A stretch of DNA of 53,624 nt, from positions 1-53,624 of the IMG/VR virus record IMGVR_UViG_3300017785_007857; one strand, written 5' to 3'. This DNA is from a virus (taxonomy: Duplodnaviria > Caudoviricetes). Under the pieces are notes generated by a model. It was not told the origin of the DNA. It saw only the letters and a list, made by a program, of their open reading frames with translations, and searched no databases. A program made the translations under genes and the position numbers. This document shows, one piece after another, positions 1 through 53,624 of this stretch (position 1 is the first letter of the stretch; every line of letters begins with the position of its first letter).

Positions 1-475
1 AGGCCCCATGTCGGTTAGTTTCGTCGGCCCACGTTGAACTATACTGTGGGCTGCAATAGCTACACTTAAGATTGCAAACATTACTAAAATTAACTTCCAC
101 ATAAGTAGGTATGACATCTTCATCTCCGGTTAGGTTTGTTAGATCTATTTCAGCCCAGGGCTCGCCACTACGATAATGCCGGTCTGACAAGTTTCCCATG
201 TCTTCTTGTGTCCAACAGTAACTACATTCCCCGGGACGTTCATTGCGCAACATAATTTTACGTTGTTCTTTTTTATACGGCGTGTTGTGTAACGCACCAG
301 GATTGTCTGCCAACAGTGTGGCATCTATTTCATGCAGCGGTGGATGATAACAACTGTTGGTCATGCCTGTGGTTAGGTGCAAACTGGTCTGACGCCACTT
401 GGCAAAGCAACGTGCAGGTCCAAGCTCGGCCTGCATGCGTTGGGCTGCCCCCATGAAGTCACTGGTATTACTCAT
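1..475 (-). CDS. Radical SAM protein with N-terminal twitch/SPASM-like Cys cluster (partial, runs off the left edge; missing from the ORF track)
   Basis: Hand translation from ATG at 475 gives MSNTSDFMGAAQRMQAELGPARCFAKW...SCYHPP...ECSYCW...YVEVNFSNVCNLKCSYCSPQYSSTW, with a canonical CxxxCxxC motif. Confidence 0.9.
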   Translation of the reverse strand, partial: MSNTSDFMGAAQRMQAELGPARCFAKWRQTSLHLTTGMTNSCYHPPLHEIDATLLADNPGALHNTPYKKEQRKIMLRNERPGECSYCWTQEDMGNLSDRHYRSGEPWAEIDLTNLTGDEDVIPTYVEVNFSNVCNLKCSYCSPQYSSTWADETNRHGA

Positions 476-1487
476 TTCGTAACTTCCAGTAAAAATCGTC
501 GGGCAATAAGTTTTTGAACATCTGGTAGTTGTGATCCAATACTGGTTGCATCTCTGTGTACATTTTGCAGAGTTCTGCCGGAGACAAGGTAGCAAGTCTA
601 TCAATGACTTTTTTTATTTCGTGAATTTGATGTGTGGGAGGATCTTCGCTGTATCCTTCATCCCACCAACGATCAAATGTTGCAAAGCCCAGGCGTTTTA
701 GATTTTTTAAAAACCACTGTGGGCCTTGTACAATAAACGGCGTCTTAAGAGCAATGGGTCTCCAGGTTTTTTCAGTGACAAAGAATGTGTCGCCAGTGTA
801 GAATGTTTCACAAACTATTTCTGCTAAAAAATTTGAATACTGGTCCACCAACTGTGTTTTGTCAGCCAGCAAAAATTGATGTGCAGGATTATAATCAGCG
901 TTTATGTCAATGTCAACAACCTCATTGCCTTCCAACAACACCGGGCATTGATTTAAAAATGCAGCATGACTGGTGAGATCCTTGACGCCAAATGTTTGAC
1001 GCAGGTCTTCTAGTCCAATGTTGTCACGATGAAATTCAACCCGGTCATTGAAGTGATAGGTAAGATAACTCTGTGTTGAATAATGCTTGGCAATGTATGT
1101 GGCTAAATCCAATCTAGGGGCATTGCTGCGTCCAACAAACAACGCAAATGGCAGTAAATTTTGAGTCTTGTCAACAGGACTTCCATAGGTCTTTGCTTTG
1201 TTGACCATGTGATACATGTTGGTAAATTTAATGTTAAATTTGGCACGTTGCTTCACGGCGTTGGAAGTTGCTACTAATAAGTTGGTTAGATCATAATTTG
1301 TTTGTTTGGCTAACTTTTCAATGATATCTTCTATGCCCAGGCTGTGTATACAAGGCCCTTCGCCAAGAAAATCAATCACAATGTTGTTGCCAGTACACAT
1401 AGCCACAGCAAGTTCTGCCACAAATTCCGCACGATTCCAGACAATGCTATCGCTGGTTTTGACTTTGATCTTAACTGTTGGCATCAC
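468..1487 (-). CDS. Putative glycosyltransferase (GT-B, GT10/exostosin-like C-terminus)
   Basis: 339-aa ORF; EIVCET...FVTEKTWRPIALKTPFIVQG resembles the TEK motif of GT10-type enzymes; lies in a glycosyltransferase cluster. Confidence 0.55.
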   Translation of the reverse strand: MMPTVKIKVKTSDSIVWNRAEFVAELAVAMCTGNNIVIDFLGEGPCIHSLGIEDIIEKLAKQTNYDLTNLLVATSNAVKQRAKFNIKFTNMYHMVNKAKTYGSPVDKTQNLLPFALFVGRSNAPRLDLATYIAKHYSTQSYLTYHFNDRVEFHRDNIGLEDLRQTFGVKDLTSHAAFLNQCPVLLEGNEVVDIDINADYNPAHQFLLADKTQLVDQYSNFLAEIVCETFYTGDTFFVTEKTWRPIALKTPFIVQGPQWFLKNLKRLGFATFDRWWDEGYSEDPPTHQIHEIKKVIDRLATLSPAELCKMYTEMQPVLDHNYQMFKNLLPDDFYWKLRNE

Positions 1488-2382
1488 GTTCTGAGACCAT
1501 TATTCCAAGATTGCGCCAGCTTACTTTGTAGTGGTGCTTGAAGAATTCACTGTCTTCGGCTGTCATAAAGTTCATTGGTAGGTCAAGTTGTGTTTTGAGC
1601 TCATCTGCCACTCGCCCTGCTATAATGTCAGGATGATAATCTTTCACTGTTTCCCACAATTTAGCAAGTTCATCAAAATCCTGAACTTTGGTGTAATCCC
1701 ATTCGGTGAGCATTGTCATGTACGTACCTTGCCTGGCGCCAGCAATACACCATGTGCCATTGACAGCATCTCTGCCCACGTTGTGCCAAATAGTTAGATT
1801 GTCCAGATTACGCGACGCCACTCGTTGTTTGAATTCATTTAGAGTGGGCTTGCTGCCTCTATCCAGGCACATTTTAACACCCTCTCTAAATCCAGCACGC
1901 CAGGCTTGAAAGTCCGTGGTATTGATATATGTTGTTGAGTAACAATCATGCATTGCCCAGTACTGGGAGTGAAAACAAAACTCCACAGCAGTTTTATCTT
2001 GACCATCACTGGCTTCGTGCGTTTGCATGTTTAAAGCAAACTCCCTTGTCCAACAGCTTATACCACCGTTGCCATACATTAGTCCATTGACACTATTCCT
2101 AGCACGCCAGCGAAATACACAGTCAAGATTGGTATCATCCAACTCCAGTGTGCATGAAAAAAAGCCAATATCAGGGATATTATCACCATCAATGAGCACA
2201 AACCTATCAGTGGTGGACGCCATGGCTGCCGCTTTGTGAGCGGCGTCTGATCCTTTAATACCATCCACTCGTCGTGCCCAGGGTACCATGTTCCGAACAC
2301 GTACCCAATTCGCCTCAGCATTAGGTTCATCATAAGTTAAAAATACGCAATCTAAATCTGCAATATCAATCGTCTGACTCAT
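1471..2382 (-). CDS. Putative GT-A fold glycosyltransferase
   Basis: 303 aa; N-terminal VFLTYDE strand, AAHKAAA helix, FVLIDGDN (DxD), YGNGG. Confidence 0.65.
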   Translation of the reverse strand: MSQTIDIADLDCVFLTYDEPNAEANWVRVRNMVPWARRVDGIKGSDAAHKAAAMASTTDRFVLIDGDNIPDIGFFSCTLELDDTNLDCVFRWRARNSVNGLMYGNGGISCWTREFALNMQTHEASDGQDKTAVEFCFHSQYWAMHDCYSTTYINTTDFQAWRAGFREGVKMCLDRGSKPTLNEFKQRVASRNLDNLTIWHNVGRDAVNGTWCIAGARQGTYMTMLTEWDYTKVQDFDELAKLWETVKDYHPDIIAGRVADELKTQLDLPMNFMTAEDSEFFKHHYKVSWRNLGIMVSERDANS

Positions 2383-2713
2383 AATTTTTCAATACCCATT
2401 TGAAATTTTCTTTGTTTGCATCTACTATCACTGCAACATCATCAACATGACACGCAGTTCCTTGATCGCTTGGCACTAGTTTGGAAGTGTGCGCGGGATT
2501 GATCTTTACAATCTTTCCATCAAGAACTTTGATGTTAGTCTTGTTGGCTCTGAAGGTTTCTACATCAATTTCAATATAGTTACCAGGCACATCCTCCATG
2601 CTGTAGAATAGCGCAGTGCCTTGATCATCGTAATACAGTCTGTAAAAGACAGCGTGACGAGTGTCAACCAAAAGCTTTGAAACTTCTTCCCAAAAATCTG
2701 TTACATTGTCCAT
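2366..2713 (-). CDS. Hypothetical protein (start reassigned to MDNVTDFW)
   Basis: ATG at 2713 overlaps the end of the upstream gene, consistent with translational coupling; the track start at 2782 would overlap it by about 80 nt. Confidence 0.7.
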   Translation of the reverse strand: MDNVTDFWEEVSKLLVDTRHAVFYRLYYDDQGTALFYSMEDVPGNYIEIDVETFRANKTNIKVLDGKIVKINPAHTSKLVPSDQGTACHVDDVAVIVDANKENFKWVLKNYESDD

Positions 2714-3432
2714 GTTTTTTGATGATAGTGAAATGCCCCCCACTGAGTCACTGTTTGTACTCTTAGAGGATTGGTTTCCCAAACCAATTCTTTGGTCCAG
2801 TCTTCTGTGGCAATAGGTATAATGTGTTTTTTCATGTGTACTATTTTAGGATAACTTGCAAACGGCAGAGTACATAGATCAGGCCCAATAATCTGCGCAG
2901 CAATAGCATAGACTAGATCAGTTGACGCTTCGTCATTGCAAAACTTCAACAAACTTCTATACTGATACCAATTCTCAAAAATATTTTGTACCAAGGTAAA
3001 AAATTCATGTGCCAAGTCACTACGGCGCCAGTAAGTCACAGCGTTATAGACATCAGGCAAGTTGTTGCTGTCAAAAGTTTTTCTGTAAAATCTTGATGCA
3101 GCCGGTTGATCATAGAAATCTCTGCACCCAGTGCTGATTACTAAATCTCTGTGTTCTAACATTGTCCACCAGTGCGCAATTGACGAAGCAATTACCATGT
3201 CGGCTTCTAATTTTATAGTTTGTCGGTAAGGACTCAACGCATAGGCATAGATGTCATTGCCATATCCAAGGAGTTTGTAAGGAATATCATCGTTGCCTAT
3301 AATTGTTACTTGGGCTGAGTTATCAAATGACTGAATACTCTGTTTGAGCTGTTCGGCGCAGCGACGATAATCAACTGTGTCAGTATCAAACGCAGGAATG
3401 ATGTATCCGCGTTCAGCTATTATCTTGCGCAA
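2701..3432 (-). CDS. Putative GT-A (GT8-like) nucleotide-diphospho-sugar transferase
   Basis: SPYRQTIKLEADM (DxD-like), STDLVYAIA, VHMK; paralogous in pattern to 3413-4210. Confidence 0.6.
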   Translation of the reverse strand: MRKIIAERGYIIPAFDTDTVDYRRCAEQLKQSIQSFDNSAQVTIIGNDDIPYKLLGYGNDIYAYALSPYRQTIKLEADMVIASSIAHWWTMLEHRDLVISTGCRDFYDQPAASRFYRKTFDSNNLPDVYNAVTYWRRSDLAHEFFTLVQNIFENWYQYRSLLKFCNDEASTDLVYAIAAQIIGPDLCTLPFASYPKIVHMKKHIIPIATEDWTKELVWETNPLRVQTVTQWGAFHYHQKTWTM

Positions 3433-4210
3433 TCAACGTCTCCAAATGTTTTTTGCCCATGGCATGAAAATCAAGATTTTTCAACCGAACCCAAACGTTT
3501 TTATTGTCTCTAACAAAGTCAAATTGATATGCATCATCAGCTCGTGTGATTTTTACATCTGGCATAGCAGTGGGCATGCTTGATACTGAAGATTTAATTT
3601 TGATAGTATGACCAGAAAGCAAACCAAGCGCAATGCTCAATGCATAGTCATTCCTAAAATTTGTTTGTGCAATTTTATACAAGTTACGATAGTGCTGCCA
3701 GTTGTCTCGTATCATGCGCATTGAATCAAATATATAACGAGATGTGTTGGTTTTGTCAAACATCATCACAGTGGCCCACCACATTGGAAATTGGTGAGTG
3801 CCAAATGTTTGTAGATCAATCATTGGAGTTCGACCGGTTATATCAAATGCTTTTTTGTAGCACATAAATTCTTGATCAATGTTCATCCAAGAGTTTAAAA
3901 GATTGCTACCAACCACATAATCTGCATCCAACAACAGTGTTCGACCATACGGTGTAAGATCCAATGCATCCACTCTATTGCCATTGTACCAACTGACAGC
4001 ACTGCCAACGTCTTCAAAATATCTTGTACCTGCGGCAGGTTTCTCAACTACTATGACCTGATCAAAGATTGAATTTTTAATGGACTGGTCTGTTACCAAG
4101 GTTGTTGGTAGTCCCAGGAACTGATTGATGTTGTGAGCATTCCAAGTTGCCAGTTTGACATAGTCAAGTTTCTGATTGTTGAACGCAAATATCATTGCGC
4201 CTTGCGTCAT
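3413..4210 (-). CDS. Putative GT-A (GT8-like) nucleotide-diphospho-sugar transferase
   Basis: TPYGRTLLLDADY (DxD), WATVMMF, RNDYALSIA, HAMGK. Confidence 0.65.
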   Translation of the reverse strand: MTQGAMIFAFNNQKLDYVKLATWNAHNINQFLGLPTTLVTDQSIKNSIFDQVIVVEKPAAGTRYFEDVGSAVSWYNGNRVDALDLTPYGRTLLLDADYVVGSNLLNSWMNIDQEFMCYKKAFDITGRTPMIDLQTFGTHQFPMWWATVMMFDKTNTSRYIFDSMRMIRDNWQHYRNLYKIAQTNFRNDYALSIALGLLSGHTIKIKSSVSSMPTAMPDVKITRADDAYQFDFVRDNKNVWVRLKNLDFHAMGKKHLETLIAQDNS

Positions 4211-4515
4211 CGACGTTTCCTTGAATCTTCAAGTTCTATTAGCCAGGCTGTCATTTGCTCTTGCCAACGTTGTTTGGCTAAATCAAACAATTCTTGTGCA
4301 TTGACTTGAACTGGATTGTCATACAAATCCAAAATTACTAACGGAGTGCCGTCACTGCAAATATTCAGTATATTCAACAATTCTGGGCCGGCACGCCACA
4401 TACCGCCGGCATGTGCAAATAGCATTTTGGCTTCGTACTTTTCTTTTAATACACGCCGATTTGCTTCGTGTGCAAATCTTGCTTTGGCAGTGGTTAGTAT
4501 CTTGTCAGTATCCAT
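4207..4515 (-). CDS. Hypothetical protein (start MDTDKIL; possibly DUF4376-like)
   Basis: ATG at 4515 lies 6 nt downstream of a TATAAT; stop overlaps the next start (ATGA). Confidence 0.7.
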   Translation of the reverse strand: MDTDKILTTAKARFAHEANRRVLKEKYEAKMLFAHAGGMWRAGPELLNILNICSDGTPLVILDLYDNPVQVNAQELFDLAKQRWQEQMTAWLIELEDSRKRR

Positions 4516-4521
4516 TGTGTT

Positions 4522-4550
4522 ATTATACAGGAATTCCAATCAAAAGTAAA
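4522..4550 (-). promoter_or_regulatory. Sigma70-type promoter for the glycosyltransferase/radical SAM operon
   Basis: Minus strand TTTACT-N17-TATAAT, with ATG 6 nt downstream. Confidence 0.7.
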
Positions 4551-4568
4551 GGGCCCGCAGGCCCTTTT
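4541..4568 (-). terminator. Intrinsic terminator ending the tail/baseplate transcript (possibly bidirectional)
   Basis: AAAGGGCC-cgca-GGCCCTTT 8-bp stem at 4548-4567; reads ...GGCCCTTTACTTTT on the minus strand. Confidence 0.85.
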
Positions 4569-4586
4569 GGATTAATGCTGCCACTA

Positions 4587-5567
4587 TTATGTAGTAGTTG
4601 CTGCAACTGCAGGAGTTCCCCAGGCAGCGGTTGTTAAGTATGTACTCGAAGGCGGATAGTATGTTACAATAGTGGAAGGTGCAGTACCGTGAGTTGCGAG
4701 GCTTGGTGCCGTACCGCCACTCTGAGCATCATTTTGTCCAGGATCATTGAACCAGGTTGTGGTTAGATCCAATGTAGTACCAGTGTTGCCAGTTTTAGCT
4801 TGAACTCCAATGTAGTTAGCGGTGTATGGTGCACTGTCGGCAAATTGTTTGTAAATTTCTGTGTTTGTGGTAAGCAATTGGAACCAACCAGTGGTGCCAT
4901 ACATTGTGCCACTAGGAGTAGTCGGAGTTCCAGTCCCGCCAATCACGGTGGTTCCACTGTAAAGTGTACCTCCAATAGTTGCGTTTGCTCCGGTGGATCG
5001 ACCAGAAATCCAAACAGCACCTGCCAGGGTTGATGCTAGGTCATTCCATTCTGCATCGCCTTGCTCACCAGTCGACGATTTCCCAAAAGTTATTTTGACC
5101 AAACCGCCAGCATTGAAAAAATATCGAGCTGCGTCGGCCGAAGCAAAGGTCACAGTGTGTGTAAAAGTGATATTTGTGCCCGCGCCGGTCCCACTAGTTT
5201 TTCCAGAAGTACCTGTCCAACCAGTGTACTGACTTCCCACTGCTACGGCGTTGCCGCGATTGTTGTTGAGGTTTGTTAGATCTGTTGCTAGGTTGTTGAA
5301 AATTGTAACTGTGCCTCCAGTAGTTGGAGCCGCTCTAGAAGTAATGGTGACACCGGTTTGGCTACCCATTGAAGTCACTGTGTTAACCAATGTAGCCCAC
5401 TGAGTGGCAGTGATGGATCCTAGAGTAGAGACTGTGTTAATTGATGTTTCTCCCCAGCCACTGTTGCCAGAACCTGCGCCCCAGATTACATTTACATTGG
5501 GACTGCCAGTGCTGACAAATCCATTGTAGTCTGTGGCTTCAATTAGTCCACCTGCTGTATAAGTCAT
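4587..5567 (-). CDS. Virion structural protein (tail or fibre associated)
   Basis: 326 aa, G/T/S-rich beta-type composition; directly follows the tail fibre gene. Confidence 0.6.
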   Translation of the reverse strand: MTYTAGGLIEATDYNGFVSTGSPNVNVIWGAGSGNSGWGETSINTVSTLGSITATQWATLVNTVTSMGSQTGVTITSRAAPTTGGTVTIFNNLATDLTNLNNNRGNAVAVGSQYTGWTGTSGKTSGTGAGTNITFTHTVTFASADAARYFFNAGGLVKITFGKSSTGEQGDAEWNDLASTLAGAVWISGRSTGANATIGGTLYSGTTVIGGTGTPTTPSGTMYGTTGWFQLLTTNTEIYKQFADSAPYTANYIGVQAKTGNTGTTLDLTTTWFNDPGQNDAQSGGTAPSLATHGTAPSTIVTYYPPSSTYLTTAAWGTPAVAATTT

Positions 5568-5576
5568 ATCTGTTCC

Positions 5577-6959
5577 TTACTTAATCATAACAACTGCCTC
5601 AACCATGCTTTCTCCAACAGTAGTTTTATCTACCAAAGCACGACCAATGACATTAAACGATGTGGCTTCTCCTAGAGCTGCTGCCCTAGCAGTACCATCA
5701 CCAGCTGACACAAGCCTGTCACCTTTTTTGATAATGCCCACGCATTTAACAGGGACTCTACCAGTAATTGCAACTGGAGGATGTGTGTCGTCTTCGCCTG
5801 CGCCGCCATTCATTAGATATGCAGCATTGGTGCTGATAACTCCAAATACGTTATCACTGAGTTCTTCTCTGGCACGTGTAATTTCTTTTTCGCCGCCCAA
5901 CTCAACCACAGTTCCGGCTTCAAGAATGTCATCAGCTGCGAATCGTTCTGCAACGTCAGCATAGAGTGCTGTGGTTGCTGTGGCAAATACTCGGTTAAAA
6001 TAACTAGTACTTGATCCAACGTTACCAACTGCATTTGGACCACTGTGATTAACATCGGTACAAGTCAATACATTGCCAAAATTGACATTGCCATTGGCAC
6101 CATCTAGTGTCATAATTGTAGTAGTAAGTCCACCTTTGTTGACACTGAACACAATATTACCGTCTTGAGTTTGATTCTGCAATGTGACCACGCCTGCTGC
6201 AACACTGGCTTTGAAGTCGTTTGATGCACCAACTGTCAACCCGGTATTATTTTGTACATTGAGTGCTACACTCATGGTTTGTGTTGATCCAGAGTTGCGT
6301 ACAAAACTAGTTGATGTCAGTCCGTTCAGTGAAGTAGCGTTGTTTGCGGTACCGTAAAATCCTGGTATCACTCCATCAACACTGCTGGCCAATGTTAGGC
6401 CGGGTCGAACGTTTGCAAATCCAGTGATGCCTGCTCCACTGGGGACAAAATCAGCATCTTTGCTGAATATTCCAACAACAGCATTGGCCACTGTCATTTC
6501 AATCACAGTATGTGTGTTACCAATGTTGTCAACAATTGATATTGGCACAGCGCCGGTAGTGCCAGTGGTGCTATTGAATTGTGGGCCAACTAAGATAAAT
6601 GCGTTGCCGGAGTAGACTTTGAGCTGTTGATTCACAGTATCATACCATAAATCACCGGTGTTGTTGTTGCTGGGAGCGGATGCACTGGCAGTGGCGCCGC
6701 CTAGGCTTTTCCAGCTAACACCACTCCAGACTTGAATAACTTTGGTTGTGGTGTTGAACCATAGCTGGCCAACAAGGGGTGCTGCTGGTGCTGTGCCGTT
6801 GGCAGCATTTTCCAGTAGATGAACAAAGTTTTCATCAAGAAATGCTCCGTATCCTGGATAGTTTTTTCCTACCAAAACCATGTTTGAACTGGTATTGATA
6901 GTGCCATCTGAAATTGTGGCAAACGGAGTGCCGTTTGTTAAGTTAATCTGATATGCCAT
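5577..6959 (-). CDS. Tail fibre/spike protein with C-terminal intramolecular chaperone (peptidase G2-like autocleavage domain)
   Basis: GQLWFNT and GDLWYDT fibre repeats; C-terminal ALYADVAERF...GVIST...PVAITGRVPVK...KGDRLVS. Confidence 0.8.
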   Translation of the reverse strand: MAYQINLTNGTPFATISDGTINTSSNMVLVGKNYPGYGAFLDENFVHLLENAANGTAPAAPLVGQLWFNTTTKVIQVWSGVSWKSLGGATASASAPSNNNTGDLWYDTVNQQLKVYSGNAFILVGPQFNSTTGTTGAVPISIVDNIGNTHTVIEMTVANAVVGIFSKDADFVPSGAGITGFANVRPGLTLASSVDGVIPGFYGTANNATSLNGLTSTSFVRNSGSTQTMSVALNVQNNTGLTVGASNDFKASVAAGVVTLQNQTQDGNIVFSVNKGGLTTTIMTLDGANGNVNFGNVLTCTDVNHSGPNAVGNVGSSTSYFNRVFATATTALYADVAERFAADDILEAGTVVELGGEKEITRAREELSDNVFGVISTNAAYLMNGGAGEDDTHPPVAITGRVPVKCVGIIKKGDRLVSAGDGTARAAALGEATSFNVIGRALVDKTTVGESMVEAVVMIK

Positions 6960-6981
6960 TGTGGTTTACCTTTTTACCTCA

Positions 6982-6987
6982 TATTTA
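6982..6987 (-). promoter_or_regulatory. T4-like late promoter core TAAATA
   Basis: TAAATA in the intergenic gap upstream of the fibre gene; the same motif recurs before many structural genes. Confidence 0.6.
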
Positions 6988-7009
6988 TTAAGGGTTAATC
7001 TACGCATAT

Positions 7010-7609
7010 TTATGCAGCACTGAGGTTGGTCAGTGTCTGAATGCGTAATGTGTAATCTATTTGTATCTGTCTATTAAGGCTTTTTTGTACTGGGTGGAAA
7101 ATTACATGCGTAATTAAACGCAAATCATCAACGCTGCCATTCCAGGTTTTTAACCCTAATTCATCAAATACATACTCGCCAGCAAAATTTGTAGAATTAT
7201 CAAATGCTTGCTGTCCTGCAGGTTCGCCGTAGTCAAGCAAGCAACGAACTACAATATCACTGTAGACTTTTCCTGGGGTGTGTAAAACTGTCATGTTGTT
7301 GTTGGCAACATCTGTGTTGGCAGCACTGTTATCATCAACCACTTTTGAATATGTTTGGTTGTACAAGTTGGCATTTTGACCAATTGTGTTGGGCGGAAGA
7401 TAGGTAATTACACCGGTGGGGTCAACAGAACTACCGCCGTTTCCAAACGCCATGCTGTATATGTAACCCAGTGGACGATCTGCCAGGGTCTGCGCCATGG
7501 CCAAACTGATGTTTTCGTAATGTATAGCGTTCTTTTTGTCTACAAAAATTTCACCATCATTGGGATCATAAATTTTTACAAACCCTTCAATTTTCACTGG
7601 TATTTCCAT
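7010..7609 (-). CDS. Baseplate/tail collar-type structural protein
   Basis: 199 aa; MAFGNGG...FDELGL...HPVQKSLNR resembles fibre-attachment (tail-collar) domains; context agrees. Confidence 0.55.
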   Translation of the reverse strand: MEIPVKIEGFVKIYDPNDGEIFVDKKNAIHYENISLAMAQTLADRPLGYIYSMAFGNGGSSVDPTGVITYLPPNTIGQNANLYNQTYSKVVDDNSAANTDVANNNMTVLHTPGKVYSDIVVRCLLDYGEPAGQQAFDNSTNFAGEYVFDELGLKTWNGSVDDLRLITHVIFHPVQKSLNRQIQIDYTLRIQTLTNLSAA

Positions 7610-7773
7610 TATGCCCGCCCCTCTACATAAACATATTTGCTGTTGGGGTCTGAGATTTTGAAATGTGCATCAATCTGCACTGATCCAAAGTCGTTGGGCT
7701 GCCCAGATTTGATCCTTGGATCAGAGCCGGACTGTTGTTGGGTCTGTTGATTTGTTGACTCTTTATTTTCCAT
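7609..7773 (-). CDS. Small 54-aa protein (missing from the ORF track)
   Basis: MENKESTNQQTQQQSGSDPRIKSGQPNDFGSVQIDAHFKISDPNSKYVYVEGRA; fills the gap exactly, its TAA overlaps the next ATG, and TAAATA lies 7 nt upstream. Confidence 0.8.
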   Translation of the reverse strand: MENKESTNQQTQQQSGSDPRIKSGQPNDFGSVQIDAHFKISDPNSKYVYVEGRA

Positions 7774-7780
7774 AATGTTC

Positions 7781-7806
7781 TATTTACCTAGGTTACAACC
7801 CACGTA
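7781..7806 (-). promoter_or_regulatory. Late promoter with upstream TACGTGG element
   Basis: TACGTGG followed by TAAATA at the same spacing as at 25351 and 33466. Confidence 0.6.
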
Positions 7807-10800
7807 AAAACCTTGCTGCTGTGGTTTCAGTTAATTGCAGGGGTCGCCCATCGCTGGGTTCAGCTATACCAGGTTGATACCAACCGTCCCCTCTATACAC
7901 TGCAAATGTAATTTCAACTCCGCTAGGAACTTGATTTGCCAATTGCACAGTGAGTGGTTCTTCGTTTAACACAGTGTATTCGCTGATCAGCAATGTTCGC
8001 CCTCCTACTATTACTCTCAATGTTTCTTCTGCCAAGGTGGTACTGTCAATGTTCAACAATGTAAATGCAGTGATAACAAATGTTGTTTGTGTACCATTGC
8101 TTGAAAAATTCTCGCTCACAAGATAATTTTGATACTGTGACGGGAGTAAATTGCCGCGGCTCATATCATACACAGTTGATCCACTAAGATGCGTAGTTGC
8201 TGCAGTGCCTGCAGTACCTCTCAATAAACCACTGACAGTGTTGTTTACTGTGTTGCGATAACGATACATAATTCTTTCTGCATTTACAGTGATTACTCCC
8301 CAGATGTTGATGCTGACATTGGGCTGGCCCAGCGCACTTGCACTGCTGACATGAACAACATCATCATCTGCATATAATATTTGAGTTAGCTCAGTGGTAG
8401 TGGCAGGGGTCATTCTGTAAGTCAACTGAAGCCCTCTCATATCTTGGAAAATTCTAAAGGCCATGGCCTCTGGAACAATACTGTTTGTTGCCATGGTCAC
8501 TGCCACCACATCATTGTTGGAGATTACAAATGGTAAAATCAAATAACTTGTGCCATCTTGTGGCTGAACAGTATAGCCAATGCCGTTGACTAATCGATAT
8601 CCGTTGTAGTACACCCAAATTCTAGTGGGGTCAACATTGGCTCTGCCCAAATCAAAATCATTAACAAAAGTAATCGTCGAAGCCGAGTAATCAAACGAGC
8701 CAGGATCAAACAGTAAAGTATCAGGACTATAGTTAGTGCTGTCAAATGGTTCGGAAACACCAACACCTATTTGCACTGAACCTTTCCAAAGTTTTGTTAT
8801 TATATCTTGCTGGCTGGTGTCATTCCATGTTGTAATACTGATTACATCGCCATTGGCAATGGTAAAAATTGAACTCAATCTAAATATTATCTGCCCAGCA
8901 TCAATAAAATATTGTGCGTAGGTTGTTACGCAAATTAAAATTCTTGCACCTGTTGCTGGTGTAGCAGTGAACGAAATATAACGATCTTGTGTGCCAGTCC
9001 ATGCGCTTAAAACAAAGTCCGATCCATAGCTTTGATAAACATCATTAACATACACATGCACATCGTTGTTGGCAATGTATTCTTGTGAATCCACATTTCG
9101 TGTTGGCAAGAAATAGTCGGTACTACCATCTTCGTAGTACTCAATGTCGCTGCCCGGTCTAACACGAACGCCATTGCGTTCAACAATCAACTCATCTTGG
9201 TTGGATCCTTGTAGACTGTTGTCAAGATCATAGATAATGATGTTACTGTCTTCAACAGTGATGTATTGAGTTACAGGGTCGCTCCAACTTCGCACAGTGG
9301 TGCCAGGACTGACTCCCAACACTGTTACATTGATATAGTCAAGATTTGTAAAAATTTCACTAAACACAAGTTCGGTTTTATTTGGTGCTCCAACTACTGC
9401 GTTCCAACTGTAGGAGCTGGTGTACAATGATCCATTGACCCAGACCACAATCTCTTGTATTTCAGAAATTGTGACATCAAGAATGATTGACCGTGATGCT
9501 CCATTGCCAATATAAGATAACCTCAATAACTGATTGCCTCCGCCAACTTCGAACGCTCTTATCATTAGGACATCGTTGGGATTGATACTTACATCAGCCG
9601 AGTCAACTGTGACAGTCTGTGTAGTCCAATCCACTGAATACTGATAGGTATCATAATCAATCCGCTGAGTGATATTGGTTAGCTGTGCAGTAGCAGGATA
9701 AGGCAACAAGCCTGCAAAACTAAACGAGGGGTTGTCCGAGGTCCATTCGTATCTAAAATTAGCTATAGCAAACCCATGTCCATCAAAGTCCCAATCAGCC
9801 CCGGGTCTTGTGTAAACTCTTAAATCCAAGGTGTCAAATTCAGCCCCAGGCACAAGTTCCTCTGGGGCAAAACTTGAGTATGTGTCAACAAATGCGCCTC
9901 CATCAGTGACTAAATCATAGGGTCTTGTTCCTATATAAGAATCCAGGAATCTGCTGGTGAAGATTGTGTCTAGTATCGTGTCACTGTAGGTAAATCCACC
10001 TTCTGGAGAATTTTGTATATTGTCAAACGGATATAAATCATAGGGATCACTGTCAAACCCAGTGGCTGCGTCAAACGGCACTGGCTCAAGTATTGTACCT
10101 GGATATTCAACCCCATCAATCAACAGCGGCAACACACGGCCGGGAATGGTGGGGTTGGGAACATAATACCCCATGGTACGATCCACGCCACTGAGTTCGC
10201 CCGGTGGCATTAAAATCCAATCAGTTGGATCAAACGTTGCTGTGTTGACTCCAGAACTGTCAGGACTGTTGGCTTCCCAGATGCGATTATCGTAACTAAC
10301 CAATGTGCCATTGTCAAAAGTGTCGCTGGGCACCCAAGGCACAAATGTTTGTCTGTACTGATAACGGTCATACTTGAGACTTACCTTGAAGGTTCTCACC
10401 GCCTGATGTGTCATAATAGGCACTAAACGAGCACCAGTTCCACTTCCGCCAGTTATCGTTATTATTGGAGTTGTAAGGTATCCTTCGCCGGGATCAGTGA
10501 TGGTGATGCTTGATATTTCTCCTGCACTGTTGATGAATGCCTCGGCGGTGCCCAGTCGTGTGGCAGTGCCAGTGATGGTAATTGTGGGTGCAAAAATATA
10601 TCCAGAGCCTGCATTGTCAATTCTAATAGTGCTGAGGTATAACAAATAGTTGTTCAACCATTGGCTATAGGGCCACGCTTGCCACACTGCAGCATTGGGC
10701 GGAAACGCACTGACATCGTTGGAGAAACTGCCATCATAATCCAAGATTGGACTTACATACTGTGCTGGAACTAGACTGGTGTCATAGTACGAAGGAAGGT

Positions 10801-13800
10801 CAAAGTCTGACAGATCACCTTGGAATTCATCAGCACCATCATATTGCAGGTTGAATTGTCTGATTTGCACATGATAAGGTTTGACTTCGTTGATGTAGTC
10901 AAGAACAAAGTTTTGATTGTCGCGGCGGTAGTTCTGGAATGGCAGTAACTGTCTAATCTTGTGTGTGACATCTATTAGACTTGTTTTGCCTAACCAGCTT
11001 GGAGCTTCTTGCTCGCTGAGAATATAATCAAACATCAAAATTAATAGTTCGTTGCGATAGATTGCCAGGTCATCAACAAATAACTGTTGATTGACCGCTT
11101 CAACTATTTTTCTAGTTTCGACCTCAGGACTGTAGTCAAAGTATTGTGTGTCAAACACTTCAGCATCATATCCAATTCTACCTTCTGCATAGTCAAACAG
11201 CCCAATACTGATTGCAATTGTGCCATCTTGCAGTCCCACACGATCCCATCCTATTGCAGTTTTTTGATAAATTTCCCATTTACTTTGTGAGTTAGCAGTG
11301 ACTCTAACAAAAGATCCCAAGGGAACTGTCAAGGTAGCAAGATTGGCGTAGTTAGAAATTTCGGCGATTGCCAACAGTGATGGATTATATGTAGATGCAT
11401 ACCAGTCAATGTAGCTCCAGTATTGTCGAGTATCATATCCTTGGACTTTGGTCAACAGCAACGTCTTTACCGCAACAGAGCTGACTTGAGTCACTGTGTA
11501 AATTGTCCAGAATCCAAAGTTGGTGGAATCACTGTCTACCAGGTATCTGTAACCAACTGGTTGAATTTGTATGTTCTGCCAACTCAATTGTTCAAGATTT
11601 GCAACCTGCATGTCCCATTCTCCGCTCAGAGTTGATGGTGCTGGCTCTGCACTATTGAGCAAAGCAAAACTGATGTTGAGTTCTGACATTGGGAATTGCG
11701 CTAGAACATTGTTGGTGAACCGAACAAAATTCTGTCCAGCCAATAGCCTATCTATAAACATGCTTTGACGTGGACGGAAGTCTACACCGTATCTCATTGC
11801 ATAGGGTAGATTAGGATCAGGCACAGGCAATCCTGACACATTGATACCGCTGAGACTGTCAATGAATTTTAAATAAAGTTGAGGATTTAAAACTCCATCA
11901 ATACGATTTTCAGGCACAAGATCATACACAACGTGAACATTGGCGTCATTCGGGGTTTGATCATACTCAATATGCAAGATCGTGTCTGACGCTTTGATGT
12001 AGTCAGCACCGTTGTAAATTGCAATTGCGTTGGCAGACACAGGTGCAATGTAAGATATGCCACTGCTTCGTGGGTCTTCGATGTATCTTGCAATGACTTC
12101 GGTGCTCAGTGTTTTTTCTGCTGCGGTGGCAACAGTGGGAACGTTTTTGACCCAATAATAATAGATGTTTTCAACAATGCCTTGTGTATTCAAAACAGTT
12201 GTCACTGTGTATTCAAGGATAGAATATACTTCGCCAGGCCCGGTATAATTGGCAGGCAGTTGGGAACTTTGTATCCACTGATATACATCAACTTGGCTGC
12301 CCGGGAATACCTGTCCCCAACGTTTGGCAGCATAATCTATGTTTCCGGTGTTGGGGTCAACAAATCTCACTCTTGCTGTGTCCCACCAAATCTCGCCAAG
12401 ATGAGTTTCAAACCAGGTGTTACCAGGAGTGCTCTGCCCAACATTGTAAACTGCTGGATTAACTGCACCAACATAGTCAATGTTTCGTTGAGCTGGGCCC
12501 AGTATCTTTCCTTGCAACGGATTAAAGAAATCAAAAAATTGATTTGTTGTGGAAATCAATCGATCATACATGCTGACAGAATTCAACAGTCGGATGTTGA
12601 CAATTGGCTGTTGTTGACTAATGACTTGCCAGGCCGGCAGGTAGGTTGGGTTAATAAACAGTGCTACTCTGCCAAGAGCATCTATGGTAGAATCTTGTTT
12701 TTCTTTGCCTGGACTTCCAACCAATAAGATATTGTTGACATAGCTGATACTGATGCCAAATTCATCATACTGAGTCACTGAATCATCGTAAATTTCTTGT
12801 CCAAAAATAAAGTTACCAAAGTTTGCGATACTGCTAGAAGCTGCTGGCAAGAAGTTAAATGTATAGACCACACCACTCTGAGGGGTGTAGTCTGAGAATG
12901 TAGTTGACAGTGAATCAAAAATTGTGGTGTCGTCATCAAACGTAGTTGGAATAATCAGCGTGCCGTTAGGTGTGCCCACAGTTAATATTTCAGCACTGCT
13001 GTCAATGTTCACTGCATATCCAAACTGTGCGTAGTCTTGAGGATACGGACTTGAAATAGTTTGAGCATAGGCAAATGTGGTGTACCCCAGTGTTGTAAAT
13101 GCTGATCCCACTGCGCCTGGAAGTACCGTGAGTCTATTCAGTGGAGTTGACGCAGCTAAATTTTGAACCTGTATGGTTAGATAACCGTTGGTGACCGAAG
13201 CTGTGACATTTGGCACTGATGATGCGATTGCTGCTGCAAATGCTGTAAGTCTCACTGCCGCGGTAGATCCTGCAGGCACCGCCACTTCATAATCGTTTAT
13301 GCGCAGTGTATTGCCAGCTGTCAATGCGGGATTTTGATTGATATTTGTGATAATACCAAACACCCTTGATTGATTTACTGTGCGTTCAACTGAGCCGGCT
13401 TGCGGCAGTACTCCACTGTAGAACGGTGCCGAAATATAGATACTACAGTTGTTTGGGCAAAAATCCAATGCAAATCCGTACTTTGCCCCTTCTTCAACGT
13501 CGGATGAAGTCAGCGTTTGTATTTGTGTAAACTGATTGGTTTCAATTTCAATAATGTCACCAATGGCTAAATCAATCAAAAAGGTGATTGCTGTTCCATT
13601 GGATGAATAAGTGCCGTTGTAATAGTATTGATTGCTGTACTGTAGAACACCGTTGAGCAATACTGTAGTAGGGTTCACCAAAGGCTGTGCAGGGGTATAG
13701 GTCAGCACACGGGCATCGGTGACCTGAAATCTCTGCGCAGACCTATCAAAAACAAAAACTTTACCTGCTGTGGCTGTTCCTGACACAGTTGCGTTGGGAG

Positions 13801-16800
13801 TGCCAACTACAATTTGTCTGCCATCGGTACCTGATGACAATGCGGTACCAAATCTTTCGCCCCCACTGGCTGCAGTAAACGAAGTTACATATTTAAAATA
13901 CGTTGATGCAGTGACAATAATCGTACTGCCCACATCAGGATTTCTTAAAAATGTCACTGTTGTTCCTGCCATTGTGTAATCCAGCACAGGGCGATACAAC
14001 GTTCCATCAACAGCAATAGTGATACTGTCATACCCACTAGCAGAGTACAGATAGTTGGCAAGATTGAAAGTTTTTACAAGACCACTTAGTGGAACAAAGA
14101 ATCCCGACGTTGTGTAGGCTTCAATTGTTCCTAAAATACCAACATCTGTCACTGTGATAACACAATTGTTCAGTGGTGCTGTTCCACCAAATTGTGTGCC
14201 ATATATGGTAAGAGTGTCACCAAGTGAATACAGAGTGCCTTTGGTTGATACAAATGCGGTATATTTGCCGCGCACAACATCAACATTGAATATTGCTCCA
14301 GATCCAACTCCTGTAGTGACGTTTGCAGTAAGACCAAAAAATTCTTGCCTGTCCAATTGTGTCAACTTACTTCTAGATATCACCAGCGTAGATCCAAGGA
14401 TTGGGAAAAAAGTAAGATTAACTGTGTTGCTTGTCACGGCATAATCGCGAATGTAAGTCAGCGTCTGGCCATTGTATACTACAGTTAGTTGTGAACCTAC
14501 ATTAAACTGTATTCCAGTAAGCGGAAATACCTGTTGAGTTGATGTGGTAACGAATGTGTTGATTTGACTTTCCACATCAACTTTGCCATATGCATAGACG
14601 TCATCCACGCCAGGTGCGCCAATGTACAACCAACGTTCATCCTTGCTTATTGCAACTGAATAACCAAATTCAGCTGCGCCTGGGCTGTCCAGTGCCAGTA
14701 GAATTTGAGATTCAAAAAATCCACTTGATAGTTCGTCAAATACTAAAACACTGGCATATCCTTTTAACGCTGCACTGTTTGGTGCCCCCGCAGATCCGTA
14801 TGTGTTGTTTCCAACTGACAAACTAGATCCATAATTTACCACGTCTACAGCAGACCGAAGGCTCAGTGTTGACCCTTGTGTGTAACTTCCAACATCAATG
14901 GATCCAAAATTCACCACGCCGCCGCGATCGTTGGCTTGGTCAGGCTGGCCAACTAACACAATTGAATTGTCTTGCCGTTGTGCTAGTGCATATCCAAATC
15001 TTGTAAATGCAGGTTCTGTGTCGCCTGGAGCAATTGATGTGAGACTCTCCACTGGGGAATTTTTTTGCAGTACCTGCCATTTACCAAATCCGTTGTTGTC
15101 GACCCAAATCAGTGATCCGGGTTGAATATTGTTTACATATGGTAAATCAATTGCATCACTGGCCTGTGCCACACGCATGGTTTGTAATCGTAACACCAAT
15201 CCTACACCTGTAGCTACAATTTGACTGGGGTTGGTAAATGCAAACACAATTGACACAGTTGTCAGGCTTGGTATTCTAATGACTTTATACACGCCGTTGA
15301 CAGTGTCATCAAAGAATTTGACGATAATAGTATCGCCCACCGATAATCTGTGTTGCGCTGTGAAGGTTAAGATGCTGGTGCCATCAAGATTATCAGTGAC
15401 CGTGCTGAGCTGTCCAGGAACATCTTCGGCTCTATAGATATTCCAATCATAGTCATTGACTTTGGCTACCCAAATACTTGTACCTACGCCTATCACACTC
15501 AAATATTGATTCAACACTGTGGAATCATCAAGAGAGAACACAGTGATATCAGCATCTTCTAAATTTACATACCCGGCTGATGGGTATGTGTCATCGGTGA
15601 AGCCCAGGGTAATTGTTGGGAATATATCAGTGGACATCAACACTGTGCTGGTGCTCCAAACATTGGCCAACTCAATTGCTTGGTCAGCAATGCTGCTCTG
15701 GCCCGTTGTTATAATTTGCACAACACTGGGATTGGCAGTGAGCAAGGCCTGATTGAGTCTGAGATCAACGTAGCTACGATTGGCTTGCGCTCCGTAGACA
15801 CCGGCTTGAATTGCCCAGTTTTCATAGACTGTGTAATCTGCACCTTCTTTGTCAAAGTTTGCATTGGTCAACAATCTCACTGACTCAATTGTACCTTTGG
15901 ATCCAAGGAATTGTTTGTACACATTGACTTGACTTACATCATCTAAATCAAGTGCTGCCATGTACTGGCGTGGTCTAAATCCTATCAGTCCATATGCAAG
16001 AAGATCGTTGTCACTTTCCAAGTTAGCAACATTTACGTTGTAACTGTTGGCCAGTTGATCGGCCTTGTTGGGAATATTTGGCAACAGCCCAGTCTGGATT
16101 TTTTCTCGATCACTTGCAGCCCAGTCGTTGAAATCAAATTTTTCCTTGGGTTGCACAATGGTCAATGCACTCCAGTAATTGTTTTTAAACAATACAATTT
16201 CACCTTTGGTATACTTGACGTTGGGTGCCCATTCTTCTATATTGTCTTGATTTAAAATAAACCCTGGTGCATTGAGTTGACCATTCCAGTCATTGGTTAG
16301 GTTCCCAAACAGTCTCAAACGATTTTGTCTGGCTCCGGTAGTAGGGTCATAGATCAAGTCACCAAACACAGTTACATTACGGAAAACAATTAGATGTTCA
16401 TATGCTGTAAATTTTAAATTCACAAAACTTATGACTTGATTATCCTGTGTGCTGGCTCTAAACTCATTGTTAAAACGTTCAATAATTAAATTCTGCACAC
16501 CTAGCAACTGCTTGTTTTGATCTTGTATTTGATTATCAGGGCTTAGTGTGACAATACTGTCTACCACAGCGTTGTCGCGTTGTACAAATAGCTCTTTGGC
16601 CGAGGGATTTAAGTTAATCAAACTGCCTGGCCCCCAGCCTTGATTGCTCCAGTATAAAAACTCCACGGCCATCTGTTGCCAGTTTATGGTGTAACCGTTT
16701 TCAATTGTGCCAAAACTAAATCCCCGACTTTCCAAGAATTTTCCATAACTCAACAAGAAGTCAACCATCACAGTGTCATTGACAAATGTGTACCCGTATG

Positions 16801-19800
16801 GAATACGCACAATATCAGTGGTGTATTGTGCAGGTACTTTGACTGTACTGCCACCGCCAGAAATTTCTTGCAATTGACCTGAAGGTCTGCTTACCAACAC
16901 CTGGAAATAAGGCTCCACGGTGCTGTATCCAAAAACTTGATAACCGTTGTCAACTTGTTGTACTATGACTGAACTATAACTTACTGCATCAAAGGGTTGA
17001 TTTTTGTACAACAGTAAATCAAATCCGTTGTCAGGTATCAACAGTGTGGTATTCAATGAAGCTGGGCTGGGCTTTTCAAGAAATAGTTTTAGGTATTGCT
17101 TGTTGCTGAAAGATGCCATTCTATAGCACAATCTAACATCCAAGCGTTTGAGTGCAGTGCCAAGGGTTTGAGGTGCTTGTAGATTCCCAAGGTATGCATT
17201 GTAATCAACAATCCAATTGATAAAACTAGCCTTGCTGGTACCAAGCCCATATATTTCTATGCCATTGGCATCAAGTCTATAACGATCGTTGTATAAAAAT
17301 TGATTTAATGTTGTGTTGTATTTGTAGAGATCTCGATCAGCCAACAACGAAAAAAACTCAGCTGGACGTGTCAATGCAAACAATCGCATCACCGCAAAAG
17401 GATAACTGCTGCTGGCACGCCATGAATATTCTACTGGGCCATAATCGCCAGTCTGCCAGCTATGCCTAAACCCTGAAGGATCATAGGCACCAACTATACT
17501 TTCAAATGGACTCAATAATTCGCCAGTAGGTCCCACTGGTATAATCTTAGTGAGACCGGGTCTAGCAAATGCAGGTTTCATGTAAAATCCCGCGGGGTCA
17601 GTCACCAGTCCAGCTTCTAAGTCATCCCAAAGAACCAAGTTGCCAGATGTGTAGGGCGCAGGTCCATAGCGATCGTTCCACCAAGTGGGCTTTTGTGTCA
17701 GACCCAGCATCTCCCAAGGAGTGGTGTGCGGAGTAACAGTATCATAGAAATCAAGATAGATGCCGCGCCATGCTCCTGGTAAAACTTGCCCGTTGAGCTT
17801 GTTGCCGGCCTGATCATAGTTCCAAGTAAATGAATTTTGTGCGCTGTAATCTTGTCTGTTATAGTCAAGTTTGTTCCATCCTATCCAACTTAAAAACTCA
17901 CCAGCAAACACCTCTTGTACTTCTTGAGCAGAATAGTCTGTTGTTCTAAATGCACCCGGAATAATATCTTCTGGCAGAATAGGGATTGGAGAAACTATTT
18001 TGATGTTGTTGAATATTCTATTTTCAAATTCCAGCAACACATCATCTCTAAAATCACCAAATGCCACGGTTTTACTGCCATCGTGTCCAAGAATAATAGT
18101 GGTTGGTTCAACATAAGAAGTATCAACATAAATCTGTGGCCGCCACGAGGGATATAGTCCCATTTTTGTAGGTGTATTTGGGCAGAAACTTCCCACCGTT
18201 GATGAGAATTCTTGTATCAAAATAACATCGCCCACTGCCAACAGCGTTGTAATCTCTAGACTGGCTGAATCTACAATTGTGTTGAATTCAAATTCGCGAG
18301 TCAACAATCTATTGTTGACAAAAACATTGAGACCGAGATAGTTGCTTGAGGTAAAATTATAAACCTGAACTGTTTCAAACACAGGCGTGGAGATTGCAGT
18401 GTAGGTGTAGCTGTTTTGTGTGAACACAGCACCTGCCGGCAACATATCGCTCCAGTAGAATGCATTGCTTTCAGTGCGTCCCAGTGTGATATCACTTATC
18501 ACCGAAGTTAATATCTGCGCTGTGGTTAGATTAGTGTAGTCATTTTTGGCCAAAGTGTCTAGTAACAAGGTTTTATACTTGACATATTCTCTACTGTTAA
18601 AATCAATAGAAGAAAAAACATTGTAGTCAGGCAATCGTAAAAACAGTCCACTCAGTGTCAACGGCGAACTTTGTTGTACAATTGTTTCACCGTAGGGAAC
18701 AATGTTGCCAAGGTCTCGACTATTGTTGGTGCCATTGATTGCCCCACGAAGTTCAGTTAGATTTTCTCCAATACTGTTGTAATGTGTTCTAACTGTGCCC
18801 AAGGTAAAACTAGCGGAGTTGGCATTGAACGGATTGTTTTGTAAATTAATTGGAACTTGATAAAAACCAACCTGGCTGACTTGATCACTGTAGGCCAATA
18901 CCTCAATTACATCAGTATCAAGATATGTTTCGTATAAACGAATGGTGGTAGTATTGGGAGTTGTGGTTACCAGGTACTTGCTGGGCGGTACAAAAGTTGA
19001 CCCAGCGTATACTTTTAGATTAGGTACTGGCTCCGGCGCATCAACTGCAACTGGCACGTCAGAAATTTTGATATCTAACAACAACGGATCACCGTTGTAA
19101 CTAAATCTAAATTGCTGCAGGCTTCGGCTTTGGGTAACTGCTGGTTGCCAGCCCAGCAAACTTTGATATACTTCTCTACTAGAGTACTGGCGAGCAAACC
19201 CTATGCTGATGTCAGATTCAATGCTGCTGCGATTGATAACATACAAAAATGTATCGGTGTAGAGATTGTTGTCAAATACAATGTCGCCAACATTGCTGAT
19301 AGTCAGATATCTCAAAGGAAAATTAAGAACCACATCATTGGCACCGGTTCCTTGAGCATAGGAAAATAGTTTGGTGCCAGTAAAACTAGATCCTGGATAC
19401 TTGATCTGGTCTGTGAGACTCACTCCATCTTGATCAAACAGATCAAACAACGGTGCCTGATTGGTTTTTGTTTTTTGTTGTGCGCGATTCCATGATACGC
19501 CGTCGTACCAAAAACTTATTCCTTGATTGGAGATTCCGTTCATGCATACCACTGTGTCATTGATCAATGGCAGAGAATCCGTTGTTGCCACTAAATTTAT
19601 AATAGGTTGTGCTATCAAAGGAGGTTCGGTATCAGGTGTGATAAAAACAACCTCATACACACGATTTCTTACATCTGCACTGGTGTCTGCGGCAAAAATC
19701 ACACGTGATCCATCAGTCAGTGCATACCCGTCAATGTTGTACTGTGTTTGTCCAGCCACTTGGCTAAAAGCATCTACTGTGGTTAAATCAATTATGTTTA

Positions 19801-21934
19801 TTGGCTGTTTTGATTTAGTGCCAAAGTTATACAATCGCATGCCAGCTTTAAATTCAAGAATAGGACGCTTGGCTCGTGACGTTTGATCAAACAACGCAGT
19901 GGTGTTGGTATACACAGCAGTGGCTTCAATGACCTCTCTATGAAACCAACGATTACTGCGGCTCCAGGCACTGAAATCTTCACTGGCACGATTTGATGTC
20001 AAGTAGTCTTGAATTGCTGGCTGATTTTGGTTTATATCATAATTTCCAATGTCATATGGCAAACTATCAAATGGAAGTACGCTGTTTTGAGTGTAGGTTT
20101 CTGGAGTGATAAACTCTGTGACCAGCAGTAGTTTTATAGCACTACCAACGCCTTCAACATAGTAGCTGTTACCAATATAGCTTGTTGGAACTACATTGTC
20201 AAAAAATGTAACCTTGAGACCGTTGGTAAACTCCACACCGTTGGGGCTGGTGTAATTTTTTTTACCTACAATATCAGCAATAAAGATTGTGGTGTCTTGA
20301 GTTTGGTCAATCAAACGAATAGCACCAAACATGCTGGGATTGGTACCGTCCTGATAATATATGGTATCTAATGCTGCTGTCAACAGAGGAATCTGTTCAA
20401 AGTATCCATCACTGTTTTTAAACCATTTTGTATTGCTGTAAACTTCGCCACTGACAATGTTAAATTGCTCAAAGTTACTGACTGCCAGTGTGGGCTGTAG
20501 GCTGAGATAGATTCTGCCATCCAACGCGGTTTCGTATTTGACGATATAGACTTGATATCTATCTGTTTTTGTCAGGATGGGAGTGTTGGTACTAAATCCA
20601 TCAATGTCGTATGTGCCAGGTTCACTGACTCCGGTGGTTGGTGGATTAGGACTATAAAACTGAGTTCGGACCCATCCATAGGCCGTGGCATCTTCAGCAT
20701 CGGTAATTGGAAACTGATCAACAAAAACCACAGTGTTGTCCTGCAGATTGGTAATGCCATCAATGCCGTTGGGATTGGCAGCAATAAAATCATCAAGGTA
20801 CTGGTTGTTTATCTGCGCAAATGTCAACTCACTGACTAGATCAACATTGGGTATTTCTGTCAACGAGTAATAAAAGTTTTGCGCAGTTTTTAGTGGAACG
20901 TTAAATGTCACTGTGCCTAAATCTTCACCGTTGTTGACTACCCCCAGAACATCACGACTTGATATATTGGGGTTACCTGGCATTTTGCCATCAACTCCTG
21001 GTGCTGCCTGAAGATAAAACTTTGGACCATCGCCCGGCACAGGATCAACAATGTTAAATGTTCCTCGCATTGTTTCGCTGGTTTCGGCTGCATAAAACAG
21101 TGTATCCGGTGCGTCATAGGGAACTGTAAATGTCACCTGTCCTTGACTTGCACCGTTGTTGACCACACCATTGTTGTAGAGGTTGGTTTTTCCAGTGGTG
21201 GCAATTGTTTTTATATAAAACGGAAAGTCGCCGCCCAGTGTCAACGTAAACTGATAGGTGTTGCCTCTAATCAATGTTAGAACCGGATTGGGTTCAAAGT
21301 CTATTAGATAGGCCGAACTACCACGATTACTGACTCTAAACGTAAAGGTCGTTACTAGATTTTGTGTGACTTTAAAATTGTATGATCCACCACGCACCAA
21401 AGTTAGAGTTGGATTTTGTGCTGTATTTGAAAAATCAAAACTATAATATCCGTTGTTGCGAGTGACATTGATGTCGGCTTTGTAGGGGATTTGCTCGCCG
21501 GCCACCGACACTGCAAACGGTCCTGCTGGTAACCAATAGTACTCAGCAAAGTTAACCATTTTATCATAGTCAATAAATGGATCCCATGCATAATAGTCAC
21601 TGACAAATAGTCTGTCAGCGCGAGTAGTGTCGGCGCCTTGCAGTGCCAACGCATCTAATATACCAGGATAGGTTATGGCGTCAACTGTGTCTTCACGATC
21701 TCGGTTGGTGATTACTACACCGGGCTCAAGTTGATAATTTGATCGTTCAACGCTGGGCTCTATAACATAATAGTCGTTGGCATTGACCCCGGGTCCAATT
21801 CTACGACCAATAAAACCTTGAGTTGAACTAAAGTTTGGTTCTTGAATCAGTTGGTCAAGCGTACCAGCAAGAAATTGCCGGTTAACTGGAGTCTGAAATA
21901 TTTCAGGTAAAAATTCTACGCTTCGTACGGCCAT
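7793..21934 (-). CDS. Giant multidomain virion protein (baseplate wedge/fibre platform, at the gp7-equivalent position)
   Basis: 4713-aa ORF directly downstream of the gp6-like gene; FG-GAP-like propeller repeats (FGYSVAISKDERWLYIGAPG), CBM5/12-like repeats (WAPNVKYTKGEIV, WVPSDTFDNGTLV) and repeated FD-x3-[FY]D motifs. Confidence 0.8.
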   Translation of the reverse strand: MAVRSVEFLPEIFQTPVNRQFLAGTLDQLIQEPNFSSTQGFIGRRIGPGVNANDYYVIEPSVERSNYQLEPGVVITNRDREDTVDAITYPGILDALALQGADTTRADRLFVSDYYAWDPFIDYDKMVNFAEYYWLPAGPFAVSVAGEQIPYKADINVTRNNGYYSFDFSNTAQNPTLTLVRGGSYNFKVTQNLVTTFTFRVSNRGSSAYLIDFEPNPVLTLIRGNTYQFTLTLGGDFPFYIKTIATTGKTNLYNNGVVNNGASQGQVTFTVPYDAPDTLFYAAETSETMRGTFNIVDPVPGDGPKFYLQAAPGVDGKMPGNPNISSRDVLGVVNNGEDLGTVTFNVPLKTAQNFYYSLTEIPNVDLVSELTFAQINNQYLDDFIAANPNGIDGITNLQDNTVVFVDQFPITDAEDATAYGWVRTQFYSPNPPTTGVSEPGTYDIDGFSTNTPILTKTDRYQVYIVKYETALDGRIYLSLQPTLAVSNFEQFNIVSGEVYSNTKWFKNSDGYFEQIPLLTAALDTIYYQDGTNPSMFGAIRLIDQTQDTTIFIADIVGKKNYTSPNGVEFTNGLKVTFFDNVVPTSYIGNSYYVEGVGSAIKLLLVTEFITPETYTQNSVLPFDSLPYDIGNYDINQNQPAIQDYLTSNRASEDFSAWSRSNRWFHREVIEATAVYTNTTALFDQTSRAKRPILEFKAGMRLYNFGTKSKQPINIIDLTTVDAFSQVAGQTQYNIDGYALTDGSRVIFAADTSADVRNRVYEVVFITPDTEPPLIAQPIINLVATTDSLPLINDTVVCMNGISNQGISFWYDGVSWNRAQQKTKTNQAPLFDLFDQDGVSLTDQIKYPGSSFTGTKLFSYAQGTGANDVVLNFPLRYLTISNVGDIVFDNNLYTDTFLYVINRSSIESDISIGFARQYSSREVYQSLLGWQPAVTQSRSLQQFRFSYNGDPLLLDIKISDVPVAVDAPEPVPNLKVYAGSTFVPPSKYLVTTTPNTTTIRLYETYLDTDVIEVLAYSDQVSQVGFYQVPINLQNNPFNANSASFTLGTVRTHYNSIGENLTELRGAINGTNNSRDLGNIVPYGETIVQQSSPLTLSGLFLRLPDYNVFSSIDFNSREYVKYKTLLLDTLAKNDYTNLTTAQILTSVISDITLGRTESNAFYWSDMLPAGAVFTQNSYTYTAISTPVFETVQVYNFTSSNYLGLNVFVNNRLLTREFEFNTIVDSASLEITTLLAVGDVILIQEFSSTVGSFCPNTPTKMGLYPSWRPQIYVDTSYVEPTTIILGHDGSKTVAFGDFRDDVLLEFENRIFNNIKIVSPIPILPEDIIPGAFRTTDYSAQEVQEVFAGEFLSWIGWNKLDYNRQDYSAQNSFTWNYDQAGNKLNGQVLPGAWRGIYLDFYDTVTPHTTPWEMLGLTQKPTWWNDRYGPAPYTSGNLVLWDDLEAGLVTDPAGFYMKPAFARPGLTKIIPVGPTGELLSPFESIVGAYDPSGFRHSWQTGDYGPVEYSWRASSSYPFAVMRLFALTRPAEFFSLLADRDLYKYNTTLNQFLYNDRYRLDANGIEIYGLGTSKASFINWIVDYNAYLGNLQAPQTLGTALKRLDVRLCYRMASFSNKQYLKLFLEKPSPASLNTTLLIPDNGFDLLLYKNQPFDAVSYSSVIVQQVDNGYQVFGYSTVEPYFQVLVSRPSGQLQEISGGGSTVKVPAQYTTDIVRIPYGYTFVNDTVMVDFLLSYGKFLESRGFSFGTIENGYTINWQQMAVEFLYWSNQGWGPGSLINLNPSAKELFVQRDNAVVDSIVTLSPDNQIQDQNKQLLGVQNLIIERFNNEFRASTQDNQVISFVNLKFTAYEHLIVFRNVTVFGDLIYDPTTGARQNRLRLFGNLTNDWNGQLNAPGFILNQDNIEEWAPNVKYTKGEIVLFKNNYWSALTIVQPKEKFDFNDWAASDREKIQTGLLPNIPNKADQLANSYNVNVANLESDNDLLAYGLIGFRPRQYMAALDLDDVSQVNVYKQFLGSKGTIESVRLLTNANFDKEGADYTVYENWAIQAGVYGAQANRSYVDLRLNQALLTANPSVVQIITTGQSSIADQAIELANVWSTSTVLMSTDIFPTITLGFTDDTYPSAGYVNLEDADITVFSLDDSTVLNQYLSVIGVGTSIWVAKVNDYDWNIYRAEDVPGQLSTVTDNLDGTSILTFTAQHRLSVGDTIIVKFFDDTVNGVYKVIRIPSLTTVSIVFAFTNPSQIVATGVGLVLRLQTMRVAQASDAIDLPYVNNIQPGSLIWVDNNGFGKWQVLQKNSPVESLTSIAPGDTEPAFTRFGYALAQRQDNSIVLVGQPDQANDRGGVVNFGSIDVGSYTQGSTLSLRSAVDVVNYGSSLSVGNNTYGSAGAPNSAALKGYASVLVFDELSSGFFESQILLALDSPGAAEFGYSVAISKDERWLYIGAPGVDDVYAYGKVDVESQINTFVTTSTQQVFPLTGIQFNVGSQLTVVYNGQTLTYIRDYAVTSNTVNLTFFPILGSTLVISRSKLTQLDRQEFFGLTANVTTGVGSGAIFNVDVVRGKYTAFVSTKGTLYSLGDTLTIYGTQFGGTAPLNNCVITVTDVGILGTIEAYTTSGFFVPLSGLVKTFNLANYLYSASGYDSITIAVDGTLYRPVLDYTMAGTTVTFLRNPDVGSTIIVTASTYFKYVTSFTAASGGERFGTALSSGTDGRQIVVGTPNATVSGTATAGKVFVFDRSAQRFQVTDARVLTYTPAQPLVNPTTVLLNGVLQYSNQYYYNGTYSSNGTAITFLIDLAIGDIIEIETNQFTQIQTLTSSDVEEGAKYGFALDFCPNNCSIYISAPFYSGVLPQAGSVERTVNQSRVFGIITNINQNPALTAGNTLRINDYEVAVPAGSTAAVRLTAFAAAIASSVPNVTASVTNGYLTIQVQNLAASTPLNRLTVLPGAVGSAFTTLGYTTFAYAQTISSPYPQDYAQFGYAVNIDSSAEILTVGTPNGTLIIPTTFDDDTTIFDSLSTTFSDYTPQSGVVYTFNFLPAASSSIANFGNFIFGQEIYDDSVTQYDEFGISISYVNNILLVGSPGKEKQDSTIDALGRVALFINPTYLPAWQVISQQQPIVNIRLLNSVSMYDRLISTTNQFFDFFNPLQGKILGPAQRNIDYVGAVNPAVYNVGQSTPGNTWFETHLGEIWWDTARVRFVDPNTGNIDYAAKRWGQVFPGSQVDVYQWIQSSQLPANYTGPGEVYSILEYTVTTVLNTQGIVENIYYYWVKNVPTVATAAEKTLSTEVIARYIEDPRSSGISYIAPVSANAIAIYNGADYIKASDTILHIEYDQTPNDANVHVVYDLVPENRIDGVLNPQLYLKFIDSLSGINVSGLPVPDPNLPYAMRYGVDFRPRQSMFIDRLLAGQNFVRFTNNVLAQFPMSELNISFALLNSAEPAPSTLSGEWDMQVANLEQLSWQNIQIQPVGYRYLVDSDSTNFGFWTIYTVTQVSSVAVKTLLLTKVQGYDTRQYWSYIDWYASTYNPSLLAIAEISNYANLATLTVPLGSFVRVTANSQSKWEIYQKTAIGWDRVGLQDGTIAISIGLFDYAEGRIGYDAEVFDTQYFDYSPEVETRKIVEAVNQQLFVDDLAIYRNELLILMFDYILSEQEAPSWLGKTSLIDVTHKIRQLLPFQNYRRDNQNFVLDYINEVKPYHVQIRQFNLQYDGADEFQGDLSDFDLPSYYDTSLVPAQYVSPILDYDGSFSNDVSAFPPNAAVWQAWPYSQWLNNYLLYLSTIRIDNAGSGYIFAPTITITGTATRLGTAEAFINSAGEISSITITDPGEGYLTTPIITITGGSGTGARLVPIMTHQAVRTFKVSLKYDRYQYRQTFVPWVPSDTFDNGTLVSYDNRIWEANSPDSSGVNTATFDPTDWILMPPGELSGVDRTMGYYVPNPTIPGRVLPLLIDGVEYPGTILEPVPFDAATGFDSDPYDLYPFDNIQNSPEGGFTYSDTILDTIFTSRFLDSYIGTRPYDLVTDGGAFVDTYSSFAPEELVPGAEFDTLDLRVYTRPGADWDFDGHGFAIANFRYEWTSDNPSFSFAGLLPYPATAQLTNITQRIDYDTYQYSVDWTTQTVTVDSADVSINPNDVLMIRAFEVGGGNQLLRLSYIGNGASRSIILDVTISEIQEIVVWVNGSLYTSSYSWNAVVGAPNKTELVFSEIFTNLDYINVTVLGVSPGTTVRSWSDPVTQYITVEDSNIIIYDLDNSLQGSNQDELIVERNGVRVRPGSDIEYYEDGSTDYFLPTRNVDSQEYIANNDVHVYVNDVYQSYGSDFVLSAWTGTQDRYISFTATPATGARILICVTTYAQYFIDAGQIIFRLSSIFTIANGDVISITTWNDTSQQDIITKLWKGSVQIGVGVSEPFDSTNYSPDTLLFDPGSFDYSASTITFVNDFDLGRANVDPTRIWVYYNGYRLVNGIGYTVQPQDGTSYLILPFVISNNDVVAVTMATNSIVPEAMAFRIFQDMRGLQLTYRMTPATTTELTQILYADDDVVHVSSASALGQPNVSINIWGVITVNAERIMYRYRNTVNNTVSGLLRGTAGTAATTHLSGSTVYDMSRGNLLPSQYQNYLVSENFSSNGTQTTFVITAFTLLNIDSTTLAEETLRVIVGGRTLLISEYTVLNEEPLTVQLANQVPSGVEITFAVYRGDGWYQPGIAEPSDGRPLQLTETTAARFLRGL

Positions 21935-24900
21935 TAAATTACTCCACTGCCGGGGGCAGTCTGTAGGTTAGTGCTAGTCAATGAGGCAATAATTTCAATA
22001 TCAGCTACCGTGGCACCATTGACAAAAATTTCGTCAGGGGCAGATCTAATTTCATATAGATCACCAAAACTCTTTTGTGGGTTTAACGGAACCAGCACCA
22101 CAGAACTCACCACGGTTCCTATTTCACTGTGAATGTAAGCACTTAGTTCTGAAAAGTAAAAAGTATCTCCAAAGTTCCACTTGTCAATGGTAAAATAGCT
22201 GTTCAACGCACTTATAACCAAATCTTTGATTTCACTGTCTGACGCTGTGGATTTGGCAGCGCGAACAACTTTTATAATTGCTCGTAGATTAGATTCAGCT
22301 TTGGAACCAAACAATGGTTTAAACACCACTGAATTTAAAATCAGTTGATCTGAAATCATTTTGAAATTTTGCAGACCTTGATACTGCGTGTTGAGCTCAT
22401 CAATGGTGGGAGGCTCTGGGTAGGGCACAGTATTGGTTGTGTCTTTGATCCAATTTTGATAGGCTGTGTAGTAGGTCTGAGTCACTACATAGACATCAAT
22501 GATATTTGAAGTAGCCGGGTCAATTCTTGAACTCAATGGACTATTGGCTCGATATTGGAAATAGAGATCTTGTCGTCCGGGCTGTGCAATGTAGTCACCC
22601 TCGGTGACCTCAACCAATGTTCGTTGCAGTGTAATTGTGTCAACCTCAATTTGATAAAATACAACTTCAGCGGTTGCATAGAAAACCTGTCCAGGAATGT
22701 ATTGCGATTTTACTAGATCAATCTGCGCCAGTGTTGCGTAGTTGTAATTTACAACACCAAAGTTGATCAACAGATATCTTTCTAGTCCATCAAAATCAAC
22801 TGTTTTTTGTAAAAACACATAGCTGCCAGTTGGCACAATCGCACTAAAAAAATCTGGATCATCAGGAGTTCCGTTTTGATCATTATCTTCAAAACTCACC
22901 AACACTTGGAAGTCATCAACTTCTCCGTCACTTTGCACCGGTTGTCCAACAATCTGCATGGCAATATCACCTGGCAACGGCTGATTGCTGTTGGCCTGAC
23001 TGTTGCTTTTTAAAACTTTGATATAGTCTTTGATTGTGGTACCAGTGCGTGGATCAAATATTGCACTGCCGTATCTATAAAAAAATCTAGTTTGAATCAC
23101 GCTGCCAAAATTATACGTCAACTGCCGTGTGGTAAGAGTGTACTGTAGTCCATTGGTAATAAACTGCATGATCCAGCTGGCATCTAAATTTTGTCCTGTG
23201 GTATTTTGCGCATTAGTCAAACTAAACGCGGCACCCTGTGCCAAGTTGGTTGATGTTATCAAGTACCAAGTTGCAGTTAGGTTGTTATAACCTAGTCCAA
23301 AATTACGATACACACGAATCTGTTCACGCATTTCAGTTTCTATTGTGCTTGGTAGGTCAGTTATGAATATTGGTATGACTTCAGATAACACTGCATCTGT
23401 TGGCACAAATGTATCCAGTATAACCGGGCCTGTTCCATCAGGATTGTTGCCTTCGCCTAACCCAGTGCCATCTAATTCAACTGCCACGGGACTGGCCCAG
23501 ATATATGTTTTATCTGTGTCTAAGGTACTGGCACCTAACACCAGTCGGTTGTCAGCATCAAAATGATACCCTGTTGGGGGTACAAATTTAATCAAACTCT
23601 GAGGAACAATGAATCTTAGATTACTGCTGTTAAATGGGCCAATTGGCGCTGGCAATCCAGTAGGTGCTACAAAATATCCAGTGGTTTCATTTACCACGGT
23701 GGTGCTTTGATTCCAGGTTGTATCAAGTCCTATCAGTTGAGGTCTAGTGTAGTTGGCGTAGTAAAATTGCAGAGTCCCAACTTGATTCAACAGAGGTTGT
23801 ACAACATTTGTAATCACATCAGCAATGTCGTTGATGGTAAACCATGAAAAAATCACAGTGGGCAATGTTAGATTTGTAAACAGTGCACCGTCGCTGGCAA
23901 AAACATTTGTACTTGAGTACTTGCCAGTGGCATCAATTAATTCAAGGTACCTTGATGTGCCAATTGCTGATCTTGCCACTGCCTTGGATTTAATAATGCT
24001 TGAAAATTCAGTGTAAGGAAATAAGTTATAGTCTTCACCATTGACCATGCGATTCTGTGTGTAGTATCTTGCTGGCGCACGTTGCTTGATCTCGGCAATG
24101 CTTTCACGACTTTGTGCATTACTGACCGGGGTCTGCAAACTACATGTGAAAGTTATTGCTTCGGTGCGTCCTGTTCTGCTGACGTAACTGATACTGGCAG
24201 TGACATTGGACATCTCTTCTGGATTAATAATGTAAGTCAATCCGTTTGAAGCTCGCACATACGATCTAAAATTACCCACTGGTATGGCTGAAAATACTCC
24301 ATCACCAAATGTTAGAGTAATTTGATCGTTGGTGCGACTTTGTGTGGAGTAAATTGATCTTGGTGTTGTGGAAATTTGTTCTGCTGCCGCAGTGTAGATA
24401 TTTTGTACGTATTCCCACTCAGTAGTGACTGTGCCAACATTGTCTAACTGAAACAACCAACGATCATCGTTGTTGATTCCTTCAATGTTGATATTGACTG
24501 TGCGATTTGTCACACGTTCTGCCAAGTTAAAATCTTGATTTTGCAGAACACCTTGCTTGAACAAGAAAAAGTAGCCGGTGTTGGGAGACCCAAATCCCAA
24601 TTGATCGTTTTTGTAAACAATATTGAATGGGCTGTCGGGCCTTGGGGCAGGTTCATACAGTTGACTACTGCCCTTGGCAGTGGCACTGACCAGTTCAAAC
24701 GGCATTGATATCCCATCAACCACCGAGGTGTAAGGAATCACAGGAATAAAGCCTGGAACTAAATTTACAGCATATTCATCGTTTTTGACACCAAGAATGT
24801 ATTGACTGTTGCCGGGTCTACCCACACGCTGTGAATCAACTAATGCAGCATTGATGACAGATGTAAACTGCTCAAGCCAATTTGGGTTGGTAGGATCATT

Positions 24901-25332
24901 CCAATTTATAGTGATGTTAGAAAGATTAGCCCCAGTGTAATCAGTGATGTTTTCTGTGGTGCTGACTGCAATGACCTTGACTGTGCCTTGTGCTTCAATG
25001 TTGCGCTTGGATGTGTAACTTACTAGATTGGCCAACCGTGTGACTGAATCTCTGCGTTCAGCGGTATCAAGATAATTTTCTCTGGCGTTTAAATCTGATC
25101 TAAACGCCAGGGCTTGTCCCATAAATGCCATTACATCCAAGAGTGCAATAAACTCTGAGCTTTCAATGTAATCATTGAAGGTCTCTGGGTAATAGAGGCG
25201 AAGATAATCTACAAAACTTTTGCGTAGAGTTTCAAAATCGTAACTTTGAAAATCAGCTTCACGATAGGTTTGATAGATTTGCTTCCAATCTTCAACCCCA
25301 AAAATTGCGGTTTGTCTGGTGGTAATGGCCAT
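21934..25332 (-). CDS. Baseplate wedge subunit, T4 gp6-like
   Basis: DFETLRKSFVDYL...SSEFIALLDVMA...RENYLDTAERRDSV..LA; FGDGVFSAIP; ESIAEIKQRAPARYYTQNRMVNGEDY. Confidence 0.9.
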   Translation of the reverse strand: MAITTRQTAIFGVEDWKQIYQTYREADFQSYDFETLRKSFVDYLRLYYPETFNDYIESSEFIALLDVMAFMGQALAFRSDLNARENYLDTAERRDSVTRLANLVSYTSKRNIEAQGTVKVIAVSTTENITDYTGANLSNITINWNDPTNPNWLEQFTSVINAALVDSQRVGRPGNSQYILGVKNDEYAVNLVPGFIPVIPYTSVVDGISMPFELVSATAKGSSQLYEPAPRPDSPFNIVYKNDQLGFGSPNTGYFFLFKQGVLQNQDFNLAERVTNRTVNINIEGINNDDRWLFQLDNVGTVTTEWEYVQNIYTAAAEQISTTPRSIYSTQSRTNDQITLTFGDGVFSAIPVGNFRSYVRASNGLTYIINPEEMSNVTASISYVSRTGRTEAITFTCSLQTPVSNAQSRESIAEIKQRAPARYYTQNRMVNGEDYNLFPYTEFSSIIKSKAVARSAIGTSRYLELIDATGKYSSTNVFASDGALFTNLTLPTVIFSWFTINDIADVITNVVQPLLNQVGTLQFYYANYTRPQLIGLDTTWNQSTTVVNETTGYFVAPTGLPAPIGPFNSSNLRFIVPQSLIKFVPPTGYHFDADNRLVLGASTLDTDKTYIWASPVAVELDGTGLGEGNNPDGTGPVILDTFVPTDAVLSEVIPIFITDLPSTIETEMREQIRVYRNFGLGYNNLTATWYLITSTNLAQGAAFSLTNAQNTTGQNLDASWIMQFITNGLQYTLTTRQLTYNFGSVIQTRFFYRYGSAIFDPRTGTTIKDYIKVLKSNSQANSNQPLPGDIAMQIVGQPVQSDGEVDDFQVLVSFEDNDQNGTPDDPDFFSAIVPTGSYVFLQKTVDFDGLERYLLINFGVVNYNYATLAQIDLVKSQYIPGQVFYATAEVVFYQIEVDTITLQRTLVEVTEGDYIAQPGRQDLYFQYRANSPLSSRIDPATSNIIDVYVVTQTYYTAYQNWIKDTTNTVPYPEPPTIDELNTQYQGLQNFKMISDQLILNSVVFKPLFGSKAESNLRAIIKVVRAAKSTASDSEIKDLVISALNSYFTIDKWNFGDTFYFSELSAYIHSEIGTVVSSVVLVPLNPQKSFGDLYEIRSAPDEIFVNGATVADIEIIASLTSTNLQTAPGSGVI

Positions 25333-25350
25333 AGTTTCTCACTGTTCCAG

Positions 25351-25379
25351 TATTTATGGTGCGAAATAACCACGTAGTT
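25351..25379 (-). promoter_or_regulatory. Bipartite late promoter AACTACGTGGTT-N11-TAAATA
   Basis: Identical 12-mer and spacing at 33466-33494. Confidence 0.7.
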
Positions 25380-25752
25380 ATACGTAACTGGCCGAGCGGG
25401 TGAGTTGATCAAAAAAGATAGCCAAACGTTCAGCATCGCTAGACGGGGCATATTGTATTTCTAATTCAATTAACATACCATTGTCTTGAGCATAGACATA
25501 ACTGTTGATAACCTGCAATCTAGGATCTCCGCCGGCTACTCGCTGCACTTCACGATTTATTGAATTCACAAGTTCATCAGTGATATTTTCAAATAAATTA
25601 TCCCATAAACTAGTGCCATACTCGGGGCGTCCTGGCAGTTGACCTTGTCTGATGTTAAATGCGTTGAGTAAATCTCGTTTGATGAGCTCGGTGTCTACTA
25701 GCGTAAACTTTTTAAACTGGCCTTGAGTGTTAAATCCAATGAATGTGGGCAT
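25378..25752 (-). CDS. Baseplate wedge protein, gp25/GPW-like
   Basis: LIKRDLLNAFNIRQGQLPGRPEYGTSLWDNLFE...DPRL matches the GPW_gp25 pattern. Confidence 0.9.
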   Translation of the reverse strand: MPTFIGFNTQGQFKKFTLVDTELIKRDLLNAFNIRQGQLPGRPEYGTSLWDNLFENITDELVNSINREVQRVAGGDPRLQVINSYVYAQDNGMLIELEIQYAPSSDAERLAIFFDQLTRSASYV

Positions 25753-25761
25753 AATTTGTAT

Positions 25762-26817
25762 TTAACCTACTATACTTCTCAATGCACCCGTCAGACTATT
25801 AATGTTTAAATTAAAGCCTGTGCCTTGCTGTGCCAAAGTAGCTGCTTCAGTAAAGGATTGCGTTGAATAATTTGGGGTGGGAATTTTATTATTGCCAAGT
25901 ATACTTTTCACTGCCTGGTCCACCGAACTACGATTTACAGTGTTGTTGTATCCAACAGCTTTGGCTTCTCCTGTGGCGCCAATTGGTAGCTTGGTGCCCA
26001 CAAAACTCATTGCAAATTCACCTTGTTTGGCAAGTTTGTTGGCTTCGCCTACGATACTTGCTGGTGCGCTGCTTTTACTCCAGGCTATGGCTGATCCAGC
26101 ACCAAATTTATTGGCAACTTGCAGCAATGGTGCTATTTCTTTCACTGGCAAATTACTGGTTATTGCGCCGGCCTGACTCAAACTTGTGTAATTTGACTGC
26201 ATTAGACCTTGAAAAATATTGGTCTGCTTGTTGGTGTTGCCGGCAAAACTTGTTAGATTGCTGATGCCGTCTTTCCCAGTCCAAACACTGGGAGAATTCA
26301 AGACCGATGAAAGTTGAGCAGGGTCACTGCTCAGGTAGGCATCAGTGATGCCAGGTTTTAAATAACCTTGTTGTTCTAACTGCTGCGGCGAAATTCCAAA
26401 TTTACCAAGCCCCGTGGTGGCTGACACAGTTGAGGCAGATTGATTAAGACCCGCAGCAGTCTGAGCCAATAATCCCTGTACCTGAGTTGTATCAAGTGCT
26501 CCAATACCAGTGCTGGGTTGACTGGTTTTTAAAAAATTTGCTGTGTTGATTCCGTTGGCCACTGGCAATGCAGTCAACTTGCTGATGGTGGATGTGAGTC
26601 CTGACGTGGAATTTTTTGGTATCAATGCCAGTGCCGAAGACAATCCACCAGCTGCCTGTGTCAACGCACTGAGAGTGCTGCCCACAGATAAATTAGTCAA
26701 ACTTCCGGTACTAAACTGTGTATTAAAAATTTGTCGGGCCTGCGCTTCGCTGGTGCCGGCTGCAGCATCAACTTGGTAAGTCTTACCATCAGAAGAAACA
26801 AAATTATACTTTGGCAT
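25762..26817 (-). CDS. Baseplate-associated protein with a possible degenerate lysozyme-like domain
   Basis: 351 aa between the gp5-like and gp25-like genes; GLGKFGISPQQLEQQGYLKPG...VWTGKDGI. Confidence 0.45.
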   Translation of the reverse strand: MPKYNFVSSDGKTYQVDAAAGTSEAQARQIFNTQFSTGSLTNLSVGSTLSALTQAAGGLSSALALIPKNSTSGLTSTISKLTALPVANGINTANFLKTSQPSTGIGALDTTQVQGLLAQTAAGLNQSASTVSATTGLGKFGISPQQLEQQGYLKPGITDAYLSSDPAQLSSVLNSPSVWTGKDGISNLTSFAGNTNKQTNIFQGLMQSNYTSLSQAGAITSNLPVKEIAPLLQVANKFGAGSAIAWSKSSAPASIVGEANKLAKQGEFAMSFVGTKLPIGATGEAKAVGYNNTVNRSSVDQAVKSILGNNKIPTPNYSTQSFTEAATLAQQGTGFNLNINSLTGALRSIVG

Positions 26818-28334
26818 TAGTTTGTCCGAGTTATAGTGGCTCCAGATGACACTGGAACAGCAGTGGGTGGCGGTGCAGAACTGTCTGATAGATTGACCTG
26901 TACATTTACTCCGCGATTGTGATACGGGTACGGTTCGTGAGTTGGTGCTCGAGTCACAATACTCTTTAGAGCATTTTGCTGAACTAGCCAGCCTTTACTG
27001 GCATTGAAAGTTGTGTCATCTAGCACTGTTTTGGTTATTAAAGTGGGGGTCTCAACTGCTGCAGCCGATCCTCCATTGAGATCAATTCTTCCACCCTTGA
27101 ACACGAGACTACCACCGCCCTTCCAGGATCCACCTTGACTGTCCAGTGCAATAGTGCCATCACTTTTCAGCGCAAGAGCTGCTTTGCTAAACACAGTCAT
27201 TTTCTCAATGCTGCGCAATGACAGAGTTTTGTCACTTTCTATTTTGGTAATACCTGTGCTTTTCATAGAGATATTGCCCCCGGCATACATGTTGATGTCT
27301 TTGTCAGCATGTAAATTTATTGTGCCTTCAGTTCGCACATTAACGCTGTTAGTGCTGTAAACGTCTACTGTGCCTTCTTTGCCAAATTCTATCCAAGTCT
27401 GTCCATTGGCATGCATGATGTGAAAGAAGTTGCCTTCGTCATTCATCATGATTTGGTGACCTTTGGATGTGCGAAATCTAACCAAGGCATCTTGGCCTTC
27501 CAATGTTCCGTCGTCAAGTACAACACTATGGCCACCTTGACGAGCAATAACTTTGACATCTTTGGGAGCCAACTGTCCTGATGCCAATTGAGCTTTGATG
27601 GTTGCCGGTAACAATCCGCCCTGATATATTGGTCTTCCGGGAGTGCTTATTCCATACACAGTGCTGGGAGTTTCTCGCTGGGAACTTGATGTAATAGGTC
27701 CTCGCTGTATGTCTCCGTTGACTCCTTGTTGAAACATTGACGCAGCAACAACTTTGTGTATGGGTTTTATTTCGTTGAAGAACTTGGGATTTTGTTGTGT
27801 GGCAGGATTATACACATTGATCTCAACCACCGGAGCCTGTACGTCGTTGCCAAAGTATGCTTGTTCCACATTGTTGCTTTTGTCAAAATTGCTGCTGGCA
27901 CCCACGGCCGGCACCATATGATTGGCACCCTGATCTGGTATGCACCCAACATAGTATCCTCGAGTGGCATCGCCTTCTACAAAGAAACACAACACACTGA
28001 CCCCAATATCAGGAGGTGTCATCCACATTCCATAACTTTGAGGATTGCTTTCAAATGTGCCCACCCCAGGTGCTGGATTAAAATTAGGATCGTTGGATCT
28101 AGGATCAGTGGCACCATAAAATGGAGAAAGATAGCGCACGGTTCGCCACAAACTGTTGTCGTTGGCGTCGCCACCACCAAACGCTTCAATGTACACTTGA
28201 AGACGTCCTGAAAAGGTAGGATCAATGTTGTTTTTTACCACACCAATAAACGGGCCTGGATCAGCGGGTGCACCGCCTCGATCCAGTTGAAAGTTCTTGG
28301 CTCTGCCGGTGCTTCTAGTGATATTCTCTGCCAT
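26817..28334 (-). CDS. Baseplate central spike, gp5/VgrG-like (OB fold plus beta-helix)
   Basis: GVVKNNIDPTFSGRLQVYI, SYGMWMTPPDIGVSVLCFF, GHSVVLDD, GHQIMMND, beta-helix repeats, terminal PTHEPYPYH. Confidence 0.85.
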   Translation of the reverse strand: MAENITRSTGRAKNFQLDRGGAPADPGPFIGVVKNNIDPTFSGRLQVYIEAFGGGDANDNSLWRTVRYLSPFYGATDPRSNDPNFNPAPGVGTFESNPQSYGMWMTPPDIGVSVLCFFVEGDATRGYYVGCIPDQGANHMVPAVGASSNFDKSNNVEQAYFGNDVQAPVVEINVYNPATQQNPKFFNEIKPIHKVVAASMFQQGVNGDIQRGPITSSSQRETPSTVYGISTPGRPIYQGGLLPATIKAQLASGQLAPKDVKVIARQGGHSVVLDDGTLEGQDALVRFRTSKGHQIMMNDEGNFFHIMHANGQTWIEFGKEGTVDVYSTNSVNVRTEGTINLHADKDINMYAGGNISMKSTGITKIESDKTLSLRSIEKMTVFSKAALALKSDGTIALDSQGGSWKGGGSLVFKGGRIDLNGGSAAAVETPTLITKTVLDDTTFNASKGWLVQQNALKSIVTRAPTHEPYPYHNRGVNVQVNLSDSSAPPPTAVPVSSGATITRTN

Positions 28335-31300
28335 TATGTTTCCTTGACCATAAGTTGCCTATCTGTGGTAGGTATTATGTTTACCTGTATGCCCGGTAGT
28401 GTGGTAGGAATTGGCTGGTTGGCAACACCAAACGTGTTGACATTATACTGTATGCCGGCCAGTCCAACTACTGGTGTGTCAATTGTGCCTTGGCTGGTGG
28501 GATTTTCTGCAGGTGCTGCGGGCAACACAGCTGGAATCGAAATCTGTGTTGTTGTGCCTAGGTTGTTGGATCCAGTGATGGCATCGGTTCTTGCTTGGCC
28601 TGAAAATCTATCCGTGCCAATTGGCGATGATGAATTGTTTGATTCAGGCGCTGCCAGTGTGTCTGTGGCATATTGAGCTGGATTTTGAGCCGATCTGTAT
28701 ACCTGGCTGGCATTTCGTAATCCAGATGCTGAACGCTGATTTGTAGAAGCCTGGCTGAGATCACCAGCATCTTGTTTGATATTGGTTGCTTGTTGCGTAG
28801 TATTTGGTATGGGGAAAATGTAGAGGTTACCTTCCACAGTTTGTTCAAACTTGCCTTGCATAAAGAAACTTGTGATCTTGTTGGCTTTGTAAACAAAACT
28901 CTGTTTTGAAGTTTTGTTGTAACTTTTGGCAGTGAGGTTGGGTGTCATTAGCCCAGTTTCGATATCATAATCCCCGTTGCGAACCCACACTATCTCAAAC
29001 AGCACTTCACCAGCATCAGTGTTGATGGTGCCATCAGGCAAGAAAGGTTTATAGACAAATTGGCGAGCATCTACTCCGGCAAACATTTCCCCTTGCACAA
29101 TCCAAGCAGGATCACCTACGATACGTATTTTTACTGTGCCCAGATCAGCCTGACTGTATAAAAATTCTGAAGCATTAGCAGCTGGTTCGTTGACTGCGTT
29201 GTCGCCTTGCTGCGAAGTTTGATTGCTGCGTGGAGCATACCAGTATTTTCTAATTTTTTGTAGATCACTGGTTGATTGCTGCGGATTTTTATTGGCACCA
29301 CTGAGGGTGGTTCTGTAGTTATGGTTGTAACTTTGCTGGTAGTCAAGCACCGCAGTATTCTGACCAGTAAACCAGTAAGGGTAACTTTTGTGTACTCCGC
29401 TGAAATTTCCGGTAGGAAACCATGGACTGTCCATGCCTTTGATTTCATAAGGGCTCACAATAAATTTTATTTTATAGGCATAATCATTACGTCGGATATC
29501 ATAGCCTTTTTGCTCGGTAACTAAACTAATTTTAAACCAAGCAAAGGTTTTGATATTTTTTTGAGTGTCTTTAACTTCACCTGTGGTTTCGTTGACCTGT
29601 GCCAACTGTTGGTTTTCAACATATTCGCTATTTCTAAGCACCAGGTCAATGGCCTGTACAATTGGCATACCTGCGGTGATTCCCACAATACGTTGATTGG
29701 GGTTCATGGCCTGAGTTTCATCCAACAGTGCTCGTGGATTGGCATTGTTGGTCATGGGTGTGTTGCTATAAGACGATTTCAAGGCCTTTCTAACACGAGC
29801 TCCTCGCATTTCATCCAAGGCAAATTCTATAGAGTATTCATCAGCTACATCAAACACCTTGGTTTTGACCAACCGGCGTTGAAATTCGTTCAATGCTCCC
29901 ATCAGTCCGCCCACAATCGTACCCGGAGTTTGATTTGTGGCTGCATCAGCCTTGGGTGGTGCGTTGTTGCTGGGACCACCTGTGGTTCGAAGTGTACTGA
30001 GTATAGATGTATTTGTGTTGGCTTGAAACTGATTGGCTTGGGCTTGATCTGATTGAGTTGCATTGGTTGTGGTGCCACCAATATCATTACCCAGCACCTG
30101 GCCCACAGTTGATCCTGCAACCTCAATGTTGTAGGGAATAGACCCACGCGATTGGCCAACACCAACACTCTGCGCAGTGGGTGAGCCAGTCACCGTGTAA
30201 GTCACTAAGCTGCTGCTGACACTGAAAGTTACGTTGGTTATTAGAAACGGCACATACTTGGTGACCACAGCATAGGGGTCGTTGGGAGTGTTGACATCGT
30301 TGTTGTTGACTTTTTGCAATACGCCAGTTTCATCATATCCGTAGAATGAAATCTTCATCAGATAAATTGCTGCCGTATAATTTTGAATCCCACAGTAGTC
30401 GTTGGTGGCTGCTACGAGGTTCTCAATCAAAGTAATTCCGTTTGGTTCAGTGACGGTAAACTTTAAATCAGTGTTGTTGTGTGAGGCTCCACTGCCTTTT
30501 CCTGGCACAAGATTTGACAGTTCAATGGAATCAATATAATAGTCTAAACTAAAGTAAGGATTACGAGTTGGTGGTGAGGTGCCAGTCTGCCCGTTAATGG
30601 TGGTTGTGACAGATCCACCACTTGCTGCCTCTGATATGCCACCACTGCGCATCAACAATCCGCCGTGGCCTCCCCATTTTTTAGTTTGAATTAACTCATT
30701 GTAGTCTGAGGATGTCATCAACCATATTTCAGCGTTGTAGGTATAGTTGTAGTATTTGTCAAGTACATTGGCCTGTGGTGATACTGTTTGATCAAATGTA
30801 CTTGCAACTGCTTGCTGGGTGGTGTTTTTTCTAGTGCTGGCATCCTCATTCTCAGCACCAACACCGCCTGAAAACACTGTTTGTGGAGATCTATCTCCAG
30901 TAGAGATAGGGAACCCTTGGCTTGAGGTTGAAGTAACAGCCTGTGTTTCTTCTATGGTCTTTACTGGACTATCTGTACCAGTGTCCTTGACTTCGGCATC
31001 TCTTGTAACTGTGACCGTGGCATTTGATCCGCTGGGATTTTCTGGCGCGGCAGCAATTCTTCCGTCTGGTTTTATTACCTGAACCGGCGGTGCATTACCA
31101 GTGGTAGCAGCATCCTCTTGAGCTATTTGTCCAGCACTGTCACTGCCGGCCACGGCTGTGTTGGATCGTTGTGTGGTGGCCTGCTGAGCATTGGCTTCGT
31201 TCTGAGCTTCGGCTTCAGCTGCTGCTAATTCTTGACGTGCATCAATGACATCTTGGGTAGCAGTTGCAACTTGTGCCTCTAAGCTGGCAATATTATATTT

Positions 31301-31462
31301 TTTTCTCAGTGCTAGATATTCAGCAGTGCTGCGTTGAACATTTCCGGCAATTCTTTCAGCGTTGTAGGCTGCTGCTACAGTATCGTATTCAGCTTGAATT
31401 CTAGCAAGAGCTTGTTCTGCACGAGTCAGTTGCTTCCGTAGGGTTTCTACACTTAATGCCAT
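28334..31462 (-). CDS. Baseplate hub / tail protein (gp27-like position)
   Basis: 1042 aa between the gp53-like and gp5-like genes; FTVTEPNG, IRIVGDPAWI, GKFEQTVEG. Confidence 0.6.
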   Translation of the reverse strand: MALSVETLRKQLTRAEQALARIQAEYDTVAAAYNAERIAGNVQRSTAEYLALRKKYNIASLEAQVATATQDVIDARQELAAAEAEAQNEANAQQATTQRSNTAVAGSDSAGQIAQEDAATTGNAPPVQVIKPDGRIAAAPENPSGSNATVTVTRDAEVKDTGTDSPVKTIEETQAVTSTSSQGFPISTGDRSPQTVFSGGVGAENEDASTRKNTTQQAVASTFDQTVSPQANVLDKYYNYTYNAEIWLMTSSDYNELIQTKKWGGHGGLLMRSGGISEAASGGSVTTTINGQTGTSPPTRNPYFSLDYYIDSIELSNLVPGKGSGASHNNTDLKFTVTEPNGITLIENLVAATNDYCGIQNYTAAIYLMKISFYGYDETGVLQKVNNNDVNTPNDPYAVVTKYVPFLITNVTFSVSSSLVTYTVTGSPTAQSVGVGQSRGSIPYNIEVAGSTVGQVLGNDIGGTTTNATQSDQAQANQFQANTNTSILSTLRTTGGPSNNAPPKADAATNQTPGTIVGGLMGALNEFQRRLVKTKVFDVADEYSIEFALDEMRGARVRKALKSSYSNTPMTNNANPRALLDETQAMNPNQRIVGITAGMPIVQAIDLVLRNSEYVENQQLAQVNETTGEVKDTQKNIKTFAWFKISLVTEQKGYDIRRNDYAYKIKFIVSPYEIKGMDSPWFPTGNFSGVHKSYPYWFTGQNTAVLDYQQSYNHNYRTTLSGANKNPQQSTSDLQKIRKYWYAPRSNQTSQQGDNAVNEPAANASEFLYSQADLGTVKIRIVGDPAWIVQGEMFAGVDARQFVYKPFLPDGTINTDAGEVLFEIVWVRNGDYDIETGLMTPNLTAKSYNKTSKQSFVYKANKITSFFMQGKFEQTVEGNLYIFPIPNTTQQATNIKQDAGDLSQASTNQRSASGLRNASQVYRSAQNPAQYATDTLAAPESNNSSSPIGTDRFSGQARTDAITGSNNLGTTTQISIPAVLPAAPAENPTSQGTIDTPVVGLAGIQYNVNTFGVANQPIPTTLPGIQVNIIPTTDRQLMVKET

Positions 31463-31463
31463 G

Positions 31464-31763
31464 TTAGAATCCCAACACTGTTTGTAAAGTAGATATCTTT
31501 GGCAGGTATATTTGAATGCCTGCTTTAAAATCCAGCGGCGGCGCTGTCAATGTGTTGGGGTTTCGTTGATAAAATACCCACCAAAGATTGGCAGATTGAT
31601 ACAAATCATAGGCCAGCATATCTGGCCTATACTGGTATGTTAGATTGAGTTCAATCAATAGATCGTCACTGTACTTGGGCAGTGGTCTGTTAACCATTAC
31701 ACCAAGATAGAACTGATCGTACCCAGTATTGAAATAAGGACTTGTGGCATTATAGGCAGGCAT
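31464..31763 (-). CDS. Baseplate wedge protein, gp53/LysM-like
   Basis: YQYRPDMLAYDLYQSANLWWVFYQRN...IYLP. Confidence 0.85.
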   Translation of the reverse strand: MPAYNATSPYFNTGYDQFYLGVMVNRPLPKYSDDLLIELNLTYQYRPDMLAYDLYQSANLWWVFYQRNPNTLTAPPLDFKAGIQIYLPKISTLQTVLGF

Positions 31764-33448
31764 TACCAGAATCCTCCTTGTAATAAATCACCATTGGCAA
31801 AACCCTTGACTGAAAATTCTTTACTGACTTGCCGACGTGTCTGTGTTGGCAATAGAGTGATGCTGATTTCCATTGATGTTGGAACATACGTTGGTTTGCT
31901 TCCACCTAGTTCACCAGTTAGCCTCTGCTGACTGGCCTGACCAGGGTCAGCACCAATTGGTGGTTTGTTGAACAAGGTCTGAAGTCTTGACAGTGCCGAA
32001 CTAAAAGGATTGCTGGGCAATGATTGTTTGTTTCTGCGTTGCAATAGATTTAAGTTGACCTGATTGAAACTGTTGCATCTAATGTAGTCTACATTGTTGG
32101 GTAGATTATAGGTAAACGTCTGCAGCAATACCGGATGCTCATTGAATTGGTAATTACCAAACCCTGACAAAAACATCAATGGGGGCGGTGCACCAGCGTC
32201 AGCATCTTGGCCGTAAAACATCTTTGAGGCTGATCTGAAAAAATGAATCACTGCCAACAGATAGTCGGCCTCGTCGGTGCTCTGAGCTGTAAAGGTTCCG
32301 CTGATCTGTATGGGGGCAACACTTGAATTTTGATAAAAGTAACCTTTGTAGTTGCTGTGAGTTAGATCGTACTGTGAATAATTGGCATTGTAAGAAGTTT
32401 GCACACTTGGAGTATAGGGAAATATCACACCATCAGTGATCTTGAGAGGAAACAAGATAGCGGAGTCATCTATGCTTGGGTCATTGTACAAATAATTGCT
32501 GCGCGGTGCTAGTCGTAATCTTACTCGCCAATCTTTGTTGTTGACATTGCGGCGTTGCTCTCTAACAACGTTGCTGTCTCTGGCCCGCGTGAGGCCAACT
32601 GCGGTGCCATTTTCAGTGCCTGCGCCTGTGCTCAATGGAAGACTTTGAGTGACTCCTGCACCTAGACCAAGGTCCACATTTTGTGGACTGGTAATGGTAC
32701 CTAAAATGTTGGCGTTGGTTTGATCGGTAGTGAAATATCCTGTGGTGTCTGTCACAGTGTCGGGCTGGGTGACAAATCCACCGCCTGTGGTAGCTGCTGC
32801 CAGCCCCGGAGGAACAAATGGATCAACCTGGGGATTCACAGGATCCGGTATTGGGGTTACATCAAAACCAAGTTGGCCTTGTCCACCTTGGATGTAGGGA
32901 AATGCTGCGGTAGTGCTGACATCGTTAACTGTGTTGTCTTGAGCCAGTGATGCATAAGTGCTAAATCCTGCCCCTGGCGCAGTGTCAAACGATGTTATCA
33001 CTGGCTCAGTTTGCGCTACAGGAAATCCGCCAATGTCAAATTGTACGCCGGTGAATGTGTTGGTGCTGACAGGTACGTCTGGGGCTGGATAGGTGTTCAA
33101 CTGTTGTTGCCCGGGCTCTAGTGCCACTGGGCCGCCAACTACCCCTGGAAATGTGTAGGGACTTTGCGCTGTTGATAGGTTAATTGCTCCAAAACTTTGT
33201 GCAGGTTGTGTGTAGGTTGTTCCGTATGATTCTACAGTTGGTGGAGGCGCTGGATCTGTGGCTAATATAGCATTTTCGTCAGCTATGCCTAATCTTCCAA
33301 AGTTTCGACTCTGTGGATCGTTGTTGATTGCATAGTTGCCTTGATCGTCGGCGGTGATGCCAGCACCGCGATATGCTGCCTCTATGGATGCGCCATTTTG
33401 AATAAGTGCATTAAATGCTTTTGCTTTTGATGAATCGTATCCAGCCAT
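31763..33448 (-). CDS. Tail tube initiator / baseplate junction protein (gp48/gp54-like C-terminal domain); start reassigned to MAGYDSS
   Basis: GVIFPYTP...ISGTFTAQ...HFFRSASKMFYG...GAPPPLMFLSGFG...YVPT; AAGGA RBS and TAAATA upstream of 33448. Confidence 0.7.
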   Translation of the reverse strand: MAGYDSSKAKAFNALIQNGASIEAAYRGAGITADDQGNYAINNDPQSRNFGRLGIADENAILATDPAPPPTVESYGTTYTQPAQSFGAINLSTAQSPYTFPGVVGGPVALEPGQQQLNTYPAPDVPVSTNTFTGVQFDIGGFPVAQTEPVITSFDTAPGAGFSTYASLAQDNTVNDVSTTAAFPYIQGGQGQLGFDVTPIPDPVNPQVDPFVPPGLAAATTGGGFVTQPDTVTDTTGYFTTDQTNANILGTITSPQNVDLGLGAGVTQSLPLSTGAGTENGTAVGLTRARDSNVVREQRRNVNNKDWRVRLRLAPRSNYLYNDPSIDDSAILFPLKITDGVIFPYTPSVQTSYNANYSQYDLTHSNYKGYFYQNSSVAPIQISGTFTAQSTDEADYLLAVIHFFRSASKMFYGQDADAGAPPPLMFLSGFGNYQFNEHPVLLQTFTYNLPNNVDYIRCNSFNQVNLNLLQRRNKQSLPSNPFSSALSRLQTLFNKPPIGADPGQASQQRLTGELGGSKPTYVPTSMEISITLLPTQTRRQVSKEFSVKGFANGDLLQGGFW

Positions 33449-33465
33449 TATATTTCCTTGTGATG

Positions 33466-33494
33466 TATTTACCCAAATCAAAAACCACGTAGTT
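33466..33494 (-). promoter_or_regulatory. Bipartite late promoter AACTACGTGGTT-N11-TAAATA heading the baseplate operon
   Basis: Exact repeat of the 25351-25379 arrangement. Confidence 0.7.
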
Positions 33495-33503
33495 TATCAA
33501 TGG

Positions 33504-33531
33504 TTGACAAACTGGAAAAATGTTGTATAAT
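33504..33531 (+). promoter_or_regulatory. Consensus sigma70 promoter for the late sigma factor gene
   Basis: TTGACA-N16-TATAAT; AAGGAG RBS at 33543-33548. Confidence 0.85.
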
Positions 33532-33554
33532 AAGTAACTTACAAGGAGATTGAT

Positions 33555-34454
33555 TTGTCAACTGCTATCCCACGCACCGCACCCAGGGTAAACTACCTAA
33601 ACAATCGAGACATTTTAAAAGAAATACATCTAAGCAAGAACACCTATTGTTCGTTTCTTGATCGCAAAACTGATCATCAGTACGACATGATTCTTGCTGC
33701 TGTTGGTAAAATTAATCAAAAAACAGTGGCCGAGGCTCGGCGTAATCGTGCAGATCGCATCAAGCGAGAAACTGGCGAAATCATAGATCCCAAGAAAATT
33801 CCCAACACTGATTTGGTTTTTAGAATCATGACCTGGGAGCATATTCCCATGGCGCCAAAAAAAATTACCAAGGCTGCTGCAAAGAAGTCTCGAGTTGAAG
33901 AGATGTTTGAGTTTGAAGATGACACCGACGATGTTTTAGTTGAATTGGCCGATGCACCTGTGCTAGATCTAGTCTATATACGTGTGAACTTTCCTCCGTT
34001 CTGGCATTATAGAATTGATGGAAACAAAACCCCATTTTTAGTAGGTAAATCGCACTGGAAAGGTGACGTAGAGCAGGGCGAGTTTTGCAAAGAACACGGC
34101 ACTATGACCAACAAGCTGGCGCTGATGTTTCTCAAGTTATGCGAACGCTATGCCACTCGCAGCAACTGGCGTGGTTATACTTACAACGAAGAAATGCGTG
34201 GACAGGCTCTGTTACAGCTGGCACAGATAGGCCTGCAGTTTGATGAATCAAAATCACAAAATCCGTTTGCATACTATACTGCTGCCATCACCAACAGCTT
34301 TACTCGTATTTTAAATATTGAAAAGAAAATGCAAAACATACGTGATGACATCTTGGAGATAAACGGTTTGAATCCAAGTTGGACTAGACAAAATTCTGGA
34401 AAAGACTCAGGGGCAGTGATGTCCATACCGGTTGCAAGTTTCAACGACGACTAG
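33555..34454 (+). CDS. Late transcription sigma factor, T4 gp55-like
   Basis: NYLNNRDIL; NWRGYTYNEEM...FDESKSQNPFAYYT...SFTRILNIEKK; adjacent to gp47/gp46 as in T4-like phages; TTG start. Confidence 0.85.
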   Translation: MSTAIPRTAPRVNYLNNRDILKEIHLSKNTYCSFLDRKTDHQYDMILAAVGKINQKTVAEARRNRADRIKRETGEIIDPKKIPNTDLVFRIMTWEHIPMAPKKITKAAAKKSRVEEMFEFEDDTDDVLVELADAPVLDLVYIRVNFPPFWHYRIDGNKTPFLVGKSHWKGDVEQGEFCKEHGTMTNKLALMFLKLCERYATRSNWRGYTYNEEMRGQALLQLAQIGLQFDESKSQNPFAYYTAAITNSFTRILNIEKKMQNIRDDILEINGLNPSWTRQNSGKDSGAVMSIPVASFNDD

Positions 34455-34460
34455 TATAAT
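34432..34460 (+). promoter_or_regulatory. Sigma70-type promoter for gp47/gp46
   Basis: TTGCAA-N17-TATAAT with ATG 8 nt downstream. Confidence 0.65.
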
Positions 34461-34468
34461 CGTAAGTT

Positions 34469-35485
34469 ATGTCTAACTTATTCAAGAAGGCCGTGGTGTT
34501 TACGGACATCCACTTTGGCCTAAAATCCAACAGCCATGCACACAATGAAGATTGTCTGGCATTTGTCAAATGGGCTACCAAACTGGGCCAGGAGCATGGC
34601 TGTGATACTGCAATGTTTTTGGGAGACTGGCACAATCATCGTGCCAGTATCAACATTGTCACTCTCAATTATAGTCTACGAGCACTAGAGCACTTGAATG
34701 AAAATTTTAACCGTGTGTTTTTTATTCCTGGCAATCACGATCTTTATTATCGTGACCGACGTGATATACAAAGCGTGGAATGGGCACGGCACTTACCTAA
34801 CATTCATATCTGCAATGATTGGTATAGTAGTGGCGACGTGGTTATTGCTCCTTGGCTCGTTGGCGATGATCATAAGCGCATTCCAAAACTAACAGGCAAG
34901 TACATGTTTGGGCACTTTGAACTGCCGGGCTACTTGATGAATGCCATGGTGGCCATGCCTGATTATGGCGAAGTTCGACGAGAAGATTTCACAGGCTTTG
35001 AACATGTGTTCACTGGACACTTTCACAAACGCCAGACACAACGAAACATTACCTACATTGGAAATTGTTTCCCTCATAACTACGCCGACGCCGGTGACGA
35101 CGAACGAGGCGCAATGATCTTGGAATGGGGTCAGGAGCCTGAGTTTCATGCCTGGCCTGATCAGCCTACCTATCGTGTGCTAAACTTGTCTGATGTGATT
35201 GACAATGCACCAAATCTATTAAAGCCCAAGATGCATGTTCGGGTAGGACTGGACATTGAAATCAGTTACGAAGAAGCAAACTTTATCAAAGAAACATTTA
35301 TCAAAGATTACCATCTTGCTGAGATGGCACTGGTACCAAACAAAAATTTAGAAATTGACACAGACATGGCACCCGGAAATATAAAATTTGAATCTGTGGA
35401 TCAAATTGTCATAGATCAACTTTCCAACATTGAAAGTGAATTTTATGATTCAAAACTGCTTTTAAAAATCTATCAGAGTCTATGA
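34469..35485 (+). CDS. Recombination nuclease subunit, gp47/Mre11/SbcD-like metallophosphoesterase
   Basis: DIHFG, GDWHN, GNHD, GHFE and GHFH motifs. Confidence 0.95.
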   Translation: MSNLFKKAVVFTDIHFGLKSNSHAHNEDCLAFVKWATKLGQEHGCDTAMFLGDWHNHRASINIVTLNYSLRALEHLNENFNRVFFIPGNHDLYYRDRRDIQSVEWARHLPNIHICNDWYSSGDVVIAPWLVGDDHKRIPKLTGKYMFGHFELPGYLMNAMVAMPDYGEVRREDFTGFEHVFTGHFHKRQTQRNITYIGNCFPHNYADAGDDERGAMILEWGQEPEFHAWPDQPTYRVLNLSDVIDNAPNLLKPKMHVRVGLDIEISYEEANFIKETFIKDYHLAEMALVPNKNLEIDTDMAPGNIKFESVDQIVIDQLSNIESEFYDSKLLLKIYQSL

Positions 35486-37245
35486 TAAGAATAAAAAATC
35501 TGACTGTAAAAAACTTCATGAGTGTGGGCAATGTCACACAGGCCATTGATTTTGATCGCCGTGATTTGACTCTAGTGCTGGGAGAGAATTTAGATCTTGG
35601 CGGCGATGGGTCAAGAAACGGCACTGGAAAAACCACAATCATCAATGCGTTGAGTTATGTGTTGTATGGCCAGGCATTGTCAAACATCCGCAAAGATAAC
35701 TTGGTCAATAAAACCAACAGCAAAGGAATGTTGGTTAGTTTGGACTTCAGTGTTGCTGGCAAAGAGTACAGAATTGAACGCGGTCGTAAGCCCAATGTGT
35801 TGAAATTTTTTGTCAACAACGAAGAGCAACAAAACGACGACAACGCACAAGGTGACTCAAGAGAAACTCAAGTTGATATTGAACACATCATTGGTATGAG
35901 TCATGACATGTTTCGTCATGTGGTGGCACTCAACACCTACACCGAGCCGTTCCTTGCACTCAAAGCCAACGATCAACGCACTATCATTGAACAGTTACTG
36001 GGCATAACTCAGCTCAGCGAACGTGCAGACCGTGTCAAAGAAGCTAACAAGCAAACCAAAGATGCTATTCAACAAGAAGAGTTTCGCATTCGTGCAGTGC
36101 AAGAAGCCAACAAACGTATTGAAGAGCAAATTAGCAGTCTACAAAAACGTGAGCAATTGTGGTCAAACAAACAAGTAGAAGATTGTGCAAAATTACAATC
36201 AGCAATAGACAGTCTTGAACACATAGACATTGATCTAGAAGTACAGGCACATCGAGACTTGGAAGCATTCTATGACAAAAAGAAAATCATAGACGAGTGC
36301 AATCGTTGGATCAAAAGCATTGACTCTGATGATGTCAAACTTGATCGGCAGACTCGGCAGTTAAAGATTGAAATTGAGAAGATAACTGATCATCGATGCT
36401 TTGCTTGTGGTACTGAGATACACGACAATAGCCTAGATGATGTGCGAGACAAGAAACAAAAGGAACTGCAAGAGATTGCGTTGCAGTTGTTGACCAACGA
36501 TACTCAACGTTCCGAACATCAAAACGAAATTGATGACCAAGGTCCTTTGGGCACTGCGCCTGCTGTGTTCTACGACAGTCTTGAACAGGCATTGAATCAT
36601 CGCAACAGTTTGGAAATGTTACGCAAAGATCTAACAAGTCGCCTAGCTGACACCAATCCTTACAGCGAACAAATTGTAGAAATGCAGTCGCAGGCACTGC
36701 AAGAAGTGTCGTACGAAGCGTTGAATGAACTCAGTAGAGTGCAGGATCATCAGGACTTTTTGATCAAGTTGTTGACCAACAAAGACAGCTTTATACGCAA
36801 GAAGATTATTGATCAAAATCTATCGTATCTCAACTCAAGACTCACTCATTACTTAGATAGGATTGGGTTACCGCACACAGTAAAGTTCCAAAATGACCTT
36901 ACCGTGGGCATTGAAGAACTGGGACGTGAACTAGACTTTGATAATTTAAGTCGTGGTGAGCGTAATCGACTGATACTTTCAATGAGCTGGGCGTTTCGTG
37001 ATGTGTGGGAAAGCTTATATTATCCTATAAATTTGCTGTTTGTGGATGAGATGATTGACTCAGGCATGGATACAACCGGAGTAGAAAGTAGTTTGGCCTT
37101 GCTCAAGCATATGAGTCGCGAACGCAGCAAGTCAATTTGGCTTGTGAGTCATCGTGATGAATTGATTGGGCGAGTAGAAAACATATTGCGTGTTGTCAAG
37201 GAGAACGGGTTTACCAGCTATGCCAATAGTACAGAAATTGTATGA
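35482..37245 (+). CDS. Recombination ATPase subunit, gp46/Rad50/SbcC-like
   Basis: Walker A NGTGKTT, coiled coil with CFAC zinc hook, signature LSRGE, Walker B LLFVDE, SH switch. Confidence 0.95.
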   Translation: MIRIKNLTVKNFMSVGNVTQAIDFDRRDLTLVLGENLDLGGDGSRNGTGKTTIINALSYVLYGQALSNIRKDNLVNKTNSKGMLVSLDFSVAGKEYRIERGRKPNVLKFFVNNEEQQNDDNAQGDSRETQVDIEHIIGMSHDMFRHVVALNTYTEPFLALKANDQRTIIEQLLGITQLSERADRVKEANKQTKDAIQQEEFRIRAVQEANKRIEEQISSLQKREQLWSNKQVEDCAKLQSAIDSLEHIDIDLEVQAHRDLEAFYDKKKIIDECNRWIKSIDSDDVKLDRQTRQLKIEIEKITDHRCFACGTEIHDNSLDDVRDKKQKELQEIALQLLTNDTQRSEHQNEIDDQGPLGTAPAVFYDSLEQALNHRNSLEMLRKDLTSRLADTNPYSEQIVEMQSQALQEVSYEALNELSRVQDHQDFLIKLLTNKDSFIRKKIIDQNLSYLNSRLTHYLDRIGLPHTVKFQNDLTVGIEELGRELDFDNLSRGERNRLILSMSWAFRDVWESLYYPINLLFVDEMIDSGMDTTGVESSLALLKHMSRERSKSIWLVSHRDELIGRVENILRVVKENGFTSYANSTEIV

Positions 37246-37274
37246 AACACGGCACAGATGATAACTAACTCTGC

Positions 37275-37790
37275 ATGACGTCACCTCAAAAAGCCAAAGG
37301 TAATTCCTGGGAAAACACAGTTTGCAAACATCTCTCTGCACTCTACGGAGAAAGTTTCATACGTGTTCCACACTCAGGCGCTTATATTGGGGGGACTAAC
37401 CAACACCGCAAAGAGGTATTGCACGAAGGCCAAATTAGAAGCTTTAAGGGCGACATCATTCCCGGACAAAGTTTTCCTAAATTCAATGCAGAATGCAAAA
37501 GCTACAAAGATTTTCCATTTCATCAACTCTTTCAAGGCACATGTAAAACACTAGATGGATGGATTGAACAAACGATGGACGTCGCTGACGAGGGTGACTT
37601 CAACATTCTGTTCATGAAATTCAATCGCAAAGGCACCTACGTAGCAATACAAACACAGCCAAATCAAACTTCACTACATTTCACCAGGCATTTTAACTAC
37701 GCAACATCAAAACACGGGCATTGGCTTTTCATGGACTATGACCTGTTTTGGGAATTAAACGCAGACTCAGTACGACTGCTCTGCGCATAG
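37275..37790 (+). CDS. PD-(D/E)XK nuclease, Hjc-like Holliday junction resolvase
   Basis: KAKGNSWE...RVPHSGA...GDII...ECKSY. Confidence 0.8.
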   Translation: MTSPQKAKGNSWENTVCKHLSALYGESFIRVPHSGAYIGGTNQHRKEVLHEGQIRSFKGDIIPGQSFPKFNAECKSYKDFPFHQLFQGTCKTLDGWIEQTMDVADEGDFNILFMKFNRKGTYVAIQTQPNQTSLHFTRHFNYATSKHGHWLFMDYDLFWELNADSVRLLCA

Positions 37791-38116
37791 ACTCTGTACC
37801 ACTGTGAGTGGTCCCATTGAGCTAGCCGAGGTAAGGCTCGTTGCCAGCGGATTCTTGGGCGTCAAAGGATAGGCCAACTTAGGCTAAATGATCGCGGCTC
37901 TGTGATAAAAAGGTACAACCGCGGCGTAAGGTATTTCGCATGTATGGGATAACCTGCGTTCCGTTGTGAGTCAAGGCTAGAGTAGGAGGTACCGCACAAC
38001 CGCCTCCGCGTGGAAACACAATCTCTTTATACATGTGACAGTTCGAACTCGGATGATGTCGTCAATTCTTGCCCGGCTTACGGGCAAGTATGACCGAAGA
38101 ATCTAGATGATATCTC
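37791..38116 (+). ncRNA. Putative large structured non-coding RNA of unrecognised family
   Basis: Longest non-coding gap in the window; at least 7 hairpins, two loop-distal pairings (pseudoknots), a GAAA tetraloop, and G-U pairs that work only on the + strand. Confidence 0.65.
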
Positions 38117-38126
38117 TAAAAACAAA

Positions 38127-38169
38127 TGTTGATGAACGCAGTGAATCAACAGATGTGCTCAGCACATCT
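38127..38169 (+). other. Tandem hairpins; the first has ssDNA-type GA/GNA architecture (primosome-assembly/ssi-like)
   Basis: TGTTGAT-GA-AC-GCA-GT-GA-ATCAACA followed immediately by AGATGTGC-TCA-GCACATCT. Confidence 0.5.
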
Positions 38170-39177
38170 CTAATACAATGGTAACACAGGATGATGATTT
38201 GGCACCAATAATTGATGCAATTCAATTGTGTTGTTGGGAAAGGTTTCAAGTTGCCAAGTTTTGATATTGAGATTGTGTTTGTAAATCAAAAAATGTTGTA
38301 AGATTGCTTCCTGAAACACAGTCATCGGGGGTAATTGCAGATGTTGCCCAGAGACTATGGCTGTGACAAACACATCAACATTCAGTGCAAACTCAATGTC
38401 AGGTTGTAATATCTGCTGCCATTGCTGATATGCCAGTTGCCAAGTTGGCCAACGCGAACAATCAATATCAACTTCTAACCACTCAAATAACTGGGTCAAC
38501 ACTGCTGCTCCCATCATCCACCACTGCAAACAATCAATACGGAAATTTTTAAACTTCCAATCTACCAGTGGTGGCAGCGCAGGATCATCAAGAGGTCTAA
38601 CATTGAGAGCCATGTATTCGCGGCGATCCCAGGTGTTGATGCCAAATTCGTTGTCATCAAAAAAAGCTTTCCACCATAGCACTTGGAGAGAATCTGCACA
38701 GTCGGGATATCTGCGTGTTAACCATTCGTGTCCATCACCGCGATCATAGCACTGAAACATTTTTACTGCGGGGTTGATTTCAATGCGGATAATGCTACAG
38801 TTTTTTTCTACACAATACAACACTGCTGCAGTGGTGTCTTGCTGTTGTTGTAGTTTTAATTGATGAATTTTTACGGAATCAAGGTGTGTGACATCCAGTG
38901 CCAACTGTTCACCAACCTTGTCAAACCCTAGTTCTTTGAAATCAAAAGATATATCATCACGGTGGTGATATCTATCTACTAGACATTGAGTGTTGCAGAA
39001 TCCTTCAGGATGTATTTTTTTGTGAGAGTGCGCATTGGAATTCTTCAGCGGATTATCACACAAGGTAGTGCGATCTAGAGTTGGCCAGCCAATATACGTG
39101 TTGTCACCACGTAGATACTTGATACTCCAATCTAAAAATGTTGCACCCAGTTGGCCATGGGAAAACATTGCGATCAT
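38170..39177 (-). CDS. Hypothetical protein, possibly P-loop/sulfotransferase-like
   Basis: 335 aa; N-terminal strand-loop-helix SHGQLGATFLDWSI; weak resemblance only. Confidence 0.4.
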   Translation of the reverse strand: MIAMFSHGQLGATFLDWSIKYLRGDNTYIGWPTLDRTTLCDNPLKNSNAHSHKKIHPEGFCNTQCLVDRYHHRDDISFDFKELGFDKVGEQLALDVTHLDSVKIHQLKLQQQQDTTAAVLYCVEKNCSIIRIEINPAVKMFQCYDRGDGHEWLTRRYPDCADSLQVLWWKAFFDDNEFGINTWDRREYMALNVRPLDDPALPPLVDWKFKNFRIDCLQWWMMGAAVLTQLFEWLEVDIDCSRWPTWQLAYQQWQQILQPDIEFALNVDVFVTAIVSGQHLQLPPMTVFQEAILQHFLIYKHNLNIKTWQLETFPNNTIELHQLLVPNHHPVLPLY

Positions 39178-39506
39178 AAGTCATCGGGCCAATCCCTGAA
39201 CAAGGCATGCTGTATGTTGCCTGACACAAACTGATTGAAACTGCGATGTTTGTCTTCGAGCTCACCTTTGAGCGGTGCTACTCGTCGAAAAGCCTCGTCC
39301 ATCTGTGCCATACCTGTGAATTCCATGATGATCATCCACTCAGGCATGTCTGGGATAGATCTAAATCCCATCTTGCAACGTGTAATTCTATAACTTTGCA
39401 TCTTGTTTTCTCCCACAAGATGATCAAAGAAGCTACGCATGTTGGTGACCCACTCAAGATCAGTGATGTCACCTTGTTTGTCAGCCCAGATAGTGTATAA
39501 GTCCAT
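39174..39506 (-). CDS. DUF6614-like dimeric alpha/beta-barrel protein
   Basis: MDLYTIWAD...YRITRCKMGF...PEWMIIMEF..MAQMDEAF...H...ALFRDWPD. Confidence 0.6.
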   Translation of the reverse strand: MDLYTIWADKQGDITDLEWVTNMRSFFDHLVGENKMQSYRITRCKMGFRSIPDMPEWMIIMEFTGMAQMDEAFRRVAPLKGELEDKHRSFNQFVSGNIQHALFRDWPDDL

Positions 39507-39946
39507 TATGTCATCGGTCCCAAAATTTCAAATCCATCTATTTGACTCTTGTACAGATGTGCCTGCTCAAGATACAAATAGTCAAAACCTCGTGCCCGGT
39601 AGATAGCACATTCAGTTTTCATTGTTTCAATTCCCAGCCTCAGCTCGGGACGATGATATGTCCAGGCAAACTGATCGCACAAGGCGTTGCGATCATCAAA
39701 TCTACGTATCAAACTCCAGGCCACTAACTCGCTGTCGTCATAGTAGCCAATGATGTCGGCCCCGGGATCACGATAACGACTTGGAAACATCGGCATCACA
39801 GATCCAAACTTCCGGTAAATGCAGTAGGTTCTATAGATGTCATCTAACTGCTGACACACTTCGGCAGTGGGGTCAAGGTATTGCCATGTCACTGATTCAC
39901 TGTAACTGGTCTCGTCAAGATTGATCCTTGCAAATTCATAAGTCAC
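39506..39946 (-). CDS. Aminoacyl-tRNA--protein transferase-like GNAT domain (ATE_C / Bpt C-terminal-like)
   Basis: GYYDDSELVAWS...FAWTY..PELRLGIETMKTECAIYRARGFDYLYL....YKSQIDGFEIL parallels the ATE_C pattern (Y.DGKLVAV...Y.P....SLG...L.EI..A...G..YYYLG......YK..F...EIL). Confidence 0.65.
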   Translation of the reverse strand: MTYEFARINLDETSYSESVTWQYLDPTAEVCQQLDDIYRTYCIYRKFGSVMPMFPSRYRDPGADIIGYYDDSELVAWSLIRRFDDRNALCDQFAWTYHRPELRLGIETMKTECAIYRARGFDYLYLEQAHLYKSQIDGFEILGPMT

Positions 39947-40446
39947 AGTCTAGGGTCCTGACGATGCGCAAACAAGCCCAACAGGTAATCCTCAGGCCAG
40001 TCTTGATAGTAACCCTTGTGGGCCAACTGTTGTGCTGCTGCATCAAGTTTTGTTTTGTCTTGCAGGAATATCAATGCATACTGGCCTTGATTCATTGAGA
40101 CACCGTTGATGATTTCTGGTGAGTCAGGATGATCAGTCAGGGCCAGCATGTTCTTGTTGTCAAGATAGTTGATCTGCACCATCCGAGCACAGTTCTCTAA
40201 GAGATCAGCACTGATGACCTGAGGATCATACACCAACACCACAACTTCGCGCCCCTGCATACCCCAGCGCCAGTGATTTACCAAATCAAAGTAGGGATCG
40301 TTGCCAGGCACAATCACAATGGTGTTGGCTAGCCTGGCCTGTCTAGCATACGGACACGGTGCCCAGTTGTTGAGTGCAGGGCTGGGCTTTTCAACAAAGT
40401 CCGTGATCCACTGCTCAATATCATGTTTGGCCTGTTCAAAATCCAT
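39943..40446 (-). CDS. DUF1415-like protein (CP[FY]A motif)
   Basis: WITDFVEKP.....PCPYARQA...DHP. Confidence 0.5.
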   Translation of the reverse strand: MDFEQAKHDIEQWITDFVEKPSPALNNWAPCPYARQARLANTIVIVPGNDPYFDLVNHWRWGMQGREVVVLVYDPQVISADLLENCARMVQINYLDNKNMLALTDHPDSPEIINGVSMNQGQYALIFLQDKTKLDAAAQQLAHKGYYQDWPEDYLLGLFAHRQDPRL

Positions 40447-40682
40447 TAGAAGAAAGGTAGTCCAGATTTTTTAGTGGTTTCAAGATTCTCTTTGACAATG
40501 TCATTGATCATCTGTCGTTCGTTCCAACTCAACTGCAATACTTGATCATACGTTATGCCACCCCGCATATACCATGCCAACTTTAATGCCTCCTGCCTGA
40601 TACCATTTGATTCTTTTTCCATTGTATCGATGATTTTTTCTATCTCATCGGCAGCCGAAGTCAGGAGGCGGGAGCGAAAAAA
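40446..40682 (-). CDS. Tail/baseplate assembly chaperone C-terminal part (gp51/gpT-like), probably expressed by -1 frameshift from the upstream ORF
   Basis: LAWYMRGGITYDQVLQLSWNERQMI helical motif; this frame is entered at the slippery T TTT TTC (40682-40676). Confidence 0.7.
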   Translation of the reverse strand, partial: FFRSRLLTSAADEIEKIIDTMEKESNGIRQEALKLAWYMRGGITYDQVLQLSWNERQMINDIVKENLETTKKSGLPFF

Positions 40683-41503
40683 TTTGATTGATCTAATGTA
40701 AAAGTTTGATCGTATCTGTGTTTGCACTCAGGACAATCAAGTTGCAGTGGTGGAATATCTGTGGCCTCACGCAGGGCAACCAAGTGGTCTTTGATCTGAT
40801 TGAACACATGCGATTCGCAGTTGGCAAGAAATTCCTGAATCCAAGGCTGCTCAGATACCATGGCCTGCGGTGTTTTGATCATTGCAATGCACTGTGCTGC
40901 TGCTATCACTGTGTACCTTGTGAGTTTCATAATGGTTTGATTCAGCAGTCTGAGTTTTTCTTCTTCGGGAACATCAGAATCTGGCAGAATGCTGAGAACT
41001 TTTTGTTCTTCAAACTGCCGGATACTGTTTTCCACAACTTGCTGGTAACTCAAGGGCTTGAAATGTATTTCAATGTCGCCATTGACCAATGGTATTTCAA
41101 AGTTGGGTTTTTTCAGTCGATCCATGATGCCACGCAGGTCAACACTGAATTCATGTTGATGTCCGCAAGCCGGGCAAGTGCTGGAAAGTTCTAGTTCATG
41201 TCCGTAACTGGCTATCCTAATGGCCAACAACAAGGTGTCAAGGTCCGTGTTGGGCATTGCCCAGGCATCTCTGATGTTTGGAATGCAGCTCTGAATCACA
41301 TTGACCACAGCCTGCCCGTTGAACAAAGCATCAGGAGTCCGATAACTGATTTCATCAATAGCAGTCATGGGCAGCACTGGCAATTCACCATTGTCAGGCA
41401 TTGCCAGTGTGTCTTTGGGCCAGTGATTTCCAAGACTTGGCAATTTGATGTAAATGGCAGGTTGTCTAAAAAACTGACGTAGCGGGTTGATTTGAGGGTT
41501 CAT
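40661..41503 (-). CDS. Baseplate hub assembly / tail chaperone protein, gp26-like, with two CxxC pairs
   Basis: YIKLPS...PMTAIDE...DLDTLLLAIRIASYG...CPACG...CPEC...SNFF. Confidence 0.8.
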   Translation of the reverse strand: MNPQINPLRQFFRQPAIYIKLPSLGNHWPKDTLAMPDNGELPVLPMTAIDEISYRTPDALFNGQAVVNVIQSCIPNIRDAWAMPNTDLDTLLLAIRIASYGHELELSSTCPACGHQHEFSVDLRGIMDRLKKPNFEIPLVNGDIEIHFKPLSYQQVVENSIRQFEEQKVLSILPDSDVPEEEKLRLLNQTIMKLTRYTVIAAAQCIAMIKTPQAMVSEQPWIQEFLANCESHVFNQIKDHLVALREATDIPPLQLDCPECKHRYDQTFTLDQSNFFAPAS

Positions 41504-41512
41504 AGGGTTCCA

Positions 41513-41532
41513 TAAATAGGTTTAAGTACTTA
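41513..41532. promoter_or_regulatory. Divergent late promoter pair
   Basis: TAAATA (+, 41513-41518) toward the tape-measure-like gene and TAAGTA (-, 41527-41532) toward the chaperone operon, in a 44-nt gap. Confidence 0.5.
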
Positions 41533-41547
41533 TTCTAGGTAAAAAAC

Positions 41548-43887
41548 ATGGATGCAGAAGTTCAACGTGCAGTAGAAGAGTTCCAACGAGCCACTCAAAA
41601 CTTTGCTCAAGTCATGAGCTCAATGAGTGGTAGTGTTCAACAGGCCGCAGCAGGATCCAACAGTCTTGCTTCGGCTTCATCTTCGGCTAGTTCCAGTGTT
41701 TCAAGACTTGGTGCCGACGCCAAATATGCTGGCAGCGAACTTGTATCTGCTGCCAGTGATGGATCAGCGGCCATGCAAGGGTACAATCGCACTCTTGCGC
41801 AAACAACTAAACTTCTTCAGAATTTTGTTGGTGGAATTCCTGTAGCTGGTGCGGCAATTGGAGCCATGAGCGGTGCATTGCAGACAGCAGTGGCACAGGG
41901 CGATCGTTATGCCAAAGTCTATGGCAATCTCAGTCAAAATGGTCTTCTCCTCAGCGACAGCATGGAGTCGGTGGCGGCAGCGGGCAAACAAGCCGGCTAT
42001 GCGATTGGGGCAAACCAAGAACAAGCTCAAAAGTTCAGTGACATCCTGCAACGTAGCAGTGGCGATTTGGCACTGTTCAGCAAAGGCACAGCTCGCGCTC
42101 GTGACACCTTTGTCAATGCAGCCAAGGGCATGGAAGGCAATCGTGAAGGACTGATGCGTCTTGGTATTGGATTCGACGAAGCTACCGAGGGCATTGGACA
42201 ATACATTAGATTGCAGGCAATGTCTGGCAATGTGCAGAATCAAACTGCTGAAAGTATTTCTAAAGGTACAGTAGGTTATTTGAGAAATCTCAATGAACTT
42301 TCTCAACTCACTGGACAGAGTCGTGCTGAAATTGCCAAATCTCAAGAAGAGGCTCTGCGCAATGCTAGATTCAATGCCAAGATAATTGAATTACAAAAAC
42401 AAGGACCCGAAGGCGAAGCAGCAGCCAAGCGGTTGATGAACACTTACACCCTGTTGTCTGCACAGAGCAAGGAAGCAGCAGACGGATTTGCTGACCTCAG
42501 CACTGGCATGGTATCCACTGAAAACGCAACAAAACTTCAGCTGAGCACCAATGGGCAAGCCTTGCAAGTCAGTCAAGACGTTATCAATGGGCAAAAGAGC
42601 TCAATTGAAGGTTTTCAAGTCATGGCTCGTGCTGCTGGTGAGAACGCTGACAAACAAAACAAACTCACACAGGCAATAGGCGACGTTCCTGGATTTGTAA
42701 AATTCAACGAGCAGGTCAAATTAGGTGCAGCTGGTGTCAAAGACAGTGTGGCATTAGAAAAAGAACTTGCAGCATTAAATGCTAAAACCGAAGCAGATGC
42801 TGGTAAAGGAATGAATCAACAAGTACAATTCCAACTGAAACAAAGAGATCTAAATTTAGAACTGCAAGATGCAATTAACAAAATTATTCCAACAGCACAG
42901 GCTGCTGCGTTGGCTTTGCAAAAAGTTGCGGTGGCCTTGGTTCCAGGCTTTACCAATGTCATTGTTGAAGGTATTAGAACTATTGAAAGATTCGCAAACC
43001 TGGGCGGAGCTAATCGCAACCCTGCTGCGGCACCTGGCACTACTCCAAGAAGCAATACACCACGCGATCGTCAACCACCTGCTGCGGCACCTGGCACTAC
43101 TCCAAGAAGCAATACACCACGCGATCGTCAACCACCTGCTGCTGCACCTGGCAATAATCAAAATAATGCTGCACCTAGCAATGGTCAAACACCTAGCACT
43201 GCACCGCCTGCAAATGGTCAGAACAACACTGCACCAGTAACTGGTACGGCACCTGCCACAGGAGGTCTAACAGCTCAACAGCGAGCTCAGCTAGAAGGGC
43301 TGTCTATAAAAAAAGGCGCACTGGCTGACGGTGCTCCACTCAGTCAAAAAGTCATTGATGCAGCTCGCGCCATTCAAGAAAATTTTTCTGGCGCCCAGTT
43401 CACTTCGTTCAACGATCCAGTCAAAGGCCGCAGTGCAAACAGTGCGCACAATACCGGCAATGCGGTTGACATTGTAGTGCCGGCTGCACAGGTTGAAAGT
43501 CTCCGAGAGTTACTTGATAGTCTTGGTGCAAAAAAAGTCATCAATGAAATGCGAGCTCCTGCCAACAAAAAAGCTGCCGGAGCCTGGGGTCCGCACATTC
43601 ATGCAGAGTTTGCCAATGGTGGCATTGCTCGAGGTCCGCGGTCAGGCTATCCTGCTTTGCTGCATGGAACCGAAGCAGTGGTACCTTTGCCTGACGGAAA
43701 AACCATACCAGTGCGCAATGATGGCAGCAAAGAAATGATAAATGCCATCAAAGATCTCAAAAGTTCAATGAACGCTGCTCCAAACATGAGTGATCAAAGT
43801 GTTGTTGCAGTGCTGCAGGATATTCTCCGAGCACAGCGAGACCAAGGTGACACCCTGGGTAAAATACTGCTCAACGCTCGAGCCTAA
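41548..43887 (+). CDS. Tape-measure-like protein with C-terminal peptidase M15-like domain
   Basis: Long A/Q/G-rich helical region; SAHNTGNAVD...PHIHAE (SxHxxGxAxD / HxH); ANGGI...HGTEAVVPL motif; adjacent to the frameshifted chaperone pair. Confidence 0.7.
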   Translation: MDAEVQRAVEEFQRATQNFAQVMSSMSGSVQQAAAGSNSLASASSSASSSVSRLGADAKYAGSELVSAASDGSAAMQGYNRTLAQTTKLLQNFVGGIPVAGAAIGAMSGALQTAVAQGDRYAKVYGNLSQNGLLLSDSMESVAAAGKQAGYAIGANQEQAQKFSDILQRSSGDLALFSKGTARARDTFVNAAKGMEGNREGLMRLGIGFDEATEGIGQYIRLQAMSGNVQNQTAESISKGTVGYLRNLNELSQLTGQSRAEIAKSQEEALRNARFNAKIIELQKQGPEGEAAAKRLMNTYTLLSAQSKEAADGFADLSTGMVSTENATKLQLSTNGQALQVSQDVINGQKSSIEGFQVMARAAGENADKQNKLTQAIGDVPGFVKFNEQVKLGAAGVKDSVALEKELAALNAKTEADAGKGMNQQVQFQLKQRDLNLELQDAINKIIPTAQAAALALQKVAVALVPGFTNVIVEGIRTIERFANLGGANRNPAAAPGTTPRSNTPRDRQPPAAAPGTTPRSNTPRDRQPPAAAPGNNQNNAAPSNGQTPSTAPPANGQNNTAPVTGTAPATGGLTAQQRAQLEGLSIKKGALADGAPLSQKVIDAARAIQENFSGAQFTSFNDPVKGRSANSAHNTGNAVDIVVPAAQVESLRELLDSLGAKKVINEMRAPANKKAAGAWGPHIHAEFANGGIARGPRSGYPALLHGTEAVVPLPDGKTIPVRNDGSKEMINAIKDLKSSMNAAPNMSDQSVVAVLQDILRAQRDQGDTLGKILLNARA
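43021..43153 (+). repeat. 57-bp perfect tandem duplication (2 copies plus a partial third)
   Basis: 43021-43077 is identical to 43078-43134; encodes PAAAPGTTPRSNTPRDRQP twice. Confidence 0.95.
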
Positions 43888-43890
43888 CGG

Positions 43891-43896
43891 TAAATA
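43891..43896 (+). promoter_or_regulatory. Late promoter core TAAATA (portal gene)
   Basis: TAAATA 7 nt before the ATG at 43904. Confidence 0.65.
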
Positions 43897-43903
43897 ATAC
43901 ACT

Positions 43904-45664
43904 ATGGCATGGAAAAAATATTTCAAAGTAGCCGATCTTTCAGGTCGCATGAGTCCGGTAAACGGAGCAAACAATCGCGGCACCAGCTATGGAACCGGAT
44001 TTGGTAGTCAAGGTGCCGAAGCTGATTTTACATTTAAAAACTATGCCAGCAGATTGCCAGAAGTGTATTCTGGGCATCCCAATCGTGTTGAACGTTACAA
44101 CCAGTATGAAAACATGGATGCTGACAGTGAAGTCAATGCTTGCCTGGATATCATTGCTGAGTTTTCAACACAGATCAACGAACAAAATGACACTCCATTT
44201 GAAGTGGTGTTTACTGACCGACCCACTGACAACGAAACTGATATCATCAAAAAACAACTCAAACAGTGGGTCAAACTCAACAAGCTAGATCAAAGGATTT
44301 TTAAACTTTTCCGCAACACTATCAAATACGGAGATCAAGTGTTTGTGCGTGATCCAGAAACATTTGAAATGTACTGGGTTGACATGACCAAAGTCAGTCG
44401 TGTGATTGTAAACGAAAGCGAAGGCAAACGTCCTGAGCAATATATCATTCGAGACATCAATCCCAATTTTGAAAGTCTAAGTGTAGCAGCAAAAACTGCA
44501 CAAGACTACATGAGTAACCCATCCACAGGCGGTGGCGGTGGTGGTACCAGCAATCAAAGTTACAGCATGCCCAACTCACCTGGAACTGGCGGCAGTCGTT
44601 GGTCCCGAGCCATGAACGAAGCCTGTATTGATGCCAAGCATGTGGTTCATATCAGTTTAAATGAAGGACTGGACTTTTTCTGGCCCTTTGGTTGCAGTAT
44701 CTTAGAGCAAATTTTCAAAGTGTTCAAGCAAAAAGAACTGCTGGAAGATTCTATCCTGATCTATCGTGTGCAACGTGCTCCGGAACGCAGAATCTTCAAG
44801 ATTGACGTGGGCAACATGCCCAGTCACTTGGCCATGGCATTTGTTGAACGTGTAAAAAATGAGATGCATCAAAAGCGTATTCCCACTATAAATGGTGGGG
44901 GTCAAAACATGATGGATTCGGCGTATAACCCATTGAGCATTGGTGAAGATTACTTTTTCCCACAGACAGCTGAAGGTCGTGGGTCGTCAGTGGACACCCT
45001 TCCAGGCGGACAAAATCTTGGTGAAATTGACGATTTAAAATACTTCAACAACAAAATGGCACGTGGCCTGCGTGTGCCCAGCAGCTACTTGCCCACAGGT
45101 CCTGACGATTCAGAACGTACAATGAGTGATGGCAAAGTGGGTACAGCACTGATACAAGAATATCGTTTCAATCAATACTGTGAACGCTTACAAAAGCTTG
45201 TAGTACAAAAACTAGATGATGAGTTTAAAATGTTTCTACTTTGGAGAGGATTCAACATAGATGCAGGTTTATTTGCGCTGAATTTTAACCCTCCGCAAAA
45301 TTTTGCCAGTTATCGCCAGGCCGAGCTGGATACATCACGCATCAATGCGTTTGTGGGTCTTGAACAAATACCTTATTTTTCCAAACGATTCTTGCTGAAG
45401 CGTTATCTTGGGCTTACCGAAGAAGAAATTGTTGAAAACGAAGAGCTCTGGGACGAAGAACGTGGTGAGCCTGAGCTGCAAGTATCTCAGGGACAGGATC
45501 TGCGCAGCATTGGAATCACCCCAGCTGGCATGGAATCTGACATTGAAACCGGCGAACAGCTGGCGCAACCTGGTGCCTTACCTGGAGCTCCGGGTGCTGC
45601 ACCTGGAACAATGCCCGCAGGCGGTGCTGCTGCACCAGTGAGCCCTGCTGCAGGCAATGTGTAA
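43904..45664 (+). CDS. Portal vertex protein, T4 gp20-like
   Basis: LLEDSILIYRVQRAPERRIFKIDVGNMP...EDYFFP...GRGSSVDTLPGGQNLGEIDDLKYF...LRVPSSYL. Confidence 0.97.
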   Translation: MAWKKYFKVADLSGRMSPVNGANNRGTSYGTGFGSQGAEADFTFKNYASRLPEVYSGHPNRVERYNQYENMDADSEVNACLDIIAEFSTQINEQNDTPFEVVFTDRPTDNETDIIKKQLKQWVKLNKLDQRIFKLFRNTIKYGDQVFVRDPETFEMYWVDMTKVSRVIVNESEGKRPEQYIIRDINPNFESLSVAAKTAQDYMSNPSTGGGGGGTSNQSYSMPNSPGTGGSRWSRAMNEACIDAKHVVHISLNEGLDFFWPFGCSILEQIFKVFKQKELLEDSILIYRVQRAPERRIFKIDVGNMPSHLAMAFVERVKNEMHQKRIPTINGGGQNMMDSAYNPLSIGEDYFFPQTAEGRGSSVDTLPGGQNLGEIDDLKYFNNKMARGLRVPSSYLPTGPDDSERTMSDGKVGTALIQEYRFNQYCERLQKLVVQKLDDEFKMFLLWRGFNIDAGLFALNFNPPQNFASYRQAELDTSRINAFVGLEQIPYFSKRFLLKRYLGLTEEEIVENEELWDEERGEPELQVSQGQDLRSIGITPAGMESDIETGEQLAQPGALPGAPGAAPGTMPAGGAAAPVSPAAGNV

Positions 45665-45675
45665 TAAATAACACT

Positions 45676-45894
45676 ATGATCCTCAAAGAACTATACCAGC
45701 GTAGCCCTGCACAATATCAAGACGTGAGTCAGGACAACTCACAACCTACTCTTAAAAATTTGCGCAAAACCCGCTTGACTTTGATGCAGATCAACAAAAT
45801 TCGTAGGATGAATGACTTGCGTCAGTATGAATTTGATGAAAAAATTAAAAAAGTTAAAAAGATGTACTCTCCACCACCTGCCCCACCAGTCTAA
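45676..45894 (+). CDS. Small basic head-module protein
   Basis: 72 aa; RKTRLTLMQINKIRRMND; TAAATA 5 nt upstream. Confidence 0.75.
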   Translation: MILKELYQRSPAQYQDVSQDNSQPTLKNLRKTRLTLMQINKIRRMNDLRQYEFDEKIKKVKKMYSPPPAPPV

Positions 45895-45967
45895 TAAATT
45901 TTTGCAATAATTTTGTAATTTTTTTGCAAAAAACCACCGATCTGCCGCACTATTCCGACCTTGTATG

Positions 45968-46027
45968 TAAATATATCTATACATTTACCCTACTGGGGTA
46001 AATGAAATTTTACCCCCAGACAAGGAG
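45968..46027 (+). promoter_or_regulatory. Late promoter and structured 5' leader of the core/protease/scaffold/capsid operon
   Basis: TAAATA 45968-45973; alternative hairpins 45982-46016; AAGGAG RBS 46022-46027. Confidence 0.55.
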
Positions 46028-46033
46028 CCTTTA

Positions 46034-46933
46034 ATGAGCAATCGTTTTGAAAAACTTATTGAGTACGTAATTAACGACGAAGAAGACAAAGCTCGCGAGC
46101 TTTTTCATGACATCGTAGTTGAAAAAAGCCGTCAGATCTATGAAGAAATGATGGACCAGGAAGAAATGTCCGAAGCCAAGGATGAGGACGAGGACGACAA
46201 AGAAGTCACCGAAGGCATGGATGATGATGACGAAGAAGTCACCGAAGGCATGGATGGTGACGATGACATGGGTCGCATGGATCAATATGACGAAGGCATG
46301 ATGGGCGGCGACGCTGTAGAAGGCCTAATTGACGACGTTGAAATGGAAGAAGAAGGTATGTCCATGGAAGCTATTGACAACGACATGGACGACGACATGG
46401 ACAGCGAAGAAGGTCTTGAAGATCGTGTGATCAAACTTGAAGACGAAGTTGATCGTTTGGTAGCTGAATTTGAAGACCTAATGGATGGTGACTTTGGCGA
46501 CGAAGACATGGATGTTGACGGTGGTGACGAACTAGAAATGGACGACACCGAAGAATTTGGCAACGACGAAGGTGAAGCAGAATTTGGCGGCGACATGGAT
46601 GACATGGATGACATGGACGGCAAAGGAATGATGGAAAATGTCAGCTTGAAAGCAGCACCCAAGCCAACTACTTCCGAAGAAGGCGGCATCAATAAGAAAG
46701 CTGTGTATGCAGCAAATAGTGGTGCTACCGGTATGCAAGGCAAGCCAGTTCACACTGGTACCAGCATGGGTGGCAAGCACGATACATCTGCCTACAGCAA
46801 CAGCCACAAAGATCTCATTGGTGACTTCCAGAACAAAGCTGGTAACAGCATGAAAGATCAAAAAGCTGCGCCTAGACCTGTGACATCACAAGCCACTGGC
46901 GTGAACACCAAGAGCCCACTTAAAGGTCGTTAA
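46034..46933 (+). CDS. Highly acidic prohead core/internal protein
   Basis: 299 aa, D/E/M-rich with a basic C-terminus; lies between the portal and protease genes. Confidence 0.7.
   Translation: MSNRFEKLIEYVINDEEDKARELFHDIVVEKSRQIYEEMMDQEEMSEAKDEDEDDKEVTEGMDDDDEEVTEGMDGDDDMGRMDQYDEGMMGGDAVEGLIDDVEMEEEGMSMEAIDNDMDDDMDSEEGLEDRVIKLEDEVDRLVAEFEDLMDGDFGDEDMDVDGGDELEMDDTEEFGNDEGEAEFGGDMDDMDDMDGKGMMENVSLKAAPKPTTSEEGGINKKAVYAANSGATGMQGKPVHTGTSMGGKHDTSAYSNSHKDLIGDFQNKAGNSMKDQKAAPRPVTSQATGVNTKSPLKGR
46201..46256 (+). repeat. Direct repeat with 33-nt period (EVTEGMD twice)
   Basis: AGAAGTCACCGAAGGCATGGATG at 46201-46223 and 46234-46256. Confidence 0.9.
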
Positions 46934-46935
46934 TT

Positions 46936-47577
46936 GTGAGCAGATACCTTAGAGAAACTTTGACCTACAATCAAGCAAAAGTTGAACTCGTCACCGAGGA
47001 TATTGGTGACGGGTCCGGCGGTAAAAATCTCTACATGAAAGGTATCTGCATTCAAGGCGACAAACGCAATGCCAACGAGCGTGTTTATCCGGTACGTGAA
47101 ATCACTCGAGCCGTTGACACCATTACTGAGCAAATCAAAAATGGTCTCAGCGTCTTGGGCGAAGTGGATCACCCAGATGATTTAAAAATCAATTTGGATC
47201 GTGTGAGTCACTGCATGGAAGGTATGTGGATGAACGGAGCTGATGGATATGGCAAATTAAGAATATTACCCACACCCATGGGACAACTGGTTAAAACTAT
47301 GTTGGACGCGGGTGTAAAACTAGGCGTTAGCAGTCGCGGAAGCGGCAATGTTAACGACGCAAACGGACATGTCAGTGACTTTGAAATTGTCACTGTTGAT
47401 GTAGTTGCCCAGCCCAGCGCACCAAATGCGTATCCCACAGCAATCTATGAAAGTCTTATGAACATGAAATATGGTCATAAAGTTTTTGAGATTGCCAAGG
47501 AAGTGGGACAGGACAACAAAGTACAGAGATACTTGAAGGAGGAAGTAAAACGCCTCATCAAGGAACTCAAGATTTAG
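46936..47577 (+). CDS. Prohead protease, T4 gp21-like
   Basis: NANERVYP, LGEVDHP, INLDRVSH, LGVSSRGSG, DVVAQPSAPNA; GTG start. Confidence 0.97.
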   Translation: MSRYLRETLTYNQAKVELVTEDIGDGSGGKNLYMKGICIQGDKRNANERVYPVREITRAVDTITEQIKNGLSVLGEVDHPDDLKINLDRVSHCMEGMWMNGADGYGKLRILPTPMGQLVKTMLDAGVKLGVSSRGSGNVNDANGHVSDFEIVTVDVVAQPSAPNAYPTAIYESLMNMKYGHKVFEIAKEVGQDNKVQRYLKEEVKRLIKELKI

Positions 47578-47589
47578 GAGAATCTACGA

Positions 47590-48678
47590 ATGTTAGATGC
47601 CATCAAACCATTACTAGATAGCGGCCTGATCAATGAAGATGTTAGCCAAGAACTCAACGAAGCTTGGGAAACAAAGCTAACAGAAGCCAAAGAACAAGTA
47701 CGTGCAGAACTCCGTGAGGAATTTGCACAACGCTATGAGCATGATAAAACAGTTATGGTGGAAGCCCTAGATCGCATGGTAACCGAAGGTCTACAAGCAG
47801 AGTTAGAAGCAGTGATTGCTGAAAAGCAGTCATTGTCCGAAGACAGAGTCAAGTTCCAAGGCAAGATGAAAGAGTCAGCCACAAAGTTCAACAACTTTAT
47901 GGTGACAAAACTTGCTGAAGAAATTGGTGAACTGCGTCGAGATCGCAAGACTCACAACGAAAGTCTAGAAAAATTAGAATCGTTTGTTGTACGAGCTCTT
48001 GCACAGGAAATCACAGAGTTTGCACAAGACAAGAAGAAAGTTGTGGAAACACAAGTTCGCTTGGTACGTGACGCTCGTGTGAAGCTTGAGTCATTGAAGC
48101 AGCGATTTGTAAAAGAATCTGCTGAAAAAATGACAAAAGCAGTTGCCAAGCATCTCAAGGCTGAACTCGGTCAACTTCACGAAGATATCAAATTCGCTCG
48201 TGAAAACAATTTTGGTCGCCGTATCTTTGAAGCGTATGCTGCAGAGTTCGGAGCAACACATCTCAATGAGAAATCTGAGGTACGCAAATTACACAGTATT
48301 ATCGCTGAGAAGGACCAGAAGTTGTCCGAAGCCATTAATCTCGCAACCCGCGCTAAAGTGGTTGTAGAGACCAAAGAAAAAGAAATTCGCATGATCAAGG
48401 AATCCAATGTGCGTCAAAACACAATGGAGGAATTACTCGCACCTCTGAATGACGAGAAGCGTGAAGTTATGCGTAATCTTCTTGAAAGCGTTCAGACACA
48501 ACGTCTGAAAAACGCTTTTGAAAAGTATCTACCAGCAGTGCTTGAGAACCGTTCTGAGAAAGCCAAAAAAGTGATCACAGAAAACGTAACCAGCGCAGTC
48601 ACTGGTGATAAATCTGCCCCGACGATAGCTGACAACAGTAACAATGTTATTGATATCAAGCGTCTGGCAGGGCTCTAA
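47590..48678 (+). CDS. Prohead core scaffold protein, gp22-like
   Basis: 362-aa E/K-rich coiled coil between the protease and capsid genes. Confidence 0.85.
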   Translation: MLDAIKPLLDSGLINEDVSQELNEAWETKLTEAKEQVRAELREEFAQRYEHDKTVMVEALDRMVTEGLQAELEAVIAEKQSLSEDRVKFQGKMKESATKFNNFMVTKLAEEIGELRRDRKTHNESLEKLESFVVRALAQEITEFAQDKKKVVETQVRLVRDARVKLESLKQRFVKESAEKMTKAVAKHLKAELGQLHEDIKFARENNFGRRIFEAYAAEFGATHLNEKSEVRKLHSIIAEKDQKLSEAINLATRAKVVVETKEKEIRMIKESNVRQNTMEELLAPLNDEKREVMRNLLESVQTQRLKNAFEKYLPAVLENRSEKAKKVITENVTSAVTGDKSAPTIADNSNNVIDIKRLAGL

Positions 48679-48697
48679 GAAATATAAGGAGACTTAA

Positions 48698-49894
48698 ATG
48701 TCACAAGAGTTAATTGAAAGCCGCTGGGACGATACCAAAGAAGCCTTGATGGAAGGCCTTAAAGGTAGTCGTCGTAGCACAATGGGTGTTATCCTCGAAA
48801 ACACTCGCAAGTATTTGAAAGAGAATGCATCTGCTGGTTCCACAGCGTCTGGTAACATTGCAACACTTAATCGTGTTATTCTGCCTGTTATCCGTCGTGT
48901 GATGCCAACAGTTATTGCAAATGAGTTAGTTGGTGTTCAGCCAATGACTGGCCCAGTTGGTCAGATTCATACTCTGCGTGTTCGTTATGCACAAAACTTA
49001 ACTGACAGTTCAGCAGCAGCGACTAGTGTTGTAGCTGGCCAAGAAGCATTGAGCCCGTTTACAATTGCAACTGCTTACTCTACTGTTCCACAGGCAACTG
49101 CCAGCTCTAGCGCATACACTGGTGCAGCAACTCCTACACTTGAAGGCAACGGCGGTAAGCAAATTTCCGTACAGATCCTCAAGCAAGCAGTTGAAGCCAA
49201 GACACGTAAGTTGCAAGCACGTTGGACATTTGAAGCCGCACAAGATGCACAAGCAATGCACGGTATTGACGTTGAAGCAGAAATCATGGCCGCCTTGGCT
49301 CAAGAGATCACAGCTGAAATTGATCAAGAAATCCTGTTGAGCTTGCGTACTTTGGCTGCTACTGAATTTACATACAACCAAGCTACTGTATCAGGTACAG
49401 CTACATTTGTTGGTGACGAACACGCCGCTTTGGCAGTTCTGATCAACCGTGTTGCTAACTTGATCGCTCAGCGTACACGTCGTGGCGCTGGTAACTGGGC
49501 TGTTGTTTCTTCAGCATCATTGACTGTGCTCCAATCAGCAACAACTTCAGCTTTTGCTCGTACCACCGAAGGCACTTTTGAAGCACCTACAAACACCAAG
49601 TTTGTTGGTACATTGAATGGTGCAATGCGTGTGTTTGTTGATAGCTATGCTAGTGACAGCACTTCAGTTTTGGTTGGTTACAAAGGTAGTTCTGAGGCAG
49701 ATGCAGCAGCGTTCTACTGCCCATACATTCCTTTAATGAGTTCTGGTGTTGTGCTGGATCCATCAACATTCGAACCAGTCGTGTCATTTATGACACGTTA
49801 TGGTTACATCGAGCTTACTAACACAGCAAGCAGCTTCGGTAACGCAGCTGACTATTTGGGTGAGATCGCTGTTTCGAACCTGTCGTTCTCCTAA
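48698..49894 (+). CDS. Major capsid protein, T4 gp23-like
   Basis: RRVMPTVIANELVGVQPMTGPVGQI, VEAKTRKLQARWTFEAAQD, EITAEIDQEI, FYCPYIPL, FMTRYG. Confidence 0.98.
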   Translation: MSQELIESRWDDTKEALMEGLKGSRRSTMGVILENTRKYLKENASAGSTASGNIATLNRVILPVIRRVMPTVIANELVGVQPMTGPVGQIHTLRVRYAQNLTDSSAAATSVVAGQEALSPFTIATAYSTVPQATASSSAYTGAATPTLEGNGGKQISVQILKQAVEAKTRKLQARWTFEAAQDAQAMHGIDVEAEIMAALAQEITAEIDQEILLSLRTLAATEFTYNQATVSGTATFVGDEHAALAVLINRVANLIAQRTRRGAGNWAVVSSASLTVLQSATTSAFARTTEGTFEAPTNTKFVGTLNGAMRVFVDSYASDSTSVLVGYKGSSEADAAAFYCPYIPLMSSGVVLDPSTFEPVVSFMTRYGYIELTNTASSFGNAADYLGEIAVSNLSFS

Positions 49895-49913
49895 TCTGAG
49901 AACCACACCAAGC

Positions 49914-49939
49914 AAAAAGCCCGCTTTGGCGGGCTTTTT
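49914..49939. terminator. Bidirectional intrinsic terminator
   Basis: AAAAAGCCCGC-tttg-GCGGGCTTTTT between convergent genes. Confidence 0.92.
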
Positions 49940-51087
49940 CATATCTTAAACATTGTTAGATATTTTTCCATGCCACCGAATACTGTGTTCCAGTCACCAA
50001 AGTCTGATTGTCTGAACAATCTAGCACTGGGATACCACGGTGTTCGATTTATTCCTAGCCCCCATCGCCAATCCACTGCAAACTTGGTAAGTGGAATCCA
50101 AGTTGGCCTGCCCATGGCACCGGCTAGATGTGCAATGCTGGTATCAATGCTGATAACAAGATCCAGATGATGTATTAGTCCTGCTGTGTCAGCCCAGGTG
50201 TTTATGGTACCTGGAAAAGTTTTGATAGTTGAATTTTTTATTTTTTCATCTTCGTGATCATAGACCTCGGCCTGTAAACTTATCCAGTCGTGTTGTGGAA
50301 ATTTATTGGCTAGGTCAACAAAATATTCCACTGGCACTCCTTTGTATTTGTTGACCCAGTTGTCTTTGCGCCCACTCCAACAAATACCAATACGCATGTT
50401 GTTTTTAACTCCTAATCTTGCGCTCCATTGAGAAATGTATTCAGGTTGGCTTTCCACATAACTTAGCTCGTGCCTAAGGGTATCAAGTGTAACCCCTAGA
50501 ACCTTTGGCAAGCTCATCATTGGAATCCAATAATCAAAGTCTCCAAGAGTATTGGTGTCGTCGGTGCATTGCTTGATCAAATGGCTGGGTTGAAAAAGTG
50601 GAACTAGGCCTGACATGCAAACAAATAATATTTCAGCTCCTTTGACATGCAAGTCGTATAAAAATCTACTGAATTGTATGGTGTCTCCCAGCCCTTGTTC
50701 GGCCCAGACAAGTATTGTTTTACCTTTTAAATCCTCACCTTGCCATTCTGGCCTAGATGTCTGGGGCTTGGTGCCGGCTAGATGTTCGTATTGCCAACGC
50801 CATTCGTATTGTTTCCAACCATAGTCGTAATCTCCTGCCAGCAGCGCAGCAATACTTAGATTAAACTGGGCAGTGACAAAGTCTGGTTTGACAACACAGG
50901 CATGTTCAAGAAAAGGTTTGGCTCGTTTGGGTTCTCCAATTTCTCTAAGAACATTGCCATAGTTGTTCCATGCGTCAATGTTGAGAGGGTCGTTGACAAA
51001 GGCTTGAGCATAGTATTTCAATGCATCGTTGTATTGATCTTTGCTGCGGCAATCGTTACCAAGGTTTACAAGTTGATCTGAATTCAT
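49939..51087 (-). CDS. TPR-repeat protein fused to a GT9-like glycosyltransferase domain
   Basis: N-terminal TPRs (AWNNYGNVLREIG); EQGLGDTIQFSRF, IGICWSG, DLVISIDTSIAHLAGAMGRPTW, DWRW, WYPSARLFRQ. Confidence 0.85.
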   Translation of the reverse strand: MNSDQLVNLGNDCRSKDQYNDALKYYAQAFVNDPLNIDAWNNYGNVLREIGEPKRAKPFLEHACVVKPDFVTAQFNLSIAALLAGDYDYGWKQYEWRWQYEHLAGTKPQTSRPEWQGEDLKGKTILVWAEQGLGDTIQFSRFLYDLHVKGAEILFVCMSGLVPLFQPSHLIKQCTDDTNTLGDFDYWIPMMSLPKVLGVTLDTLRHELSYVESQPEYISQWSARLGVKNNMRIGICWSGRKDNWVNKYKGVPVEYFVDLANKFPQHDWISLQAEVYDHEDEKIKNSTIKTFPGTINTWADTAGLIHHLDLVISIDTSIAHLAGAMGRPTWIPLTKFAVDWRWGLGINRTPWYPSARLFRQSDFGDWNTVFGGMEKYLTMFKI

Positions 51088-51112
51088 CAGGTATTTAAAA
51101 CAACATTAGTGG

Positions 51113-51209
51113 TAAATAAAATTTGTACGCAATTCAGCGTCTTATGCGGTTATTAAACCCACCGCGTAGTGGCTAGAACCCACATCGGACTTCTTTAAGG
51201 AGAAAACAA
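51113..51209 (+). promoter_or_regulatory. Late promoter and structured 5' leader
   Basis: TAAATA 51113-51118, three consecutive hairpins 51127-51183, TAAGGAG RBS. Confidence 0.55.
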
Positions 51210-51956
51210 ATGGGACGTCCTCTCAAAATTCAAAAATATTCTACTAATTCAGGTGTTGGATCGCCAGGTGCAGCAGTTGGCATTGACATTGGCTTTCCTA
51301 ATTTTGGTTCGTTAACTGATCCAGAATTCAACGTCAATCCTACCACACTCAGCAATGCAGACTATCTTGGGGTAGTTGGTGGTTTGCGTACCACTGCAAC
51401 GTCAGCAACCAACCCTATTGTCAAATGTATTGTTAACATCACTAACAGTTTCACAGGGGTAGATGATGGTGTTATTTTGCGCCAAAAAGGTTCACACAAG
51501 TTTTTAGTGGCCACCAATACTGCTATTGATCCTGCTAATGCTGTGGTAGGAGTAAGTGTTCGCATTGCAACGTTAGGCGACACTAACTGGTTGTCCATGG
51601 GTGCGCCTGTTGGTGCTGCGGTTGGAACAATTTTCCAAGTCACAGTAGCGTCAGCAGCAGCAACCTCAGGCACTTGTCAAGAAGTTGGTGTCTGTGTGTT
51701 AGACAATGATTCAACCCCGGCCGCTGGTCTTATGGCCATTGGATTCTCAGTGGGTGACTCAACAGTCACTTACATCAGCAAATTAACCAATAAGTGGTTG
51801 CTGGACTGGACTGGTGGTAACGGATACACACAATCTGACATTACCAGTGATGTTCGTTATGTATCAAACTTCTTCACTGATGAGGGAACTGTTATCAAGT
51901 CTGGCACTGCTGATACTACAGTTATCCCGGGTCAACTTGAAAAATGGACTAGCTGA
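51210..51956 (+). CDS. Probable virion structural protein (MGRPLK N-terminus)
   Basis: 248 aa, G/T/V/S-rich, strong RBS, late promoter, follows the capsid locus. Confidence 0.6.
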   Translation: MGRPLKIQKYSTNSGVGSPGAAVGIDIGFPNFGSLTDPEFNVNPTTLSNADYLGVVGGLRTTATSATNPIVKCIVNITNSFTGVDDGVILRQKGSHKFLVATNTAIDPANAVVGVSVRIATLGDTNWLSMGAPVGAAVGTIFQVTVASAAATSGTCQEVGVCVLDNDSTPAAGLMAIGFSVGDSTVTYISKLTNKWLLDWTGGNGYTQSDITSDVRYVSNFFTDEGTVIKSGTADTTVIPGQLEKWTS

Positions 51957-51974
51957 TTTTAGCTTGCTCCCCTG

Positions 51975-52007
51975 TCCTCTCTGGAATACATACAGGGAGG
52001 ATTTTTT
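51975..52007 (+). terminator. Intrinsic terminator that overlaps the RBS of the next gene
   Basis: TCCTCTCTG-gaatacata-CAGGGAGGA-TTTTTT-ATG. Confidence 0.7.
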
Positions 52008-52595
52008 ATGACTGTTGCTTTTGTGTTGGGAAACGGCATTAGCCGAAAATCTGTAAATTTACAAAGATTGGCAGAACTTGGACCAGTCTATGGATGTAAT
52101 CGTCTGTATCAAGAATTCACGCCCACGGCCTTGGTGGCAACTGATCGCCCCATTGCCAGTGAAATTCAAGAATCAGGGTACAGTGGACGACATAGATTTC
52201 ACACACGTCAGCCCATTCCCGGACTAGGGGCAAAACCTGTGCCCAAGCCCTATTATGGATCAAGCTCCGGCCCAATCTGTGCTAGCCTGGCTGCTCTTGA
52301 TGGGCATCGGTGCATTTATTTGCTGGGATATGACATGGGCCCAGCAGAAAATGGATTGTTCAACAATGTCTATGCCAACACACCTTTGTACAAAAAACAC
52401 ACAGATCAACCCACTTTTACAGGAAATTGGATCAAACAACTGCGTCAAGTTGTAACTGACTTTGGAGATCGCCGATGGATCAGAGTACGTGGCGCCACCA
52501 CAGCAAAAATACCAGAGCTAGAGAGCATAGCTAGCCTCTCTCATATGCACTTGGACCAGTTCCTAGAACTCATAAATAATGGAAAGGATCTGTAA
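52008..52595 (+). CDS. Maf/DUF115-like (CST/GT29/GT42-type fold) sugar transferase-like protein
   Basis: AFVLGNGISR...YGCN...LVATD...SSGPICASLA...IYLLGYDM. Confidence 0.6.
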   Translation: MTVAFVLGNGISRKSVNLQRLAELGPVYGCNRLYQEFTPTALVATDRPIASEIQESGYSGRHRFHTRQPIPGLGAKPVPKPYYGSSSGPICASLAALDGHRCIYLLGYDMGPAENGLFNNVYANTPLYKKHTDQPTFTGNWIKQLRQVVTDFGDRRWIRVRGATTAKIPELESIASLSHMHLDQFLELINNGKDL

Positions 52596-53624
52596 ATGTC
52601 AACTGTCAAACGAATAAATGGCGGTGGTTATACCATTGAAACAGTGGGAGCATCTGATAATGTGTTTATCAACAGCAGCTCTCTACTGATCAGTAATACT
52701 ATTGTAGCCAACTCAATTCAAGCGTCTGGGGTAAGTGCCTTTACCTCCAACATCTCTGTGTCCAATGTCAGTGCCACTGGGCAAGTCACAGCCGCTACGT
52801 TTGTTGGTGATGGAACTGGACTCACTGGTGTTGCTGCTGGCAATGCGCTGGGCAACATTATTTCATATGGTACTTCAAATGTTGCTATTCCCGTATTGTC
52901 AGGCAATGTAAGGATAGCAGTGGGCGCAGTTGCCGACATTACTGTGTTTAGTACCACTGGCATAGCAGTGATTGGTCGTATTGACGTCACAAATGGATTA
53001 TTAACTGCTGGCAACATCACCCTGGGGGGATTGGTTACTGCCGCAGGCAATATCACTTCAACTGCCAATGTACAAGGAAACTACATTCTTGGCAATGGTG
53101 CATTGTTATCTGGAATTTCAGCAACATCATCAAACATCAACAACGGCAATACCAACGTACGGATTGATGTTTCAGGCGGAAATGTTGCTGCCAATGTGGG
53201 CGGAACTGCCAATGTACTGGTTCTTAGATCCACTGGTGCGATTGTTACTGGAATTATTTCAGCCACTGGAACCATAACTACCACTGGAATTATAACTGCT
53301 ACTGGAAATATAACAGGTGGAAACTTAGTTACTTCTTCTGAAGCAACAGCAGTTGGAAACATAACAGGTGGAAATTTAATCACTGGTGGGCTAATAACTG
53401 CCACTGGAAATATTTCCAGTTCAGCACGAGTGTCAGCAGCAAACATATCTACCACTGGAAATATAACGGCTGGAGTCACAGCAAATGTCAGTGGTGGTAA
53501 TCTTATTGGAATAACTTTAGTTCAGGGCGGCAATCTCAGTGCAGTTGGAAATGCCACTGTAGCAGGCAATATTATTGGCGGTGGATCTATCACTGCGCCT
53601 GGCAATATAACTGGTGGCAATCTA
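52596..53624 (+). CDS. Fibre-like beta-repeat virion protein (partial, runs off the right edge; missing from the ORF track)
   Basis: Hand translation MSTVKRINGGGYTIETV... stays open to the window end; GDGTGLTG, GNGALLSG and repeated (T/V)GNITGGNL. Confidence 0.85.
   Translation, partial: MSTVKRINGGGYTIETVGASDNVFINSSSLLISNTIVANSIQASGVSAFTSNISVSNVSATGQVTAATFVGDGTGLTGVAAGNALGNIISYGTSNVAIPVLSGNVRIAVGAVADITVFSTTGIAVIGRIDVTNGLLTAGNITLGGLVTAAGNITSTANVQGNYILGNGALLSGISATSSNINNGNTNVRIDVSGGNVAANVGGTANVLVLRSTGAIVTGIISATGTITTTGIITATGNITGGNLVTSSEATAVGNITGGNLITGGLITATGNISSSARVSAANISTTGNITAGVTANVSGGNLIGITLVQGGNLSAVGNATVAGNIIGGGSITAPGNITGGNL

What the first reader, a model, noticed from the sequence alone, without database searches (positions are those of the whole stretch)
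37761..38169. Large pseudoknotted non-coding element directly downstream of the gp47-gp46-resolvase genes
Seen: this is the only ~380-nt gap in an otherwise tightly packed region, and much of it can base-pair. Hairpins: ACCACT/AGTGGT (37798-37812), CGAG/CTCG (37827-37840), CGCGG/CCGCG (37893-37923), 37925-37958, GGAGGT/GCCTCC (37985-38007), GTG-GAAA-CAC (38010-38019) and GTCA..CTTGCCCG-gctta-CGGGCAAG..TGAC (38061-38094). Two loops have distal partners: GCATGTAT (37938-37945) pairs with ATACATGT (38029-38036, extendable to 13 bp), and CACAAC (37995-38000) pairs with GTTGTG (37963-37968). Many pairs are G-U on the + strand and would be A-C on the - strand, which points to a + strand RNA. One more hairpin (37761-37784) lies inside the last codons of the nuclease gene. 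It lacks the hallmarks of tRNA, tmRNA, RNase P and group I/II introns. Inference: an undescribed large RNA acting as (a) a structured primer/R-loop RNA of a phage replication origin, analogous to ColE1 RNA II, (b) a partner or scaffold RNA for the upstream PD-(D/E)XK nuclease, or (c) a ribozyme.
Basis: partly seen in the sequence, partly recalled or inferred. Interest (0 to 1): 0.88.

Follow-up and report, generated by a model that had tools for sequence, protein, structure and literature searches.

The report
Large pseudoknotted phage RNA gene
The gap holds the gene for a roughly 380-base, intricately folded RNA that is conserved in many uncultured T4-like freshwater phages and in some bacteria, whose job is unknown and only one sister version of which is partly catalogued.

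Summary
Window 37791-38169 is a conserved, non-coding, + strand structured RNA. I found it in 174 of 200 fetched IMG/VR loci by nhmmer; a covariance model adds 5 more. On 77 non-redundant sequences, 93 proposed pairs are 92.5% standard pairs, against 34-44% when partners are slid. 73 pairs show compensatory changes, and 0 of 500 shuffles reach the observed values. G-U cells outnumber A-C cells 946 to 120, which fixes the strand. MFE z-scores are unremarkable.

It is not tied to the nuclease: in loci found without reference to the nuclease, the nuclease lies just upstream in only 16 of 85. The RNA has a conserved 3' core and a swappable 5' domain. In a sister subtype the 5' domain is Rfam RF01718 (Polynucleobacter-1). 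The window's own RNA matches no Rfam family. Homologues occur in small Burkholderiales genomes beside a DUF6641 gene, and two of the three such loci lie next to defence genes.

Function is unknown. My best reading is an autonomous structured RNA or RNP with twin recognition sites and a possible two-state fold.

The parts
37760..37785 (+). Possible extra hairpin CGCAGA/TCTGCG inside the last codons of the nuclease gene
   Evidence: similar complementarity recurs in several of 25 relatives but in shifting register, and it overlaps conserved codons. Inconclusive.
37798..37812 (+). P1 hairpin (ACCACT/AGTGGT), the first helix of the RNA, just after the nuclease stop codon
   Evidence: helices 1-2: 88-91% paired, 6 of 6 pairs with changes on both sides.
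37813..37859 (+). P2 (CCCA 37813-16 with TGGG 37856-59) enclosing the conserved ATTGAG and the P3 hairpin 37821-37848
   Evidence: helix 3: 100% paired, 4 of 4 pairs compensatory. P3 base (helix 4): 100% paired. The P3 interior differs between subgroups.
37861..37864 (+). P4 5' strand GTCA; a long-range helix with TGAC 38091-94 (or alternatively TGAC 38036-39)
   Evidence: helix 5: 95% paired; 93% paired with the other TGAC. Mostly G-U changes; only 1 of 4 pairs shows changes on both sides.
37871..37885 (+). P5 hairpin with conserved loop AACTTA
   Evidence: helix 6: 87.6% paired, 3 of 5 pairs compensatory. MAFFT shifts the register for the window's subgroup.
37893..37924 (+). P6: CGCGG/CCGCG plus inner TGTG/TACA around the conserved A-rich loop (GATAAAAAGG in the window; GAAAAAGA in the family consensus)
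   Evidence: helices 7-8: 99.4% and 96.9% paired. Column pair 145-175 has the highest mutual information in the alignment.
37925..37958 (+). P7 long hairpin; its loop 37939-37945 is the 5' strand of pseudoknot PK2
   Evidence: helix 9: 13 pairs, 91.7% paired, 11 with changes on both sides.
37963..37968 (+). PK1 5' strand GTTGTG, pairing with CACAAC 37995-38000 in the P9 loop
   Evidence: helix 11: 100% paired, 4 of 6 pairs compensatory. The bacterial homologues have GTTTC/GAAAC at this place.
37970..37976 (+). Segment X (GTCAAGG): same letters as the 3' strand of lower P12, complementary to CTTG 38068-71
   Evidence: 95-97% paired with the P12 5' strand, with changes on both sides in 24, 16 and 13 sequences. 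This pairing and lower P12 cannot both form.
37978..38027 (+). Px: TAGAG 37978-82 with CTCTT 38023-27, enclosing P9 and P10
   Evidence: helix 12: 93.8% paired, 4 of 4 pairs compensatory.
37985..38007 (+). P9 GGAGGT/GCCTCC with a loop carrying the PK1 3' strand; the most conserved stretch of the family
   Evidence: helix 13: 100% paired. An IUPAC pattern of this stretch found 120 viral stretches, 112 of which hold the RNA.
38010..38019 (+). P10 small hairpin GTG-GAAA-CAC; a variable arm, often capped by a GNRA-type loop, with large insertions in some relatives
   Evidence: helices 14-15: 73-83% paired, with compensatory changes. Insertions are visible.
38029..38035 (+). PK2 3' strand ATACATG, pairing with the P7 loop
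   Evidence: (helix 10).
38036..38058 (+). Unit A: TGAC...ACTCGGATGATG, first copy of an internal direct repeat
   Evidence: two positions change together and identically in units A and B (AA 46, GG 30, GA 1; GG 57, AA 20) and with no third column. A third position does the same across subtypes (seen in the alignment).
38068..38088 (+). P12 hairpin CTTGCCCG-GCTTA-CGGGCAAG
   Evidence: helix 16: 88.5% paired, 5 of 8 pairs compensatory. Part of the shortfall is a one-column register shift in the window's subgroup.
38091..38112 (+). Unit B: TGAC...ATCTAGATGATA, second copy of the repeat; its TGAC is the P4 3' strand
38113..38127 (+). A-rich linker of variable length
   Evidence: length and sequence vary; some relatives have an extra hairpin here.
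38128..38150 (+). P13 hairpin: 6-bp stem, tandem G-A internal loop, 2 bp, then a GNNA loop in most relatives (the window has a 3-nt GCA loop)
   Evidence: helices 17-18: 95.8% and 99.3% paired, 8 of 8 pairs compensatory. This module is also found in bacterial loci.
38151..38169 (+). P14 terminal hairpin AGATGTGC-TCA-GCACATCT, abutting the stop codon (38170-72) of the convergent gene
   Evidence: helix 19: 89.3% paired, 7 of 8 pairs compensatory.

Best explanation
Window 37791-38169 is the gene of a stable RNA of about 380 nt, read on the + strand.

Shown: the fold has about 14 helices. There is a 5' domain (P1-P6) and a conserved 3' core: P7, two pseudoknots PK1 and PK2, Px, P9, P10, P12, P13 and P14. 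A long-range helix P4 closes the fold. The RNA belongs to a family with one shared 3' core and interchangeable 5' domains. The window has 'type 1'. 'Type 2' carries the Rfam Polynucleobacter-1 motif.

Inferred: in the phage it has no promoter of its own and is made as the tail of the rightward gp55-gp47-gp46-nuclease transcript. No same-strand gene follows it, so it does not regulate a downstream gene in cis. I read it as an autonomous RNA that acts in trans, most likely as the RNA part of an RNP. The two copies of the repeat unit (...RGATGAT...) would be twin sites read by one lineage-specific factor, which would explain why they always change identically.

The RNA can probably toggle between two folds. 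Segment X and the 3' strand of P12 compete for the same 5' strand, and the P4 5' strand can pair with the TGAC of either unit. The biochemical task is unknown. The bacterial homologues suggest that the RNA travels with mobile or defence-island DNA rather than with replication genes.
For: Conservation:
- nhmmer finds the RNA in 60 of 80 nuclease-anchored loci.
- It is in 112 of 120 pattern-anchored viral loci.
- It is in 174 of 200 viral loci overall; covariance model R1 adds 5.

Structure:
- 93 pairs are 92.5% paired, against 79.7% in shuffles and 34-44% when partners are slid. 73 pairs are compensatory, and 0 of 500 shuffles reach the observed values.
- PK2 passes the per-sequence test.
- Strand: 946 G-U cells against 120 A-C cells.

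Not coding:
- The longest stop-free run has median 65 codons, the same as in shuffles, and lengths are not multiples of 3.
- No ORF is conserved across the element.

Not cis-regulatory in phage:
- The next ORF is on the opposite strand in 57 of 60 loci.
- No sigma-70-like promoter or intrinsic terminator lies in the gap.

Independence from the nuclease.

Modularity:
- 122 loci are type 1, 20 are type 2, and 32 have another or a truncated 5' part. All 20 type-2 5' domains are followed by the core 36-75 nt later.
- L002's nuclease is 81% identical to the window's, yet its RNA is type 2.

Twin sites: the identical co-variation of the two units has no third partner column.

Alternative pairings.

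Bacterial homologues:
- RF01718 scores above its cut-off in 3 of 151 Burkholderiales genomes.
- The same core order is readable downstream of the motif.
- R1, built from phage sequences only, hits L322 at 33 bits, E 2e-5.
- The context is DUF6641 plus ZorC/ZorD and an integrase in one genome, and DUF6641 plus type III restriction-modification genes in another.

RNA libraries: two metatranscriptome assemblies hold contigs that cover parts of the element.
Against: - No direct evidence of a discrete transcript, its ends or its abundance. The RNA-library evidence is contigs only, without strand, and DNA carry-over is not excluded.
- No partner protein is identified. DUF6641, the conserved bacterial neighbour, is not in the window, and one scan found none in viral contigs.
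- In bacteria a same-strand gene follows the RNA closely in the one locus I read in detail, and same-strand ORFs lie just downstream in the other two. Weinberg et al. 2010 marked the motif as probably cis-regulatory (table row). So a cis role is not excluded there.
- The two-state idea rests on covariation alone. Both pairings could form at different times during folding, or in ways I cannot model.
- MFE z-scores are not significant.
Confidence: 0.5

Rival explanations
1. It is a ribozyme. Its size, two pseudoknots and many invariant unpaired bases would form an active site. The two identical units flanking P12 would be twin cleavage or ligation sites, so that a short hairpin RNA is excised, circularised or rearranged.
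For: Its complexity is comparable to known large ribozymes: 93 covarying pairs, and invariant single-stranded blocks such as CCGTTG and GGTAC..ACCGCC. Twin sites with identical co-variation flank a conserved hairpin. Mutually exclusive pairings, as in multi-step ribozymes.
Against: No match to any ribozyme family in Rfam 15 at E up to 10. P13 looks superficially like a hammerhead core, but only the GA/GAA internal loop is conserved; the 'CUGAUGA' letters covary as an ordinary stem. No read ends are available (one search is contigs only).
Confidence: 0.17
2. It is a cis-acting 3' element of the gp55-gp47-gp46(-nuclease) transcript. A highly folded tail would protect the mRNA from 3' exonucleases and, together with its antisense, would stop the two convergent transcription units from running into each other.
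For: It always sits at the convergent junction, with its last hairpin P14 abutting the stop codon of the opposite gene. On the - strand, the complement of P13 is followed by a T-rich run, the complement of the A-rich linker (read). A contig in an RNA library bridges the nuclease 3' end and the element.
Against: Fourteen helices, two pseudoknots and invariant unpaired bases are far more than a stabiliser or terminator needs. The terminator scan finds none on either strand. Bacterial homologues sit downstream of a conserved AT-rich TAAATAA-like box that looks like their own promoter, in front of unrelated genes, not at 3' ends.
Confidence: 0.15
3. It is a replication-origin RNA, the first reader's option (a). 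The transcript would fold so as to form a persistent R-loop, the repeat units would be iteron-like DNA sites, and the A-rich linker would be the unwinding element.
For: It lies next to recombination and replication genes. It has direct repeats that evolve in concert as iterons do, and an A-rich stretch follows unit B.
Against: There are only two short repeats. The strong selection acts on RNA pairing, including G-U pairs. The location is not tied to replication genes in bacteria. GC skew was not examined and no other origin signature was found. As I recall, not from any call here, known T4 origins need no such RNA fold.
Confidence: 0.05
4. It is a guide or scaffold RNA for the adjacent PD-(D/E)XK nuclease, the first reader's option (b).
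For: It is directly adjacent to the nuclease in the window.
Against: The nuclease is within 1.5 kb upstream in only 16 of 85 loci found by RNA pattern alone. gp46 or other genes abut the RNA in the rest. Extra genes are inserted between the nuclease and the RNA in several loci. Pfam scans of the genes around the three bacterial copies gave no such nuclease match.
Confidence: 0.03

Closest known systems
Polynucleobacter-1 RNA motif (Rfam RF01718; Weinberg et al. 2010, PMC2864571; I saw only its table row)
   Same: It is the 5' domain of the sister 'type 2' RNAs: L002 scores 120.5 bits and L018 103.2 bits over the full model 1-141. In 20 of 20 such viral loci the motif is followed by the same 3' core as in the window. 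The habitat label is also the same: fresh water and Burkholderiales.
   Different: The window's RNA has another 5' domain and does not match RF01718, even at E up to 10. RF01718 describes 141 nt, whereas the RNA is about 380-500 nt. The shared core with PK1, PK2, the twin units, P12, P13 and P14 is not part of any Rfam model. The function of RF01718 is itself unknown; the source table marks it as probably cis-regulatory, which cannot hold in the phage, where no same-strand gene follows.
GOLLD and ROOL large RNAs (Rfam families; cryo-EM preprint 10.1101/2024.12.08.627333, abstract seen)
   Same: They are large, ornate, pseudoknotted RNAs of unknown function found in phages and in bacteria, and were discovered by comparative genomics.
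   Different: No sequence or structure match. This RNA is smaller (about 380 nt). There is no tRNA neighbourhood: 0 tRNAs in the window. Whether it multimerises is untested.
ColE1 RNA II-type origin primer
   Different: No antisense partner, promoter or origin signature was found, and the family also occurs away from replication genes. This is a functional analogy only, and it was not tested.

Membership tests
Rfam RF01718 Polynucleobacter-1 | Match to the covariance model at or above the gathering score of 37 bits | tested here: not met
   Window: no hit at gathering and none at E up to 10 in 37600-38350. Sister loci L002 and L018 meet it with 120.5 and 103.2 bits.
The wider RNA family defined here (shared 3' core) | PK1/P9 block, Px, PK2, unit A, P12, unit B, P13 and P14 in this order, with covarying pairs | tested here: met
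   The window is row 1 of A2. All core helices are present. The model R1 of unit A to P14 was built with the window as a member.
tRNA / tmRNA | ARAGORN detection (acceptor and T arms, tag reading frame) | tested here: not met
   0 genes in the whole window.
RNase P RNA, group I and II introns, known self-cleaving ribozymes, GOLLD, ROOL, OLE, HEARO, raiA | Match to the Rfam covariance models | tested here: not met
   0 matches at E up to 10 in 37600-38350. For 10 related loci at E up to 1, the only matches are RF01718.
Riboswitch or other 5' leader | Lies upstream of, and on the same strand as, the gene it controls | tested here: not met
   The next ORF is on the opposite strand in 57 of 60 phage loci. 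In the three bacterial loci, however, a same-strand ORF lies just downstream.
Intrinsic terminator | G+C-rich hairpin followed by a T run | tested here: not met
   0 terminator-like sites in 37000-38800 on either strand.
Small protein gene | An open frame conserved among relatives, with length changes in multiples of three | tested here: not met
   The longest stop-free run equals that of shuffles (median 65 codons). Lengths mod 3 are spread 26/34/17. ORFs over the element are sporadic.
Origin primer RNA (ColE1 RNA II-like) | Transcript forms a persistent hybrid at a mapped origin; antisense regulator | not testable with these tools
   No origin mapping data. No promoter or antisense feature found.

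The most novel reading that the evidence does not exclude
A new class of large catalytic or switching RNA shared by T4-like freshwater phages and by mobile or defence islands of small-genome Burkholderiales. It would have a conserved double-pseudoknot engine, exchangeable 5' 'specificity' domains (one of them the orphan Polynucleobacter-1 motif), and twin sites at which the RNA is cut, rejoined or read. It would be used in the conflict between phages and host defence or rival mobile elements.
Probability: 0.15. Interest if true: 0.92.

Novelty: new variant of a known kind. Interest (0 to 1): 0.78.

Why it matters
RNAs of this size and complexity are rare. As I recall, not from any call here, most earlier classes turned out to be ribozymes, RNP cores or, recently, RNA-only assemblies.

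- This one is common: 174 of 200 fetched loci of uncultured T4-like phages hold it.
- It shows that the orphan Rfam motif Polynucleobacter-1 is one optional domain of a much larger RNA.
- It links phage copies to bacterial copies, two of which lie beside defence genes.
- It has two unusual features that can be tested directly. Two internal sites always mutate identically, and two pairs of pairings are mutually exclusive.
- It gives a concrete target for structure probing, cryo-EM and genetics in freshwater phage-host systems.

Tried and rejected
- MFE z-scores on both strands are uninformative.
- blastn of three family members against 50,697 cultured-phage records gave no match. The nearest cultured phages share only 42-46% identity in the nuclease.
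- The P9 pattern in genome contigs gave 120 stretches, and 0 of 120 hold the RNA.
- I tried to explain the identical co-variation of units A and B by antiparallel pairing with tandem G-A pairs, by hairpins within each unit, by pairing between the spacers, and by a shared third strand. By inspection of the alignments, none fits all variants, and no third column co-varies.
- A mini-ORF starting at the ATG of unit B is not conserved: the start codon varies ATG/GTG/CTG and the frame differs.
- P13 as a hammerhead core or as group II domain V: the letters covary as a plain stem and there is no Rfam hit.
- Local GTCA/TGAC extension of P12: not conserved.
- The 335-aa gene downstream is homologous between the window and L003. 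It has no family match and is unrelated to the ORF inserted upstream in L003, so there is no sign of a transposon-type RNA-guided nuclease partner.
- DUF6641 is not in the window, and one viral-contig scan found none.
- RNA libraries: two metatranscriptome assemblies hold small parts (share 0.05). They are contigs only, so there are no ends, no strand and no expression level. Parts without cover mean nothing.
- The catalogue of Fremin et al. 2023 (PMC10690425; sections 2.1 and 2.4 read) lists IMG/VR structured RNAs of 29-151 nt, and fragments of this RNA may be among them.
- Searches for prior description found no paper on a larger RNA. 'Polynucleobacter-1' occurs in one paper only. The search for 'freshwater-2' gave nothing relevant.
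Full report
**What is there.**
The window is a fragment of an uncultured T4-like phage. It carries a gp55-like late sigma factor at 33555-34454 (PHROG). Next come gp47 (Metallophos), gp46 (AAA_23/SMC_N) and a PDDEXK_15 nuclease at 37275-37790, all on the + strand. They are followed by a convergent block on the - strand: a 335-aa protein, DUF6614 and a T4 baseplate protein. Between the two blocks lie 379 nt (37791-38169). This is the largest internal ORF-free stretch of the window; the next largest is 2383-2700 with 318 nt. No tRNA or tmRNA is found. No Rfam family matches this stretch at the gathering score or at E up to 10.

**Is it more than chance?**
Single-sequence folding says little. The + strand folds at -115.7 kcal/mol, z -1.0, and 19 of 100 shuffles fold as well. 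The - strand gives z -1.2. Comparative evidence is decisive.
- The nuclease protein retrieved 80 related IMG/VR loci out of 537 candidates. nhmmer finds the intergenic element in 60 of those 80, always in the same orientation.
112 of them hold the element.
- The same pattern's 120 hits in bacterial genomes hold none.
- Overall 174 of 200 viral loci hold the element. A covariance model adds 5 of the 18 nuclease loci that nhmmer missed.
- No ORF is conserved across it. Stop-free runs are no longer than in shuffles, and length differences are not multiples of three.

**Structure.**
RNAalifold on 25 sequences gave 55 pairs, 33 of them with compensatory changes. I then aligned 77 sequences, representatives clustered so that near-identical copies (96% or more identity over 300 nt or more) are represented once. 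I wrote a structure of 93 pairs in 19 helices, including two pseudoknots.
- On the MAFFT alignment, which was not fitted to the structure, 92.5% of cells are standard pairs. Column shuffles give 79.7% and slid partners give 34-44%.
- 73 pairs show changes on both sides.
- The covariation score is 0.374, against 0.158 for shuffles and at most 0.074 for slid partners.
- 0 of 500 shuffles reach any of the five measures.
- PK1 (37963-68 with 37995-38000) is paired in 100% of cells, with GTTGTG/CACAAC replaced by GTTGAT/GTCAAC, GTTGCG/CGCAAC or GTCAG/CTGAC.
- PK2 (P7 loop 37939-45 with 38029-35) is misregistered by MAFFT and scores 79% paired, so I tested it sequence by sequence. The longest helix between a sequence's own loop and target averages 7.35 bp, and 69 of 77 sequences have 6 bp or more. 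Loops paired with other sequences' targets give 4.77 bp and shuffled targets give 4.64 bp. There are 37 distinct loop sequences.
- G-U/U-G cells number 946 and A-C/C-A cells 120, out of 7161 cells. The folded strand is therefore the + strand.

**Unusual features.**
First, the 3' half contains two copies of a unit of about 22 nt: unit A at 38036-58 and unit B at 38091-112, on either side of hairpin P12.
- Two positions in the ...RGATGAT... part change many times among close relatives, and they change identically in both copies. One position reads A/A in 46 sequences, G/G in 30 and G/A in 1 (the window). The other reads G/G in 57 and A/A in 20.
- Neither position co-varies with any third column: the next best mutual information is 0.26, against 0.83-0.88 between the copies.
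- A third position does the same across subtypes: GATGATG/GATGATA, GATGAAG/GATGAAA, GATGAGG/GATGAGA.
- Rare variants (GCTGA, GACGA, GTCGGA) and the bacterial GCGAA also occur in both copies.
- By inspection, simple pairing between the copies does not explain all variants. One factor that reads both sites, or one contact made alternately by either copy, would.

Second, segment X (37970-76) has the same letters as the 3' strand of lower P12 and co-varies with the P12 5' strand. 95-97% of cells are paired, with changes on both sides in 24, 16 and 13 sequences. Two pairings therefore compete for one strand.

Third, the P4 5' strand GTCA pairs about equally well with the TGAC of unit A (93%) and of unit B (95%).

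Together these features suggest, but do not show, two alternative folds.

**Context.**
The element is not an appendage of the nuclease.
- In the 112 pattern-anchored loci, 85 have enough upstream sequence to judge. The nuclease lies within 1.5 kb upstream in 16 of those 85, gp46 abuts directly in 23, and none of the window's proteins is detected in 45.
- Downstream, the baseplate gene follows directly in 36 of 86.
- In several nuclease-anchored loci a gene of 270-350 aa is inserted between the nuclease and the RNA.
- The constant feature is the position at the convergent junction, on the strand of the gp55-47-46 block. The next ORF is on the opposite strand in 57 of 60 loci.
- No sigma-70-type promoter or intrinsic terminator lies in the gap.
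- Two metatranscriptome assemblies, one from a lake and one from a river, hold contigs identical to 37715-37897 and 38111-38261, plus a relative's P9 region. These are contigs without strand, and DNA carry-over is possible, so this is weak evidence.

**Link to a known motif.**
Some close relatives match only from the PK1 5' strand onward. L002 is an example; its nuclease is 81% identical to the window's. Their different 5' domain is Rfam RF01718, the Polynucleobacter-1 RNA: 120.5 and 103.2 bits over the full 141-position model.
- Of 200 viral loci, 122 have the window's 5' domain and 20 have the RF01718 domain. All 20 of the latter are followed by the shared core 36-75 nt later. 32 have other or truncated 5' parts.
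- The only paper in the searchable library that names the motif is Weinberg et al. 2010. Its table lists it as a likely RNA, likely cis-regulatory, from Burkholderiales and fresh water or estuary.
- So the catalogued 141-nt motif is one optional domain of a 380-500-nt RNA. The shared core and the window's 5' domain are not in Rfam 15.

**Bacterial homologues.**
- RF01718 scores above its cut-off in 3 of 151 sampled Burkholderiales genomes, all of 1.8-1.9 Mb, with one weaker hit. Within their own groups it is sporadic: 1 of 33 genomes in one family and 2 of 7 in one genus.
- Downstream of the motif the bacterial sequences show the same order of parts: PK1 as GTTTC/GAAAC, a P9-like block, unit A, a hairpin, unit B, P13 and P14.
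- Model R1, built from 40 phage sequences only, hits them at 33 bits (E 2e-5) and 23 bits (E 0.002).
- In all three bacterial loci with context, a DUF6641 gene is transcribed divergently from the RNA.
- One locus lies between ZorC/ZorD of a Zorya system and an integrase. Another lies beside type III restriction-modification genes. The third is flanked by housekeeping genes and a contig end.
- DUF6641 occurs in 14 of 401 sampled genomes, at 24 loci. A P13-P14-type 3' module lies on the divergent strand in 7 of the 22 loci with enough sequence. Four of these seven have a different upstream part.
- These are few cases. They show that the RNA is not phage-only and that it travels with island DNA, and no more than that.

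**What it most likely does.**
Shown: it is a conserved, complex, + strand RNA fold. It has a modular 5' domain, is independent of the nuclease, and is not followed by a same-strand gene in phages.

Inferred: it is an autonomous RNA acting in trans, probably with a protein that reads the twin units, and possibly switching between two folds. I give this 0.5.

The rivals are:
- a ribozyme with twin reaction sites (0.17);
- a cis-acting 3' tail or junction insulator (0.15);
- an origin RNA (0.05);
- a nuclease partner (0.03).

The remainder is unassigned. None of these could be tested biochemically here.

**Novelty.**
The window's RNA is a new variant of a family of which only one domain of a sister subtype has been catalogued, without a known function. 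The catalogue of Fremin et al. 2023 holds IMG/VR motifs of at most 151 nt (section 2.1), and fragments of this RNA may be among them. I could not read the supplements.

Noticed in passing
window 51125-51212 (+): A full-length match to Rfam RF02980, freshwater-2 RNA (70.8 bits, gathering score 49.9). It is the only Rfam hit in the window.
   Followed up: no
window 2383-2700: The second-largest ORF-free stretch (318 nt) in a window that is 95% covered by ORFs of 60 aa or more. No Rfam hit at gathering.
   Followed up: no
L330, L331, L337, L352 (bacterial loci beside DUF6641 genes): On the strand divergent from DUF6641 lies a short ORF. It is followed by a conserved, apparently structured stretch of about 350 nt that ends in the same P13-P14 module as the phage RNA but has a different upstream part. 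No Rfam family matches it. It may be another member of a wider set of RNAs sharing a 3' module.
   Followed up: partly
L326 (G052:C4:64000-80000): A Zorya-type pair, ZorC (EH_Signature) and ZorD (SNF2 plus Mrr nuclease), lies next to the bacterial RNA copy, a 224-aa protein without family, and a tyrosine integrase.
   Followed up: partly
L329, L347, L337, L330, L331, L352, L351: region between DUF6641 and the RNA: A conserved AT-rich box (TAAATAA-like) precedes the bacterial RNAs by a few bases and looks like a promoter -10 region. The phage copies have nothing comparable.
   Followed up: no
L001, L003-L006, L008, L014, L020, L021, L031, L060, L042, L013: A + strand gene of 270-350 aa without family match is inserted between the nuclease and the RNA. 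It is unrelated to the 335-aa - strand gene that follows the RNA in the window.
   Followed up: partly
window 37985-38007: The two strands of P9 read GGAGGT and GCCTCC, that is, a Shine-Dalgarno-like and an anti-Shine-Dalgarno-like sequence paired with each other. This may be chance.
   Followed up: no
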